From an uncultured Verrucomicrobiae bacterium (GTDB taxonomy: Bacteria; Verrucomicrobiota; Verrucomicrobiia; Limisphaerales; Palsa-1400), in contig OY969763.1 of the NCBI GenBank assembly GCA_963702845.1, positions 1,024,001 to 1,088,000 on the forward strand: a stretch of 64,000 nucleotides of DNA. Reading direction: 5' to 3'. Shown here piece by piece: positions 1 through 64,000 of this stretch. Below the pieces are notes generated by a model that was not told the DNA's origin, did not search any database, and was given only the letters and a program-made list of their open reading frames with translations. A program made the position numbers and the translations under genes. Position 1 is the first letter of the stretch; each line of letters begins with the position of its first letter.

Positions 1-512
1 CCGTCGAATTCGATCTTGGTGGCTCCTTCTGCGAATCCGCTCCGCCGCCATCGGCGTGCTGGGAGACTGGCGGGGGCACCTTCCTCAAGGTCAAAGGCCA
101 ACCTGTGTGGACCTTTGGTGGCGTCATCTATCCCGGGTGCAGTCCTACGGCTGCGGGCGGTGGAAACTTGAACATCGTTAACCATGTCACAGGCCTTCAC
201 TTCAAGGGCACCGACTTCGTCGTTGACGACTGCAGGGGCGTCGCGACCAAATCACCGAAGGTCACGGTTAACATCATTGACTGGCATGGCACCGGCTACG
301 TGAGTGGCGCCGACGAATCGAAGAAGACGCCGGTTACTTTCGTCGGCACGTTTAGAGATGCTAAGGAGAGTGGCGCTAGCGCCGACGGGCTGTATATCAA
401 AGTGCTGGATCTGAGCGGTCATGTGCTATTCCAGATCGGCGGCGGTCCTGATGACCTGCAGCTGCTCAGCACGGGCAATGTTCAGATTCACCAGAGCAGT
501 TGCGGCAAGTAG
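1..512 (+). CDS. Secreted-type protein, C-terminal part only (5' end outside window); resembles post-COAP-1-type C-terminal domain
   Basis: Frame open from window edge (VEFDLGG...CWETGGG...FGG...D-x-x-ESG-x-x-x-D...GNVQIH); the TGGG...GNxQIH frame is typical of this domain type (recalled, not searched). Confidence 0.55.
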   Translation, partial: VEFDLGGSFCESAPPPSACWETGGGTFLKVKGQPVWTFGGVIYPGCSPTAAGGGNLNIVNHVTGLHFKGTDFVVDDCRGVATKSPKVTVNIIDWHGTGYVSGADESKKTPVTFVGTFRDAKESGASADGLYIKVLDLSGHVLFQIGGGPDDLQLLSTGNVQIHQSSCGK

Positions 513-538
513 CACCTGGTGGAATAGTTTGGCCATAG

Positions 539-571
539 AGCCGCGAGCGTTCCTGAACGCTCGCGGCTTTT
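539..571 (+). terminator. Rho-independent terminator
   Basis: Inverted repeat agccgcgagcgttc/gaacgctcgcggct followed by a T-run, 27 bp after the stop at 512. Confidence 0.75.
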
Positions 572-830
572 AGTTATTGTGTCATTACAGCCCAGCACAA
601 AATAAAGGGGTGTTTCGCTTGGGGCCAGCCACCCGAATCTCCTCCACAATGCGCAACGGTTATACGGATCGGTTGGAGTTGCTGGAGGGAAGATGTCTCG
701 CGAAGGACGCAAAGGTAGAACCGGAATTAGAACACACTATAATAGACGCCGTACTGAGGTGAACTTGACCTGCATCAATGGAATGCGGTGCAATGAAATA
801 TCGAGAATCCAAAAAATTCAAAAATGTTGC

Positions 831-1162
831 TCATTGTCGCTCATTCCTTCTCATTCCTTCTCATTGGAGAAACATGGAGAAACATTGGAGAAACAATGGA
901 GAAACTCTTTAACGTTAATTGTTTCTCCTAAGTTTCTCCTGCCGCCTTAGCTTTTTGACCGCCTTCCCAAACAAGGCTCATAAAAATAAAAGAATTTACG
1001 CTTTAAGAACCTTGATAAACCTTTAGGAACCTTGATTCGCAAGGGTTTGTCACAGTGATGCCGAACCAACGTGGCAAGCGGTCCGCTTCGCAACCTTTAA
1101 CATCTTTTTGTTCTGGTGGTAAAAAACGGTAAAAAGCGGTAATGGCCGGAATTCCGCGGTAA
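831..1162. repeat. Intergenic element of successive 10-11-bp-phased short repeats
   Basis: TCATT at 831/841/851/861; GGAGAAAC at 866/876/887/898 with inverted GTTTCTCC at 921/932; AACCTT at 1008/1018/1028; GGTAA at 1118/1128/1138/1158. Confidence 0.75.
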
Positions 1163-1206
1163 GCGGCGGTTTGCCGGCGTCCAATTTGCTGCGTTTTGTC
1201 AAAGAT

Positions 1207-1236
1207 CCGCCTTCGCCAAGGCTTCGGCGCGACAAG
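1207..1236. repeat. REP-like hairpin (ccgccttcgccaaggcttcggcgcgacaag)
   Basis: Short imperfect palindrome of a type commonly dispersed in intergenic DNA; only one copy in the window. Confidence 0.45.
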
Positions 1237-1388
1237 TCCGCGTTCAGTAAGCCCAAGAGCTCAGGGCTGCAAATTCAGCAGCAGCTTCATATTAGAAAAA
1301 GAGAGTTACTGTGTCAAGCGTGGGGAGAAAAGTGAGAGTGAGAGTGAAAGTGCATAGGGGGCGGGGAGACCAAGGATTACAAACCATC

Positions 1389-1516
1389 CAATCGCGCAAA
1401 CATTCCCCAACGCAACGCTTGTTCGCCGACGCCGCCGAATCGAATTGTTTATCTACTCAGCGCAAAGGAGAAATCTACGACTTCAAAACGAACCATACTA
1501 AGGGTTGACCCTCCGA
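1389..1516. repeat. 128-bp direct repeat, copy 1
   Basis: Aligns to 4278-4406 with 8 substitutions and 1 indel (hand count). Confidence 0.9.
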
Positions 1517-1531
1517 CTTTAATCGAGCCAA

Positions 1532-3742
1532 TCAGGGTAGACGAATTCGATAGAATCGGGCGGGATAGTTCGTCCATTGCTGATCGCTAAAGTAAATCTT
1601 ACCATTGGTAACGGTGCAGCTTTGCACCGTTTTCCAGGATGCGCTCGGCAAGTTTGTGGCGGCTTCCACTACGATGGCGATGTTCGTTGTTCCAGTGATG
1701 TTGAAGCCAAAGCGATTTGTCAGGACGCCGAAGTAGCCGTCGCTGGTTTGAACCTGCGGGTTCCACGGCGCTGTCGGGATTCCATCAAATGTTGCGCCCC
1801 ACCCTGTCGTTCCCGGTAAGTAATAAGCGGTGGGATGAGGGCCGAGAAAAACGGTGGTGTCATTTGTTGGCGTCGGCGCGTTTCCCCGGAAATAGATAGA
1901 TTGCAATCCGGAGACATAGAATGAATAGGTGTCGATGTTGGTCACGCTGCTCGGAATGGAGATGCTTTTCAACTTGCTGCAGGCCTCGAATGCATAGCTG
2001 CCAATGCTGGTCACGCCCTCGGGAATGGTGACGTTGGTTAATCCCCCGCACTCGTAGAATGCAGAACTCCCGATGCTGCTCACACTGCTGGGAATAGTAA
2101 TGCTAGTCAGGCTGGCGCAGCCGAGGAATGTAGCACCTCCAATACTTGTTACGCCGTTGCCGATCGTAACGCTGTATAAGGCGGAGCAGTAACTAAATGT
2201 CGAATAGCCCATGTCGGTAACGCTGTTGGGAATAGTGACGGTGCCGAGGCTGGTGCAGTTATAGAATGCGAAGCCTCCGATGTTGGTGGCAGCGTTGCCG
2301 ATGGTCAGATTGTTCAGGGAAGTGCAGGAATAAAACGCGGAGTCTCCGATTCTCGTGACGCCATTGCCGATGCTCACTGACGTTAAGCCGCTGCAGTACA
2401 TGAACGCCTGCTGTTCGATGTTCTTAACGCTGTTAGGAATAGTGACCGCAATAGGGCTGGCGCACTCCTCGAAAGCCCCGCGCGCAATATTGGTGACGCT
2501 ATTCGGAACAGTATAACTGCCAGCGCGGCCAGCCGGATATTCCAGGAGCACGGTTTGAGCTTGGTTAAACAGGACGCCATTAACACTGCTGTAGATAGGA
2601 TTGCCGGCTGCCATGGTAATGTTGGTCAGACTGCTGGACGTGAAGAACAGCGAACCGCTTCCGATGTTGGTCACACTGTTCGGAATGGTAATGGTGCGCA
2701 AGCTGGTGCAATAGGCGAAGGCCTGACTTCCAATGCTTGTCACACTGGCGGGAATTGCGATGTTAGTCAGCTTGGTGCAGTTGTAGAACGCCTCAGTTCC
2801 GATAGTGATGACGCTGTTTGGAAGAGCGACGCTGGTCAACCTACAGTTCCAGAACGCCGAGGTGCCGATGTTCGTCACGCTACTGGGAATGACCACGTTA
2901 GTTAGGCTGTTGCAATAATAGAACGTAGAGTCGCTGATACTTGTCACGGAATCGGGAATCGTGATGGCGGCCAGCGTTTGACACGAGTTGAACGCCGATT
3001 CTCCAAAGCTGGTTACGCTATTCGGAATGCTAATGTTTGTCAGATTGACGCACGAACCGAACGCATAACTTCCAATATTGGTAACACTCCCCGGAATGAC
3101 GTAGCTCCCTGCAAGGCCAGCGGGATATTGTATCAGGATGGTCTGGTCTTGATTGAACAGGGCGCCGTTAGTGCTGGAGTAATTAGGATTGCCGAAAATT
3201 ACCGTAACATTCGTCAGGCTATTGCAGGCCGCGAAGGCGCCAATTCCGACATTGGTCACGCTATTAGGAATTGTGACGCCCGATATATTACAGTACTTGA
3301 ACGCATTGCTTCCGATGCTGATCAGACTGTCGGGAATAGTCACCGTGGCCAAGTTGTAGCATTGGAAGAACGCAGCATCGCCAATGCTGGTCACGCCGTT
3401 GCCAACCGTCACGTTTGTCAGACCGTTAAAACACCGATAAAAAGCGCCATTTCCAATGGTGGTCACGCTGTTGGGGATGACTACGCTGGACACGTATGTG
3501 TTGTTTGAAAATGCAGAGTCGCCAATCGTCGTTACCGGATAGCCGTTGATCGCGCTGGGGATGATCACGTTTCCCGGCCCAGTGTAGCCAGTAATGGTGA
3601 TAGATCCGTTGTTGGTAACGAATGAGAACTGTGTCTGCCCGCGGGCGGCCAATACTCCCAATGACAGCCAAAGGGCGGCTGCTAATAAACAAGTTCCCTT
3701 CATAAGCGATCGAATTGTTATTAACCCCAGTAGGCCTATCAA
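1532..3742 (-). CDS. BspA-type leucine-rich repeat (LRR_5) surface protein with C-terminal RFYR-type domain
   Basis: Many (I/L)PxSVTxIGxxAFxxCxxL repeats; signal peptide (probable start MKGTCLL); ends FSDQQWTNYPARFYRIRLP. Confidence 0.92.
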   Translation of the reverse strand: MIGLLGLITIRSLMKGTCLLAAALWLSLGVLAARGQTQFSFVTNNGSITITGYTGPGNVIIPSAINGYPVTTIGDSAFSNNTYVSSVVIPNSVTTIGNGAFYRCFNGLTNVTVGNGVTSIGDAAFFQCYNLATVTIPDSLISIGSNAFKYCNISGVTIPNSVTNVGIGAFAACNSLTNVTVIFGNPNYSSTNGALFNQDQTILIQYPAGLAGSYVIPGSVTNIGSYAFGSCVNLTNISIPNSVTSFGESAFNSCQTLAAITIPDSVTSISDSTFYYCNSLTNVVIPSSVTNIGTSAFWNCRLTSVALPNSVITIGTEAFYNCTKLTNIAIPASVTSIGSQAFAYCTSLRTITIPNSVTNIGSGSLFFTSSSLTNITMAAGNPIYSSVNGVLFNQAQTVLLEYPAGRAGSYTVPNSVTNIARGAFEECASPIAVTIPNSVKNIEQQAFMYCSGLTSVSIGNGVTRIGDSAFYSCTSLNNLTIGNAATNIGGFAFYNCTSLGTVTIPNSVTDMGYSTFSYCSALYSVTIGNGVTSIGGATFLGCASLTSITIPSSVSSIGSSAFYECGGLTNVTIPEGVTSIGSYAFEACSKLKSISIPSSVTNIDTYSFYVSGLQSIYFRGNAPTPTNDTTVFLGPHPTAYYLPGTTGWGATFDGIPTAPWNPQVQTSDGYFGVLTNRFGFNITGTTNIAIVVEAATNLPSASWKTVQSCTVTNGKIYFSDQQWTNYPARFYRIRLP

Positions 3743-3889
3743 GCTAAATTGGGCACTCCAATTCGATGCGTGCGCGTGTTCACTTTGCTATAAGTTGCAA
3801 AGCGCACTGCTCCAATTCCTCCACCCCGAGACACGAATGGAGTGGAAGAGCAAAACTTACGTCCAGGTGTTAGTTCCAACTTTTGACAT

Positions 3890-3949
3890 AACTTCAATCC
3901 GCCATTCCCGATTTTAGGTAAAAGATAGAAGACCGTCGGAGAAAGTTGA
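3890..3949. repeat. 60-bp direct repeat, copy 1
   Basis: aacttcaatccgcc...taaaagatagaagaccgtcggagaaagttga aligns ungapped to 4167-4226. Confidence 0.8.
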
Positions 3950-4101
3950 CCGCCGACATTCTGTCGGGACTCGCTTCGCTCGGTGTTGAGGGCAACGCGG
4001 AATTACAAATTACAGATCACAGATTACAAAATGTTTTCGCGCTCTCGTCACCCGCAACGAGAGCGCGAAAACAAAGGATTACTTGAGGGTGCGCTTGGTT
4101 C

Positions 4102-4129
4102 CTATAAACAGGCCACCCCTAACGGGGTT
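4102..4129. repeat. REP-like element (cta...cctaacggggtt); second copy at 55148-55175
   Basis: 22/28 identity between the two copies; short hairpin accc-ctaac-ggggt. Confidence 0.55.
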
Positions 4130-4166
4130 ATAAATTCGTTCAGGTATCGGGCTCAACGGTTGATAC

Positions 4167-4226
4167 AACTTTAATCCGCCAGTCCTGATTTGAGATAAAA
4201 GATAGAAGAGCGTCGGAGGAAGTTGA
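4167..4226. repeat. 60-bp direct repeat, copy 2
   Basis: See 3890-3949. Confidence 0.8.
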
Positions 4227-4277
4227 GGGTTGGTGCAGGTTGAGGGGTGAGTGTTGAGTGGAAACAACGTTTCCGTT

Positions 4278-4406
4278 CAATCGCGCAAACATTCCCCAAC
4301 GCAACGCTTGTGCTCCGATGCCGCCGAATCGAGTTGTCTATCTACTGAGCGCAAAGGAGAAACCTACGACTTCAAAACGAACCATACTATGGGTTGACCC
4401 CTCCGA
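4278..4406. repeat. 128-bp direct repeat, copy 2
   Basis: See 1389-1516. Confidence 0.9.
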
Positions 4407-4519
4407 TGCCATAAAAGGCAAAGGCTGAGGACAACAACGGGATAATCCTGAGTTTGATCAATACACCTGCTTTGTAAACTACCGAGCGCTGCTGGATTCT
4501 ATAGCGCGAAAATTCACGA

Positions 4520-4589
4520 AACCGTTGAAACGGTTAAGACTATGATGCGCGTCCGCAAGCCCCCGCGTTGAAACGCGGGGTTAATGAGA
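4520..4589. repeat. Paired REP-like hairpins with identical GTT-GA-AAC core, ending TTAATGAGA
   Basis: aaccgtt-ga-aacggtt (4520-4535) and ccccgcgtt-ga-aacgcgggg (4561-4580). Confidence 0.6.
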
Positions 4590-4603
4590 ACTAGTGGGGC
4601 GAC

Positions 4604-6328
4604 ATGTTCAGAATCTGCGCGATCATTTTGTTTGGCACCGCGATTGATTTGCTAGCCAATGGGTTTGCCGGTAGGCCGATGATGGCGGCGAGACATGACA
4701 CCATTGTTTTCAGCGAGTTGCCGCAAACACACATCGAGACTCGACGTCCCATGCTGCTCGGCGATGCGAGTGCTGCGCAACAAATGCCTCCGCCGTTGGC
4801 AAGTTTCAACGGATACATACACGACGGGCGCACGCCATCGATTCCAGATTGCATGGGCGCAGCTGGACCGAATCATTTGATGATCACGATCAACAATCTT
4901 GTCATCATTCAACGGCGCGACGGGCAGACGATTTCGAGTGTATTGGCGGATACGTTTTGGAATGGGTTGGGTATCGCGCCGTTTGATCCGCGGCTTTATT
5001 ACGATCCGTATGCGAACCGGTGGATTTTCAGTTCGGGTTCGGCCCAGGAGTCAACGAACTCAGCGTTATTGCTGGCGGTATCGGCGACGAGCGATCCGAC
5101 GGGAACGTGGTTTCGATACAAGGTGGATGCGGATCCGACCCATACTTCGTGGGCGGACTATGACAAGCTGGGTTTTAACAGTCGGTGGGTAGTGGTTCAG
5201 GCGAACATGGAGCCAATACCGGGTTCGACGAACACCACTGAAGCGAACACGTCGCACATATTTGTTTTTAATAAGACGAACGTTTATGCGGGTGGCAGTG
5301 GACTGTTCACGTATATTTCGGTGCCGGTGGATACGTTTCAGGCTTTTGATATTGTGCCGTCAGCGACGTATGACACGAATTTGCAGAGCATGTTTTTGCT
5401 GGCGCTTCGAGCAGATGCGCGCGGGCCCTATACGCAGTTTCCACCGATGATCAGGATTTATGAGTTGCACGGCGCATTTGGCTCTGAAGTTTTGACGTTC
5501 AAGACGAATGCGACTGCGCCGATAACGTGGCCGATTGGGCGCGGGATGGCATCGGGGTATCAGTTGGGCACGCCGCAGGTGATCCGGATTTTGGAGAAGT
5601 CATTGGATAACGTGATTTATCGCAACGGCACGCTTTGGACGGTGCACAATATGTTTCCGTACGATACAAGCGATCAAAGTGATATTCAGTTTTGGCAGAT
5701 CACCACGAATGGGCAGGTGCTGCAGTTTGGACGGGTGGAAGATCCCACTGGCAACAATCGTTACGGTTTTCCAAGCATTGCGGTGAACAAATCCAATGAT
5801 GTGCTCATGGCATATACGCGGTGCAGATCCAATGATTACATCAGCGCCAAATACACTTTTCATGCCGGAACGGATGCGCCGAATACGATTCGCGGCGACA
5901 CGATTTTGAAAGCGGGCGAAGCTCCGTACACCACCGGCGACACAAATGTTTTCGAGGTGTTGCACTGGGGCGATTACACGCAGACGGTTGTGGACCCTGT
6001 GAACGACATGGATTTTTGGACAATACAGGAATACGCCGCGGTAAATACAAATGACCTCGCGGGTTACGGGCTGTGGTGGGGCCGGTTTGTGCCGCCGAGT
6101 GCGTGGCCGCGGTTCTTGAGCGAGCAGCGGAGCAATAATAATTTTGTGATGACGTTCACTTCGTCGTTTAGCAACAAATATAATCTTCAAAGTTCGGCTG
6201 TTATACCGACGAATCAATGGACGGTGGTGCAGTCGAACATTGCTGGCACCGGCAGTATTATGCAGGTGACGGTGACGAATGCGTTTCCGGCGGCGCAGAA
6301 TTTTTTTGAGATGCGGTTGGTGCCGTGA
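4604..6328 (+). CDS. Secreted protein of unknown function (PD..GAAGPNH / WGDY family, probable beta-propeller) with shared C-terminal domain
   Basis: 574-aa ORF with signal peptide, motifs IPDCMGAAGPNH, FDPRLYYD, HWGDY; C-terminus YNLQSS...QW...QNFFEMRLVP. Confidence 0.8.
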   Translation: MFRICAIILFGTAIDLLANGFAGRPMMAARHDTIVFSELPQTHIETRRPMLLGDASAAQQMPPPLASFNGYIHDGRTPSIPDCMGAAGPNHLMITINNLVIIQRRDGQTISSVLADTFWNGLGIAPFDPRLYYDPYANRWIFSSGSAQESTNSALLLAVSATSDPTGTWFRYKVDADPTHTSWADYDKLGFNSRWVVVQANMEPIPGSTNTTEANTSHIFVFNKTNVYAGGSGLFTYISVPVDTFQAFDIVPSATYDTNLQSMFLLALRADARGPYTQFPPMIRIYELHGAFGSEVLTFKTNATAPITWPIGRGMASGYQLGTPQVIRILEKSLDNVIYRNGTLWTVHNMFPYDTSDQSDIQFWQITTNGQVLQFGRVEDPTGNNRYGFPSIAVNKSNDVLMAYTRCRSNDYISAKYTFHAGTDAPNTIRGDTILKAGEAPYTTGDTNVFEVLHWGDYTQTVVDPVNDMDFWTIQEYAAVNTNDLAGYGLWWGRFVPPSAWPRFLSEQRSNNNFVMTFTSSFSNKYNLQSSAVIPTNQWTVVQSNIAGTGSIMQVTVTNAFPAAQNFFEMRLVP

Positions 6329-6336
6329 CGCAATGC

Positions 6337-6405
6337 CTCCTCTCCCCAGCCCTCTCCTCCAAGGAGGAGAGGGAGAATCGGACCACGCAGCGCGTGGTCC
6401 CTACC
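6337..6405. repeat. Two adjacent REP-like hairpins between convergent genes
   Basis: ccctctcctcc-aa-ggaggagaggg and ggaccacgc-agc-gcgtggtcc followed by ctacc (GGTAG-type end, as at 26101 and 43426). Confidence 0.6.
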
Positions 6406-6500
6406 TCGGGGGGCTTTGTTATGCTGGCTCGGCTCGACACAAATTTTTAAACAGACGCTAATGTGTCTAGATAGTTGAAACACTTCTTGGACAAACGCCT

Positions 6501-8894
6501 TTAAGGCAATTTGATTCGATAGATACGCCGGGGAAGGTTGGGGGAATCGACGTCAGTAAAATTAGTGTTGGGAACGGTGTCGGAATGGATGTCGGTCCAG
6601 TTGGTCAGGTTGGTGGAGGCCTGGATGGTGAAGGTGCCGGAGGAAAGGCCGCCGATGTCGAAATGGTATTGGTGACTGATGTCCGTTCCAAAATTAAGGA
6701 GTCGAATGATCGGCGGGACGAAAGAAACGGTTTCATTCCAGTGTCCGAGCGCGGCTGCCGGTCTGCCGCCAGCGTAGGTGAAACTGCCCACCATATAAAC
6801 GTCATCACCGGTGATCGAAATTCCTACCACGGAAGAAGCGGTGGGTGAGAGGCGGCTGATGCCGCTGCCCAGCCCGTGCCATTGGCCGTCCCATTTGGCT
6901 AGACGATTCAAGCCGGATATGCCGCCCGCATTGGTGAATGAACCTCCGACAAACAGGGTCGATCCGTTCGCCGCAATGGTGGACACGGTTCCATTCGTGA
7001 TTCCACCGCCAACCTCGGACCATGCGCTGCCGTTCCATTTGGCGAGGCGTCGCACAGTCGTGGCGCCTGAGTTGAGGAAGCTGCCGCAGGCGTAAAGATC
7101 GCTGCCGATAAAAGTCAGCGAGTTGACGGTGTTGGCGAGGCCAGGATCGGTTCCAAGAGACCACCAATTATTACCGTCCCAATAGCCAATATTGTCCAAG
7201 TCTGCTCCATTGTGCGGCGGAAGAGGATCCTGCCATCCGATGTAGTAATTGCCGCCGACGTAAAGCTTGGCGCCGTCGCTAACGAGGGCATTGATAATAT
7301 TATTAATTCGCCAGGAGGAGATGGTTGGAACTTCCGTCCAGTCGCTGCCGTTCCAGCGCGCAATGCCGGGCATACCGCCGGTGCCGTCACCGCGAGCGGT
7401 GAAGGAGCCGCCAGCAAATATCTGGCCCTGGTGGGAGCAGAGTGCGAGGACCTGGTTGTTTAGGCCGCTGGCCATCGCATGCCAGCTTGCGCCATCCCAG
7501 TAAGCGACGTTGCGCGCGACAACACCGCCCGCATTGGTGAAAAGCCCGCCGACATAGACTGTGTTGCCGTCCTGAAGAATGGCATTGACGTCACCACCGA
7601 GCACGCCGCCGCCAACGTTGTCCCAGACTGAACCGTTCCAATGCGCGATTTTATTTGGCTTCAATCCGCCTGCGATTAGCACGCCCGAACCGCCCACATA
7701 AACATCATTGCCCGCGGCACTGACAACTTTTGATGAAAGCCAGGTGCCCTGGGATTTCGGACCGGTCAGCGCCGACCATTGAATGCCGTCCCATTTGGCG
7801 ACGCTGAGGGTGCCCGCGGTTCCGGCCTGGACGAAGTCGGAACCGGCATACAGATTGACCCCATCGGATGCGAGGCAGGAGACCTTGGTCAGGATTTCAC
7901 CAGCCGTGCCGGGAGCGAGCGCTTCCCATGCCGATCCGTTCCAACGCGCGACATGGCGCATGGCCGCGCCGCCAATACTGGTGAAATTTCCGGCGGTGTA
8001 GAGATTTGTGCCAACAACAGCCAGGCTGGTGTTGGTTCCGGAAGGTCCACCGCCCATCGAGTACCATTGCGAGCCGTCCCAGCGCGCAAGGTTAGTCGCA
8101 TTGACGCCACTGGCCGTTTTGAACAGGCCGGCCACATAAAGATTGCTGTTGAGCACTGTCACCGCACTTATCAACTGGGACGAGCCACCGTTGTAGAGGC
8201 CAGTGCCAAGGGCATTCCAGTTTACGCCGTCCCACCGCGCGATATTGTTGGCTTCAACGCCGCCCGCAAAACGGAAATTTCCTGCGACGATCAGGTCGCC
8301 GTTCCAATCCACCGTCATGGATGTGGCCGTTACACCAATACCGTTTGTATAGGTGGTCAGTCCGGTGCCCAGCGGATACCAGTTGGTGCCGTCCCAGCGT
8401 GCAATGTTGCTGGCGGTGATCCCGCCCGCCTGCGTGAACAGGCCGCCGACATAAAGATCATTACCTTTAAATCGCAGACTTTGGACGACGCCATTGACTC
8501 CGCCGCTGACGTCTGACCAGTTGGACCCATTCCATTTGGCGAGGCTGCGCACAGTTACGCCGCTGATGTTAGTAATGAAGCCGCCGCCGACATAAACGTC
8601 CGTCCCGTGCGTCGCGATCGCGAAGCCCACCGGCCCTGAACCCAGAGAAAATCCCGATCCGAATCCTGCCCAGTTCGCGCCGTCCCATTTAGCCACACCA
8701 ACACAACCGGCCTCCCCGGCACTGGTGAAAGATCCGGTAAGAAAAAGATTGGAACCGCTCGTCGTCATCGAGTTGACGAGACCGTCGGCGCCAGGGGCAC
8801 CGAAGCGGGTATCCCAATGATCATCATCGGCGGCGAAGACTGAACACGAAGACAGCAATGCGATAGCTTTTATCCAGACAAATAAATTCTTCAT
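6501..8894 (-). CDS. Secreted tandem-repeat (probable double beta-propeller) protein with shared C-terminal domain
   Basis: About 14 repeats of LYVGGxFTxAGGxxAxNIARWDGxxW; signal peptide; ends FTDVDSPNLPRRIYRIKLP. Confidence 0.88.
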   Translation of the reverse strand: MKNLFVWIKAIALLSSCSVFAADDDHWDTRFGAPGADGLVNSMTTSGSNLFLTGSFTSAGEAGCVGVAKWDGANWAGFGSGFSLGSGPVGFAIATHGTDVYVGGGFITNISGVTVRSLAKWNGSNWSDVSGGVNGVVQSLRFKGNDLYVGGLFTQAGGITASNIARWDGTNWYPLGTGLTTYTNGIGVTATSMTVDWNGDLIVAGNFRFAGGVEANNIARWDGVNWNALGTGLYNGGSSQLISAVTVLNSNLYVAGLFKTASGVNATNLARWDGSQWYSMGGGPSGTNTSLAVVGTNLYTAGNFTSIGGAAMRHVARWNGSAWEALAPGTAGEILTKVSCLASDGVNLYAGSDFVQAGTAGTLSVAKWDGIQWSALTGPKSQGTWLSSKVVSAAGNDVYVGGSGVLIAGGLKPNKIAHWNGSVWDNVGGGVLGGDVNAILQDGNTVYVGGLFTNAGGVVARNVAYWDGASWHAMASGLNNQVLALCSHQGQIFAGGSFTARGDGTGGMPGIARWNGSDWTEVPTISSWRINNIINALVSDGAKLYVGGNYYIGWQDPLPPHNGADLDNIGYWDGNNWWSLGTDPGLANTVNSLTFIGSDLYACGSFLNSGATTVRRLAKWNGSAWSEVGGGITNGTVSTIAANGSTLFVGGSFTNAGGISGLNRLAKWDGQWHGLGSGISRLSPTASSVVGISITGDDVYMVGSFTYAGGRPAAALGHWNETVSFVPPIIRLLNFGTDISHQYHFDIGGLSSGTFTIQASTNLTNWTDIHSDTVPNTNFTDVDSPNLPRRIYRIKLP

Positions 8895-8982
8895 AGCCCC
8901 AGGGTTTTGGCGAGATTAAGAGCGGCTTGTTGTAGCGGCAAGAGGATTTTGTCCGGCTTTAGAACAGCTAACTGCGCAGCGG

Positions 8983-9510
8983 TCATTCGCCTGTGCCCTC
9001 GGCCTTATCGGCTTCGAGATAGCGCTCGATATGGCGGTCGAGGTCGGACATACCGCCGGCGCAACTGGCGGCTTCGACGCGCTCGAGCATTTCCAACGTC
9101 CAGGTTTCTTCTTCGACCTGTTCGCTGATGTACCACTGCATCAGCATCTGGGTCGGATAGTCTTTGGCGTGGATGGCGGCTTCGTAGACGGCGTTGATGC
9201 CGGCGGTGTTTTTCTCCTCCATGGCCTGCACGTGGCGAGCGACTTCAACAAGGGATTTGAAGGTGCTCTTCGGCGCGGCAAGAGGACTGAGTTCGGGCAA
9301 AGTGCCGCGGTCGATGATGAAATCGATGATTTTCTGGGCGTGAATATGTTCTTCGCCGACCTGTTTGGCGAACCAACGGGTGAATCCGGCAAGGTTTTGG
9401 TTGTCACACCAGTTAGCCAGCGCGCGGTAACTGTAGGCAGCGCCGAGTTCCTGGTTGATCTGGCGATTCAATTCAGAAAGGACCGATGGCGCGATTTTGG
9501 AGTTGGACAT
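8983..9510 (-). CDS. ftnA: Non-heme ferritin
   Basis: LNRQINQE...Y...EEHIHAQK...WYISEQVEEE ferroxidase motifs; start trimmed to MSNSK. Confidence 0.92.
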   Translation of the reverse strand: MSNSKIAPSVLSELNRQINQELGAAYSYRALANWCDNQNLAGFTRWFAKQVGEEHIHAQKIIDFIIDRGTLPELSPLAAPKSTFKSLVEVARHVQAMEEKNTAGINAVYEAAIHAKDYPTQMLMQWYISEQVEEETWTLEMLERVEAASCAGGMSDLDRHIERYLEADKAEGTGE

Positions 9511-9692
9511 GTGTTGAAACATGGCTCCTGCGAGCCCGCCGTTCAACCGGAGTTTCCATCAGCTTGGAGTAAGCTGCCAGCGGAGTTTCGATAGGTAATC
9601 GGGCTTGAATCATCGACGATCCGATTGCGAAACACTTAACCGAAGTCGGAACACGGACCATCGGCAATTATGTTGCCAAAACCTACCTTTCG

Positions 9693-11078
9693 TCAGAAAT
9701 CGTCGTTTGAATTGGCTTTTCCTCGACGTGATTTTTCGGGGGCGTTCGTCTTGGGAAAGGACTTTGCTAAATCTGTCTTCACATTTTTAAACTCTATCCT
9801 GCTGGCGAGGTTGGTCCACTCGTAGGGATCGTTTGAGTGATCATAAAGTTCTTCACCGCCATCGGCGTAGCGGATGTAGCGCCATTGTTCATTGCGAGCG
9901 GTGTGGTTTTGGTAACCAAAGGTGCAGAGGGTCGGTGTTTTCCATTCGGCTTTCGGATCCGCTAAAAGGGGTTTGATGCTGATGCCTTCAACGTGTTTGG
10001 GCACGGGTATGCCACTCAGTTCGCAGAGCGTCGGGTAAATGCTCATGAAATCGACTGGCCGTTCACAAATTGTTCCTGGTTTGGTCAGGCCGGGCACAGA
10101 CCAAATCAACGGCGCGCGCACCGCTTCTTCCCACAAGGCAAATTTTCGCCAATGACTTTTCTCGCCGAGGTGCCAGCCGTGATCGCCCCAGAAAACAATG
10201 ATGGTGTTATCGCGATACGCGCTTTTCTCGAAGGCGTCCAGCAATCGCCCAACGTTCATGTCCATGTAGGCGATAGTCGCCAGATACGATTGGACGGCCG
10301 CTTTCCAGCGACCGCTTTTGACGATGGCTTTGTGATCGCCGTTAGGTTTGGCCATGCGCACACCGGCGGGTGGAACATCGTTTAGATCGTCCGCCAGATA
10401 GGGCGGCAGTTGAATGCTCTCCAGCGGGAACATGTCATAATATTTACGCGGGACTGCCCAGGGCAGATGCGGTTTGTGCATACCGCAGGCGAGGAAGAAA
10501 GGGCGGTCATGTTTTTTGCCAAGCTGTTCAATGCAGTAATCGGTGATCTGCCAGTCTGCGAGATCCTGATCTTTTAGATCGTGCTTCACGGGGATGAGGA
10601 AGCCTTCATTTTTCGCGACCCCTCGTCCGTGCTCGTCGGCATCCGAGCCTTGCATTTTCATATAATCATCCCACTCGCCGGGATAGTAGGTGTTGCCGTG
10701 ATAAATTTTTCCAGCGCCTGCGGCGTAATAGCCGGCTTGTCGAAAAGCCTGAGATAGCCCACGTCCTTCCGGAATAAACTTTTTCCAGTTCTCGCCGTTC
10801 TGATAACAACCGGTCGTGCTCGGTCTGAGGCCACTGAGCAAAGCTGCCCTTGAGGGATTGCACAAAGGTGCGGCGCAATCGGCGCGCATGAACGAAGTTC
10901 CCATCTTTGAAAGACGATCGATGTTCGGTGTTTTCGTCTGGGGATTGCGCCCGGTATAGCCGACCCAATGATTAAGGTCGTCTACAGCGATAAAAAGCAC
11001 GTTGGGTCGTTGTTCGGTTTTGGCCAGGGCTGTCGTTAACACCGTTGCCAAAATGAACAAAGATAAAAGGTGTCGCAT
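9693..11078 (-). CDS. Secreted Cys-type sulfatase (iduronate/choline-sulfatase-like)
   Basis: PNVLFIAVDDL, CNPSR formylglycine motif, GKIYH, KPHLP, GDHGWHLGEK; signal peptide. Confidence 0.93.
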   Translation of the reverse strand: MRHLLSLFILATVLTTALAKTEQRPNVLFIAVDDLNHWVGYTGRNPQTKTPNIDRLSKMGTSFMRADCAAPLCNPSRAALLSGLRPSTTGCYQNGENWKKFIPEGRGLSQAFRQAGYYAAGAGKIYHGNTYYPGEWDDYMKMQGSDADEHGRGVAKNEGFLIPVKHDLKDQDLADWQITDYCIEQLGKKHDRPFFLACGMHKPHLPWAVPRKYYDMFPLESIQLPPYLADDLNDVPPAGVRMAKPNGDHKAIVKSGRWKAAVQSYLATIAYMDMNVGRLLDAFEKSAYRDNTIIVFWGDHGWHLGEKSHWRKFALWEEAVRAPLIWSVPGLTKPGTICERPVDFMSIYPTLCELSGIPVPKHVEGISIKPLLADPKAEWKTPTLCTFGYQNHTARNEQWRYIRYADGGEELYDHSNDPYEWTNLASRIEFKNVKTDLAKSFPKTNAPEKSRRGKANSNDDF

Positions 11079-11230
11079 AATATTTGTGCGTCTGCGGAAC
11101 ACGAAGAGATTGGCAAATGTGCGCGAATTGGAAATGGAAAAGTTGAATACTTCAAATTTCAGAGAAGTGTCAAACTCCGGGATCCGAGGCGTTAACTCGG
11201 GGACGAGTGTTCAACCCCGATTTTGGCTTC

Positions 11231-13054
11231 CTAGGGGAACAGTATACGCAGGAACTGTTGTGTGCCGGATGGGTTGTTCGTGAATGAGAGCACGCCGTAA
11301 CTGTCGGTAAAGTTCGTCGCAATCGGCGTCCATTGGATTGGTGAGGTCAGATCAGTGGCGGATTGGATGATGTATGTGAGCCCGGGCATGGTGTTTCCGG
11401 TGATCGCGGACTGGGAAGCGTCGAAGCCGACAGATGGCGGAGTCGCGACTGAAAGCGTTGCAGGGTTGCTGTTGGTGAAACCTGAGGTGTTGGTCACGGT
11501 CACGGAATAACTTCCCGATTCGTTCGCGCTTATCGATGTTAGGCTCAGACTGCTGGTGCCGGTGCCGGAATAGGCGCCAGTGTCAGACAACGGTGAATTG
11601 TTTTTGTTCCACTGGTAACTTAACGGATTGCTGCCGGACGCGGTGACAGAAAAACTGGCATTCTGGCCGACCAGTACCGATTTCGCAACGGGCTGTGCAG
11701 TAACCGTTGGGGGCGAACTGATCGTAACAATCGCTGGCGCGCTGGTGGTGCTGCCCCAGTAGTTTGTCACAACGACGGTATACGTTCCGGAGTCTGATAC
11801 GGTTGCGCCGCCGATTGTGTAGCTGGTGTTTATGTTCGTGCCGGTGATGTTTTGTGAGAACACAAGGCTGCCGTTCTTATACCAGTTATAACCCTGATTC
11901 AAAGAGGCACCGAAAGGATTCTGTTGAACTGACGCGGAGACATTGAGAGTGACGTTGTTGCCGCTGTTCGTCGTTACTCCGGTTGGAGAAGACGTGATCC
12001 CTGGCGGAACGCCGAATGCCCAATACGAGTCGTATTCCTGTTGATTCACGATGACGTTTCCACCGGGGAGCACACTGTTGAACACAACCGAATAAATACC
12101 GCTGTGCGCCGCATAGATTTGGTTGGGGACAAGAGTCAGGTTGCTTCCGCTTTGGCTGAAACTGGTGATGTCGGCGTAATTATATTGCCACTTATAGGTA
12201 TTCGTCGCGGTGGAGAAGTTGGTGATGTAGCTTGTCAACATGAGCGCATTGCTCACGGTGAAATAGTTGGTGTAATGAAACGCCAGTTGATTGCTACCTG
12301 CGGTTCGGCAAACCGTCATGTACGCAGCGGCCGTTGAAGTGCCTTGTGAGTTCGACGCAACCACGCTGTAAACACCCGCGTTTGTCGGATCAACAGATGC
12401 CCGCGCCAAACTTGATCCTGTGCCGATCTGAGTAGAAGGGCTCGGTAAGCCTTGATACCAGATGTAAGTCGGCGTGGGGTTGCCGTAGGCACCGGCGCTG
12501 AACAGGACCTCAGCTCCTTGCTGCGCGGTCACACTCTGCGGCGGTGAAGTGAAGCTTGGCGAAGCCAGCGCCGCGTTGGTTGGCGCAATGATGATCGAGG
12601 CGCTCCGACTATCAGTCAAACCGCTACAGATACCGTCCCAAATTTTGAGAGTGAACGGAAACGTCCCGTTGTTTGTTGGCGTGCCGGAAACCGTTGCTTT
12701 GTTCAGGCCGGCGTAGGAAATTTTTAGCCCTTGTAGGAAGCTGAGCTGGCCGCTCATGCAAACGTTGGACAACATCATCGAACTGACCGAGCCGGCATGG
12801 CTGCCTGAATAGGTAATGGTGCCGATGTAGGAAACCCCGTTCGTCGCGGTGACCGGTGAAATGGCGATGCTCGAGGCGCTGGATACGGCGTCGAAGCCGA
12901 AGAGGCCGATGGCACCGGCACCGATGCGCAGCACAACACCCCATGCGCATGGCGCGATTTCACGCGCTTGCATCAGCACGGTTCGAAGCAATGGCGCGAC
13001 CTGTAAAATGCACGCCAGGAACAGTGGCAGAATTTTAGACACAGTCTTTTTCAT
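11231..13054 (-). CDS. Secreted/membrane-anchored multi-Ig-domain protein with DAVSSAS motif and shared C-terminal domain
   Basis: Long hydrophobic N-terminus, several Ig I-set repeats (YQW...GxYSV), ends QQFLRILFP; start trimmed to MKKTVSK. Confidence 0.88.
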   Translation of the reverse strand: MKKTVSKILPLFLACILQVAPLLRTVLMQAREIAPCAWGVVLRIGAGAIGLFGFDAVSSASSIAISPVTATNGVSYIGTITYSGSHAGSVSSMMLSNVCMSGQLSFLQGLKISYAGLNKATVSGTPTNNGTFPFTLKIWDGICSGLTDSRSASIIIAPTNAALASPSFTSPPQSVTAQQGAEVLFSAGAYGNPTPTYIWYQGLPSPSTQIGTGSSLARASVDPTNAGVYSVVASNSQGTSTAAAYMTVCRTAGSNQLAFHYTNYFTVSNALMLTSYITNFSTATNTYKWQYNYADITSFSQSGSNLTLVPNQIYAAHSGIYSVVFNSVLPGGNVIVNQQEYDSYWAFGVPPGITSSPTGVTTNSGNNVTLNVSASVQQNPFGASLNQGYNWYKNGSLVFSQNITGTNINTSYTIGGATVSDSGTYTVVVTNYWGSTTSAPAIVTISSPPTVTAQPVAKSVLVGQNASFSVTASGSNPLSYQWNKNNSPLSDTGAYSGTGTSSLSLTSISANESGSYSVTVTNTSGFTNSNPATLSVATPPSVGFDASQSAITGNTMPGLTYIIQSATDLTSPIQWTPIATNFTDSYGVLSFTNNPSGTQQFLRILFP

Positions 13055-13067
13055 AAAAATTTTTAAG

Positions 13068-13286
13068 TTAGTTGCAGCCGCATCCACCGCCGCCCACACT
13101 GCGTCCGCCCGAGGCCATTTCGCGTGAGAAGAAAATGTGTTCTTCCTGCGCGGTGCTGATTGGATCGCGATCTGCGCGCATGGTGTAGTCTGCGAGCGTG
13201 CCGCGTTGCCATGGTTTCACATTCTGGCAACCGGTCAGCGCGAACATCCCACAGGCGAAGGCGAAACAAATAAGAACGGTTTTCAT
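13068..13286 (-). CDS. DUF4266 family small lipoprotein
   Basis: Lipobox LTGC, VKPWQRGTLA, SRE, C-terminal GGGGCGCN. Confidence 0.9.
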   Translation of the reverse strand: MKTVLICFAFACGMFALTGCQNVKPWQRGTLADYTMRADRDPISTAQEEHIFFSREMASGGRSVGGGGCGCN

Positions 13287-13291
13287 AAAAG

Positions 13292-13792
13292 TTACTTCTT
13301 CAAAAGCGTTTCGATTTCATGCGTATATTCCTGCTTCGTTTTCGCGCCGTAATAGCCGGTGTGCGCGAAACGGACCTTGCCGGTTGTGTCGATCAGGAAT
13401 GAACTTGGCATGGCGGACACTTCAGTTTTTTCCACGAGCTTTTTGCCGTCAGGACCAGCTTCGCGAACGGTATTGAATGAAACCGGATGTTGTTGCAGGA
13501 AATCGTCCATGTCCGCCTTTTTTTCGTCTTCGCTCACGGCAATGATCACAAAACCTTGCGGGCCGTATTTCTTTTGCAGCTCGTCGAGCGTTGGGAAAGA
13601 TTGTTTACACGGTCCGCACCAGGACGCCCAGAAATCGACCAGGACAACCTTCCCCTTCGTGTCCGGCACAGCGCCGTCGAACTTGTAATCGCTCAGTGTT
13701 GGAAAGGAGTCGCCAGTCTTTACTTCTGCCTGCACAACCGACACGAAGCAGCACGCCGCGAGAGCGATCAACGAAAACTTATAAAGTCGCAT
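13292..13792 (-). CDS. TlpA-like periplasmic thioredoxin (disulfide reductase)
   Basis: [16 protein letters not shown]; cis-Pro motif AMPSSFLID; signal peptide. Confidence 0.93.
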
Positions 13793-14801
13793 AATGATGA
13801 AATCCTTTCGATTGGGTTCGTCCGGTTTCTGTGGTCACTGCACCTTCGACGTTGGCACACATGTGCATCATCTCGACCCCTTCGCGTGCGCCAAGGATGA
13901 ACGCCGATGTGGAAATAATCCCGGCGACTGTACAACTCGGTGCGATCACTGAAACCGCCAAAACTTTATTGTTCACCGGCCAGCCGGTGCGCGGATCGAT
14001 GATATGGCCAAATCGGCGGCCATCGATAGAAAAGTGTCGTAGATAATCGCCGGAGGTTGCGACCGCGTGATTGTTTACGGCAACGCCAGTCCAGCAGTGG
14101 CCGGGGCGTTTGGGATCATCCAATCCGATGTGCCACGCCGGTTTGTCCGCGGGTTGGCCATGGACGCGCACGTCGTGGCCGAAATCGACGAGGACGTTCG
14201 CGATGCCGCGCTCCAAACACAGAGTGACGACTCGATCGACGGCGTATTCTTTTCCGATGCCGCCGAGGTCGAGGCACATGCCCTTGCGCGGCAGAAAAAT
14301 GCCGCCTTTGCGCCGCTGAATTTTGCGCCAACCGACGATCTCGCGAGTTGCGGCAATCGTGTCCTTGGTCGGGATTACCGGCGGATTAGCTTTCCAGTTC
14401 CACAGCCGAATGAGGGGCAGGGACGTTGGATCGAACACGCCCTTGGTGAAAAAAATCATCTCCTGACACAGATTAAATATCGCGTCAGCTTCGGCATCGA
14501 CTTCTACCCAATGTTCGCCCGCAACGGCATTGATTTGGCTAATCAAACTGTCGGGAATGAAACGAGAATACTTCGCTTCGAACGCGGAGACCCAATCGAG
14601 AATTTCGTCCTGCAACTGCCGTGCCAGCGCAGGATTTGTCGCGCGAAAGTTCACGCGACACGTCGTGCTCATCGCGGTAAACGTAAGCTGATGAAATGAT
14701 TCGCCCGCCGCATTGTGGCCAATCACCGATGCAGTGCGTTGCGCTGAGCGCCAAATGCGCTCGTGCACCATCTGCAATGAATCTGGAGCGTTCAAAACCA
14801 T
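13779..14801 (-). CDS. apbE: FAD:protein FMN transferase
   Basis: [37 protein letters not shown] motifs. Confidence 0.93.
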
Positions 14802-16186
14802 CCGCGCAGTCCGATTGTAAAAACGTTGGCTGCCGGGTACGCGCTTTGCGAAGTCACGGCGTCCAGACCGCGCATCACATAGCGCATGTATCCAGCATCC
14901 AACGATAAGTGTTTTTGAATTTGATATGTTGCTCGCAGGCTGAGTGAAAATGTATTCAGTTCTGTGAGCCGATAGTCTGACGAATACGCCGCTGGCAAGT
15001 TGTTGAAATCCGGGACGAGCACGTAATAAAAACTGGCGACGGTTTGATAGTAGTACCGAAACATTGGCGACAATACGACGCGCTTGCCCACCTTTTGATT
15101 CCAGCGAAGATCAATGGTGTGCGCGTTGATCTGCCACGAATCGTGGAAGAACCGGTAACTCATTTCCAAGCCGCCATTGAGGGGATCGACGAACCGGTTG
15201 TAGCCCAGGTAAATGATTCCAAGTGTGCGATGGCGTGGACGTTTTTCGGGTAGCAGCGCGGCGTCGCTTGGGTTGTCCTGGAAAAAATTAGTCGCCGTCA
15301 TCACGCCGCGATAAGGATCGGACAAATATCCTGTCTCCGTTCCGAACGTCAGGTTCGCCGTCACGTATGATTTGGGCGTGAGCAGTTGGGTGACGCCGAC
15401 GAGAAGATCGTGGGTGCTTTTGTGTTCCCACACTAAATTCGCATCGCGGACAATGTCGAAATTGCCGGACCAACCAAAATTCAACGTCGAGTTCTTGTTA
15501 TTGAAGTTGAACGCGTCAGTGAACGCAATTCCGCGCGAAACGTAGTCACTTTCTGCGCTGAACGCGATGCCCGGCGTGAACTCGTGTTGCTGGAACGTAA
15601 TCGGGAACCCTAACGCAAAGGCAGCGCGGAAGTCGTGCATCTGCGTTAGCGGCACGGTGTTGTTTCTGAAATTCGGATTATTTGTGAGGCTTTGAAAACT
15701 GGAGGCTGCGCTATTCGTCGCATCGCGGCGCGCATCTGCCTGTGCTTGTGGCAAAATGCTGTTGGTCATGTCCTGGAGCGATTCCAATCCAGTCACGACG
15801 AAATTCTGATAATTGAAATTGCTCGCGCTCAGGAAGTGACTCGTGAACGCCTGTTGATAGGCGGTGTTGAATAAATCGTTTTGAGTCGGGAACGGCCATT
15901 GTGACTGGGGCGGTGCTCCGGTCGGTGTTGCGCCGGAAATGGAATCAAAAACAAGCTGACCAGCGGCGCGCACCTGTGGTCCTAACGCGACATCTAAATT
16001 AAATGTGTCGGTTTCAACTTTGATGCGGTCGTCGTCCTCTTTGTACCATTCGTGGCGATAACCGGTCGTGTCCTCCTGCGCCTGCGCCCGGATTATTCGC
16101 AGCATGAACAACAGCAGCGCCAGTCTCAGTGCGAGCCGGCGATTGCGGGGACAAAATTCGTGTGCGTCAGAGCAAGGGCGTTTCAA
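14792..16186 (-). CDS. DUF3570 outer-membrane beta-barrel with DSISGAT flavinylation motif
   Basis: YKEDDDRI, DSISGATPTG, ESDYVS, GYLSDPY, EKRP, SSDYRL, terminal aromatic WF; start placed at a TTG overlapping the upstream stop. Confidence 0.88.
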   Translation of the reverse strand: MKRPCSDAHEFCPRNRRLALRLALLLFMLRIIRAQAQEDTTGYRHEWYKEDDDRIKVETDTFNLDVALGPQVRAAGQLVFDSISGATPTGAPPQSQWPFPTQNDLFNTAYQQAFTSHFLSASNFNYQNFVVTGLESLQDMTNSILPQAQADARRDATNSAASSFQSLTNNPNFRNNTVPLTQMHDFRAAFALGFPITFQQHEFTPGIAFSAESDYVSRGIAFTDAFNFNNKNSTLNFGWSGNFDIVRDANLVWEHKSTHDLLVGVTQLLTPKSYVTANLTFGTETGYLSDPYRGVMTATNFFQDNPSDAALLPEKRPRHRTLGIIYLGYNRFVDPLNGGLEMSYRFFHDSWQINAHTIDLRWNQKVGKRVVLSPMFRYYYQTVASFYYVLVPDFNNLPAAYSSDYRLTELNTFSLSLRATYQIQKHLSLDAGYMRYVMRGLDAVTSQSAYPAANVFTIGLRGWF

Positions 16187-18717
16187 GGGCAAAGGATCCG
16201 GTAGAATTGGTTGGTCCCACCCGCTATCCCATTGGTGAACTGCACGAGGCCATTCGCGTCGGCCATGTTGGTGGCCACTGTGACCCACGGAATTGGCGGC
16301 GCGAGCGAATCTGCACTTTGCAACAAATACGGATCACCCGCAACGCCGCTTGCGCGCAGGAGAAGTGTATCGGCAGAAACTTGTGACGAGATTTGCGGGG
16401 GCGGCAAAACCGTCAACGTCGCTGGGGCACTGGTCGCGGTTCCGTATTGATTGGATACGATGATGCTATAACTGCCGGCTTGATCGACGGTGACGTTTGC
16501 CAGTGCCAGATTGGAAGTGGTTGTACCGGACAAGGCGGTGCCGCCGTTGAGATACCATTGATAGGTCAACGTCGGCGTTCCGGTGGCGATTGCGTTAAAG
16601 CTGACGTTTTTGCCAGCGAGAACAGTTTGATTGCCGCTTTGTTGAACAATCACAGGGGCGTTGGGCATCGCAAGAATTCCAGCGGCGCTGATTGCGACGT
16701 TGGTGCTGTAAAAAGTCTGGGTGAGTGATGGGTCTACCGTGATCCATTCAACGGCTGTTGGAGATGCGTAAGGCCAAATCACACTCGGACCTAAAATGTA
16801 GTAAACGATGACGGCTGGATCAGTCGGGTTTGCCGGCCATGTGTAGCGGCTTTTTCCCGGAACATCCGCCAGCGGCTGTTCAGACATTTGACCTTCCACA
16901 TTCCATGCCGCCACTGGCAGGCACGCGTTGGTCGAAGACCAGGCGAACATGTTTACCGCAGAATCATTGGTGGTAATCATATTGTATCCACCGAAAAAAT
17001 TCTCCAAAGCCGACGAAACAAAAAACGAGTTGGCGGGGATTTTCGTGCTGCTGTTTGTCGTGCCAGCCAGCGATGTGTTGCCCGTATAGGAGTAGGTGAC
17101 AGGATAGTTGGTCGGCAGGTACGGAATGGACGCGCGGTTGAACGTCGCGGCAAAGTCGCCGGTTGAGTTCGTTGTTTTCCCGGCGACTACTGCACCGTTG
17201 AGATTGACGGTAATCGTTTCGTTTAGCGCGGGATAGATAGGGCCCGGGGCACTCAACTTTCCGGACAACGTGACTGTCTGGACGCCTGTGCCCACAGCAG
17301 TTGTTTGGCTGACCGACAAGTTGGTGAATGCCGGCGCGGGTTTGACGACAAGATTGAGTTGCCCGCCAGCGATCACCAGCGAGGCAGCGTTGTTGGTTGC
17401 AATGCCTGTGCCGAGAACTGAAACCGTCGGATTCGGTGTCCCGTTGATGCTGGCGCTGGACACTTGGATGAGACGGTATGTGCCCGCCCCTAGCGGTGTG
17501 GCGGCGGCATTGGTTACGGTGATGGCATTGTTATTAAGCGTTAATGAGCCTTGCGTGATGTAGAGCGGCGGATGAGTTGTGTCGCCCGTAAATGTCACAG
17601 GAGTGAAATTCAAAACGACAGGTCGCGTTCCGAAACTTACTACGCCCGCCGTGGGTCCGCCTTTGATCATCGCGGCGGCCGTCGTTCCGGTTCCGGTTCC
17701 AGCGACAAATAAAGTTGTGCTGCTGCCGAGCGTCCAAAGGTTGTTGGCTGACACATCGAGCACCGATCCATTTGCGCCGGGGATAATTCTGATCCGCGAG
17801 GAACTGCCGATGGAGCCCGTTACGCCGATCGTCAACGAACCGTTGCTGATCGTCGTGACGCCAGTGTAAGTATTCGCGCCAGTCAACTTAAGCGCCGCGG
17901 TGCCAAATTTGTTCAAGCCACCTGTTCCCGACATGATCCCTGAGATCGTCACCGCATTTGCATTGATGCCAATGCCGGGTATGGCTGCGCCCAACGTCCA
18001 ATTCCCCGCCAGCGTCAGTCCGCCGGTGTTGCCCGTGAAATTGATGTTCGTTCCGACGACTGCCGTGAACGGATTGGTAATCGTGATCGGATTACTGCCT
18101 TCAGCAACCAGAGTGTAATTCTGGCTGCTGGCAAACATCTGGATCGGTCCGGTGCCGAATGCCGAATCGTTGTTGAAGTAAACAGTTCCGGTAAAACTTA
18201 TAACCGTGCCCCCGGAATTGTATCCGAGCTTCGTGCCACCCGAATACGTGTTCGTGCCGTGCAAGTAGGTTGATTTGGAACCTTCCAGCACAATGTTTCC
18301 CGTGCCGATCATCGGAACGCCAACCGTCGTCGTGCCGCCGTTGGAACCGGAAGTGTGCAGCGCTGAATCGGTTGCCATGTTGAGCGCACCAGCGCCAGCG
18401 ATGGTGACGAAACATCCCGGGGGCGTCAGCGAGCCATTAAAAATACCTGCGCAGTTGATAGTTGTGTCCAATTGGACGGTAAAAGTGCCGGTTCCGGAAG
18501 ACCCTGCGCAAAAACAAGCAGCGACGTTGTCCTGCCACGCAAAAGGACTCGCGGTCAATGCGGAGGTTGTCGCCCATTCCGCAGTAGTTGTGTCCCATGT
18601 TCCAGCAGGTGTTGCGCTGGCACTGGCGCCTGTTGGATCCCAATAATAGACTGTCGCCCGCGCGGTGACATTGAGAAGGAGAACGCAGGCGGAGGTAATT
18701 ACTAGAATTGGGCGCAT
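16183..18717 (-). CDS. Secreted adhesin-like protein: autotransporter-associated beta-strand repeats + Ig domains + shared C-terminal domain (no beta-barrel)
   Basis: GTNTYSGGT and LTGANTYTGVTTISNGSL repeats; Ig domain TYQW...GSYS; ends NQFYRILCP. Confidence 0.88.
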   Translation of the reverse strand: MRPILVITSACVLLLNVTARATVYYWDPTGASASATPAGTWDTTTAEWATTSALTASPFAWQDNVAACFCAGSSGTGTFTVQLDTTINCAGIFNGSLTPPGCFVTIAGAGALNMATDSALHTSGSNGGTTTVGVPMIGTGNIVLEGSKSTYLHGTNTYSGGTKLGYNSGGTVISFTGTVYFNNDSAFGTGPIQMFASSQNYTLVAEGSNPITITNPFTAVVGTNINFTGNTGGLTLAGNWTLGAAIPGIGINANAVTISGIMSGTGGLNKFGTAALKLTGANTYTGVTTISNGSLTIGVTGSIGSSSRIRIIPGANGSVLDVSANNLWTLGSSTTLFVAGTGTGTTAAAMIKGGPTAGVVSFGTRPVVLNFTPVTFTGDTTHPPLYITQGSLTLNNNAITVTNAAATPLGAGTYRLIQVSSASINGTPNPTVSVLGTGIATNNAASLVIAGGQLNLVVKPAPAFTNLSVSQTTAVGTGVQTVTLSGKLSAPGPIYPALNETITVNLNGAVVAGKTTNSTGDFAATFNRASIPYLPTNYPVTYSYTGNTSLAGTTNSSTKIPANSFFVSSALENFFGGYNMITTNDSAVNMFAWSSTNACLPVAAWNVEGQMSEQPLADVPGKSRYTWPANPTDPAVIVYYILGPSVIWPYASPTAVEWITVDPSLTQTFYSTNVAISAAGILAMPNAPVIVQQSGNQTVLAGKNVSFNAIATGTPTLTYQWYLNGGTALSGTTTSNLALANVTVDQAGSYSIIVSNQYGTATSAPATLTVLPPPQISSQVSADTLLLRASGVAGDPYLLQSADSLAPPIPWVTVATNMADANGLVQFTNGIAGGTNQFYRILCP

Positions 18718-18795
18718 ATGGTTGACCGCTTATGATACGCAACCGAAATAACGAAAATGCACCGTGTAATATTAAAAAACTTTTATGTTCGTTCC

Positions 18796-19854
18796 CTAGC
18801 CTTGCGTAATCGGATGTTTATGCGTTGCGCACGGGAAACGAACGCGGGCTGCGTAATGTCCGTTGCGGGCACCGGAGCGGAATTCAATGTCTGGCTGATG
18901 GCTGAGCAACGCATTGACCACGCGCAGACCGAGGAACAAAGTTTTTTCGGCGCGCACCGGAGGGTTTGGGACGCGGTTAAAAACAATCAGGCCACCGCGG
19001 CGCTCTTTGCGAAGCACCCGGACGACTATATCGCCTTGCCCATGTTTTAGCGCGTTAGTCAGCAGATTGTGCAGGACTTGTTTGAAATAGATTGCGTCGG
19101 AATTCACCAGGCATTCGCTTTTGGCGCGCAAACGGACAGAACGGCCGGATTCCGCCGCTAGCAATTCAAAATCTTTCGATACGTCCGCGACCATCGCGGA
19201 CAAGTCAAAAACTTGCGGATGCCATACCAGTCGGCCTTGTTCCGCCTTCGCAATGAGCAGGGATTGATCGACAACATGCGTCAGGCGATGAAGTTCTTCC
19301 TGCAAATCTTCCGAGAGATCGGGTTCGATTTTGGTATCAGCTTGCTCGAGCTTCAGCCGCATGATGGCCAGCGGCGTTCGCAACTCATGCGCGACCTTTG
19401 CGGCGTATTCGCTCATTTCAGAAAACGAACTGTTCAGACGCGCCAGGAGGTCATTGATGTGTTCGAGCAGAGCTCGAAATTCTTTATCGCCTTCGGTGAG
19501 GACGATTTTCTGACCGAGTGTTTTCGAGCTGATTCCCTGGAGCTGTTGGTTGACGCGTTGGATCGGGCGCAACGATTTCCGCGCGATATAATATCCCAAC
19601 ACCAATGTCAGCGCGATAAGCGGCAAGGAATAGCCTATCCATCCTTCGACCAGTTCGCCCATGATATCGCGCACTTCTCCCTCTGAAAAGCTGCCGTGCA
19701 ATTTCCAGTCGGGATGATCCGGATAATCGCGCTGCCAATGTTTCTGGCGCAGCTCGACTTCCATCTGGTGATACGTGAACGTCGCGAAAACAAACGTGAT
19801 CACGAGAATGCTCAATCCGAACCATAACGCCAACCGTACCCGCAATGAATTCAC
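18796..19854 (-). CDS. HAMP-HisKA sensor kinase with degenerate ATP-binding domain
   Basis: Two TM segments, AHELRTPL H-box, NLLTNALKH N-box; no DxGxG or F box, G2 reduced to FLGL. Confidence 0.85.
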   Translation of the reverse strand: MNSLRVRLALWFGLSILVITFVFATFTYHQMEVELRQKHWQRDYPDHPDWKLHGSFSEGEVRDIMGELVEGWIGYSLPLIALTLVLGYYIARKSLRPIQRVNQQLQGISSKTLGQKIVLTEGDKEFRALLEHINDLLARLNSSFSEMSEYAAKVAHELRTPLAIMRLKLEQADTKIEPDLSEDLQEELHRLTHVVDQSLLIAKAEQGRLVWHPQVFDLSAMVADVSKDFELLAAESGRSVRLRAKSECLVNSDAIYFKQVLHNLLTNALKHGQGDIVVRVLRKERRGGLIVFNRVPNPPVRAEKTLFLGLRVVNALLSHQPDIEFRSGARNGHYAARVRFPCATHKHPITQG

Positions 19855-20528
19855 GACTCTTCCTCCCGCATGGCGAAGCCGCGTCCCCGCAGCGTGTGAA
19901 GCAATGGCTTCGACCCCGGCCGATCAATCTTCCGGCGAAGATGATTGATGTAGACGTTGACGACGTTCGTTTCGGAATCGAAGTGTTGGTCCCAAACGTG
20001 TTCGACAATGGCTGTCTTGCTTACTGGATTGGGCGTCGACGACATCAAAAATTCCAGCAACGTGTATTCGCGTTTGGTTAAATCGATTTCGCGTCCGGCG
20101 CGGCGCGCGGTATGGGCGACTAGGTCCAGTTCCAAATCGCCAACGCGCAAAACGTTGAACGATTGGGGACGTTGCCGACGAAGGAGTGCGCGCAATCGTG
20201 CGAGAAGTTCCGCAAGCGAGAAAGGTTTGACCAGATAATCATCGCCGCCGGCATCCAGACCGCGCACGCGATCTTCGACTTCGCCGCGCGCAGTTAGAAA
20301 AATCACCGGGGTTAAAATCTGCTCGCGTCGCAACTGGCGGACGACGGTGAAACCGTCCTTGCCCGGCATCATGACATCGAGAGCCATGACGTCGTATGGA
20401 TGATTCTTCGCCAGCCAAATCGCTTCGTCGCCGTCCATGGCAAGATCTACCGCGTAGCCTTCGGCAGCCAGCCCCTGGCGTAAATGCTGGGCGACCTTGG
20501 GTTCGTCTTCAGCGAGAAGAATTCGCAT
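19851..20528 (-). CDS. OmpR-family response regulator (CusR/CzcR-like)
   Basis: MRILLAEDE, LDVMMPG, DDYLVKPF, winged helix VNVYINHLRRKID...TLRGRGF. Confidence 0.95.
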   Translation of the reverse strand: MRILLAEDEPKVAQHLRQGLAAEGYAVDLAMDGDEAIWLAKNHPYDVMALDVMMPGKDGFTVVRQLRREQILTPVIFLTARGEVEDRVRGLDAGGDDYLVKPFSLAELLARLRALLRRQRPQSFNVLRVGDLELDLVAHTARRAGREIDLTKREYTLLEFLMSSTPNPVSKTAIVEHVWDQHFDSETNVVNVYINHLRRKIDRPGSKPLLHTLRGRGFAMREEES

Positions 20529-20651
20529 AGTAAACGCGCGAACACATTAGATGCTCGCGATGAGGCATGTTATTCGGCTGGCCCGGCGTTCGCCAGATGT
20601 AAGTTGAACCCAATCATTGACACTAATGAACCGGGCGGCACAAGCTTCGTT

Positions 20652-22049
20652 ATGCGATTTCTGACCCTTGCTCTGCTTATTGCGGGTGTTTTTCCAACTT
20701 TCGCTGCGGACACATTCTTGCCTGAAAAAGAAAAGGCCCGTGCCAGGGATATCTTTCGCGAACTTATTGAAATCCGCAGCACACATGATGTGGGCACAGC
20801 CAAAATCGCCAACGCCATCGCCACGCGCCTGAAAGCCGCCGGCTTTTCCGGTGACGACGTGCAAATCCTTGCGCCAAAACCCGGCAAGGAAAACGTCGTC
20901 GTCCGATTTCGCGGCACCGGTTCGGCAAAACCAATTCTCTTCATCGGCCACATCGACGTCGTCGAAGCCAAACGCGAGGATTGGACTTCTGATCCATTCA
21001 AGCTTACTGAGCGCGAGGGCTATTTTTACGGACGCGGCGCCACTGATATGAAAAATGAAGTGGCGGATATGGTGGAGAACTTGATTCGTTTGAAAGAAGA
21101 GAACTTCCAACCGTCCCGCGATTTCATTTTCGCTTTCACTGCCGACGAAGAGGGCGGGGGCACCGACAATGGCGTGGAATGGCTGATGAAAGATCATCGG
21201 TCGCTCATCGATGCGCCATTTTGCATCAACCCGGACGGCGGCGGTGGTGAGATTAAAGCCGGCAAATACATCGCCCTCAGCGTGCAAACCGCTGAAAAAG
21301 TCTATTTAAGCTTTCGCCTCGAAGCCAAAGACAAGGGCGGCCACAGTTCCGTTCCAACACAGGACAACCCCATCTTTCACCTCGCCCAGGCCCTCGCACG
21401 CTTGTCGAATTTTAAATTCCCGATTCACGTGAACGAGACGGTGCGCAAAGCATTTGCTGTTCTGGCAGAAACAGAAAAGGACCCGGACGTTGCAGCCGAC
21501 CTCAAAGCTATTAGTGCCGACCCGGGAAATTGGGCCGCCACAGACCGCCTTGCCACGAGACCGGTCTACAACGCGCTCATGCGCACCACCGCCACCGTCA
21601 CCATGATCAGCGGCGGCCACGCTGAAAACGCGTTGCCCCAGGTCGCCAGCGCCGTCGTCAACTGCCGCATCCTCCCCGAAGATTCTGCCGACGCAGTCGA
21701 AGCCACTCTCAAACATATTATCGCCGACGAAAAAATTTCCCTGTCGCAAATCGAACCGCCTAAACCGAGTCCCGCGTCTCCGGTCGATCCATACATTTTT
21801 GACATGGTAGAAAAAACCGGTCGCGACATGTGGCCCGGCGTCGTGGCGATGCCCGCAATGCAAACCGGGGCAACCGACGGCCTCTTTCTGCGCGCCGCCG
21901 GAGTCCCCGTCTACGGCCTCTCCGGCATGTTCACCGATTTCGAAGATCCGCGTGCGCACGGCAAAGATGAACGCATCGGCGTGAACGACTACTACAACGG
22001 CGTTGAATTTATGTATCGCTTGCTGAAAGCCCTGGGGCAGCCGAAATGA
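20652..22049 (+). CDS. Secreted M20/M25/M40 metallopeptidase
   Basis: GHIDVV, YGRGATDMK, ADEEGG, GGHSS, AHGKDE; signal peptide from MRFLTL. Confidence 0.92.
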   Translation: MRFLTLALLIAGVFPTFAADTFLPEKEKARARDIFRELIEIRSTHDVGTAKIANAIATRLKAAGFSGDDVQILAPKPGKENVVVRFRGTGSAKPILFIGHIDVVEAKREDWTSDPFKLTEREGYFYGRGATDMKNEVADMVENLIRLKEENFQPSRDFIFAFTADEEGGGTDNGVEWLMKDHRSLIDAPFCINPDGGGGEIKAGKYIALSVQTAEKVYLSFRLEAKDKGGHSSVPTQDNPIFHLAQALARLSNFKFPIHVNETVRKAFAVLAETEKDPDVAADLKAISADPGNWAATDRLATRPVYNALMRTTATVTMISGGHAENALPQVASAVVNCRILPEDSADAVEATLKHIIADEKISLSQIEPPKPSPASPVDPYIFDMVEKTGRDMWPGVVAMPAMQTGATDGLFLRAAGVPVYGLSGMFTDFEDPRAHGKDERIGVNDYYNGVEFMYRLLKALGQPK

Positions 22050-22077
22050 CTGTCGTTATTCGTAGCGGCCGAGGGAA

Positions 22078-22297
22078 CTCGCGGCAGCATTCGCATATAC
22101 CGGCGCAAAGTTCATCCGAAAGGGTGGCGTCAGTCAGGCGAACGCAGCGGAGTATCTCTCCACTGGCGGCGACAGCTGCAATTGGCGGCACTTGGGTTGC
22201 TGATCTCAAATTGATCTCGGAAAAGAAATGGCCGCGCATCACCGGACTGACAAAAGAAGTGATGAAACTCGCAGCCGCGGTGAAGCCGCAGGAATAA
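22078..22297 (+). pseudogene. eda: C-terminal remnant of KDPG/KHG aldolase
   Basis: Across two frameshifts reads LAAAFAYTGAKFI-GGVSQANAAEYL-LAATAAIGGTWVADLKLISEKKWPRIT, matching the Eda C-terminus (KFxPTGG...YL...GGSW); no N-terminal part. Confidence 0.65.
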
Positions 22298-22387
22298 ACA
22301 TGTCAAAAGTTCGGGGCTGCACCCTTTTCTTTGGCTGGCTTGAGCCATTTCGTAAAGCGTCTGAAGCTGAAAGAATTCTTAGTCGAG

Positions 22388-24295
22388 TTAGCGTTTGTGA
22401 ACTGGTTTGCCAAACGCATCGATCATCGTAACCGTCGTAAACACAACGTGCCTCTTCCCGCCCGACTCCGGCGATGCAAACATCGAGGTCGCTCCGTCTT
22501 CGATAGTATTATTCGCCTTTGCCGTCGCGTTCGCGAAATCATGCGGATTGCCTTTAAGCCAAAACAAAGCGCTCAGATTGATCGAACGCCCATTGCGTTG
22601 AACCGTCGCAGCGTAATACACAGAGACACCAGCGCGTGCCTCGCCATTCCCTGGTCCGTTTGCTACGCTCACACATGCTGCTCGTCCACTTAGTATCGTT
22701 ACTTTTGGCGTGCTTACGACATCCGCACCGCTGATTTTGGACAATGTATCCAGCAACTTCTGAAATCGATTTGGCTCCAATGTTTCTACCCGGCTCAGAT
22801 CCAGTCCATTGCTTTTGAACACGGCTTCGAGGGCGGGATCGATTTCAACTATTTTTGAGGTTAGCGATAACTGCGGCCCTTCGCCACCAGCATTGAGAAA
22901 CTCCACGGCCGTTTCAATATTCTCCAAATCCGTCAACGTGGCCCGCACCAAAAGCAGCCCGGTGCGATCATTGTAAAACAGCGTCTTCGAGTTGTTTAGG
23001 AAATCGACACCCAACTCGGTAAACCATTCTTTCAGTCCGCGATTTAACGCGATGTTGCTGGAAACATCTTTGCCGAGAACCTTCAGGTTGCGGACGAAAG
23101 CATCTGGTTCGACATGAAATTGTTTCGAGTATAAGGCGATGACCTCGGGCTGGTGATTTCGTTGGCGAGGCGGTTGCAACGTCTTTGATGCGGATTGCGT
23201 GAGATCGGCAAAGGCGGTTCGCCAGATTATGCCCAGTGGCGCAGGCGAGCTGTCACTTGAAACGGCATTTCGCTGCGTCCAGCCGGCGGCTAAAATTGCT
23301 ACCGATACGAAACAAACCGCCGCAGCCATTTGGAAAATCCGCTGACGCAGTGTTGAACGAGCCACACCGCGCAAATTCAACAACCGTTCGATGCGATGGC
23401 GGAGATTGGATCGCCGTTCCGTTGCATTCATTCCGACTCCGGCTGGGGCAAAGCGGGTTGATAAATCGCGCGCCAGTTTGACCAGGCATCCGGCCAATGT
23501 CTCCGCGCCCCTGTCGATAGCGGCTACAGATTCATCAGCCGCCAATTCGCTGGCATCGTGCAGAGCGCGTCGCGCCAACCAAATGAGTGGGTTCCACCAA
23601 AGTAAAATAGTGACGCAATCCGCCAACGCATGCCAGGCTGCGTCGCCGGCAGCAATATGCGCCAGCTCGTGCGTAAGAATTGCCTCCCGCTCTACCGGTT
23701 CAAACCTCTGGATGAAATGTTGGGGAACAACAATGACCGGCCGAAAAATTCCGAACGTGAACGGTGCCGCCACATGGGTGCCTTCGATCAACTTAGGGCA
23801 ACTCATCCCAAGCCGCGTCGCAATTCGCCCCGTCTCTTCAACTAACAGTGACTGCACTATTGCTTTTCGTCTGCGCCGAAACGCTGCCATCCAACAATGC
23901 GCCAACACAACACGCGCTCCGATGACCATGCATCCAAGCAGCCAGATCATCCCCGGCCATAATGCAGCATTCCGGTTCTCTGTTTCCGCAAAGGTTATTT
24001 TGGTTGAGCGCGCCGTCGTTTTCAGTTCCACGTTTTTTCCAAGAGCTGCGCTTTCACCCGCTTTCGCATCAACCGGATGCGACAACAGCAATGCAGCAGC
24101 TCTGTTGCCGATTCCGCCCAGGTTCGAAACGGTTAATGCCAGCACGCACACAACCGCTGTTCGCCAAATAAACCTGCGGATTGAGCCCGACCGCACCAGC
24201 GGCGTCAATGCAATCGCAAGCACGACAGTTGCTGCCGTTTGCCAAAGCAATGTCGCTGCAAGTTCGGACCAAAACGTCACATCTGGAATGCTCAT
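22388..24295 (-). CDS. BlaR1-like M56 metallopeptidase fused to secretin-like C-terminal domain
   Basis: PFTFGIFRPVIVVP, HELAH, WWNPLIW, ELAAD; C-terminus FYNDRTGLLLVRAT...PQLSLTSKIVEI...STPKVTILSG. Confidence 0.88.
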   Translation of the reverse strand: MSIPDVTFWSELAATLLWQTAATVVLAIALTPLVRSGSIRRFIWRTAVVCVLALTVSNLGGIGNRAAALLLSHPVDAKAGESAALGKNVELKTTARSTKITFAETENRNAALWPGMIWLLGCMVIGARVVLAHCWMAAFRRRRKAIVQSLLVEETGRIATRLGMSCPKLIEGTHVAAPFTFGIFRPVIVVPQHFIQRFEPVEREAILTHELAHIAAGDAAWHALADCVTILLWWNPLIWLARRALHDASELAADESVAAIDRGAETLAGCLVKLARDLSTRFAPAGVGMNATERRSNLRHRIERLLNLRGVARSTLRQRIFQMAAAVCFVSVAILAAGWTQRNAVSSDSSPAPLGIIWRTAFADLTQSASKTLQPPRQRNHQPEVIALYSKQFHVEPDAFVRNLKVLGKDVSSNIALNRGLKEWFTELGVDFLNNSKTLFYNDRTGLLLVRATLTDLENIETAVEFLNAGGEGPQLSLTSKIVEIDPALEAVFKSNGLDLSRVETLEPNRFQKLLDTLSKISGADVVSTPKVTILSGRAACVSVANGPGNGEARAGVSVYYAATVQRNGRSINLSALFWLKGNPHDFANATAKANNTIEDGATSMFASPESGGKRHVVFTTVTMIDAFGKPVHKR

Positions 24296-24297
24296 GT

Positions 24298-24684
24298 TTA
24301 TCGACTCTCTTTCTTTTTCCGTTCCGCAATAATCTTTTCCAACTCATCCAATTCGCACCGGCTGATCTCCCGTGTCTGAAGCAAATGAGTTACCATATCG
24401 GCCAGCCGCCCTTCGAACACGCGTTCGAGCAGGTGACTCGTCATATTTCGTGCTACGACCTCTTCCTTGACGAGCGGCGAGTAGACGAACTTTCGATCCT
24501 CCATCCGATGCCGGACGAGTTTGCGCGCCTCCATTTTTTTGAGCATGGTCGCGATGGTTGTGTAGGCGTATTTGCTTTCTCCCCCGAGCCCGGCATGAAC
24601 TTCGCGTACCGATGCGTCAGGGTGCTCCCACAACAATTGCAGAATCTTCAATTGCAGATCTCCGATTCGTCGAGGCCGTACCAT
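24298..24684 (-). CDS. blaI: BlaI/MecI/CopY family repressor
   Basis: LQLKILQLLW, SVREV, AYTTIATMLKKMEARKLV, ELDELEKII; start trimmed to MVRPRR. Confidence 0.92.
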   Translation of the reverse strand: MVRPRRIGDLQLKILQLLWEHPDASVREVHAGLGGESKYAYTTIATMLKKMEARKLVRHRMEDRKFVYSPLVKEEVVARNMTSHLLERVFEGRLADMVTHLLQTREISRCELDELEKIIAERKKKESR

Positions 24685-24699
24685 GTGCGACCATGGTAA

Positions 24700-24718
24700 T
24701 ACTACTACGGTAGTAGTA
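24700..24718. promoter_or_regulatory. BlaI-type operator palindrome
   Basis: Perfect TACTACTAC-G-GTAGTAGTA, 15 bp upstream of the blaI start. Confidence 0.8.
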
Positions 24719-24809
24719 AAGAGCAATTTGGTCACTCGTTGAACCGGTAAAACATGCGCCCAGCGGCAGGCGGAAGGCGGGGCAATGGTTGGGCGGCGGC
24801 TGGACGTTG

Positions 24810-25916
24810 CTATTGCGAACGGAGTTTGATGCGGACGATTGCGCCCGTGAGCCACAGGCGCATGGGCGGGCCCCAGGTGCCGGTACCGCGGGAAACGATC
24901 GCGGTCAGGCCGCTGACTTCGTAGCGGCCGGAGAGCAGTGGGTAACGCAGGCGCACCAAATAGTTGAAAGGCCAGATCTGGCCGTTGTGGGTGTGGCCAG
25001 AGAGCATAAGGCCAACTCCAGCAGCGGCGGCTTTTTCGGCGTCCAACGGGGAATGGGACAGGAGAATTGTCGCTCCAGAAGGACGATTGGCGAGGGCGCG
25101 GGTTATGGGGTGATCAGCATCAGCGATTGGGGCGCGTGAGGTGAGGTCATCGACCCCGGCAATGATTAAGCCGGGCGCGGCTTGTCGGTTGGAATCTTGT
25201 AACACGGAAAAGCCGGCGTTTTCAAATAAGGCGATCGATCTGGCGAGTCCGGCGTAGAATTCATGATTTCCTGTGACGGCCCAAACGCCGAGTGGGGCTC
25301 TCAATTGCTGGAGAGATTCTCGCAGCGGTTCAACGCGTCCGACATTCCCGTCCACCAAATCGCCAGTGATGACGACGATGTCGGGGGTTAGTGCGTTCAC
25401 TCGTGCGATTTGCTTTTGCAGCCAGCGTTTTCCGAGGATGTTTCCTAGATGCAGATCGGAAAGTTGCACGAGGACGGTTCCGTCGAGGTCACGTGGCAGG
25501 CCGGGAAGTGAGACCTCGTAGTCGGTGAGGGTTGGAGGACGGAAGCCGTGGAGTAGTGCAATAAGACATAACAAAAAGGCGAAGCCCACGGCGCTGGTGC
25601 GGATGCTTATCGTTGCTGTTGTGAAGACGTTGCCGCCGAGTGTCACAAGGTCAGCGGCCACCAGACAGCAGAGCAGGAGAAATGCGATGCCAACCCAGGT
25701 GGCGGCGAGGAATTCGAATGGCCAGATATATTGCTGAGCTCCTTTTGCGTCCAGAACTCGCGCGGCGACGTAGCTTAACCACAGGCATGCCGCGATGATG
25801 CCGAGGGTGAGTGGGGAAACGTGGTTTGCGATCCATGGCAGACTTGATAGTCGCCAAAAGATGTAGGCGTGCAGGGTGCCCCAGATTGTTAGGGCGATGG
25901 CGAGGAATGTAGCCAT
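24810..25916 (-). CDS. Membrane metallophosphoesterase (YkuE/YaeI-like)
   Basis: N-terminal TMs; SDLH, TGDLVD, GNHE, LSH, SGHTH motifs. Confidence 0.93.
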   Translation of the reverse strand: MATFLAIALTIWGTLHAYIFWRLSSLPWIANHVSPLTLGIIAACLWLSYVAARVLDAKGAQQYIWPFEFLAATWVGIAFLLLCCLVAADLVTLGGNVFTTATISIRTSAVGFAFLLCLIALLHGFRPPTLTDYEVSLPGLPRDLDGTVLVQLSDLHLGNILGKRWLQKQIARVNALTPDIVVITGDLVDGNVGRVEPLRESLQQLRAPLGVWAVTGNHEFYAGLARSIALFENAGFSVLQDSNRQAAPGLIIAGVDDLTSRAPIADADHPITRALANRPSGATILLSHSPLDAEKAAAAGVGLMLSGHTHNGQIWPFNYLVRLRYPLLSGRYEVSGLTAIVSRGTGTWGPPMRLWLTGAIVRIKLRSQ

Positions 25917-26100
25917 TCGCTAATATATACTCGCGCGAGAGGCGGGCTGCCAATGGCGAAGGCGTTTCGAAAAGAAAAGTTTTACCACAGGGGCACGGAG
26001 GCACGGAGGGGGAAATCTGAATCGGACGGATGGGAGGGATGACGGAAAGGCGAACGTTGAACGTCGAACGCTGAGGAAATCGCAATAGAAAATACGGGAA

Positions 26101-26128
26101 CGGCGCGCGCGGAGCGACTCGCCCTACC
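26101..26128 (-). repeat. GGTAG-type REP; related copy at 43426-43451
   Basis: Reverse complement ggtagggcgagtcgctccgcgcgcgccg vs ggtagggcgtcactccgcgcgcgccg. Confidence 0.7.
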
Positions 26129-26129
26129 G

Positions 26130-26549
26130 TTATTCGTAGGTTTTTTGCAGCATCTGCACGCGGGGATAGACCGGGGAGGTTGGGCCGGTGCGGGTTTTGA
26201 CTTTGGCGAAGACGCGGCGGGCTTCGGTGGGATCATCTTTAGCGACGAGGACGACGTAATCCAGTTCGATCGATGCCAGGCGCGGATCGGAAATGGTTTT
26301 GCCGTAGGTCAGCAAGAAATCGTGAAGTCCGCCAGCGCCGCGGTTGCGGGAGGCTGCCAGCATCGGTTCCAACTTCGGCGACATTCCAGGCAATGAGGTA
26401 TCTGCGACTTCGGGCGCGGTTGCAGATGCACGCGAGGAATTGGAATCAGGTTGTGCGAATTTGCCCCAATATTCCCAAAGCTGGTACACACCCATGCCGA
26501 GGCCAATGATGACGACGACGCCGAGTAGGAATTTTATGGTTCCGTTCAT
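26130..26549 (-). CDS. Hypothetical single-TM protein coupled to murA
   Basis: ATG overlaps the murA stop (ATGA); N-terminal TM MNGTIKFLLGVVVIIG. Confidence 0.75.
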   Translation of the reverse strand: MNGTIKFLLGVVVIIGLGMGVYQLWEYWGKFAQPDSNSSRASATAPEVADTSLPGMSPKLEPMLAASRNRGAGGLHDFLLTYGKTISDPRLASIELDYVVLVAKDDPTEARRVFAKVKTRTGPTSPVYPRVQMLQKTYE

Positions 26550-27808
26550 GATTCTTCTACGCGTTCGACGCGAGCACCCAGTTTGCGCAGCTTGGCGTCG
26601 ATTTGTTCGTAACCACGGTCGATATGATAAACGCGGTTTACTTGCGTCATGCCTTTTGCCGCAAGACCGGCAATGACGAGCGCAGCGGAAGCGCGCAAAT
26701 CGCTGGCCATGATCGGTGCGCCGCTCAATGGTTTGCCACCTTTGACGATCGCGCTCGGGCCTTCGATGGCGATGTCTGCCCCGAGACGGGCGAGTTCGCT
26801 GACGTGCATGAAACGTGATTCGAATACGCGCTCGGTGATGATGCTGATGCCGGGAGTCACAATCATGAGCGCCATCATTTGCGCCTGAACGTCGGTGGGA
26901 AAACCAGAGTAGGGCAGGGTGGTGATGTCGACAGGTTTGAGCCGGCCGTTGCGGCAAATTTTCAGCGAACCGTTGCTGCGTTCGATCTTCACGCCGGCCT
27001 CGACCAACTTGTCGATGACAGCGTGTAAGTGATCGACGCGCGCGCGTTTTATGGTCACTTCGCCGTTTGTGGCGGCGGCAGCAATGGCGAATGTCGCCGC
27101 TTCGATGCGGTCGGGAATGACTTCGTGTTCCGCACCGTGGAGTTTTTTAACACCAGTGATCGTGATTGTCGGACTGCCGATGCCTTGAATCTTCGCACCC
27201 ATCGACACAAGAAAATTTGCGAGGTCGGTGACTTCGGGTTCGCAGGCGGCGCTTTCAATGATCGTGACGCCGTCGGCTAACGTCGCCGCCATCATCACGT
27301 TTGCGGTGCCAAGAACGGTCGGGCCTGAACGTCCGCCCATGAATACAGAGTTGCCCTTTAATTTGCGTGCTGTCGCGACGATGTATCCGCTGTCGATTTT
27401 GACATTCGTGCCTAAGGCGCGAACGCCTTTGAGGTGCAAATCGATTGGGCGCGCGCCAATGACGCAACCGCCGGGCAAAGACACTTGCGCTTTCCCGAGG
27501 CGGCCGAGGAGCGGGCCCAAAATACAGATCGAGCCGCGCATTTTGCGGATGAGATCGTAATCGCCGACGCCCTTGATTTTCTTCGCGCGAACGCGGAAGC
27601 AATTGTCTTGGAGGGAAACCTCGGCGCCGAGCGACTCGAGAATTTTTCCCATGAAACGGACGTCGCTCAGGTTTGGCACGTTGCGAATGACACACGGTTC
27701 GTCCGTGAGCAGCGTGGCCGCCATGATTGGAAGCGTGGCGTTTTTTGCGCCACCGATCGTCACTTCGCCGTGTAACGGCACACCACCTTTAATCAGAAAA
27801 CTATCCAT
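26546..27808 (-). CDS. murA: UDP-N-acetylglucosamine 1-carboxyvinyltransferase
   Basis: GAKNA, LPGGCVIGARP (catalytic Cys), PDRIEA, GFPTD, DLRA, HIDRGYE. Confidence 0.97.
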   Translation of the reverse strand: MDSFLIKGGVPLHGEVTIGGAKNATLPIMAATLLTDEPCVIRNVPNLSDVRFMGKILESLGAEVSLQDNCFRVRAKKIKGVGDYDLIRKMRGSICILGPLLGRLGKAQVSLPGGCVIGARPIDLHLKGVRALGTNVKIDSGYIVATARKLKGNSVFMGGRSGPTVLGTANVMMAATLADGVTIIESAACEPEVTDLANFLVSMGAKIQGIGSPTITITGVKKLHGAEHEVIPDRIEAATFAIAAAATNGEVTIKRARVDHLHAVIDKLVEAGVKIERSNGSLKICRNGRLKPVDITTLPYSGFPTDVQAQMMALMIVTPGISIITERVFESRFMHVSELARLGADIAIEGPSAIVKGGKPLSGAPIMASDLRASAALVIAGLAAKGMTQVNRVYHIDRGYEQIDAKLRKLGARVERVEES

Positions 27809-27850
27809 TTGGTATCGAACGTGGCGCGTTGTTTCTTTCCCCGGTCGTTG

Positions 27851-28708
27851 TCAGGAAAGAGGAGGACGCGCGCTCAATATTCTTGGGCGCTGACTGTAAT
27901 CACATTCTACGGATTCGACAACGAACTTTTGCTCTTCAAACGTTTTTTTGACTGCATCGGCCTGTCCGTCGCCGAATTCGAGGAGAATTTTGCCTTCCGG
28001 TTTCAACCAGTTTTTCGCTTCAGAAGCCAGTAATCGATAGAAATTCAGACCATCAGCGCCGCCGTCGAGCGCGCTACGCGGCTCGTGCTCGCGAACTTCG
28101 GGGTCGAGTGTTTCGATTTCCGCGGAAGGTATATAGGGCGGGTTGGAAATGATGAGATCGAAACGCACAGGAGAGGCTTTCAAAGCTTCGAAACCATTGC
28201 CTTGGTGAAATTGAACCTTAACATTCTGTTTCGCCGCATTCTCTTGCGCGATTTTTAATGCCTCTTTCGAAGCATCCAAGGCGTGAACCTCCGCGGTTGG
28301 AATTTTCGACGCGAGCGCTATAGCCAAACATCCGCTGCCGGTGCCGAAGTCCAGGGCGGTTGGTGGCTGACCATTGATTGTTGATAGGAACTGCCAGCCG
28401 CGTTCGGCGAGCATTTCAGTCTCAGGTCGTGGGATCAGGACTGCTGTCGTGACGTTGAGTTCCCAACCACAGAATTGCACATTGCCTATTATATATTGCA
28501 GCGGTTCACGGGTGCCGCGGCGTTGCACCATTTCGCGCAACGTGCTGACCTCCGCTTCGGTCAAAACGCGCTCGAAGTTTAGATAAATTTGCATGCGCTG
28601 CATCTTGAGCACGTGCGCAATTAATAGCTCCACCTGTAAACGCGGCGAAGAAACGTCCTTTTTTGTGAGGAAATCGGTGCTGCGTTGTATGACTTCCAGG
28701 ATGGTCAC
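27851..28708 (-). CDS. prmC: Release factor glutamine methyltransferase
   Basis: EPLQYIIG, VLIPRPETE, DFGTGSG, SNPPY; start trimmed to GTG (VTILEV). Confidence 0.95.
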   Translation of the reverse strand: MTILEVIQRSTDFLTKKDVSSPRLQVELLIAHVLKMQRMQIYLNFERVLTEAEVSTLREMVQRRGTREPLQYIIGNVQFCGWELNVTTAVLIPRPETEMLAERGWQFLSTINGQPPTALDFGTGSGCLAIALASKIPTAEVHALDASKEALKIAQENAAKQNVKVQFHQGNGFEALKASPVRFDLIISNPPYIPSAEIETLDPEVREHEPRSALDGGADGLNFYRLLASEAKNWLKPEGKILLEFGDGQADAVKKTFEEQKFVVESVECDYSQRPRILSARPPLS

Positions 28709-28814
28709 CGCGCAGACGATAGGTGGAAGGGCGCGCGCGGCGCAACAGGCAAAATGGTTTTTAAACGGTGGATTAAAATTGTCATGCGACGGATTTTTCA
28801 GCACCATCTGTGCG

Positions 28815-29210
28815 ATGTCCAAACCGACGATGGGGCGCGGGCTCGGTTCGCTGATGACCGAACGTACGCCACAGGGCGACAACCAAAATCCGAACGGCAA
28901 AACTGAAATTGCCGCAGGCGTGCGCACGCTCATCCAGGGAGCTACTCCCAAACCTGCGCCTGCTCCTTCGCCAATTCGGACGCCGATGCCGAAGACATCT
29001 GCTCCTCAGATCAGTAATCAAAAAGGTCCGGCCATTCCGCGTTGGTATTTTCTTGCTGCTGATGCACTGCTGATTGGTTTGGCTCTATTCATTGCTTTCA
29101 CGAGTCCAAAACCGATGCCGACGTCGCGTATGATTGCCGCCATTGTGGTGGTTGTTTTCGCCGCTGGTTGCGGACTTTGTGCGTTGCTCGCAGGTACGGA
29201 CAAGGACTGA
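28815..29210 (+). CDS. Hypothetical membrane protein with ParB-like N-terminal peptide
   Basis: MSKPTMGRGLGSLM, Pro-rich linker, two C-terminal TM helices. Confidence 0.7.
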   Translation: MSKPTMGRGLGSLMTERTPQGDNQNPNGKTEIAAGVRTLIQGATPKPAPAPSPIRTPMPKTSAPQISNQKGPAIPRWYFLAADALLIGLALFIAFTSPKPMPTSRMIAAIVVVVFAAGCGLCALLAGTDKD

Positions 29211-29277
29211 TCCAGATTTGTTTGGGCTCCGGAACATCGTTTTTCGGCGGCAAATTTTCACGCGCGATTCTTCACAC

Positions 29278-29327
29278 TGCGCAATTCGTGCGCAGCTGCA
29301 TCATCTCACATGCGCAACTGTTGCGCG
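29278..29327 (+). promoter_or_regulatory. Tandem upstream activator sites for an NtrC-family enhancer protein
   Basis: TGCGCA-N5-TGCGCA (29278-94) and TGCGCA-N5-TGCGCG (29311-27), upstream of the sigma-54 motif. Confidence 0.6.
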
Positions 29328-29367
29328 GAATTTCCGTAATTATGTGCAAATCAGGCCGTTTCGCCCT

Positions 29368-29382
29368 TGGCACATTAAATGC
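29368..29382 (+). promoter_or_regulatory. Sigma-54 (-24/-12) promoter
   Basis: TGGCAC-attaa-ATGC, GG and GC exactly 12 bp apart, 85 bp before the first operon gene; the operon ends in a GAFTGA activator. Confidence 0.72.
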
Positions 29383-29466
29383 CTACGGTAGTTCGCCGAT
29401 GCGGACGCCTCGAATCGTCGGGGCAGGTCACGACGGCTGAGACACGCAACTTATTTGGAGATTAAT

Positions 29467-30021
29467 ATGAAATTGAAACAGATGTTAGCAATTGCCGCAA
29501 TCGGCGCACTAATGCTCGCCGGAAGCGCTACAATTATGGCGCAAGGCCGTGGCAACTTTGACCCTGCACAAATGCGCGAACGCATCATGACGCGGATGCG
29601 CGAGCAGATGGACGTCAAGGATGACGCCGAATGGAAAGTGATCGAACCGCGCATTGGTAAAGTTTTGGATGCACGACTCGAGCTATCCAAGGGCGAGCCG
29701 AGCGGCATGGGAATGATGTTTGGCGGTCGCAGCCGTCGTAGCAGCAGCAGCAGCACGGATAGCGCTACGACTCCAGCCCCGACTGATCAAGGTTCTTCCC
29801 GCTCGCGCGGTGGAATGTTCGGTCAATCACCTGAATTGGAAGCATTGCAGAAAGCGATAGATGACAAGGCTGGTAAGGACGAAATCCAAGCCAAATTGTC
29901 CGCGCTCCGCAAATCCAATAAAGAAAAACAAAAGGCCGTTGATAAGGCCCAATCAGATTTGAAGGAGATCCTCGACGCGCGCCAGGAAGCAGTCGCGGTC
30001 GTGAACGGTTTGGTGAGATAG
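29467..30021 (+). CDS. Periplasmic helical protein, Spy/CpxP/ZraP-like
   Basis: Signal peptide, Gly/Met-rich segments, helical body, terminal ILDARQEA resembling LTxxQ. Confidence 0.6.
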   Translation: MKLKQMLAIAAIGALMLAGSATIMAQGRGNFDPAQMRERIMTRMREQMDVKDDAEWKVIEPRIGKVLDARLELSKGEPSGMGMMFGGRSRRSSSSSTDSATTPAPTDQGSSRSRGGMFGQSPELEALQKAIDDKAGKDEIQAKLSALRKSNKEKQKAVDKAQSDLKEILDARQEAVAVVNGLVR

Positions 30022-30031
30022 TTTTGCATCC

Positions 30032-30077
30032 CGTAGTCAGTGGTCAGTTGTTTAAAACTTCTGAACCACTGACTACG
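30032..30077. repeat. 13-bp perfect inverted repeat between the first gene and gspE
   Basis: cgtagtcagtggt / accactgactacg. Confidence 0.7.
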
Positions 30078-30092
30078 AAAACTGATCAGCTC

Positions 30093-31817
30093 ATGACGCA
30101 GCCCCAAATACAGGACAGCAAGCAGTTGCTCGACGCGATGGTTAAGCGCAAGCAACTCTCTGCGCTCGATTCCGGCGCGTGGGAAAAATACGCGCGCTCC
30201 GGCCCCCGGCCGCTCGAATCTAACGAAGAAAACGTCTTGCGTTGGTTGGCTAAAGAGTACGATTTATCTTTCACCACGCTGGATGACGTCGAGCCGGATA
30301 AAGAACTGCTTTCATTATTTCCCGCGCGCGTTTTATTGAAGGAAGAACTTCTCCCGCTCGCACGCGTGAATGGCACCGTTGAAGTGGCGACGAGTCGTTT
30401 ATTTGCCACGCAAGGGCTCGACGCTTTGCGTAGTTTGACTGGTCTGAAGATTCGTCCAGTCCTCGCGCCCAGTGAAGCAATTTTGCGCGAGATGAAAAAG
30501 CGCCTGGGCGTCGGCGCTGACACGATTGATACGTTGGGCGACGAAGCCGGCCTGCAAGTTGTGGACGAATCGGGCGAGGACGATGGGAACCTCGACGGTG
30601 GCGAAGACGATGCTTCGATTATCCGTTTTGTTAACCAGGTTCTTCAAGACGCGATCGAATTGCGCGCGTCGGATATTCATTTGGAACCGTTCCAAGACGA
30701 ACTGCGCATTCGCTATCGTATCGACGGCGTGCTCCAGGAAGTTCCCGTTCCATCGCAAATCAAACGCTTTCAACCTGCCATTGTTTCGCGTGTAAAAATT
30801 CTGAGTCATTTGAACATCGCGGAAAAACGCTTGCCGCAAGACGGACGTATCAAGATCCGCGTGCAGGACAACGAGGTCGATATTCGTGTGTCGATCATTC
30901 CGATGCTTCACGGTGAAGCGGTCGTTATGCGTTTGCTGCGCCAGAACGCCACGTTGCGCGGCATGGAAGAACTCGGACTTGATCCGCGCGAACTAAAATC
31001 TTTCCGCCGCGTCCTCGAACTCCCGCACGGGATCATCCTCGTTACAGGTCCGACCGGTAGCGGCAAAACATCGACGCTTTACACCGCGCTCAATGAAATC
31101 AATGACGCGGAGCGCAAGATCATTACCATCGAAGACCCGATTGAATATCAACTCAGGGGCATCAATCAGATTCAGGTTTCTGAAAAGGCAGGGCTGACTT
31201 TCGCTCGTGGATTGAGGTCCATTTTGCGTCATGATCCTGATGTCGTTCTGATCGGTGAAATTCGCGACCAGGAAACCGCGCAGATTGCGGTGCAGGCTTC
31301 GCTGACGGGTCACTTGGTTTTTTCGACGCTGCACACAAACGATGCTCCCGGCGCTTTGACGCGCCTTGTGGATATGGGCGTTGAACCTTATCTGGTGGCA
31401 TCGTCGTTGGAAGCGGTGCTCGCGCAACGTCTCGTTCGCGTCCTTTGTCCGCACTGCAAGCAGGAAGACACATCGCCTGCAGCGCTGGCTCTGAAGACTC
31501 AAATCGGAATTCCGTTCAATACGCCAATTTATGCTGCCGTCGGATGTCGGGAATGCCGGCAGACCGGTTATCATGGACGCCGAGCTATTTTCGAGTGGAT
31601 GGATAGCAGCCCCGAAGTCCGGAAGCTCATTCTAAAAAACGCTTCGTCGGATCAATTGCGCGAAGCTGCGCAACGTGATGGCATGCGCTCGTTGGCCGAA
31701 GACGGCTGGCGTTTGGTGCGCGCGGGCATAACGACGGCGGAAGAAGTTTTGCGTGTGACCAAAGATCAATCGGTTGGCGATGGGATCGAAAAATCGGCCG
31801 CAGCGCCAGTTGCCTAA
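30093..31817 (+). CDS. gspE: T2SS ATPase
   Basis: ASDIHLEP, GPTGSGKT, TIEDPIE, LRHDPD, GHLVFSTLH, CxxC/CxxC. Confidence 0.95.
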   Translation: MTQPQIQDSKQLLDAMVKRKQLSALDSGAWEKYARSGPRPLESNEENVLRWLAKEYDLSFTTLDDVEPDKELLSLFPARVLLKEELLPLARVNGTVEVATSRLFATQGLDALRSLTGLKIRPVLAPSEAILREMKKRLGVGADTIDTLGDEAGLQVVDESGEDDGNLDGGEDDASIIRFVNQVLQDAIELRASDIHLEPFQDELRIRYRIDGVLQEVPVPSQIKRFQPAIVSRVKILSHLNIAEKRLPQDGRIKIRVQDNEVDIRVSIIPMLHGEAVVMRLLRQNATLRGMEELGLDPRELKSFRRVLELPHGIILVTGPTGSGKTSTLYTALNEINDAERKIITIEDPIEYQLRGINQIQVSEKAGLTFARGLRSILRHDPDVVLIGEIRDQETAQIAVQASLTGHLVFSTLHTNDAPGALTRLVDMGVEPYLVASSLEAVLAQRLVRVLCPHCKQEDTSPAALALKTQIGIPFNTPIYAAVGCRECRQTGYHGRRAIFEWMDSSPEVRKLILKNASSDQLREAAQRDGMRSLAEDGWRLVRAGITTAEEVLRVTKDQSVGDGIEKSAAAPVA

Positions 31818-31820
31818 GCC

Positions 31821-33095
31821 ATGCCAACGTTCCAATACAGAGCGTTGCAAAACGACGGCAAGATCGCTACCGGCGAACTCGAAGCGGGCGGTCGCCAGGA
31901 AGCTTTTCGCCAAATGGAAGGACGTGGTCTGCGCCCGATCAGCCTTTCCGAGCGGCAGGGCAAGGCGAAAGCAAGTGGAAAACCGGCGACTGCCAAAATG
32001 GAAGAGCCGGTCGGTGAAGAATCCAAGGTTCCGAAACTTTCGTTCGGCGGCGGTAATAAAATTTCGGCGCGCATTCTGGAAAATTTCACGCGTCTACTTT
32101 CGAGTTTGCTCGCTGCCGGTGTCCCTTTAAGTCGCGCATTGGTCATTCTGCGCAAAGAAGCATCGACACCTCTCGCGGCGGAAAAATGGAAAGAAGTTCA
32201 CGAATTGGTCATCGACGGTATGTCGCTGGCCGACGCCATGGGCCGGTCGCCTGATGTGTTTCCGCGAGTCTACGTGGCGATGGTGCAAGCGGGTGAGACG
32301 GGGGGGTTCCTGGACCTCGTCCTTGCGCAGATTGCCGATTTTCAGTCGCGCGACAAGGAGCTGCGCGGGAAGGTGCTCGCCGCGTTAACGTATCCCATCA
32401 TTCTCGTTCTCTTGTCGATTGTAGTGATTATCGTCCTGCTCGTCGTCTTCATTCCAAATTTCATGCCGGTATTCTCGAGTTTCGGTGGTGAACTTCCGTT
32501 GCTCACAAAAATGATTTTAGCGGTAAGCAATGCGGTGCGGCATTACGGGTTGTTTGTCGGGGTGGGAATCGTCATGGCGGTGCTCCTCATTCGCAACTGG
32601 TTCGTTTCGGAGAAAGGGCGCAGAACGTGGGAGGCAATGATCTTGCGCGCGCCCGTTGTTGGAAAACTTTCCGCGCAATTCGCCATGGCTCGGTTTTGTC
32701 GAATGCTTGGGACATTGCTCGCTGCTGGCGTGCCGCTCGTGCAGTCGCTGAACGTCGCGCGCAAATCGATCGGCAATCAGGTGCTGGTTGATGCCGTTTC
32801 CAATGCGATCGAACGCGTCAAGGAAGGCGGACAGCTTGCGCATAGTTTGAGCGATTGCCGCTATTTGTTTCCGGGCTCGGCATTGGAAATGATTTCCGTC
32901 GCGGAAGAGAGCGGCAAACTCGACCAGGAATTGGTGCGTCTTGCAAACGTCACCGAGTCTGATCTTGATCGTAATATGAAAACGGCCGTTTCGCTCGTTG
33001 AGCCGCTTCTGCTGTTTTGTGTCGCAGCCCTGGTTGGGACCATCGTCATCGGAATGGTCGTTCCGATTTTCTCACTTCAACAATACATCAAATGA
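31821..33095 (+). CDS. gspF: T2SS inner-membrane platform protein
   Basis: MPTFQYRA, AGETGG, EESGKL, three TMs. Confidence 0.94.
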   Translation: MPTFQYRALQNDGKIATGELEAGGRQEAFRQMEGRGLRPISLSERQGKAKASGKPATAKMEEPVGEESKVPKLSFGGGNKISARILENFTRLLSSLLAAGVPLSRALVILRKEASTPLAAEKWKEVHELVIDGMSLADAMGRSPDVFPRVYVAMVQAGETGGFLDLVLAQIADFQSRDKELRGKVLAALTYPIILVLLSIVVIIVLLVVFIPNFMPVFSSFGGELPLLTKMILAVSNAVRHYGLFVGVGIVMAVLLIRNWFVSEKGRRTWEAMILRAPVVGKLSAQFAMARFCRMLGTLLAAGVPLVQSLNVARKSIGNQVLVDAVSNAIERVKEGGQLAHSLSDCRYLFPGSALEMISVAEESGKLDQELVRLANVTESDLDRNMKTAVSLVEPLLLFCVAALVGTIVIGMVVPIFSLQQYIK

Positions 33096-33562
33096 AAATG
33101 CCAAACTTCAAACTCCAAAGTCTAAAGAAGCGTCAAACCTCAAAGAGCAAACTTCAAGCGCGTGGGTTCACGCTCATTGAACTGATGCTCGTTCTCGTTA
33201 TCTTGAGCATCCTTGCCGCCATCGTTGTCCCGAAGTTTTCAGGACGCACCGAACAGGCGCGCCAGACGGCCGCTCAGACTCAGATTTCGAGCTTCGGAAC
33301 AGCGCTCGATGCTTTCGAAGTCGATAATGGGTATTATCCCAAAGGTCGAAACGGTTTACAGGATCTGGTGCAGCAACCGCGCGAGGCTCAGAACTGGAAG
33401 GGACCTTACGTGAAGGACATCCCGAATGATCCGTGGCAACACCCGTACATTTATGAATGCCCCGGCAAGCACAATCCGTCGTCCTACGATTTGTCCTCGG
33501 CCGGCCCGGACGGTCGCACGGGCAGTGAAGACGACACCACCAATTGGCAGAATAAGAAGTAA
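33092..33562 (+). CDS. gspG: T2SS major pseudopilin
   Basis: G|FTLIELM, DNGYYP, WKGPY, DPW, SAGPDG. Confidence 0.95.
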   Translation: MKMPNFKLQSLKKRQTSKSKLQARGFTLIELMLVLVILSILAAIVVPKFSGRTEQARQTAAQTQISSFGTALDAFEVDNGYYPKGRNGLQDLVQQPREAQNWKGPYVKDIPNDPWQHPYIYECPGKHNPSSYDLSSAGPDGRTGSEDDTTNWQNKK

Positions 33563-34099
33563 TTGAAATTCGGAAACACAACGCGCATGAACGGCAACGG
33601 TGCATTCACCTTCATCGAGTTAATCCTCGTGATGGTGCTTATGGCCGTCGTGCTCAGCCTTGTGTTCCCGTCGCTCAAAGGTTTTTTCCGCGCCCGTAAT
33701 CTCGATTCTGAAGCGCAGCGGTTTTTGGCCCTGACGCGTTATGGGCAGAGTCGGGCTATTTCCGAAGGTGTGCCGATCATTTTATGGATGGATCCGCAGG
33801 CGAAGTCGTATGGGCTAGAGGTGCAGGCCGGCTATGGCGTTAATGATACGAAGCAGCGGCAGTTTCGCCTCGATGAATCGTTGCAATTGCAGGCGCAGAT
33901 TCCAGTCGCGGGTTTAATGACTCAGTCCAATTTGTGGACGCAAGTTCGCAGAACGACGATTCGTCCGGAGATTCGTTTTCTGCCCGACGGATCGATCAGC
34001 GAGACCAGCCCCGACCGTATTTTAATCACCCAAGATAAAGACGACGCGTTGTCGATCACTGAGACAACGAACCATTTGCGGTATGAAATTCACCACTAA
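33563..34099 (+). CDS. gspH: T2SS minor pseudopilin H
   Basis: A|FTFIELI; IRFLPDG; position after gspG. Confidence 0.85.
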   Translation: MKFGNTTRMNGNGAFTFIELILVMVLMAVVLSLVFPSLKGFFRARNLDSEAQRFLALTRYGQSRAISEGVPIILWMDPQAKSYGLEVQAGYGVNDTKQRQFRLDESLQLQAQIPVAGLMTQSNLWTQVRRTTIRPEIRFLPDGSISETSPDRILITQDKDDALSITETTNHLRYEIHH

Positions 34100-34472
34100 T
34101 AAACGGTCGAAAGCTGCACGATCCGCCTTCACGTTGATGGAGGTGCTGGCCGCGTTGTTGTTCATGGCAATTGTCATTCCGGTCGCGATTGAAGGCATTC
34201 GCATCGCGAGCCTCGCGGGTGAAGTTGGGCAGCGCAAAAAAATCGCTGCACGCATCGGCCAGAGCGCACTCGATGAAATGCGTTCCAACACTCAAACGCA
34301 GAACTCTGTTTCCAGCGGTCAGGTGCAGCAAGGCGCGCTGACTTATCAATATACGATTCGCACTGAGACGTGGCCCGAAGACGCAATGCGTTTAGCGACG
34401 GTCGATGTCGCATTTGCGGTGCAGGGCAGGAATTACGACGTGCAATTAAGCACGTTACTGGCGCAACAATGA
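34083..34472 (+). CDS. gspI: T2SS minor pseudopilin I
   Basis: A|FTLMEVL; short; gene order. Confidence 0.85.
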   Translation: MKFTTNKRSKAARSAFTLMEVLAALLFMAIVIPVAIEGIRIASLAGEVGQRKKIAARIGQSALDEMRSNTQTQNSVSSGQVQQGALTYQYTIRTETWPEDAMRLATVDVAFAVQGRNYDVQLSTLLAQQ

Positions 34473-35101
34473 TTACGAGCAGCACAGTTGATTCGCGAAA
34501 GGCTTTCACCTTGTTGGAAGTCCTCATCGCTATTGCTGTTTCTGCCATTGTGCTAGCCGCGATCAACATGGTTTTCTACAGCGCTTTGCGCCTGCGCAAT
34601 CGGACGATGGCATCTTTGGACGAATCCGCGCCGATTGATCACGCTCTTGCTACAATCCGCCGTGACCTGGCGAACATCGTCGCGCCGAGCCGCACAAATT
34701 TTCCATTGCAGAGCACGATCATAAGCCAATCGCAGTTCGGTCAGATCACTCCTGATTTATATACTGCCACTGGCCAAATTGACGGACTGTCCCCTTGGGG
34801 AGATGTGCAAAAAATTTCGTACGGTCTCGCGCCTTCAGCCGACGGCATGTCACGCGATCTGATTCGAATCGTATCTCACAACCTTCTCGCCACGACAACC
34901 GAGATGCCGGAACAACAATGGCTCCTCGGCGGCGTTAGAAATATCGCTTTGCATTATTTCGACGGAGCGCAATGGGCTGATGTTTGGGACACAACCACCC
35001 AATCCAATTTACCGACGGCAATTAAAGTGGATCTGGATCTGACGAACAACTTGATGCACATGGTCGTCGCATTGGACACACAAGTGAGAACGAATCAATG
35101 A
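34469..35101 (+). CDS. gspJ: T2SS minor pseudopilin J
   Basis: A|FTLLEVL; IRRDL; YFDGxxWxxxW...LPTAIKV. Confidence 0.87.
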   Translation: MITSSTVDSRKAFTLLEVLIAIAVSAIVLAAINMVFYSALRLRNRTMASLDESAPIDHALATIRRDLANIVAPSRTNFPLQSTIISQSQFGQITPDLYTATGQIDGLSPWGDVQKISYGLAPSADGMSRDLIRIVSHNLLATTTEMPEQQWLLGGVRNIALHYFDGAQWADVWDTTTQSNLPTAIKVDLDLTNNLMHMVVALDTQVRTNQ

Positions 35102-36432
35102 ACCTGCGCGTGTCCAATTTAGAAACCGGTTCGGTGCTCATCATCGTGCTTTGGATTGCGATTGGTCTTGTCTCGATCGCGCTCTACTTCGGGCACGCGA
35201 TGTCTTCTGAATTGCAGGCGTCTGCGAACACGGTGGCTGCGACCGAAGCCGAGATGGCAATCGAAGGCGCCGCTCGTTACGTCAGCAACGTCCTCGCGAA
35301 CGCGCAGCCCGGCTACATGCCACAAAACCTGCATTGCACGAATATCGCCATCGGCAACGCGCGGTTTTGGATAATCGGACGCGCAACCAACGACACGCAG
35401 ACGACATTGCAAGAACCGACGTGGGGCTTGGTCGATGAAGCGTCGAAGATCAATATCAACGCGACGAACATCACCTATAACGTTCTGACCAACGTGCCCA
35501 ATCTGACATCTGACCTCGCCGATGCCATTGTCGATTGGCGCAGTTCGACGTCATCGAACACTTCGATTTCGGCGAATTACTCGATGATGCAAACTTCGTC
35601 GTACACCTCCAAACACGCGCCGTTCAATACGGTTGATGAATTGCGTTTGATTTCGGGAATGGACCTTGCAACGTTGTATGGAGAAGACGCAAACCTCAAC
35701 GGGTTTTTGGATCCCAACGAAGATGATGCGGACAATCTACCGCCGAGCGATAATCACGACGGTCACCTTGACTCCGGGTTGCTGGAATTTTTAACGGTCT
35801 ACAGCCGTGAACCGAACACGGACACAAATGGTGACGTTCGTGTCAACATCAGAGACCGCGCGCAACAAACCAGGTTGCGCACATTGCTGCAGCAGCAAAG
35901 CATCCCGCAGAGCAAAATTAACTCGATGTTGTCGTGGGGACTGCAATCGAGTAACGTGCTCGAGTTCTACATTCGAAACGTGAACGTCAATCAATTGAGC
36001 GAAATGGATTTCGCTGCAATTGAGCCAAGTATTTCCGCCACCAGTAGCAATTTTCTTTACGGCTTGGTCAACATCAATACCGCGAGCGAGCAAGTGCTTG
36101 CCTGCATTCCGGGAATTGGATCAAACAACGCGCCCGCGATTGTTTCTTATCGCGAAAATAATCCGAGTCGAATCAATAGCATTGCGTGGCTTGCGCAAGC
36201 AATGAGCATCACGCCGACGACCGCGCGGACAATCGGGCAATACATCACCAGCCGTTCGTATCAGTTTACCGCCGACATCGCCGCGGTCGGTTCCTATGGC
36301 CGTGGATATCGGCGCGTGAAATTCGTTTTCGACACCAGTGAAGGCATGCCAAAAATTATTTATCGCCAGGACCTGACCCATCTCGGTTGGGCGCTCGGTC
36401 CGCAGGCGAGGGAGGTAACTTCGATCTTATGA
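35098..36432 (+). CDS. gspK: T2SS minor pseudopilin K
   Basis: G|SVLIIVLW (no E5), DEASKININ, AIVDW, VNINTAS, DxNxNGxLD acidic loop. Confidence 0.9.
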   Translation: MNLRVSNLETGSVLIIVLWIAIGLVSIALYFGHAMSSELQASANTVAATEAEMAIEGAARYVSNVLANAQPGYMPQNLHCTNIAIGNARFWIIGRATNDTQTTLQEPTWGLVDEASKININATNITYNVLTNVPNLTSDLADAIVDWRSSTSSNTSISANYSMMQTSSYTSKHAPFNTVDELRLISGMDLATLYGEDANLNGFLDPNEDDADNLPPSDNHDGHLDSGLLEFLTVYSREPNTDTNGDVRVNIRDRAQQTRLRTLLQQQSIPQSKINSMLSWGLQSSNVLEFYIRNVNVNQLSEMDFAAIEPSISATSSNFLYGLVNINTASEQVLACIPGIGSNNAPAIVSYRENNPSRINSIAWLAQAMSITPTTARTIGQYITSRSYQFTADIAAVGSYGRGYRRVKFVFDTSEGMPKIIYRQDLTHLGWALGPQAREVTSIL

Positions 36433-37853
36433 TTTCTTTCAAACCACAACGCCTCACATCAGTTTTAGGATTGGCGTTCGACGGCAGCCAAATCGAAGGC
36501 GTCGTCCTGCGCCGCACCAATGGTCACGTGGCCGTTCGTCAGACATTTTCGGCGGCACTGACGCTTGATCCCTTAACTGCGGACACAGAATTGGTTGGTC
36601 GCGAACTGCGCAATCACCTCGACAAAAACGAAATTCGTGAACGGCGATGTGTTGTTTGCCTGCCACTGAATTGGGTGGTGTCGCTTCACGTGAAGCTCCC
36701 GGATTTGCCGGAAGCGGACATCCCGAGTTTTCTGCAGATTGAAGCCGAGCGTGGGTTTCATGCCTCGCCCGAGTCTCTCGCGATTGTAAGTTCACGATTC
36801 ACCGCATCCGATGGCGAAAAATTCGCTACGATCATGGCGGTGTCGAGGCAGAACCTTGATCAACTGGAAACGGCGTTACGCGCGGCGCAGTTGAAACCGG
36901 TGAGTTTCTCGATTGGAACCGCGGCGCTGCAACCGGTGGGCAAGAGCGGCATCGCTTTATTGCCGGGCATCGGCAACGCTGGATTGCAGGTCAATTGCGA
37001 CGGCGGCATTGCGGCGCTACGCACGATTGACGGCATCATGGAAACCGAAGGCGCGCAAAAGCGTCTCTTCGCAGACTTACTCGCGCGCGAAATTCGCATC
37101 ACCCTCGGCCAATTGCCCGAGGCCGTTCGCAACGATCTCAAAGTCGTGCGCGTTTTTGGTAAATCGGAACTCGCCCAACGCATGGCTGCGGACATCACAC
37201 CGCGTTTGGCTGCGATGAATCTGCAAGTCGAACGCGTCGACCGCGCCGCCACGGAAAGCTGGGGTAAGGTTCTGCCGCCTGAGGCGGCTGCCTCGCCGGC
37301 GATGGCGTTAGGTGCGCGCTACCTAATGGAGCACGCGGCGCCGTTCGAGTTCATGCCGGCAAAAGTGAGCGCTCTCGAGCAACTCGCTAATCGTCTCAAG
37401 GGAGGCAAACTCGGCACGGTCGGTGCAACCGCCGGCGCTGTTGTGGTGATTGGAGTTCTCGCTGTTGCGGTCCACATGGCGATCGCGGCGCATTACGAAT
37501 CGCGCTGGTCTGCGATGGAGCCGAAGGTGAAAGATCTTCAGGAAATCCAAGACAATATCAAAAAGTACCGGCCATGGTTTGACGATTCCTGTCGCAGCCT
37601 GGTTGTCCTTCGCAAGCTGACGGAATCGTTTCCCGAAGACGGCGTTGTTTCGGCGAAGACCGTCGAAATCCGCGATCAGTCCACTGTCACGTGCTCGGGA
37701 ACAGCGCGCGACAAACAATCCTTTATCAAAATGTTCGATAAACTCAGCGCCTCGCAAGGTATCTCTGACTTGACGATCGACCAGGTGCAGGGCGAAGGAC
37801 CGGTCCAATTTACCCTTAACTTTCAATGGGACGGAGGTGCTCGTGCAAATTAA
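36429..37853 (+). CDS. gspL: T2SS GspL-like protein (PilM-like cytoplasmic part, TM, PilN-like domain)
   Basis: Actin-like N-terminus (VLGLAFDG), single TM, coiled coil and ferredoxin-like end; gene order. Confidence 0.7.
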   Translation: MISFKPQRLTSVLGLAFDGSQIEGVVLRRTNGHVAVRQTFSAALTLDPLTADTELVGRELRNHLDKNEIRERRCVVCLPLNWVVSLHVKLPDLPEADIPSFLQIEAERGFHASPESLAIVSSRFTASDGEKFATIMAVSRQNLDQLETALRAAQLKPVSFSIGTAALQPVGKSGIALLPGIGNAGLQVNCDGGIAALRTIDGIMETEGAQKRLFADLLAREIRITLGQLPEAVRNDLKVVRVFGKSELAQRMAADITPRLAAMNLQVERVDRAATESWGKVLPPEAAASPAMALGARYLMEHAAPFEFMPAKVSALEQLANRLKGGKLGTVGATAGAVVVIGVLAVAVHMAIAAHYESRWSAMEPKVKDLQEIQDNIKKYRPWFDDSCRSLVVLRKLTESFPEDGVVSAKTVEIRDQSTVTCSGTARDKQSFIKMFDKLSASQGISDLTIDQVQGEGPVQFTLNFQWDGGARAN

Positions 37854-38370
37854 GAACCGCCAACAAATCCTGATTTTCGTTGCCCTCGGCGCGCTGCTGT
37901 TTTTCGTCGGCGACCATTTAGTCTTAACGCCGTTGGTCAGCGGCTGGCAAACGCGCACCAAACGCATCGCTGAACTGAAGCAATTTATAAAACAGGGTGA
38001 AATGCTGCAGGATCGCGAGCAAAACATTCGCAGTCATTGGAGCCAAATGCGGACGAATACGTTGTCCTCTAATGCGTCAGTCGCTCAAAGTGAAATCTTC
38101 AAAGCGTTCGATAGCTGGTCGCAAGACAGCCGGATGAAAGTTGGCTCGATCAAACCGCAATGGAAGCATAACGACGAGTATACGATCCTCGAATGCCGCG
38201 TTAATGCGACCGGTGATATTCAGTCCCTTTCCAAATTCATTTACGACGCCGAAAAAGACCCGCTCGCCGTGAAGGTGGAATCGGTCGAGATCACGTCACG
38301 CGACAATAACGGCCAACAATTGAGCCTGGTGCTGCAAGTCAGCGGCTTGGTTTTGAATCAGACGCAATGA
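37837..38370 (+). CDS. gspM: T2SS GspM/PilO-like protein
   Basis: N-terminal TM, coiled coil, C-terminal ferredoxin-like fold pattern; gene order. Confidence 0.7.
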   Translation: MLVQIKNRQQILIFVALGALLFFVGDHLVLTPLVSGWQTRTKRIAELKQFIKQGEMLQDREQNIRSHWSQMRTNTLSSNASVAQSEIFKAFDSWSQDSRMKVGSIKPQWKHNDEYTILECRVNATGDIQSLSKFIYDAEKDPLAVKVESVEITSRDNNGQQLSLVLQVSGLVLNQTQ

Positions 38371-39041
38371 CCAACAAGTTTAAAATTCCAGGTGTAAGGT
38401 TCAAAGTGCCGCTGCTTGTTTGCGGTTTTGGACTTCTTTTGGTTAGTGCACAAGCGGCGACGACGAATTCAGTCCAGACGACGAACTCGCCCACAGTGGT
38501 AGCCACTGCCAACACCAACACCGGAACGACTTTCCCATCGTTCAAAATTATCGCAGAGCGAAATATTTTCAGCGCAAACCGCTCCGGTCGCGTGTCTCGT
38601 GGCCCCACGACAAAGCCGACCAAAGTGGATACATTCACGCTCGTCGGAGTCGTCGACTATTCCAAGGGGATGTTCGCAATTTTCGACGGATCGAGCAGCG
38701 AATTGCGAAAAACATTGAAGATCGGCGATTCCCTCGCGGGCTTCACAATTACCGATGTCGACCTCGACCATGTCACTATCGCTAACACCAACGGTGCAGA
38801 CACGGTGTTGCATGTCGGCTCGCAGATGCGCCGGTTGGACGAGGGACCCTGGGCTCTCGGATCTGGTCCTGCGCCTCAAATCGCTAAAGCAAATAATTTA
38901 ACTTACGAAGCGGCCGATGCCGTACTGAGCGAGGACAAATCTGACAATACGAACGAAGCACCGCCGAGTGCGGAGGCAAACGATGTTCTCAAGAAACTTA
39001 TGCAAAAACGCAAAGCGGAGGTAAAAAATGAATCCGAATAA
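38367..39041 (+). CDS. GspC/PilP-like HR-domain protein (no PDZ)
   Basis: RNIF, LVGVV...AIF, LKIGDSLAGFTITDV; lies before the secretin. Confidence 0.6.
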   Translation: MTNKFKIPGVRFKVPLLVCGFGLLLVSAQAATTNSVQTTNSPTVVATANTNTGTTFPSFKIIAERNIFSANRSGRVSRGPTTKPTKVDTFTLVGVVDYSKGMFAIFDGSSSELRKTLKIGDSLAGFTITDVDLDHVTIANTNGADTVLHVGSQMRRLDEGPWALGSGPAPQIAKANNLTYEAADAVLSEDKSDNTNEAPPSAEANDVLKKLMQKRKAEVKNESE

Positions 39042-40590
39042 ATTCCTTATCATCATTTCCATTTTCGCCAGCACTCTGCTGTTGCGCGCCGACGATCAAC
39101 CAGCACCGGATAACCCGGCCGACGCACCGAAAGCAGACGCTGCAGCTGCCAAGCCGGACGCGAAGCCCGCGCCCGCCAAAACGGCCCCTGCGCGAAAACC
39201 AGCTCAACCACCGCAACTCACGGTGACGAGCGAAACTGATCGCGGTCTGCGCTTTAATTTCCGCGGCGTGCCGCTGGAAACGGTGCTGAACTACCTCAGC
39301 GATGCGGCCGGTTTCATCATTATTCCCGAGGCGGACCTGAAGGGAAAAGTCGACATCATCAGCACGCAGCCACTGAACAAGCAGGAAGCCGTCGATTTGC
39401 TCAACACCATTGTGAGTAAGAACGGTCTCGCCGCCATTCGGAATGGTCGCACACTGACCATCATCACGACCGATGAAGCGAAGAAGCGCGACATCCCTGT
39501 CATGAGCGGGTCCGAGCCTGACGACATTCCCAAGACCGACAATATCGTGACGCAGATTTTGCCGATGCACACGCTCAACGCGACGCAGTTAGCGAAAGAC
39601 CTTGGTTCGGTCGTCCCCTCATCGGCAACGCTCACTGCCAATGAAGCCGGCAACGCCCTCGTCATGACCGGCACACAAACGCAGATTCATCGTGTTGCGG
39701 AAATCATCAAGGCTCTGGATTCATCCAGTATTTCGTCAGTGCGCGTTTTCTCCCTGCGCTATGCCGATTCCAAAACGCTGGCCACCGTTATTAAAGATGT
39801 TTTCAGTTCTCCTGCTGAATCTTCCCGCGACGCCGTGCGTTCCTATTTCCGTATGCGTTTTGGAGGCGGAGGAGAGGAAGGCGGAGACAGCGGCAGGGGT
39901 TCGCGCGAATCAAGTTCAAGCGGGCGTGGCAGCAGCGGCGGCGGGAGCAAGGTCACTGCTGTCGCTGACGACTACAGTAATTCTGTTATCGTCAGCGCCC
40001 CGGAAGATCTAATGAGCACGATCGAAAAAGTCGTGAAGGAAGTGGATCAACCAGTCGAAGACGTCAGCAGCGTGCGCGTGTTCCGTTTGAAATTTGCCGA
40101 TGCCGGCGAAATGGCGGATCTGCTGAACAGCCTGTTTGGCGATGAAAGCAAAACCGACGAAAATAATCGCCCACGGTTTTCGTTCTTTACTCCTCCACAA
40201 TCAAGTTCGTCGTCCACTGCGAACGAAAGTTCGCGTGCGAAAAAGCAAGCTCGCGTTAGTGCCGTTGCAGATCGTCGCACCGGCTCAGTCGTTGTCACTG
40301 CCTCTAAACCAATGCTCGAGCAGATCGCGGAAATGATTAAAAACCTCGATGCAGACCCCGCGCGAAAGCAACAGGTCTACGTCTATTCGTTGGAAAACGC
40401 CGACGTCCAACAGGTCGAAGGTGTGTTGCATGACCTATTCCAAACCACCACGACTGCCAGCCAGCGCAGCACGCAACAACAAAACAGCGATGCTTTGACC
40501 CAACGTCAAACCAGCGCCGCTCAACAAACCACCACCGGATCGACCTTTAGCATCGGCACCGGCAACAACAGCGCTTTGCGCGGCCAATAA
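39028..40590 (+). CDS. gspD: Secretin N-domain protein (N0 + three N repeats + half of a fourth); no secretin barrel
   Basis: Signal peptide; FNFRGVPLETVL (N0); repeats VFxLxxADA...ADxxxNS; ends in a Q/T/S-rich tail. Confidence 0.88.
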   Translation: MNPNKFLIIISIFASTLLLRADDQPAPDNPADAPKADAAAAKPDAKPAPAKTAPARKPAQPPQLTVTSETDRGLRFNFRGVPLETVLNYLSDAAGFIIIPEADLKGKVDIISTQPLNKQEAVDLLNTIVSKNGLAAIRNGRTLTIITTDEAKKRDIPVMSGSEPDDIPKTDNIVTQILPMHTLNATQLAKDLGSVVPSSATLTANEAGNALVMTGTQTQIHRVAEIIKALDSSSISSVRVFSLRYADSKTLATVIKDVFSSPAESSRDAVRSYFRMRFGGGGEEGGDSGRGSRESSSSGRGSSGGGSKVTAVADDYSNSVIVSAPEDLMSTIEKVVKEVDQPVEDVSSVRVFRLKFADAGEMADLLNSLFGDESKTDENNRPRFSFFTPPQSSSSSTANESSRAKKQARVSAVADRRTGSVVVTASKPMLEQIAEMIKNLDADPARKQQVYVYSLENADVQQVEGVLHDLFQTTTTASQRSTQQQNSDALTQRQTSAAQQTTTGSTFSIGTGNNSALRGQ

Positions 40591-40607
40591 TTAGAAAGAA
40601 AACCAAT

Positions 40608-41921
40608 ATGACCCCAAAACTGACCTTTCGTTTCTGGTTCATCCTGGCCGTGTGTTGCGCGACTGCCCCCGCCTTGTTCGCGCAACGTTCCAGCGGTTCC
40701 TCCGGTTCTTCCGGCTCCTCTGGTTACGGCGGATTCCGCGGTGGATCTTCCGGAAGTTCGTCAAGTTCCGGCTCCGGCGGTAGAACTACCACCGGCACGC
40801 GCGATTATCCGAACAGCACGATGATTGGCGACGCGCTGATCACCAGTGACCCGGAAACACGACGTCTCATCGTCATCACCGACGAACAAACGCACGAACA
40901 CATCAGCCAAGTCATTTCGAATCTCGACCGCCCCAAGCCGCAGGTGTTGATCAAAGTCGTGTTCGCCGAAGTCACCTATAATAACCAGCTCGATATCGGC
41001 CTTGAAGGAGGCTTTATCCACAACACCGGCTCGTTTTTGGGCGCGGTGACCAACTTCAATATTTTGAGTAATGGCACGCAAGTCCCGATTGTGTCGCAGC
41101 AGCCGGTCAACTCGGTTTTGGGCGGTTCGACGAGTTTTGGTTTGGCGCAATCGACCGGCATTCCCGGCGGCGCTTTTGCCACACTCACAGGACAGGATTA
41201 CATCGTCACGCTCAAAGCGGCTGCTCAACATGGTAAAGTGGAAATCCTTTCCCGGCCCTCGATTCTCGCGCGCAACAATCAAAAGGCGAGTATCGTCGTC
41301 GGCCAGGAAGTGCCACTGATTACTGGTGTGAATTACGACAGCTTCGGCAATCAGCGAAACGCCATCACCTACCAAAACGTTGGTATCATTTTGGACGTCA
41401 CGCCGTTCATCACGCCAGATGGCATGGTCGAAATGATTCTCAAACCGCAAATTTCATCGGTTGATCCCAATTCAACTGTTCAGATTGCCGGGGCGACGAC
41501 TAACAGCGGGGCCATCAATGCGCCTGTGATCGATATCCGCGCCGCGGACACTGTCGTCGTAACGCCCGACGGCAACACGGTTGTTATCGGTGGTCTCATG
41601 CAGAATAACAGGGCCAGCACGATTACGAAGGTTCCGCTGCTGGGCGACATCCCCGTCCTGGGAGCGCTGTTCAAACATAAAGTGACGTCAGATACCAAAA
41701 CAGAGTTGCTTATATTCCTGACCCCATATGTCGTGCAGACGCCGCACCAACTCGCGTTGATGTCCACGAGTGAAACGAGCCGCTTGCAACTTGCTCCGGA
41801 AGCGTTTAGTGAAAAGGAACTCAACCAATTCCTGGACAACGTTCAGCTCCATAGGAAGAAGGACGCCAAGGGAGCCCGACCGACCGGGTCGAATTCGAAC
41901 TCCCCTAAGAATCAGGATTAA
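40608..41921 (+). CDS. gspD: Secretin barrel protein (half N domain + secretin core) with its own signal peptide
   Basis: MTPKLTFRFWFILAVCCATAPALFA; DPETRRLIV; PQVLIKVVFAEV; ILSRPSI; KVPLLGDIPVLGALFK; ELLIFLTP. Confidence 0.92.
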   Translation: MTPKLTFRFWFILAVCCATAPALFAQRSSGSSGSSGSSGYGGFRGGSSGSSSSSGSGGRTTTGTRDYPNSTMIGDALITSDPETRRLIVITDEQTHEHISQVISNLDRPKPQVLIKVVFAEVTYNNQLDIGLEGGFIHNTGSFLGAVTNFNILSNGTQVPIVSQQPVNSVLGGSTSFGLAQSTGIPGGAFATLTGQDYIVTLKAAAQHGKVEILSRPSILARNNQKASIVVGQEVPLITGVNYDSFGNQRNAITYQNVGIILDVTPFITPDGMVEMILKPQISSVDPNSTVQIAGATTNSGAINAPVIDIRAADTVVVTPDGNTVVIGGLMQNNRASTITKVPLLGDIPVLGALFKHKVTSDTKTELLIFLTPYVVQTPHQLALMSTSETSRLQLAPEAFSEKELNQFLDNVQLHRKKDAKGARPTGSNSNSPKNQD

Positions 41922-41935
41922 CGTATTAGTAAGCA

Positions 41936-43417
41936 ATGATCACTCGTCGCAATTGGCTCGTTTACGGAGTGCTCATTGCTGTCTGGATCATGCTCGTTGC
42001 GTGGCAGGTTGCCGAGCACATGCGCGTGCAACGGAATGCCCATCGTGCGTTGATTCATCGTGCCGAGGATATTTCCGATACTCTCGGTGTCGTCATGCGC
42101 TCGCAACGTCGTTTCGGCATCATCACTAAAGAACAATTGGAATCGGCGATGAAGGCTTTGGTCAAGCCCGGCGAAATCGATGCCATCGCGTTGCTCAACG
42201 CCTCCGGCGACGTCGTTGCTGCCGCTGGTGAAACAGTGGATGTCCAGAGCAAGGGTCTCACCTCGAGTGGCGAATACTGGGACAATCAAAATCTCGTCGT
42301 CATGAACCTGGTCGATCTCGGCACGAACATGACGCACGATCTCGAGTCCACGAACGTCACGCTTGTTCTGCCTCAAACCGAGCGCAGCCAATTGTTCAGT
42401 CGCACCAATCGACCACCATCACCGGAGGCCACAAATGAAGCGGGCCTTCCCACAACAAATCGTTTCGGTACTCGCGGCTCGCGCTGGACAAATGGTTTCC
42501 CCACATATTTTCGGAAACCCCCATGGATGAAAGATCCCGACTACAAAGCGCTGATCGAAAAACAAGGCGTGCATAGCTTTGCGTTGGTATTGTCGACACA
42601 AGCGATCACTGCCGCGGCCAACGACGATCTGTGGATGCGGCTGATGATCGTTGTTCTCGCTACGCTTGCAGCGGGCGGTGGTTTCATGGCCTGGCGCAAC
42701 GTCGCAAAAACTTCTGAACTTCAAATCCGTCTTGTCCGCGCGAGTGAGTTGAATTCGCACCTCAAGGAAATGAACCTCGCTGCCGCCGGCCTCGCGCATG
42801 AAACTCGAAATCCGCTCAATATCATTCGCGGACTCGCCCAGTTGATTTGCAAACAGGAAGATGTCTCACCGGAGGTTGCCCGGAAAACCCGCGACATCAT
42901 CAACGAAGCTGATCGGTTGACCGGGCAGCTCAATGAATTCATCAATTACTCACGCCCTCGTGAGGTGCGCCGAACCGCTGTTGACGTGCAATTCGTTGCT
43001 TCCGAAGTCGTGCGCGCGCTCAACTACGACATCGAAGAAAAGAAGATCATGCTGCAAGTTCCATCTGAGCCGTTGAAAATCCAGGCCGACGAACAACTCC
43101 TGCGCCAGGCTTTATTTAACCTGGTGCTGAACGCTATTCAGGCAGCCGATATCGGCGGAACGATTGATTTACGTTGTGGCAAGACTTCGCCGACCGATGC
43201 TTTCATCGAGATCCGCGATAACGGCCATGGCGTTGCCCCCGAAAATCGAGATGAAATTTTCAAACCATATTTTACCACGAACGAAAAAGGCACTGGCCTT
43301 GGCCTCGCCGTAGTTCAACAAATTGTCCTCGCGCACGGCTGGGAAATTGTCTGTCTGCCGAACGAACCAAAAGGCGCGATTTTGCGCATCGACCATGTTA
43401 AACTAGCTGCTGCATAA
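41936..43417 (+). CDS. Sensor histidine kinase (NtrB/ZraS-like)
   Basis: Two TMs, AHETRNPL, NLVLNA, DNGHG, FKPYFTT, GTGLGL. Confidence 0.94.
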   Translation: MITRRNWLVYGVLIAVWIMLVAWQVAEHMRVQRNAHRALIHRAEDISDTLGVVMRSQRRFGIITKEQLESAMKALVKPGEIDAIALLNASGDVVAAAGETVDVQSKGLTSSGEYWDNQNLVVMNLVDLGTNMTHDLESTNVTLVLPQTERSQLFSRTNRPPSPEATNEAGLPTTNRFGTRGSRWTNGFPTYFRKPPWMKDPDYKALIEKQGVHSFALVLSTQAITAAANDDLWMRLMIVVLATLAAGGGFMAWRNVAKTSELQIRLVRASELNSHLKEMNLAAAGLAHETRNPLNIIRGLAQLICKQEDVSPEVARKTRDIINEADRLTGQLNEFINYSRPREVRRTAVDVQFVASEVVRALNYDIEEKKIMLQVPSEPLKIQADEQLLRQALFNLVLNAIQAADIGGTIDLRCGKTSPTDAFIEIRDNGHGVAPENRDEIFKPYFTTNEKGTGLGLAVVQQIVLAHGWEIVCLPNEPKGAILRIDHVKLAAA

Positions 43418-43425
43418 TTGTATTT

Positions 43426-43451
43426 GGTAGGGCGTCACTCCGCGCGCGCCG
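43426..43451 (+). repeat. GGTAG-type REP
   Basis: See 26101-26128. Confidence 0.7.
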
Positions 43452-43479
43452 TTAGTCTGAGAGGACTGAAATAAAACAA

Positions 43480-44853
43480 TTGAATCAATCGAGTCCAAAT
43501 ATTGAATCTGCCAAACCTCGTGTCCTCATCGTCGATGATGATGCCAGCCAACGCAGCTTGCTTGATTCATTTTTAGGCGGGCAGGGTTTCGATACGATCG
43601 CGGTTGAATCTGGCGAGCGTGCCCTCGATGTCCTGCGCAAAGGTGGGGTGGACATGATGGTTTCCGACGTGCGCATGCCCGGTATATCCGGTCTCGAGAC
43701 GCTGCGCCTTGCTCGTCAGGAACACGCGCGCTTACCCGTTCTACTCGTCACAGCTTTTGCCGATATTCGTCAGGCGGTCGACGCCATGCGCGATGGCGCC
43801 GTCGATTATTTGGGCAAACCCATTGATCTCGACGAACTCCTCGCGTCAGTCCGGCACGCGACTGGTCTGGCGGAAAACGCGCCGCGCACTTTTAACGACT
43901 CACGAGAACTCCCGGCACAAGTCGTCGCGCAGAGTCCGCTCATGCAAGCGGTTTTTCGCGACATCTCGCTCGTCGCACCTTCCGAGAGCCGTGTTTTGAT
44001 TACTGGCGAAAGTGGCGTCGGCAAGGAAGTTATCGCCGACGTCATTCATCTTTGGAGCAAACGCGCCGATGGTCCGCTCGTTAAAGTAAACTGCGCCGCC
44101 ATTCCCGAAACGCTTTTGGAAAGTGAATTGTTTGGTCACGAAAAAGGCGCGTTTACCGGCGCGACCGCCCAGCGCATCGGCCGTTTCGAACAGGCCAACA
44201 ACGGGACGATCATGCTCGATGAAATAGCGGAAATGTCGCCGGGTTTGCAGGCCAAGCTTTTGCGCGTCACTCAAAACGGGTCATTTCAACGCATCGGTTC
44301 CAACACCGAAATTCGTTCCAATGCCCGAATTCTCGCTGCCAGCAATCGTAACCTCGAAGAAGAAGTTAAAAAGAACCGCTTCCGCGAAGATCTCTTTTAT
44401 CGCCTGAACGTCGTCGAGATGAACATCCCGCCATTGCGTGAACGTCCTGAGGACATCCTCGCATTGGCTCAAAAATTTCTCGACGAGCTAACCCAGGGAC
44501 GCGCGCGCTTGTCCGCTGCCGTAGGTGAACTGCTGCAAAACTATTCCTGGCCGGGCAACGTCCGTGAAGTGCGCAATGCCATGGAACGCGCTGCGTTATT
44601 ATCGCGGGGCGAAATGATTTTGCCCGAGCATTTGCCGATCCGCGTTCGAACCTCTTCGGAGCCCGCGCCTGCTCCGGTTATCGACGAACAAAAACTCGGC
44701 GATATTGAGCGTAGCGCGTTGCTGCTGGCGTTGAAGAAGCACGATTACAACCGCACCGAAACTGCCAAAGCCCTCGGTATCAGCCGGCGCGCGCTCATCT
44801 ACAAGCTCCAGCGCTTGCGCGAATTGGGCTATCAGATAGACTCTCCAGCGTGA
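43480..44853 (+). CDS. Sigma-54-dependent response regulator (NtrC/ZraR-like)
   Basis: REC domain, GESGVGKE, GAFTGA, WPGNVRE, Fis-type HTH. Confidence 0.96.
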   Translation: MNQSSPNIESAKPRVLIVDDDASQRSLLDSFLGGQGFDTIAVESGERALDVLRKGGVDMMVSDVRMPGISGLETLRLARQEHARLPVLLVTAFADIRQAVDAMRDGAVDYLGKPIDLDELLASVRHATGLAENAPRTFNDSRELPAQVVAQSPLMQAVFRDISLVAPSESRVLITGESGVGKEVIADVIHLWSKRADGPLVKVNCAAIPETLLESELFGHEKGAFTGATAQRIGRFEQANNGTIMLDEIAEMSPGLQAKLLRVTQNGSFQRIGSNTEIRSNARILAASNRNLEEEVKKNRFREDLFYRLNVVEMNIPPLRERPEDILALAQKFLDELTQGRARLSAAVGELLQNYSWPGNVREVRNAMERAALLSRGEMILPEHLPIRVRTSSEPAPAPVIDEQKLGDIERSALLLALKKHDYNRTETAKALGISRRALIYKLQRLRELGYQIDSPA

Positions 44854-47663
44854 CCTCGCTTCAGCGGACCGCACTTAAGAATGTAAAATGCGAACTAGCG
44901 TCAGATGACCTGACGCGAACACTTTACGCTTCCGACGCCTCACTCCACCAAATTATGCCAAGCGCCGTCGCCTTCCCGCGAACGGCGCAAGAGGCGTCAG
45001 CTGCTGTCAAAGCCGCGGTTGATTCCGGCCTCTCGATTACACCGCGCGGCGCGGGAACCGGGCTCGTTGGTGGTGCGATTGGTGACGGACTCATTATCGA
45101 TTTCGGCAAATACAATCGCCAGATCTCAAACATCGATCTCGAGCGCGGCACGGTCCGCGTCGGCACTGGCGTTGTCCTTGATCAACTCAATGCCGCGCTA
45201 AAGCCGCACGGGTTTTGTTTTGGCCCGGACGTCGCCACGAGCGCGCGCGCGACAATCGGTGGGATGATCGCGAACAATTCCTCTGGTTCGCATTGTCCGT
45301 ATTACGGCTGCACCGCCGACCATGTGCGTTCAGTAGAAGTCGTGCTGGCCGACGGCAGCATCGAAACGCTCGGTATCAACGGCACTGATTCGCAGCGCAA
45401 CTACCAACTCAAAAAAATGGTGTTCGCGCGCAAGCCGGAGATTGAAGCGAACATGCCCGGCGATCTCCTCAAGCGCTGGCCGGGTTACAGCGTCGAACGC
45501 TTTCTGCGCGACCCGGCGCAATACAATCATTTGCTCGCCGGCAGCGAAGGCACGCTCGCGGCGATGGTTTCTGCCGAGCTGAAAATCGTTCCCATTCCCA
45601 AACGCAAAACTCTTGGCGTCGTGTTCTACGCGACGGTCGAAGAAGCAATGCAAGGCACAGTCGATCTGCTCGACCTCAAACCAGCGGCGATCGAACACGT
45701 CGACGACGTCCTCGCCGATCAAACCAAAGGCCAACTTGCTTTCAAAGCCGCGCGCGATTTACTCGAGCTTGACACCAAACCTTGCAAAGCGATGTTGTTC
45801 GTCGATTTCTTTGATGAGACCGGTGAGCAACTCGCCGAGTTCTCAAAGCGGAAACTTGGTTTACGCACATTGTCGGTCAGCGATCCTGCAACGATGGCTC
45901 TCGCCTGGAACATGCGCAAAGCCGGACTCTCGCTCGTTACCGGCTGCAAAGGCGCTTCGAAACCAGTCACGACAATCGAAGACGCCGCCGTTCGGCCACA
46001 ACAACTCCCTGCATATTACAAGGCCGTTCGAAGCATCCTCGAAAGCAAAAACCTTCACGCCTGCTATTACGGTCACGCTGCTTCGGGACTGTTGCACATT
46101 CGGCCTGTGCTCGATCTGCGCCAACCGGATGACCTGAAAAAATTTCGTGAAGTCTCGGACGAAGTCGCCGCCGTCGTGAAGCAGTTCAAAGGCTCGTTCT
46201 GCTCCGAACACGGCGTCGGCATGGCTCGCACCGAATACATGCCGATGCTCATGGGCAATGAGCTGATGCAGTTGTTCGCCGATATCAAAAATGTTTTCGA
46301 TCCGAAGAACGTTTTCAATCCCGGCAAGATCATCCCGAACGGTCGCTTCAAAATCGACAAAGACCTCCGCGCCCAAATCGACATCACCTTGCCGTTCGAG
46401 CCCGTCCTCGCTTTCGCGGCGAAAGACGAAGGCTTCATCGGCAACCTTGAACAATGCAACGGCTGCGGTGGTTGCCGCAAAGCGCCACCGACGATGTGTC
46501 CGACTTATGTCGCCACTGGCGAAGAAATCATGTCCACACGCGGCCGCGCCAACACCATTCGCGCCGCCGTCAGCCAACGCGGTAATCCCGAAGCGCTCAT
46601 ATCCGAAGAACTCGACGCCGCCCTCGCCAATTGTCTGGCCTGCAAAGCGTGCACGACCGAGTGCCCGTCGAACGTGAACCTGGCGCTGCTCAAAGCCGAA
46701 TTGCTCCACGCGCGCCACGAGAAATTCGGCATGACCTTGCGCGAACGCATTTTCAGCGCCGCCGATCGTCTCGGTCAGATGGGTTGCATCACGCCCGGCA
46801 TTGCCAATGCGATGCTTAAGTCGAAGCCGTTGCGCAAAGCGATGGAGAAATTCCTCGGCGTCGCCGCAAACCGTCCTTTGCCCGAATACACCAGCGAACG
46901 ATTCGACAAATGGTTCAATTCACGCGCAAAGAAAAACGGCAAGAACGGCAAACGTGGTCGCATCATTTTGTGGGACGATACCTTTGTGCGTTATCACGAG
47001 CCGCACATCGGCAAAGCTGCCGTCCAGGTTTTGGAAGCCGCTGGTTTCGAAGTCGCGCTCGTGGAAAATCGCCAATGCTGCGGACGTCCATCGTTTAGCC
47101 AGGGGGACCTGCATCGCGCCTCGGCGCTCGGTAAGCACAATCTCGAGATTCTCGCCGACGGCACCGAGCCGATCCTTTTCCTCGAACCGTCCTGCTACTC
47201 GATGTTCGCGGAGGACTACATCGAACTGAAACTGCCGCACGCCAGGAAAGTCAAAGCGCGTTGTTTCATTTTCGAGCATTTCATCGATCAATTGCTCACG
47301 CGCGAACCCGACGCGATCAAATTTAAAGCCACCTCGAACCCAATCGCGATCCACGCGCATTGCCACGCCAAATCGCTGCTCAATCCAGCGTTCATGAAGA
47401 AGCTGGCCGAACGCGTGCCGCAAGCCAAAGCAACATTGCTGGAGACCGGTTGCTGCGGTATGGCCGGTGGTTTCGGCGCGACTGCTTCGAAATATGAATT
47501 GTCGGTGAAAGTTGCCGAGCCGCTCATTGCGAAGCTCGCCGCTCAGCCGCAAGGCGCGACCGTCATTGCTTCCGGCACCAGTTGCCGGCATCAGATCGAT
47601 CACTTCAGCAGCCATAGTCATCCGCTGCATTTCGCCGAATATCTGGCAGCTCAACTCGCCTGA
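44850..47663 (+). CDS. FAD-binding and Fe-S oxidoreductase (GlcD-GlcF fusion, YdiJ-like 2-hydroxyacid dehydrogenase)
   Basis: RGAGTG, GSEGTL, EHGVG, CNGCGGC, CLACKAC, two CCG motifs. Confidence 0.93.
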   Translation: MTSLQRTALKNVKCELASDDLTRTLYASDASLHQIMPSAVAFPRTAQEASAAVKAAVDSGLSITPRGAGTGLVGGAIGDGLIIDFGKYNRQISNIDLERGTVRVGTGVVLDQLNAALKPHGFCFGPDVATSARATIGGMIANNSSGSHCPYYGCTADHVRSVEVVLADGSIETLGINGTDSQRNYQLKKMVFARKPEIEANMPGDLLKRWPGYSVERFLRDPAQYNHLLAGSEGTLAAMVSAELKIVPIPKRKTLGVVFYATVEEAMQGTVDLLDLKPAAIEHVDDVLADQTKGQLAFKAARDLLELDTKPCKAMLFVDFFDETGEQLAEFSKRKLGLRTLSVSDPATMALAWNMRKAGLSLVTGCKGASKPVTTIEDAAVRPQQLPAYYKAVRSILESKNLHACYYGHAASGLLHIRPVLDLRQPDDLKKFREVSDEVAAVVKQFKGSFCSEHGVGMARTEYMPMLMGNELMQLFADIKNVFDPKNVFNPGKIIPNGRFKIDKDLRAQIDITLPFEPVLAFAAKDEGFIGNLEQCNGCGGCRKAPPTMCPTYVATGEEIMSTRGRANTIRAAVSQRGNPEALISEELDAALANCLACKACTTECPSNVNLALLKAELLHARHEKFGMTLRERIFSAADRLGQMGCITPGIANAMLKSKPLRKAMEKFLGVAANRPLPEYTSERFDKWFNSRAKKNGKNGKRGRIILWDDTFVRYHEPHIGKAAVQVLEAAGFEVALVENRQCCGRPSFSQGDLHRASALGKHNLEILADGTEPILFLEPSCYSMFAEDYIELKLPHARKVKARCFIFEHFIDQLLTREPDAIKFKATSNPIAIHAHCHAKSLLNPAFMKKLAERVPQAKATLLETGCCGMAGGFGATASKYELSVKVAEPLIAKLAAQPQGATVIASGTSCRHQIDHFSSHSHPLHFAEYLAAQLA

Positions 47664-47673
47664 GTCATCGGCC

Positions 47674-47930
47674 CCAACACACCGGTTCTTGTCACCAACG
47701 CTTCCGGCGTTGAGGCCAACGCGCTCATTGTTGGGTCCAACATTCCATCCGTTGAGGCCAACGGCGATCGCGTTGGGTGCAACGATGCATGCGTTGGCTT
47801 CAACGCCCCTTCTGTTGGGCCCAACCGCAACGGCGTTGGCGCCCACGGTGGCTCCGTTAGGCCCAACGACGGCTCCGTTGGCCCCGACGGCGGTACCGGT
47901 GGTCCCAACGGTCGCAGTGTTGGTTGCAGC
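47674..47930. repeat. Array of 12 x 21-bp units: CCAAC-N9-GTTGG-NN
   Basis: Exact 21-bp period from 47674 to 47926; conserved palindromic junction GTTGG-NN-CCAAC, variable 9-mers. Confidence 0.92.
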
Positions 47931-48068
47931 AAAAATGGCGCAACTCCCTTAATTGCAAGTTGTTAAAAACGTATTAAAAGCATTTACGTCGTTCTGCATT
48001 TGACGCCGCCCCTCTTTTCAAGACACTATCTGCGCCAGTGACCTGGCGTTTACCACTTAAAGGGAAGC

Positions 48069-49899
48069 ATGGATAGTATTGGTGTTCACCGCCCACGCAA
48101 CGTGGGTTGGAAGCGGGCGGCTGGCTTACTTTATGGTGACTGGGGCACGAGCAAGGCCTATGTCATCGGCGCGGCCTTTTACGCAACCGGCTACGCTTCG
48201 TTGCCGATGATCCTCGCGGTCTGCGCGCTGACCGGACTTGTCGGATACAATTATCGCATCATTTGCCGCCATTTTCCCGACGGCGGCGGCGTTTACTCGG
48301 CCGCGCGAAGCCAGAGCCGCCTGCTTGCCGTTGTCGGCGCGTTGATGCTTGTGGCCGACCTGACCGTCACCGCTTCGCTGAGCGGATTCCAAGCGTTCAC
48401 GTATCTGCTGAGCCATTTTCACCCCAGCAACGGCTGGCTTGTTTTCGCCACCATCGGTCTCATCTGTGGCGTCGGGGCTGTCAACGCTTACGGTCCGAAA
48501 CACTCCGGCAGCATGGCCGTTGTGCTTTGCGTGCCGATGGTGATCGTGGTCGTCGGTATCCTCGCGATGAGCGCGCCGCATTTGACGACCGTGCACCTTG
48601 AGAAAATGCAGGGCACCTTCAGGGAACACTGGACCGGGTTCGTGGCGATCATTCTGGCGCTGAGCGGTGTCGAATCCATTGCCAACATGACTGGGGTGAT
48701 GACGCTGGACAAGGGTTCAACGATGGACCACCCGCGAGTCGACAAAACTTCGGGCAAAGCCATTTTGTGGGTCGCGATCGAAGTCTGCATCGGCACGTCG
48801 CTGCTCGCCTGGGCCATGCTTTCGTTGCCGCAAACCTACAAAGCAGAACTGCACGATCGTTGGGAAGATATGCTGAACGTCCTCGCCGAAAAATACGGCG
48901 AGATGACGTTTCACAGCGCAGCGGCTGGACAGGTTTGCGGCTATATTACCGCAATTATCGTCGGCTTGCTGTTGCTCAGCGCTGTAAATACTGCGATCAG
49001 CGCTTTGATCGGCTTGTTCTATATGATGGCGCGCGACGGCGAAATGCCGCGACCTTTGTTGCGCCTCAATTCCCACGGCGTGCCGATTCTCCCGCTGGTT
49101 ATCGCCACTGCGCTGCCAATCCTGGTGTTGATTGCGTCGCCCGACACGATGTCACTGATGGAGCTTTATGCTATCGGTGTCGTCGGCGCGATCATGCTTA
49201 ACCTCGGTTCTTGCATCCTGAACAAGAAACTCGGGCTCAATTGGCGTGAAGTTTCTGTGATGAGCGTTACGTTTGTCATGTTGCTTGCAGTTGAATTCAC
49301 ACTCGCCAAAACGAAGCCCAACGCACTTTTCTTCATTGTCTGCATTCTTGTGGTCGGTCTTACCTTGCGTTCATGGTCGCAACGCCGCGCTGGATTGCGT
49401 ACCGTCACTGTCGCTGAACACGTCGCTGCAGCTGTTTCTCCGGAGCGAAGTGCGTGAATTCAAACTCAACCTTGTTCCTGGCCAAACTATTCTCGTCGCC
49501 GCCCGCGGCTTGACGCCTGTCTTCCGTTACGCGATGGAAGAAGCCCAACTGCGCCAGGGCACGCTTTACGTCCTTTACGTCAAAGAACTCGCCGTTAACT
49601 TGCCCGGCCCATTACCCACCGGCGAACGTCCCCGTTGGCAGGACGACAAACACGCTGCCGAGATCATGTATGGTATGGTCGATGCCGGGCAAGAAGAACA
49701 GCGTCACCGTCGTGCCGCTTTACACCATCAGCGAAAACCCGCGACCACGATTCTCGACATGTCCGCAACCCTCGGCGTCGACATCCTCGCCCTCGGCTCC
49801 GCCCATCGCAATCGTCTGGTCTCACTATTGAAAGGCGACGTCGTCACCGAAGTTGCCAAGAACCTTCCGGAGAACATTCAATTAGTAATTTACAGTTAA
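48069..49899 (+). CDS. APC-family permease with C-terminal universal stress protein domain (frameshifts near 49450 and 49690)
   Basis: GDWGTSKAY, PDGGGVY, about 12 TMs; second frame LYVLYV...LLKGDVVTEV (USP). Confidence 0.85.
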
Positions 49900-49949
49900 A
49901 GTTTGGAGCTTGGCGGTTGAAGTCTCTCTGAAGTTTGGAATTTGAAGTT

Positions 49950-51243
49950 CTACGACTGAACTTCCACTTTACCCTCACGCACCGGTTCTTTTACCGGTTC
50001 TGCCTGCACCAATCTCCCAAACTTCCGTATCTCCGGCCAAAACCCTGCCACGCCGCAACCGTGACAATCGTCGCAATACCTCCCGAAACCACCGAGAACA
50101 CCGGCCCCAGGTATTGGCTGACAGCTGCCAGATTCAAACCCACCCAATTCATTCGACGTTCCGATAAACAGATTGTTCACCGCCGAAACACGCCCACGCA
50201 TTTCATCCGGCGTCAATAATTGCACCAACGTATGCCGCACAATCACGCTGATGTTATCCGCGAACCCGCAGATAAACAGCGTCGACCATCGAAAACCAAA
50301 ACGAGCGCGAAATGCCAAACACAATCGTCGCCGCACCAAATACGCGACCGCAAAATTAATGAACGTCCCGCCTTTTGCATTGGTGGCCGATGCGCCATGT
50401 AAAGCGCGCACACCAGCGATCCAATCGGCAACGCCGCTTGCAACAGCCCAAGCCCTTGCGGGCCCACATGCAAAATCTCCTTCGCATACTGCGGCAACAG
50501 CGCGGTCGCGCCACCAAAGAACACCGCAAACAAATCCAACGTGATCGCGCCCGGAAATGATGCGGTTGCGAAATACAAAATGAAATCCGCCAATGAATAC
50601 TTTGCCAGCGAAAACTCCTGCTTCGGCGCAAGCTGTTGTTTGATGCGGACCATCAGCACCAACCCCAAACAGACGAAAACCGCCACTGCATTCGTCACGT
50701 AAACTGGCACGGCGCTATTCGTCAGCGCGATAATCGCTCCCCCGGCTGCCGGTCCCGCCACCGCTGAAAATTGAAAACTCGCTCGTCGCCCACGTCAGTG
50801 CGCGAGGGAACTCTTCGCGTGAGACCAACAGCGGCAAAAACGACGCGCTCGCCGACCATAGAAACGTTCGCGCAATTCCAGAGATAACCAAACACGCAAA
50901 AACCCAACCAACATTAATATGCGATACCGAAATGGCCGCCAGCCCGGCTGATGCCAGGCCCACAATTGCCAGCATGCTGACGATAACACGTTTGCGTTCG
51001 CGCGTGTCTGCGACGTGTCCGGCGGGCAACGTCATCAGGACCATGGGGACGAATTGCGTCAAGGCCCACCAAACCTAGATAGAGCGGGGACCGCGTGCGT
51101 TCGTATAACTCCCAACCGACGGCCACGGTCAGCATCTGCTGTCCGAACGAAGCGACGAATCTTCCTATGACGTACGGTAAAAAATTGCGGTTCCGAAGAA
51201 CCGCATACGGACTGTCGCTTGGGGGCGCCGACTGTGACTGCAC
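49950..51243 (-). CDS. MFS transporter (EntS/DUF-type), several frameshifts
   Basis: Fragments [41 protein letters not shown] in successive frames. Confidence 0.85.
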
Positions 51244-51289
51244 GCTACTAGTGTTCCTGATTTTACCACGAGTGCAAGTATCGCGGCTT

Positions 51290-53184
51290 CAGAAGTGAAG
51301 GTTCGGCTAACCGGCAAGGTCTACCATCTCCAGATAGCCTTGGCCCGTCTCGCTGTAAGAAAAGCCGAGCGTGTAATTGAGGATGCGCTCGGCTTCTTTC
51401 CAGTCGCCGATTTGCATCATGTGCCATGCTTTATAGATGAGCGCCGTAAGTGATCATTCGGCGCGAGCTTGAGCGCTTTTTCAAAATATTTCGCCGCTTC
51501 ATCGTGCTTGTCCAACCAATCGAAACACATCCCGTACCGCATCGGTGAATAGGGATCGTAAGGGTTTGCCATCGAGGCGCGTTCATACCACTTCATCGCG
51601 TCGGGTATAGTTTCTGGTAACCGTGACTGTTCCAGCCTTGCAAGCGCAGGCATTCGCCGATCTCGTAAGCGGTTTGGTAATTATCCGGCGCAACCTCCAA
51701 CGCTCGCATCAGCGTCGTTTGTTTTTCGGTGCCGTAATTCTCGATCTGTTGCGCGCGGGTTAATAAATCGTATTCGCGTTGATCCGTGAGCGCCTGATTG
51801 CCGACGTAAATTCCGACTGCTGCAATACATAACGTCAAAGCGAGTTTGCCGGCGAGGCGTGGGTTGAGCCAGAAACCTTCCGTCGCAAACCGCCAGTGAG
51901 CCGTCAAGGAAGCCGGCCAGCACCGTTGCGATCACGGCGTTGGCCGGGATATGCAGGTTGAAGTCGGTGAACGAGTGCAAAAGGATTGCGAACAGAGCGA
52001 ACGCCGCGCCGAATACAAACGCACCTTTGTTACTGCGCATGCTGCCGAGTTCGTTTGGTTGTTTGCGAACGAACGGCCACGTGCGCCAAACTCCGCGATA
52101 GAGCAGGGCACAACAACCAAGCACAACGCCAGTCCAACTGCGCCCCAATCGCATAGTGCGTTGAGATAATCGTTGTGAGAGAATTGCGCGCGCTCCTGGA
52201 ACGACTTTGGCGCGTATTCGCGAAACTCATAATCGAAGTGCCCAGGGCCGGGGCCGAGGATTGGCGCTTTCGCGTAGATATTTTTGGCGGCGTCCCAGAT
52301 AACAACGCGCGAATCTTGAACTTCGCCTGAATCGGTGAACAGCTTGCCAAAGCGGCGTTCGACAGAGCCCATTTGTGTCAGCGCGCCGCAAATCAATGCG
52401 ATAAGGAGAATGAGACACAAGGCGGCTTTCAGCCAGAAGTCGCGTTGGAAGAGCAGAGCGACGAAGACGGCGGTCAGCATGATGCCAGTGGCCATCATGC
52501 CGCCGCGCGAGAGCGACATGCAGATCGCAGTGATCATCATCAACGCGCAATAAGCCAGCAGGACCTTCACCACAATTGGCAGGCGGCCCATGAACATGTA
52601 GGCGATGGCGAGTGGGACTATCAATTCGAGAAAGCCGGCGAGGTGGTTGGGATTGACGAATGTGCCGCTGGCGCGAGCGAGGAACTGCGGCGGTTTGTAG
52701 AGGCCCCAGATGTTGCCGTTGTGCGTCGAGAATTGGTAGATTGCTAGTGCCGACACACCGAGGGCAAGGCAGACCAGGGCCATGCTGAGGACGGTGGCGG
52801 AGTTGCGCCGGGTCAGGTTGTTGGTCGCGAGGAAAAACAGCGAAGCATAGGTCAGGATGCTCGCCATGTCGTGACGGGCGGGATAGTGCAGATTGTTGGT
52901 GAGACAACGAACGATGGCGTAGAGCACAAACGCAAGGACGGCCCAACTAACCGGTGGCCAGAGCAAGCCGGAAGCGGGGTTTGAACCAGATTCGCACCAG
53001 CCACAAAGCAAGGCCAACAATGGTCAGGCCTTGAACGATGACGAAATCCGGAGTCCGGACGCCGCCGAAAGCGAGCACTGCGTAAATCAGCGCTGCTAAA
53101 ATGACCCCGAGAATCCCGCGTTCACAAAACCGGTCAATCGCTTTCGGCGCCGCGTTCGGCGGCTGGTTGTTCCGCTGTTTCCAA
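51290..53184 (-). CDS. O-antigen ligase (Wzy_C) family protein with C-terminal TPR, frameshifted; ends approximate
   Basis: RASGTFVNPNHLAG, SLSRGG, GPGPG, HNDYL, LHSFTDFNLHIPAN, TPR helices. Confidence 0.82.
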
Positions 53185-53221
53185 AATATCTACCGCTTGC
53201 TGACGCGCACGGCTCTGTTCG

Positions 53222-54592
53222 TTAGCTCACGTATTCGCGCGGGTCGGTAATGTGACCCGTCAACGCGCTCGCGGCGACTGTCATTGGCGAGGCGAGGAAT
53301 ACTTGCGATTCTTTGTGTCCCATGCGACCGGGGAAATTTCGGTTCGTCGCACTGATGCATTTCATCGGAGAGTTCATGCGGCCGAATGTGTCGACTGGAC
53401 CACCGAGACAGGCGGCGCAACCGGCGTTTTCGGTCATCTGCACACCGGCGTCGACGAGGATTTGCCAGACGGTCTTGTCGCCCCAACGCGCGGTTTGGAG
53501 ATCATGCACGATTTCCGGTGTCGCAGGAACGCCGAAGGTGTCGATGACAACTTTCTTGCCGTTGAGCACGCGGGCGAATTCGAGGAAGTCGCTCGTCTTG
53601 CCACCTGTGCAAGAGCCGACGTAAGCGCGGTCGAGCTTGGTAGCGGTCATCGTCTTGGCGAGCTTGCGCTGGCCGGGGTCAGGATGACAGGCAACGGTCG
53701 GTTCGAGTTGGTTGAGATCGACCACTTTTTCGTAAATGAATTTTTCGTCGCTGTCGCGTTCGACCGGGGTGTAAGTGGCTTTGGTGCCGTTGAGTTGGCA
53801 GCGAGCATCGACAAACGCTTTCGTTTGCGCGTCGAATTCGAAAATGCCGTTTTTGCCGCCGGCTTCAATGGCCATATTAGCGACGGTCATACGGTCGTCG
53901 ATGGAGAGATTGCTCGCGCCTTCGCCGTCAAACTGCATGGCACGATAGGTTGCGCCGTCAAACCCGATTTCGCCGATGCAATGGAGGATGATGTCTTTTG
54001 CCATCACGCCTTTTTGCATTTTGCCTTCGAGACGGAAATGCATTGTCTCGGGGACCTTGAGCAAGAGTTTGCCGGTGCCCATGACGAAACCAGCGTCGGT
54101 GTTGCCGATGCCGGTGGCGAATTCATTGAACGCGCCAGCCATGCAGGTGTGGGAATCGGTGCCGAAAAGGATTTCGCCGGGACGGGTGTGGCCTTTTTGG
54201 GGCAAGGCAGTGTGGCATACGCCCGCGTAACGGGAGCCGTATTGTTTCTGCAACTTGCCTTTGCTGGCGTCGAATTTCCAGGTGCCGTTCGGGTCGTCGA
54301 TGACGTCGTAGAAATAGGGCAATCCTTGTTCGCGGACGAAATCGCGGAGGATGTCGACGTTACGATTCGAGAGCGAGTCGGCGGTAAAGATATAGTGGTC
54401 AGGGATAATGACGATTTTGTTTTTGTCCCAGACTTTGGCGGTTTTGCCGAATTCACGTTTGAACACGCCGATGGTGCCGGGGCCGCAAACGTCGTGTGTC
54501 ATGAGCACGTCGGCGTTGACCCAGATATTGTCACCGGCCTGCACCCGGGTTTTTCCCGCAGCGCGAGCTAAAATCTTTTCAGTTAACGTCAT
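53222..54592 (-). CDS. leuC: 3-isopropylmalate dehydratase/homoaconitase large subunit
   Basis: MTLTEKILA, PDH, GTDSHTC, GSCTGG, CAACLG, NRNFPGRMG; start trimmed. Confidence 0.9.
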   Translation of the reverse strand: MTLTEKILARAAGKTRVQAGDNIWVNADVLMTHDVCGPGTIGVFKREFGKTAKVWDKNKIVIIPDHYIFTADSLSNRNVDILRDFVREQGLPYFYDVIDDPNGTWKFDASKGKLQKQYGSRYAGVCHTALPQKGHTRPGEILFGTDSHTCMAGAFNEFATGIGNTDAGFVMGTGKLLLKVPETMHFRLEGKMQKGVMAKDIILHCIGEIGFDGATYRAMQFDGEGASNLSIDDRMTVANMAIEAGGKNGIFEFDAQTKAFVDARCQLNGTKATYTPVERDSDEKFIYEKVVDLNQLEPTVACHPDPGQRKLAKTMTATKLDRAYVGSCTGGKTSDFLEFARVLNGKKVVIDTFGVPATPEIVHDLQTARWGDKTVWQILVDAGVQMTENAGCAACLGGPVDTFGRMNSPMKCISATNRNFPGRMGHKESQVFLASPMTVAASALTGHITDPREYVS

Positions 54593-54690
54593 AATCGAAG
54601 TCCTTAGCGTAACGTAGGATGGGGAAACTTCAAACTGCAAATGCCAGGGCAGAGATCGAGCCTTTGCACAAATTTTTTTTCGGTCGGTTA

Positions 54691-54872
54691 ATGGGCGGTA
54701 GTGGACGTAATTGGTTGGATGTGGGCGCAATTGGGCGAAAGTGGGCAGCCCCTGGGCGGCGCGGTGGACGGTAATGGGCAGGGTGGATGTGGATATTTTA
54801 ATTTTACTGCGGATAACCGCGGATTGAGCAGCGAATTTTAGTTTGGTGATATTTACTGATACTTGGTGATAT
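54691..54872. repeat. Second intergenic element of 10-bp-phased repeats
   Basis: TGG at 54692/702/712/722/732/742; GCGGAT at 54809/819; TGATAY at 54847/857/867. Confidence 0.7.
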
Positions 54873-55384
54873 CTGCCTCCGCCAAGCTTGCCCATGATCG
54901 CTGGGCACACCGCTGGCGTCAGATTCATTCCTGGGTCCCGGTTGGCATCGCAATCTGTTTCTTTCACGTCGGGATTGTGACGGAAGTAGCTAATCTGTCA
55001 AAAAATGTAGGGAAAGGAGGGAAGTCAGGGAAAGGAGGGAAAGAAACGACACATTGTTGTGACAAAAAGTTTCCATGTGATGTGGTTGGCACGGAAGTTG
55101 AGTTGCGTGCAAATATGACAATACCACGAACCGACCCGTTCTTTGGGCTACAATTATGTCACGCCTAACGGGGTTTCTAAGTGATGTGGTCGGTCCAACA
55201 TATTTATACTTATTGGACACGACGTTGTCTTTAGAAGCTGTCAAAGGCTGTGATGCAGAAACGGGAGTATAAATGTGGGGGGACCGCCCTTTATGCGGAC
55301 ACAAGGATCCTCATGTCGTTGTGGCAAGAGTTAGAACTGACACGCGCTCGATTTTGATGAGCAGCGTAAACAAACGAATCGCTA

Positions 55385-56047
55385 CTACGAGCGTTTCGGC
55401 CAGAGCCATTGGCAAAAACCCAAATGTCTGTCCGTGTCGCCTTTCAGACCATGACTGTAGCGGATGACGGTATCGAGTCCGAGCAGAGCCAACAGCGCCA
55501 AATCATAGAGGATAAAGGCTCTTCCAAAGGTTTGGGTCAGTAATCCACCGCCGAATCGGCCGACGAAAACTCCTTGCAACGAAAGAGAGCAGAATGTGAG
55601 GAAGACCGAAGCGCTGGTGATCGACTGAGGATCGAATCCGCATCGCGACAATGTTCCATTTTTGAAATCAGACCAGGCAAGGCCTAGAAATGGGTACAAC
55701 GGAACGAGCACATTGTAGAAACGATCGTGCCCACGAACGGACCCGGCCAGGCGATTGCGTGCGATCACGTAATCTTCGTCGTAACGAATGCTTTGGGGGG
55801 ATTCGGCACCGTGCAGGTCTTCGGGCCATGGCACAAGTTCATAGATGACGCCGCGTGGCGGTTGACCCGTTCGTTTCGATCGCAGATAATATTTCTGGTC
55901 GCGAAACCAAATCGGGACTTTGCAGAACTCGCGAATCCGCCAGTCCATCGCTTCGGTTGCGTGAATAACAACGAGGTCGCCTTCAAAAACAACTTTGTCA
56001 GTAGCGATGAAGAGTTCTGTGTCGCGATGCATGTCTTGCGTTTGCAT
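55385..56047 (-). CDS. Hypothetical membrane protein
   Basis: 220-aa ORF with plausible composition and C-terminal hydrophobic helices; no family recognised. Confidence 0.6.
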   Translation of the reverse strand: MQTQDMHRDTELFIATDKVVFEGDLVVIHATEAMDWRIREFCKVPIWFRDQKYYLRSKRTGQPPRGVIYELVPWPEDLHGAESPQSIRYDEDYVIARNRLAGSVRGHDRFYNVLVPLYPFLGLAWSDFKNGTLSRCGFDPQSITSASVFLTFCSLSLQGVFVGRFGGGLLTQTFGRAFILYDLALLALLGLDTVIRYSHGLKGDTDRHLGFCQWLWPKRS

Positions 56048-56329
56048 AGGGTGAATGATTGATGATCGTTTTTTCTGCTCACTTAAGCAGGGCGAATCGG
56101 GACTGTCCTTCCGACGCGTTTTTTATGCCGCCATCGAAATCCAGGGCAGTGAGATGCCACAATTCGCTTTGTTGAGTCATGTTTCCTTTCCTTCTGCGTT
56201 TGTCAGGGACAAGTCGACACTCCCGCCCGAGGCGTAATTCCCACTAAAAATTTAGTGTCAACAGAACGTGTAAAAGCAGGTCCAATGCCAATTGCGGGCG
56301 GCTTTACTGCAAAAAGTAAATCGGACGGA

Positions 56330-56638
56330 TGGCGATGGCTGACGGCATTCTTGTCACCCGCGTCAAACACAGCCGTGGCAGAAACGTCATTGCCACCGTT
56401 TTGTGCGGCGGAAAGATTAAGGGCCGGACCAAAGACCTTCTCTGATTGACTCGTGGCACCTGATGTTCTGGTTGATACCAGCGTTATTGCGGACGTTCTG
56501 ACCAAAGATCCAGATTGGTTTGATTGGTCATCTGCAGAATTAGAAAGCTGGGCTGATCCTGGCCCCAAGTTTTCGTCTATCGGCGTTTTCCAACTTCAGA
56601 TTGACGCCACACAGGCATTTGCTACGCTTTTCCCGTGA
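56330..56638 (+). pseudogene. Decayed VapBC-type toxin-antitoxin pair (AbrB-like antitoxin end + PIN N-terminus)
   Basis: DGILVTRVKHSRGRNVI...TKDLL*LTRG followed by VLVDTSVIADVLTKDPDWFDWS, then truncation. Confidence 0.6.
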
Positions 56639-56716
56639 ATATTTAGTGCTCGATTTTACTTTACCAGCCTGTCGGCTCCGCGCCCGAAGCTGCTTTAGAG
56701 ATTCGATTTCCTAAAC

Positions 56717-56745
56717 AGCCCCGACGCGGATGTCGGGGCTTTTTT
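56717..56745 (+). terminator. Terminator hairpin in the aroF leader (candidate attenuator)
   Basis: agccccgacg-cgga-tgtcggggct followed by TTTTT, 33 bp before the aroF start. Confidence 0.78.
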
Positions 56746-56778
56746 ATTATTCCCGAAACAAATTAACTATCGCGAATT

Positions 56779-57794
56779 ATGATTATTGTCCTGAAGCCGA
56801 ATATCTCGAAAAAAGACGAGAACGAAGTCCTTAAGGAGATCAAAAAGCTCGGCTACCGCCCGCACGTCATGCGCGGCGTCGAACGCACGGTCGTCGGCGC
56901 GATCGGCGACGAACGCACGCACACATCCCTCGAAGTCCTCGGCTCGTGGCCGCAGGTCGAGAGCGTCATGCCCGTGCAGAAGAAATACAAACTCGTCAGC
57001 CGCGAAGCTCACAAAATCACTTCCACCATCAAAGTTGGTAAACAGATCATCGGCGGCAAAAAACTTCAGATCATGGCCGGGCCGTGCTCTGTTGAAGATG
57101 AAGTTCAATTGATGACCACCGCTCATTCCGTGGCGAAAGCCGGCGCGACGATCCTGCGCGGCGGCGCTTTCAAGCCGCGCACTTCGCCCTACGAATTCCA
57201 GGGCCTCGGCGAAAAGGGGCTGAAACTTTTGGCCAAAGCCCGTCGTGAAACTGGGCTGTACGTGATTACCGAATTGCTTTCGGAAGCCCACGCCGAACTC
57301 GTCGCCGAATATAGCGATATTCTCCAAATCGGCGCGCGCAACGCCCAGAACTTTCCAATTGCTCATCGCTGCGGCAAAAACCGGCAAACCCGTCCTGCTC
57401 AAGCGCGGCCTTTCGATGCGCATCGAAGAATGGCTGCTCGCCGGCGAATACGTTTTGTCGAACAACAACCCGAACTTGATGTTCTGCGAACGCGGCATCC
57501 GCACCTTCGAGACCTACACCCGCAACACGCTGGATCTTTCGACCATCCCGATCATCAAGAAAGAATCGCACTGCCCGATCGTCATCGATCCGAGCCAGGG
57601 CGCAGGCCGTGCCGACCTCGTTGTCGCGATGTGCAAAGGCGCGGCTGGCGATGGGAGCCGATGCGTTGCTCATCGAAGTGCATCCGAATCCGGCGGAAGC
57701 CTGGAGCGACGGCGCGCAGCAATTGTCGTTGGATGGCTTCGCGAAATTGATGGAAGAACTGAAGCCGTTCATCGCGGCGGCGGGACGCGAGTAA
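56779..57794 (+). CDS. aroF: DAHP synthase, class I-beta with N-terminal regulatory domain (2 frameshifts)
   Basis: [46 protein letters not shown]. Confidence 0.92.
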
Positions 57795-57829
57795 GGCTAA
57801 AACAGCGTCACTCCATGACGCTTCGTCAG

Positions 57830-59561
57830 TTATGATGCGGGTTGCCAATCTGCAATCTTCATTTGAACCGAGCGGCGTCCGTTGAACTCATTGATTTGCG
57901 GGGTAAAGGCGAGGTCGAAACGGATTTTGGCAGAGTTCGGCATCGCCGCAGTTGAACCACACAGCCTCGACCATTTTAGTTCCATCGGTCACACGAAATT
58001 TCACGTGCTGGTTCTCTTTGCCCATGCGTTGAGGTGGTTGTTGATGGGACGAGTCCACGAATGCAAAACGGAATCGCTGGATTCGCATGCCCGCTAGGTT
58101 GAAGTCGTTCCAATGCGGTGATGTTCTCGATGGTCATATCGCTCAGAGCGACTTCCCCATCGATTCGGAGATTCGGCTGCAAGATGTTCTGGTTTGAGCT
58201 GCGCGCGTGCGATTTCGTTTAGTCGCGCGCGGAGCAGATCAATTTTCGTGGCCTCGACGGTGATGCCAGCCGCCATAGCATGTCCGCCATGGCGCACAAG
58301 CAAGTCATTGCATTCACGCAAGCCAGCGGCGAGGTCAAAGCCTTCGATGCTGCGGCCGGACCCGCGGAACTGCCCCGAGTCGCCGCCAAGAATCAGCGTT
58401 GGGCGATGAAAAGTTTGCACCACGCGCGATGCGACGATGCCGACGACGCCGATGTGCCACGATTCGCGGGCTTCAACGATGACGTAATCAGTCTCAGGAT
58501 TGAACTGCGCTTTGGTGGCGCGCGATGGCTTCGATGGCGATGGCTCGTTCCAGGTTCTGGCGCTCGCGATTGTGCGAGTCGAGCGCGCTCGCGATTGGCG
58601 CAGCAGTGCCGACTGTCGTTTGAGAGCAGTAACTTTAAGCGCATCTTCCGCCGTCTCCAAACGGCCGGCGGCGTTGAGTCGCGGCGCGAGTTGAAAGCCG
58701 ACTTCGTACGCGCCGATGGTTTCCGGACAACGCGCAAAATGTTTTTAGCGCGATCAGTCCAGAGCGTTGCGTGTCGGTGAGATGCTTCAGGCCGGCGCTG
58801 GCGAAAATTCGATTTTCGCCAGTGAGCGGAACGAGGTCAGCAATCGTGCCGAGCGCGACGAGATCTAAGAAGTTTTTTAGATCAAAGTTGGCTGGCGATG
58901 GCGACATTGTCTTCGCGCAACGTTTCTGACCAGCGCATGCGCGAGTTTGAAGGCGAGCCCAACCGAACAGAGTTCGCGGAAACACGGTTCGGTTGCCGAG
59001 GCGAGTTGCGGGTTCACCAAGGCTTGCGCATTCGGATGCGGATTCGAAACCTGATGGTGATCGAGCACGAGAACATCAATGCCTTTATCGCCGAGCGTTT
59101 GAATGACGGTGTTCGAGGTAGAGCCGCAGTCAACCGCGAGCAGCAGTTTGACCGGGAATTTTTGCAGACAGTTCTCGACGGCTTCTGCGCTCAGTCCATA
59201 ACCTTCGTCGAAATCGGTTGGGAAGGTAGTAGTGAACTTTCCATCCCAGTGCGGTGAGCACTTCAACGAGCAACGCGGTCGACGTGACGCCATCAACATC
59301 GTAATCACCAAAGATGACGAGTGGTTCGTTGTTGTGGGCGAGCAGCGAAGAGGCGGTCAACCGCCATGCGCATATTCGGCAACAGAAATGGATCAGCAAG
59401 ATTTTTGAGTCGCGGTTCGAGAAAGATCGAGGCTGCGAACAACGGTTTGCAAAACCACGATTGACCAAACAGCGAGCGAGCAGGGGAGAGATCTTTAGTG
59501 CGTCAGTGAGTTGGCAACGAGCTGCGTCGTCCGCGGTTTGGATGCTCCACCGATACTTCAT
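57830..59561 (-). CDS. recJ: ssDNA exonuclease RecJ (frameshifted)
   Basis: GDYDVDG, DCG, DHH, GTIADLVPL, GSGRS, GGHAMAAG in successive frames. Confidence 0.92.
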
Positions 59562-60211
59562 TTCGCGAGCGAATGTACCAGTTTAAGAGCGTTGCGGAGA
59601 TGATGTGAAGAAAAAACAAAATAGGCCGTGGTGCACGCGGAGCGGCGTAACCAAGCCAGATCATCACGCCATCTTCTTCCATCATCGCGACAGACAACAA
59701 AACAATCGAGTAGCCCGGGAACATATTGGTGAACGGAACAGGAACCGGCGGAATCGGGAGTGCCAGCAGGAAAGCCATCCACGCGATGATCAGCGCGTTG
59801 ATCTTGCTGGGCGCGCGCCACGACATCCAGGGTGTGCGGCGAGGTTTGACCAGTTTTTCGATAAACCGCAATAGACGAACACTGGCGCGAAGCACTTTGT
59901 TCATCGCAGCTTTTGGCAAGGCGTAATCGCCGACAAATCTGGCAATCGCATCTGTCGTTCAAATGCCAGGCAACAAGGCCAGGAACATCAGGACCAAACC
60001 AAGCGCCACACTTACTCCCGGCAGGTAAACGAGGGCAGCGCGAGCAGGACAAAACGAGGAAAAGGCCGCGGCCTTCGGTTTGTTCGAGAAGGAAATTGAG
60101 CGTCAGTTTATCACGTGCCGATTCGTGCTGGAGGATGCCTTGCAGTCTGTCTGAAAGAGGTTGGTGCTGCTGCGTGTTCACGGTTACTGTTGTTGTGGCT
60201 TCTGTCGCCAT
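59558..60211 (-). CDS. ExoD-like exopolysaccharide synthesis membrane protein (frameshifted)
   Basis: [23 protein letters not shown]...PFTNMFP, EEDG. Confidence 0.75.
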
Positions 60212-61128
60212 ACAGAGATCAGTGAAACCAAAATAGACAGCGCGATGATCCCAGCCACGACGATGAGCGAAACATTAATAGGAATGTGATGCCATTTCGC
60301 AATCAGCATTTTCCCGCCGATGAACACCAGCACGATCGACAGCCCGAATTTTAGATAACGGAAATACGAAATGGCGCCTGCCAAAACGAAATAGAGCGAA
60401 CGTAAACCGAGGATGGCAAATACATTTGAGGTGAACACAATGAATGTCTTTTCCGTGACCGCGAAAATCGCGGGAATAGAATCAAGAGCGAAGATGAGGT
60501 CGGTTGTTTCGACCATTAACAGTACAAGCGCGAGCGGAGTGAGGGCACGGCCCCATTGATCCGGGTAATGAATTTTTGACCGTCGAAATTCGTGAGAGAC
60601 GGGAAAAACTTTTTGGCGAGGCGAATGACCACGTTTTTTTCCGGATCAACGCCTTGCTCGTTCGGCATGGCCATGCGAATGCCCGTAAACACAAGAAACC
60701 CTCCAAAAATATATAAAACCCAATGAAACGTGGAAATCAGCGCGCCGCCGATGCCGATCATAATGCCGCGCATGACCAGTGCGCCGACAATTCCCCAGAA
60801 CAAGACGCGATGTTGCTGTGAGGCGGAACGGCGAAGTAATCCGAAGATCAACGCCATGACGAACACATTGTCCATCGAGAGCGAGAGTTCGATGAGATAG
60901 CCGGTGAGAAACTCGATCGATTCGTCATCGCCGCGCCACGACAAGAGTCCGCGCGCAAAGAGCAGGGCGAGCAGGAACCAGATAGATGCTCCAGAGCAGC
61001 GCTTCTTTGAAACGGACGACGTGTGCCGACCGATGAAATACGCCAAGGTCGAGCGCGAGGAAGAACAGGATTGCGACAATGAAACCGGCCCAGTGCCAGG
61101 GTGTAATTTGGGTTAGGGCCAACATCAT
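60184..61128 (-). CDS. terC: TerC/Alx family membrane protein (frameshifted)
   Basis: [49 protein letters not shown]. Confidence 0.9.
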
Positions 61129-61243
61129 TTGCTTTTAGATGAAGTCTAAGCTATCCGCGTTCAATCAGCAATTCTGTTGATCTAAAAATAGAGCAAACGG
61201 TGGACAAGCTTATTGCTGCCACCGTCTGGAATTAACGAGATTA

Positions 61244-63797
61244 TTACGCTTCGGCGCGGACGCGTTCTTCGCGGGCGTCTGGGTGCGCCTTCGCCGATCG
61301 AGACGGTGGAAGCTGATCTTCGGGCGTTCGCCTTTGTGCCACCAGAGGACCAGAAACGCTGGCGATGTAGATACTGGAATATGTGCCGGTGACGATACCG
61401 ACCAGGAACGTGAACGCGAAGTCGTTGATTGACGCCGCCACCGAAGAGGTAGAGCGCCATCGTCGACAGGAACACGGTGCCGGAGGTGATGATCGTTCGG
61501 CTCAAGGTTTGGTTGAGCGCTTTGTTCATGACTTCCTTGAACGTGCCGCGCACGCCCAGTTTCAGGTCTTCACGGATACGGTCAAAGATAACGATGGTGT
61601 CGTTAATCGAGAAACCGATGATGGTCAGCACCGCCGCGACCATTGGCGCGCTGAGTTGGCGTCCGGAGATGAAGAAGATGCCGAGGGTCATGAGCACGTC
61701 GTGCATGACGGCGACAACCGCGCCGACCGAGAATGAGAACTCATATCGGAATGCGACGTAAATCAGGATGCCGAATAGCGAAAGGAATGATGCAATGACG
61801 GCTGACTTTTGGATTTCAACACCAACAGTTCCGCCGACATGTTCGCGGCCCATGACCTGGAAGCCAGCGTTCGGGAATGTCTTTTGCAACGTTTGTTCAA
61901 CAGCGGTTGATTTGCCGTCAGGTGTGACGACCTGAAGCATGTCGTGATCTGCGCCTTTTTGATATTGGATCTGAGATTCGCCAGCGATCGGTTCGACCGA
62001 CTTTACGAATGTCTTCAGCGTCGACCTTCTGCTTGAACGCCGAGCGTAATTGCGTCACCACCAGCGAAGTCAATACCCATGACGTTGTGGCCGCGATGAA
62101 AACCCCAGCCAATGCCGATCAACGATAATTACCCATGAGGTGACAAACGCCGGCAAAGCCCAGCGCATGAAGTCCCAGTGCGGGTTCTTAATGATGTGCA
62201 GCATGCCGATGCGATTGAGCCAACCGCGATCGAACAGGAAGTCGAAAATCAAGCGGGTCACGACCAACGCGGTGAACAAGCTCAGCGCGACACCGATGGT
62301 CAGCGTGACACCGAAGCCTTTGACTGGGACCGGTGCCCATATAAATCAGGATGATCGCAGAAATGAGCGTCGGTGCTGTGCGAATCGAAAATGGTGCCGA
62401 ACGCTTTGTCATACGCAGCGGCAATTGCGCCACGCAACGACTTGCCGGTCGCCATTTCTTCACGCAGACGTTCGTAAATCAGAACGTTGGCGTCGACCGC
62501 CATACCGACCGTCAGCACGATGCCAGCGATACCAGGCAGGGTGAGCGTGGTGCCGATTGAGCACATGACACCAAGCAGGATCACGAAGTTGATGAGCATC
62601 GCGATCGTCGCGAGCAAACCGCAGCGGTGATAGTAGACGAGCATGAAGATCGCAACGAAGAGGGTGCCGAGAACGGCCGCTTGCAAGCCGCTGTGAACCG
62701 AGTCTTTACCGAGCGTCGGGTCGACCTGACGAACTTCATCAATCTTGACTGGAGTTTCGAGCGGGTTTTCCAAAACGTTCGCGATGGAGATTGCTTCTGC
62801 GATGTCGAAATTACCCGTAATGACGCCGCGGCCGCCCATGATGGCGCTTTGGATCACAGGAGCGGTTTCTAATTCGCCGTCGAGCACGATGGCGAGACGG
62901 TCACCGATGTGAGTTTGCGTAATTTCGCCGAAGCGCTTCGCGCCTTCGGAATCGAATTCGAACTCGATTTCAGGAGCATTCGAAAGTTGCTCGCGACTGG
63001 GGAAAGCGCGTTTGATGAATTTACCGGTCAGCCCGTTGGCTAACCGCTTTTCAACGAGCAACGGTTCGTAATGTTCCGAACCATCATGAGCCTTTAACCT
63101 TCAGCTTCAAGACTTCGTAGCCGGGTTCGATGATATTTTCCTTGAGCAACTCTTCGCTCTTCGGATGGACCATGCGGAATTCCAGGTAAGCGGCCTGTTG
63201 GATATTCTTTTTTGCGGCGTCCTGATCGGCCTGGGACAAGCCGGGCAACTGAATCAAAATGTGATTCGCGCCAGCAGGTTGAATGACCGGTTCAGCAACA
63301 CCGAGACGGTCGACACGGCGACGGAGAACTTCGGCCGCTTGCGAGATCAATCGGGTGCGTTCTTCTTCTTTAACCAGAACAGTTGTGTTCGTGTCGGCAT
63401 GCGTCAAACGGTTCGTGTCGAGGCTGACCAGGAACTGCGTGCCGCCCTGGAGGTCGAGACCGAGTTTGATTTTGCCCGCGGCTTTGCGCTGTAAACGGTT
63501 CAGGATCGCGTAGTTCGGATCCTTGTCCGCCTTCACATTGTAATAAGGGAAGTAGGCCTGAAGGTCGTTAGTGCCGACGGCTTCGCGCAGCATCGTGAAT
63601 TCGTGCTGCTGGGGATTATTGTCCTTGGCGATGGCCGCTTTTGCATCGTCGACGATTTTATTGAACTTCGCGTCAGGATGTTGAGCTTCCTCCTGGAAAA
63701 TCTTCACCAACGGTTGATTCGTGGGCGGATAAATTTCCCAAACCGACCATGCCACGAGGAATACGATTAACGCCCACCAGAATTTTCTATTTTTCAT
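61244..63797 (-). CDS. secDF: Protein translocase SecDF fusion (frameshifted)
   Basis: KLGLDLQGG, RRRVDRLGVAEP, GMAVDANVLIYER, GFSINDTIVIFDRIRE, GTYSSIYIA. Confidence 0.93.
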
Positions 63798-63806
63798 TGT
63801 TGTTTA

Positions 63807-64000
63807 TCAGGAAGCGGCAACAGCTTCGCCACTGCGCTCGGTTACATCTGCGATTGCGGACTTCAGAACTTCCAGTTTCGTGTCCGCAGAACGTAAAGAT
63901 ACGGTTTTGTCTTTGATGCTGAGCACCACGCCAAGAATGCCGCTGGTCGTGACGACTTTGTCGCCGGGACGCAGGCCTTTCATGAGGGTGTCATGTTCTT
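63807..64000 (-). CDS. yajC: Preprotein translocase subunit YajC, 3' part
   Basis: LRPGDKVVTTSGILG...KSAIA; directly upstream of secDF; 5' end outside window. Confidence 0.9.
   Translation of the reverse strand, partial: EHDTLMKGLRPGDKVVTTSGILGVVLSIKDKTVSLRSADTKLEVLKSAIADVTERSGEAVAAS

Follow-up and report, generated by a model that had tools for sequence, protein, structure and literature searches.

Two adjacent genes at the end of a type II secretion (gsp) operon raise the question of whether one secretin, GspD, can be made from two exported polypeptides that divide a folded domain between them. The genes lie in a window of 64,000 nucleotides, meaning the whole stretch of DNA that was analysed (contig OY969763.1, positions 1,024,001-1,088,000 of the forward strand), from an uncultured Verrucomicrobiae bacterium (Palsa-1400, Limisphaerales; GCA_963702845.1). 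Type II and type III secretion, type IV pili and the export of filamentous phages share secretins as their outer-membrane gates. The assembly of the periplasmic rings of secretins and their coupling to the inner-membrane machine are still studied by means of engineered truncations.

Two genes in the position of gspD

All genes and domains given here are on the plus strand. The operon includes a gspE-like secretion ATPase gene (30024..31817; Pfam T2SSE, E 5e-140, and MshEN), a gspF-like platform protein gene (31821..33095; Pfam T2SSF, E 8.8e-60), the pseudopilin genes gspG, gspH, gspI and gspJ (33017..35101, with ORFs at 33017-33562, 33563-34099, 34083-34472 and 34370-35101), and a gspK-like minor pseudopilin gene (35098..36432; Pfam T2SSK_1st, T2SSK and HHH_3). 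The pseudopilin block matches Pfam T2SSG, GspH, T2SSI, T2SSJ and N_methyl, the T2SSI match being below its cut-off (22.2 against 25 bits). Three further ORFs (36387-37853, 37837-38370 and 38367-39041) stand at the gspL/pilM, gspM/pilO and gspC/pilP positions and are assigned by position only. No Pfam family scores above its cut-off in them; the third has a weak match to the NCBIfam model GspC_delta (E 0.001) and overlaps the start of the first secretin gene by 14 nucleotides. The two secretin genes thus end a complete gspE-K operon with L, M and C positions that lack firm family matches, and they are co-encoded with gspE, F, G, H, I, J and K, as canonical gspD is. Directly 3' of them are genes for a histidine kinase (41936-43417) and then a sigma-54 response regulator (43480-44853), both recognized by Pfam. 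A similar kinase ORF follows in those plus-oriented ortholog loci that were inspected by eye.

The first gene, here called GspD-N (39028..40590; 520 aa, with a TAA stop at 40588-40590), encodes a signal peptide, a P/A/K-rich linker, an N0 domain, three whole N domains, the first half of a fourth, and a Q/T/S tail. GspD N0 (PF21305) is found at aa 77-141 (E 1.7e-9), followed by three stretches of Secretin_N (PF03958), the best of which (aa 349-445) covers profile positions 1-68 of 69; this is the N0 and N1-N3 order of GspD. Strand 1 and helix 1 of the last N domain, its orphan first half (aa 446-471), are encoded at 40363..40440. Judged by eye, this half repeats the strand-helix pattern seen in the two N domains before it, and it aligns colinearly with the strand and helix that open the last N domain of P0003, a one-piece GspD. 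A Pfam search with the C-terminal 84 aa alone, which contain this half, gave no match at E values up to 10. In an ortholog alignment, the low-complexity tail (40441..40587; aa 472-520) has conserved positions at L490, G510 and an invariant R493 (40504-40506), and its motif is modelled in an ortholog as a helix, with pLDDT about 50.

After a gap of 17 nucleotides (40591..40607), the second gene, GspD-C (40608..41921; 437 aa), begins in a different frame; 21 codons before the ATG, that frame is closed. Its product has its own predicted signal peptide (40608..40682; aa 1-25, cleavage LFA|Q), an S/G-rich stretch, the orphan second half of the split domain with its strands 2 and 3 and helix 2 (40833..40931, aa 76-108), the secretin channel domain (41220..41738; aa 205-377) and a C-terminal tail. 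The Pfam match to Secretin_N covers only profile positions 35-69 (aa 78-112) and is below the cut-off (21.7 against 28.2 bits), and the channel domain matches PF00263 over positions 2-169 of 169 (E 1.2e-48). A first-pass annotation made from the letters alone had described this layout for both genes, and ORF and Pfam analysis confirm it.

No single polypeptide reaches the GspD equivalog cut-off of 351 bits (TIGR02517). There are instead two ORFs in different frames, of which GspD-N scores 222.4 bits over model positions 1-336 and GspD-C 252.7 bits over positions 266-597. GspD is nonetheless the best NCBIfam model for GspD-C, with SctC far lower. Against the PilQ model TIGR02515, with a cut-off of 284 bits, GspD-C scores 176 bits and GspD-N 64 bits; the pseudopilins include GspK and GspJ, and the three ORFs upstream have no firm PilM/N/O/P matches.

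Canonical one-piece GspD (5wq7; XcpQ, 5wln; PulD, 6hcg; V. cholerae, 5wq8 and 9k8v) has the same order of N0, Secretin_N repeats and core. Canonical chains match the GspD-C profile at E values of 1e-55 to 1e-46, and the match takes in the second half of N3 and everything after it, as in the solved 5wq7 and 5wln. The present secretin differs from them in being two chains with a second signal peptide, in having long low-complexity loops in its N domains and, compared with solved GspD, in having one more N domain (three whole and the split one).

Complementary halves of one N domain

The nearest one-piece relatives are GspD proteins of Planctomycetota (Phycisphaerae and Tepidisphaeraceae by their NCBI names; P0003, P0008, P0055 and others), which are 35-44% identical to GspD-C and colinear over their full length. 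P0003 has the same number and order of domains as GspD-N and GspD-C together: aa 12-471 of GspD-N align to its residues 53-485, and aa 72-433 of GspD-C to residues 574-893. Exactly at the cut, these relatives have a low-confidence loop of ~70-90 residues, and positions 485 to 576 include no conserved column. In the P0003 model, pLDDT is <50 at 489-560, between a helix at 474-484 and a strand at 579-583. Across 34 one-piece loci, the G/Q/N/S-rich loop of the last N domain measures 25-206 residues. In the one-piece relatives it is continuous, with no stop and no internal signal peptide, and they lack the Leu-x-x-Arg motif of the GspD-N tail. The proposal that the break lies in a disordered loop is supported, in that it falls in the long low-complexity loop of the barrel-proximal N domain.

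Both orphan halves are gap-free and conserved across orders. Mean pairwise identity is 0.43 for the first half (44 orthologs) and 0.47 for the second, compared with 0.27-0.29 in loops and tails; in the N domain before the split one, which is intact, the two halves are somewhat more conserved (0.56 and 0.57). In a read-through model of the ortholog locus L008, whose proteins are 73-80% identical to those of the window, both halves reach a block-mean pLDDT of about 85-92. Residues 103..294 of this model superpose on N3 of V. cholerae GspD (9k8v_A) with Z 10.4 and an rmsd of 1.2 A over 59 residues, and on N3 of EPEC GspD (5w68_A) with Z 10.3 and 1.7 A over 65 residues. The L008 model speaks for compatibility only, since AlphaFold knows the fold from solved secretins; it is also a single chain that tethers the halves, is based on 19 sequences, and has a mean pLDDT of 63. 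A two-chain prediction with aa 345-520 of GspD-N and aa 27-125 of GspD-C (44-row alignments) scored 0.15 against a mark of 0.32, which is neutral on binding.

Alignment and model together support the view that the halves are complementary parts of one N-domain fold. The further claim of the first-pass annotation, that they rebuild one domain, goes beyond this; because both halves are conserved and the read-through model superposes on a single N3, we infer that they rejoin after export. We therefore favor, at a probability of roughly three in four, a type II secretion system in which GspD is made as two polypeptides derived from a one-piece ancestor that was cut in the loop of the barrel-proximal N domain, with the halves rejoining. 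The cut falls in the long low-complexity loop from helix 1 to strand 2 of the channel-adjacent N domain, the counterpart of N3. Both products would be exported by Sec, GspD-C presumably forming the outer-membrane channel and GspD-N the N0-N3 rings in the periplasm, where these would contact GspC and the inner-membrane platform. The GspD-N strand-helix would join non-covalently with the strand-strand-helix of GspD-C to make one N domain, which would tie vestibule to pore. The Leu-x-x-Arg motif of the GspD-N tail, absent from the one-piece relatives, may help to hold the chains together.

A reading that we consider improbable, but that fares best among the alternatives, is that the proteins work apart, with GspD-C as a minimal self-assembling secretin and GspD-N as a free periplasmic ring or adaptor that contacts the pore loosely or not at all. 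The orphan halves would then be kept for other contacts, such as GspC, a pilotin or a neighbouring subunit, and the conserved motif of the GspD-N tail could bind something else. The lower conservation of the orphan halves relative to the intact ones is consistent with this, as is the reported finding that N0-N2 of PulD can be removed in vivo without loss of assembly (PMC4604470), which means that a pore could in principle do without its outer N domains. Against it, the same source describes folding of PulD as optimal when N3 precedes the C and S domains, whereas GspD-C has half an N3. Moreover, a strand-helix-strand-strand-helix domain is unlikely to be stable when only one half is present, and still both halves have stayed conserved and free of gaps, and in the model they fit one N3 domain at 1.2-1.7 A. 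The genes are also adjacent in every locus parsed, and a separate lineage has been cut at the same site. The engineered PulD variant 28-42/259-660 (N3, C and S) is reported to form multimers in the absence of the outer N domains, with the barrel-proximal N3 being important (PMC4604470); it differs from the present case in that N3 is whole and N0-N2 are omitted, whereas here N0-N3 come as a separate chain and the proximal domain is halved.

Conservation and origin of the cut

The search for the same split in relatives, which the first-pass annotation had proposed, found it in all 53 loci parsed from Verrucomicrobiota genomes: 51 of 51 ortholog loci (the window's own and those of 50 other genomes) and two of two more. 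At each, a stop in the GspD-N frame is followed by a start of GspD-C with a hydrophobic N-terminus. Left out of the count of 51 are L012, L022, L025 and L058, which are the same places as L029, L028, L027 and L032, along with L056 (contig starts inside GspD-C), L035 (a giant paralog) and L001-L005 (family matches in the genome itself). The 51 include L037 (a gap of 496 nucleotides, probably from a wrong GspD-N segment), L034 (GspD-C broken, 265 aa) and five loci with uncertain start codons (L024, L053, L054, L057 and L060). Three apparent one-piece orthologs (G031, G028 and G035) proved on inspection to have stops or other frames and are all split. In 80 named public genome records, which may overlap the 53 genomes, 76 loci pass all automatic criteria and the remaining four also have a stop before GspD-C. 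In total, 594 related stretches are reported, enough to supply hundreds of gene pairs. The best 120 GspD-N-like public proteins all lack PF00263. A hydrophobic core and net positive n-region are present in GspD-C of 44 of 44 orthologs, with Ala at -1 in 38 and Gln at +1 in 43, as judged by a heuristic for signal-peptide features and cleavage.

Production of one fused GspD by stop-codon read-through, frameshifting or other recoding is very improbable. The gap is short (-4 to 52 nucleotides in most of the 51 loci; median 30 nucleotides in the 76), and 21 of the 51 loci have both genes in a common frame. Relative frames 0, 1 and 2 are nevertheless about equally common (21, 13 and 17 among the 51 loci; 23, 27 and 26 among the 76), the two genes of the window do not share a frame, and in 5 of 19 in-frame loci two stops separate the genes. 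The gap also varies in length and sequence, and fusion would leave a conserved signal peptide in the interior of the chain. As for the raw sequence, one public contig (X3, 40442-40592) covers the GspD-N tail and stop without an indel, and of 10 sequencing runs that hold parts of the stretch (<=0.38 of sampled words), the four that were aligned to it, all as contigs, do not cross the junction, 40593-40693 being uncovered; one RNA-library contig covers 40250-40434 only and is not evidence of transcription. Low-complexity DNA around the junction and the lack of a bridging public contig might suggest an error of sequencing or assembly, or else a recent pseudogene, but the comparative data already refute this: the cut is kept by 53 of 53 related genomes and in independent assemblies, each GspD-C has a signal peptide, and L004, a secretin of this genome that really is broken, looks different, with three frames and no new signal peptide. 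By sequence comparison, the split is an old, conserved arrangement of a large Verrucomicrobiota clade and not a broken gene.

The same cut is present in a Planctomycete lineage (L146/L147; the protein is named Brocadiaceae GspD by NCBI) that is placed inside the one-piece clade, and the starred branches of the split/one-piece tree force two changes of state. Judging from this tree, the state has therefore changed at least twice. The tree is unrooted because the outgroups, the genome's own secretins in frames of 836 and 932 aa, are too long-branched (5.9 and 8.1), one of them falling among the one-piece rows. Since all other secretins are one-piece, fission of an ancestral gene would be the direction of change, rather than fusion. 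Among 12 short Planctomycete GspD-C-like proteins inspected, most start partway into a domain and have no signal peptide, or are labelled partial, and P0317 is the sole one accepted as a true split.

GspD-N is directly upstream of GspD-C at all parsed loci, so that the two look like an obligate pair. The suggestion that the vestibule is a detachable, potentially exchangeable module found no support: when extra N-module paralogs were sought in the genome, the half-domain and tail of GspD-N matched only themselves (one match). Other Secretin_N matches are ordinary one-piece secretins, a frameshifted secretin, or a weak match in an unrelated exported protein of 287 aa beside a sigma-factor-like gene (G000:C1:4920973), which we rejected as an N module.

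Known two-gene secretins and implications

The first-pass annotation knew of no description of such an architecture. A two-gene secretin, RhcC1/RhcC2, is described for rhizobial type III secretion (PMC3574062, PMC3973906, PMC3459982) and is found in some P. syringae systems too. As here, its N-terminal and channel parts are on separate genes, and the first two papers describe the function of the split as unknown. It is built differently, however. According to PMC3459982, the C-terminal part of the old secretin was replaced by RhcC2, which is a complete secretin of the Tad type and has a BON domain, while RhcC1 retains a whole N domain. As described, the Rhc genes are apart in their cluster, whereas GspD-N and GspD-C are adjacent, derive from one gene and are cut through a domain. 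GspD-C also lacks the Tad/RcpA-like and BON features, having only Secretin and half a Secretin_N by Pfam, and the surrounding genes are gspE-K rather than a type III cluster. A secretin on two genes, arising by gene replacement, is therefore already on record in these sources; for a type II secretin split, mid-domain or otherwise, our literature search, mostly of journals outside subscription, found no paper.

A more specific mechanism, which we regard as possible but doubtful, is fragment complementation, in which the pore (GspD-C) and the platform-bound vestibule (GspD-N) form separately on opposite sides of the cell wall and lock through the shared N domain, perhaps helped by the clade-specific Leu-x-x-Arg motif of the tail. 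If so, docking of the pore to the machine would be a separate and possibly reversible or regulated step, and the cutting of the same loop in two lineages would reflect a real advantage of two pieces, not mere tolerance.

Automatic pipelines call GspD-N a 'secretin N-terminal domain-containing protein', and because both proteins are below the GspD equivalog cut-off, a system of this kind may be recorded as having no secretin. A natural two-chain secretin that is cut in a folded domain and has long been kept in a large clade, including the cultured Limisphaera sp. VF-2, would be a ready-made test system. It could be used to ask whether the barrel-proximal N domain is needed for pore assembly, whether pore and vestibule can form separately, and how stable a complemented ring-building domain may be.

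The two genes and their operon

The gsp operon ends in two plus-strand ORFs, GspD-N (39028..40590; 520 aa, stop TAA) and GspD-C (40608..41921; 437 aa). A 17-nt gap separates the two, their reading frames differ, and the frame of GspD-C is already closed 21 codons before its ATG. GspD-N has Pfam matches to GspD N0 and to three Secretin_N stretches. GspD-C carries the full secretin channel domain and, at aa 78-112, a below-cut-off match to the second half of Secretin_N only (profile positions 35-69 of 69). The NCBIfam GspD equivalog aligns with GspD-N over model positions 1-336 (222 bits) and with GspD-C over 266-597 (253 bits), each below its 351-bit cut-off. The final 75 residues of GspD-N open with a strand-helix (aa 446-471) that visibly resembles the starts of the two preceding N domains; submitted alone to Pfam, this stretch gave zero matches. 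The two-gene split described in the first-pass annotation was accurate in all details checked (ORFs, frames, Pfam halves and the repeated strand-helix).

Other operon members include gspE (30024-31817) and gspK (35098-36432), with gspF, gspG, gspH, gspI (a weak match) and gspJ between them. Three ORFs without a firm family match lie between gspK and GspD-N, at the gspL/M/C positions. Immediately downstream of GspD-C are a histidine kinase and a sigma-54 response regulator (41936-44853), whose location suggests a regulatory pair tied to this T2SS; a similar kinase ORF lies 3' of GspD-C in plus-oriented ortholog loci inspected by eye. The genome is a single 6.03-Mb contig, which also has one-piece secretin frames of 836 and 932 aa. 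The names that public sources attach to near-identical GspD-N proteins point to Verrucomicrobiota, near Limisphaerales. Outside the window, a PilQ-like secretin (L004; G000:C1:212145-215477) lies in three frames of 322, 145 and 103 aa, among which no new signal peptides are found. In contrast to the clean split of GspD, this locus looks like a pseudogene or the product of local sequence errors.

Conservation of the cut

The first-pass annotation had suggested a search for the same split in relatives, and it was found in all 51 loci parsed (the window's own and those of 50 other genomes from its family, order and class). In each, the GspD-N frame stops past the strand-helix and a Q/S/T/G-rich tail, and a GspD-C start with a hydrophobic N-terminus follows, typically after a gap of -4 to 52 nt. 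Two further genomes of a phylum-wide sample, one from another class, have the same cut. This conservation rules out a sequencing error.

Recoding into one chain is very unlikely, given the frame relations, the double stops and the N-terminus of GspD-C. The relative frame is 0, 1 and 2 in 21, 13 and 17 of the 51 loci, respectively, and two stops separate the genes in 5 of the 19 in-frame cases. Among 44 orthologs, a hydrophobic core and an n-region of net positive charge are always present at the GspD-C N-terminus, and the predicted cleavage site has Ala at -1 in 38 orthologs and Gln at +1 in 43, at a mean pairwise identity of only 0.23. Such retention of features at low identity is characteristic of signal-peptide evolution. 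All automatic criteria were passed by 76 of 80 named genome records (frames 23/27/26), which may overlap the parsed genomes; the other four also have the stop before GspD-C but fell short of a threshold. The channel domain is absent from all of the best 120 GspD-N-like proteins (288-620 aa) in a large protein collection.

In one locus (L034; G016:C1:1954000-1962000), the GspD-C ortholog itself lies in two frames (query 10-157 and 192-409); the cause is either an additional break or a fault in the assembly. Verrucomicrobia-type split secretins with 48-56% identity also occur in eleven records (L079, L082, L085, L087, L092, L104, L116, L124, L132, L138 and L139) titled Bifidobacterium/Bifidobacteriaceae, Akkermansia muciniphila, Haliangiales or Baltobacteraceae, and these bin labels may be wrong.

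Position and origins of the cut

Among one-piece proteins, the nearest are GspDs attributed to Planctomycetota by public sources, with 35-44% identity to GspD-C. One of these, P0003 (895 aa), is colinear with the split pair. Residues 12-471 of GspD-N correspond to P0003 53-485, the alignment terminating exactly at helix 1 of the last N domain, and residues 72-433 of GspD-C correspond to P0003 574-893, beginning at strand 2 of that domain. P0003 as modelled with AlphaFold2 (50-row alignment, mean pLDDT 63) has a strand at 462-468 and a helix at 474-484, then pLDDT below 50 at 489-560, followed by strands at 579-583 and 588-594, a helix at 595-608 and the channel. Because colinearity and model both place a low-confidence loop at the cut, the GspD-N tail and the S/G-rich start of mature GspD-C are the two stumps of the one-piece loop. 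Across 34 one-piece metagenome loci, the length of this loop ranges from 25 to 206 residues.

A second split occurs in a Planctomycete lineage. P0317 (401 aa), found among short relatives of P0003 and named by NCBI as GspD of a Brocadiaceae bacterium, starts with a signal peptide, and the second half-domain comes immediately after it. On its contigs (L146 and L147), the gene before it finishes in a strand-helix and a T/G/R-rich tail, with a stop codon that overlaps the start of the downstream gene. A tree was built for 69 channel parts, 25 of them split and 44 one-piece, from every third row of alignments A2 and A3 plus metagenome loci (10 of 12 split, 27 of 34 one-piece), with one short row dropped. 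It unites 24 split rows (SH-aLRT 100) and places L146 within the one-piece group, so that the starred branches require two state changes. The tree is unrooted; since secretins elsewhere are one-piece, two fissions are the more economical reading.

Five metagenome contigs (L183-L187) form a distinct split group that branches deepest in the main split clade; it has an S/T/N/R-rich GspD-N tail and a GspD-C signal peptide ending in FSQE. In a genome of the same order as the window's organism, a single 4141-aa ORF (L035:990-13415; G025:C16) has 28 Secretin_N stretches, a weak N0 match and a C-terminal secretin domain. It resembles a giant secretin whose periplasmic stack would be very long. Secretin matches are likewise found in open frames of ~4000 aa in G018:C115 and G031:C162.

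A proposed single domain from two chains

We infer that the two half-domains still belong to one N domain. In 44 orthologs they are gap-free, with mean pairwise identities of 0.43 and 0.47, compared with 0.27-0.29 for loops and tails and 0.56-0.57 for the intact halves of the preceding N domain. The two genes are neighbours in every locus. The stops of the 19 in-frame ortholog loci were read through as X, and the closest, L008, whose proteins are 73-80% identical to those of the window, was folded. The model has a mean pLDDT of 63, with each half-domain block averaging ~85-92. Its residues 103..294 superpose on the single N3 of solved GspD 9k8v_A (Z 10.4, rmsd 1.2 A, 59 residues) and on N3 of 5w68_A (Z 10.3, rmsd 1.7 A, 65 residues); with the preceding domain added, the halves fit N2-N3 of 5zdh_A (Z 10.9, rmsd 3.7 A, 124 residues). 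As a prediction, the model speaks for fold compatibility and not for assembly; its chain is tethered, and the predictor knows this fold well.

Within the otherwise low-complexity GspD-N tail, Arg493 is invariant and Leu490 and Gly510 are nearly so in the 44 orthologs (aa 490-510; 40495-40557). The L008 model draws a low-confidence helix there, and no conserved column is seen in the aligned loop of one-piece relatives. As a guess, this motif may have arisen once the gene had been cut, as a means of keeping the two chains joined. The first-pass annotation had proposed that the periplasmic vestibule is a detachable, potentially exchangeable module and that extra paralogs be sought; the GspD-N half-domain and tail have no match in this genome besides themselves, and pairing is always one to one, so the proposal finds no support.

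A full-text literature search turned up no publication describing a split secretin in a T2SS. For the Rhc family of T3SS, a "split secretin gene" is already in print (excerpts of PMC3574062 and PMC3973906). According to an excerpt of PMC3459982, a whole Tad-type secretin took the place of its C-terminal part, and the former N-terminal piece was kept as a possible linker. Rhc as so described is thus not cut through a domain, whereas GspD-N and GspD-C are cut inside one. Judging from sequence, the pair descends from GspD and would work like it, but it is not one chain. In PulD, assembly tolerates loss of N0-N2, and the best-folding construct has N3 ahead of the C and S domains (excerpt of PMC4604470); for this reason, the halved proximal domain is the interesting part. 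The two-gene secretin is real, ancient and conserved, and the mechanism by which its two proteins would assemble is what we infer.
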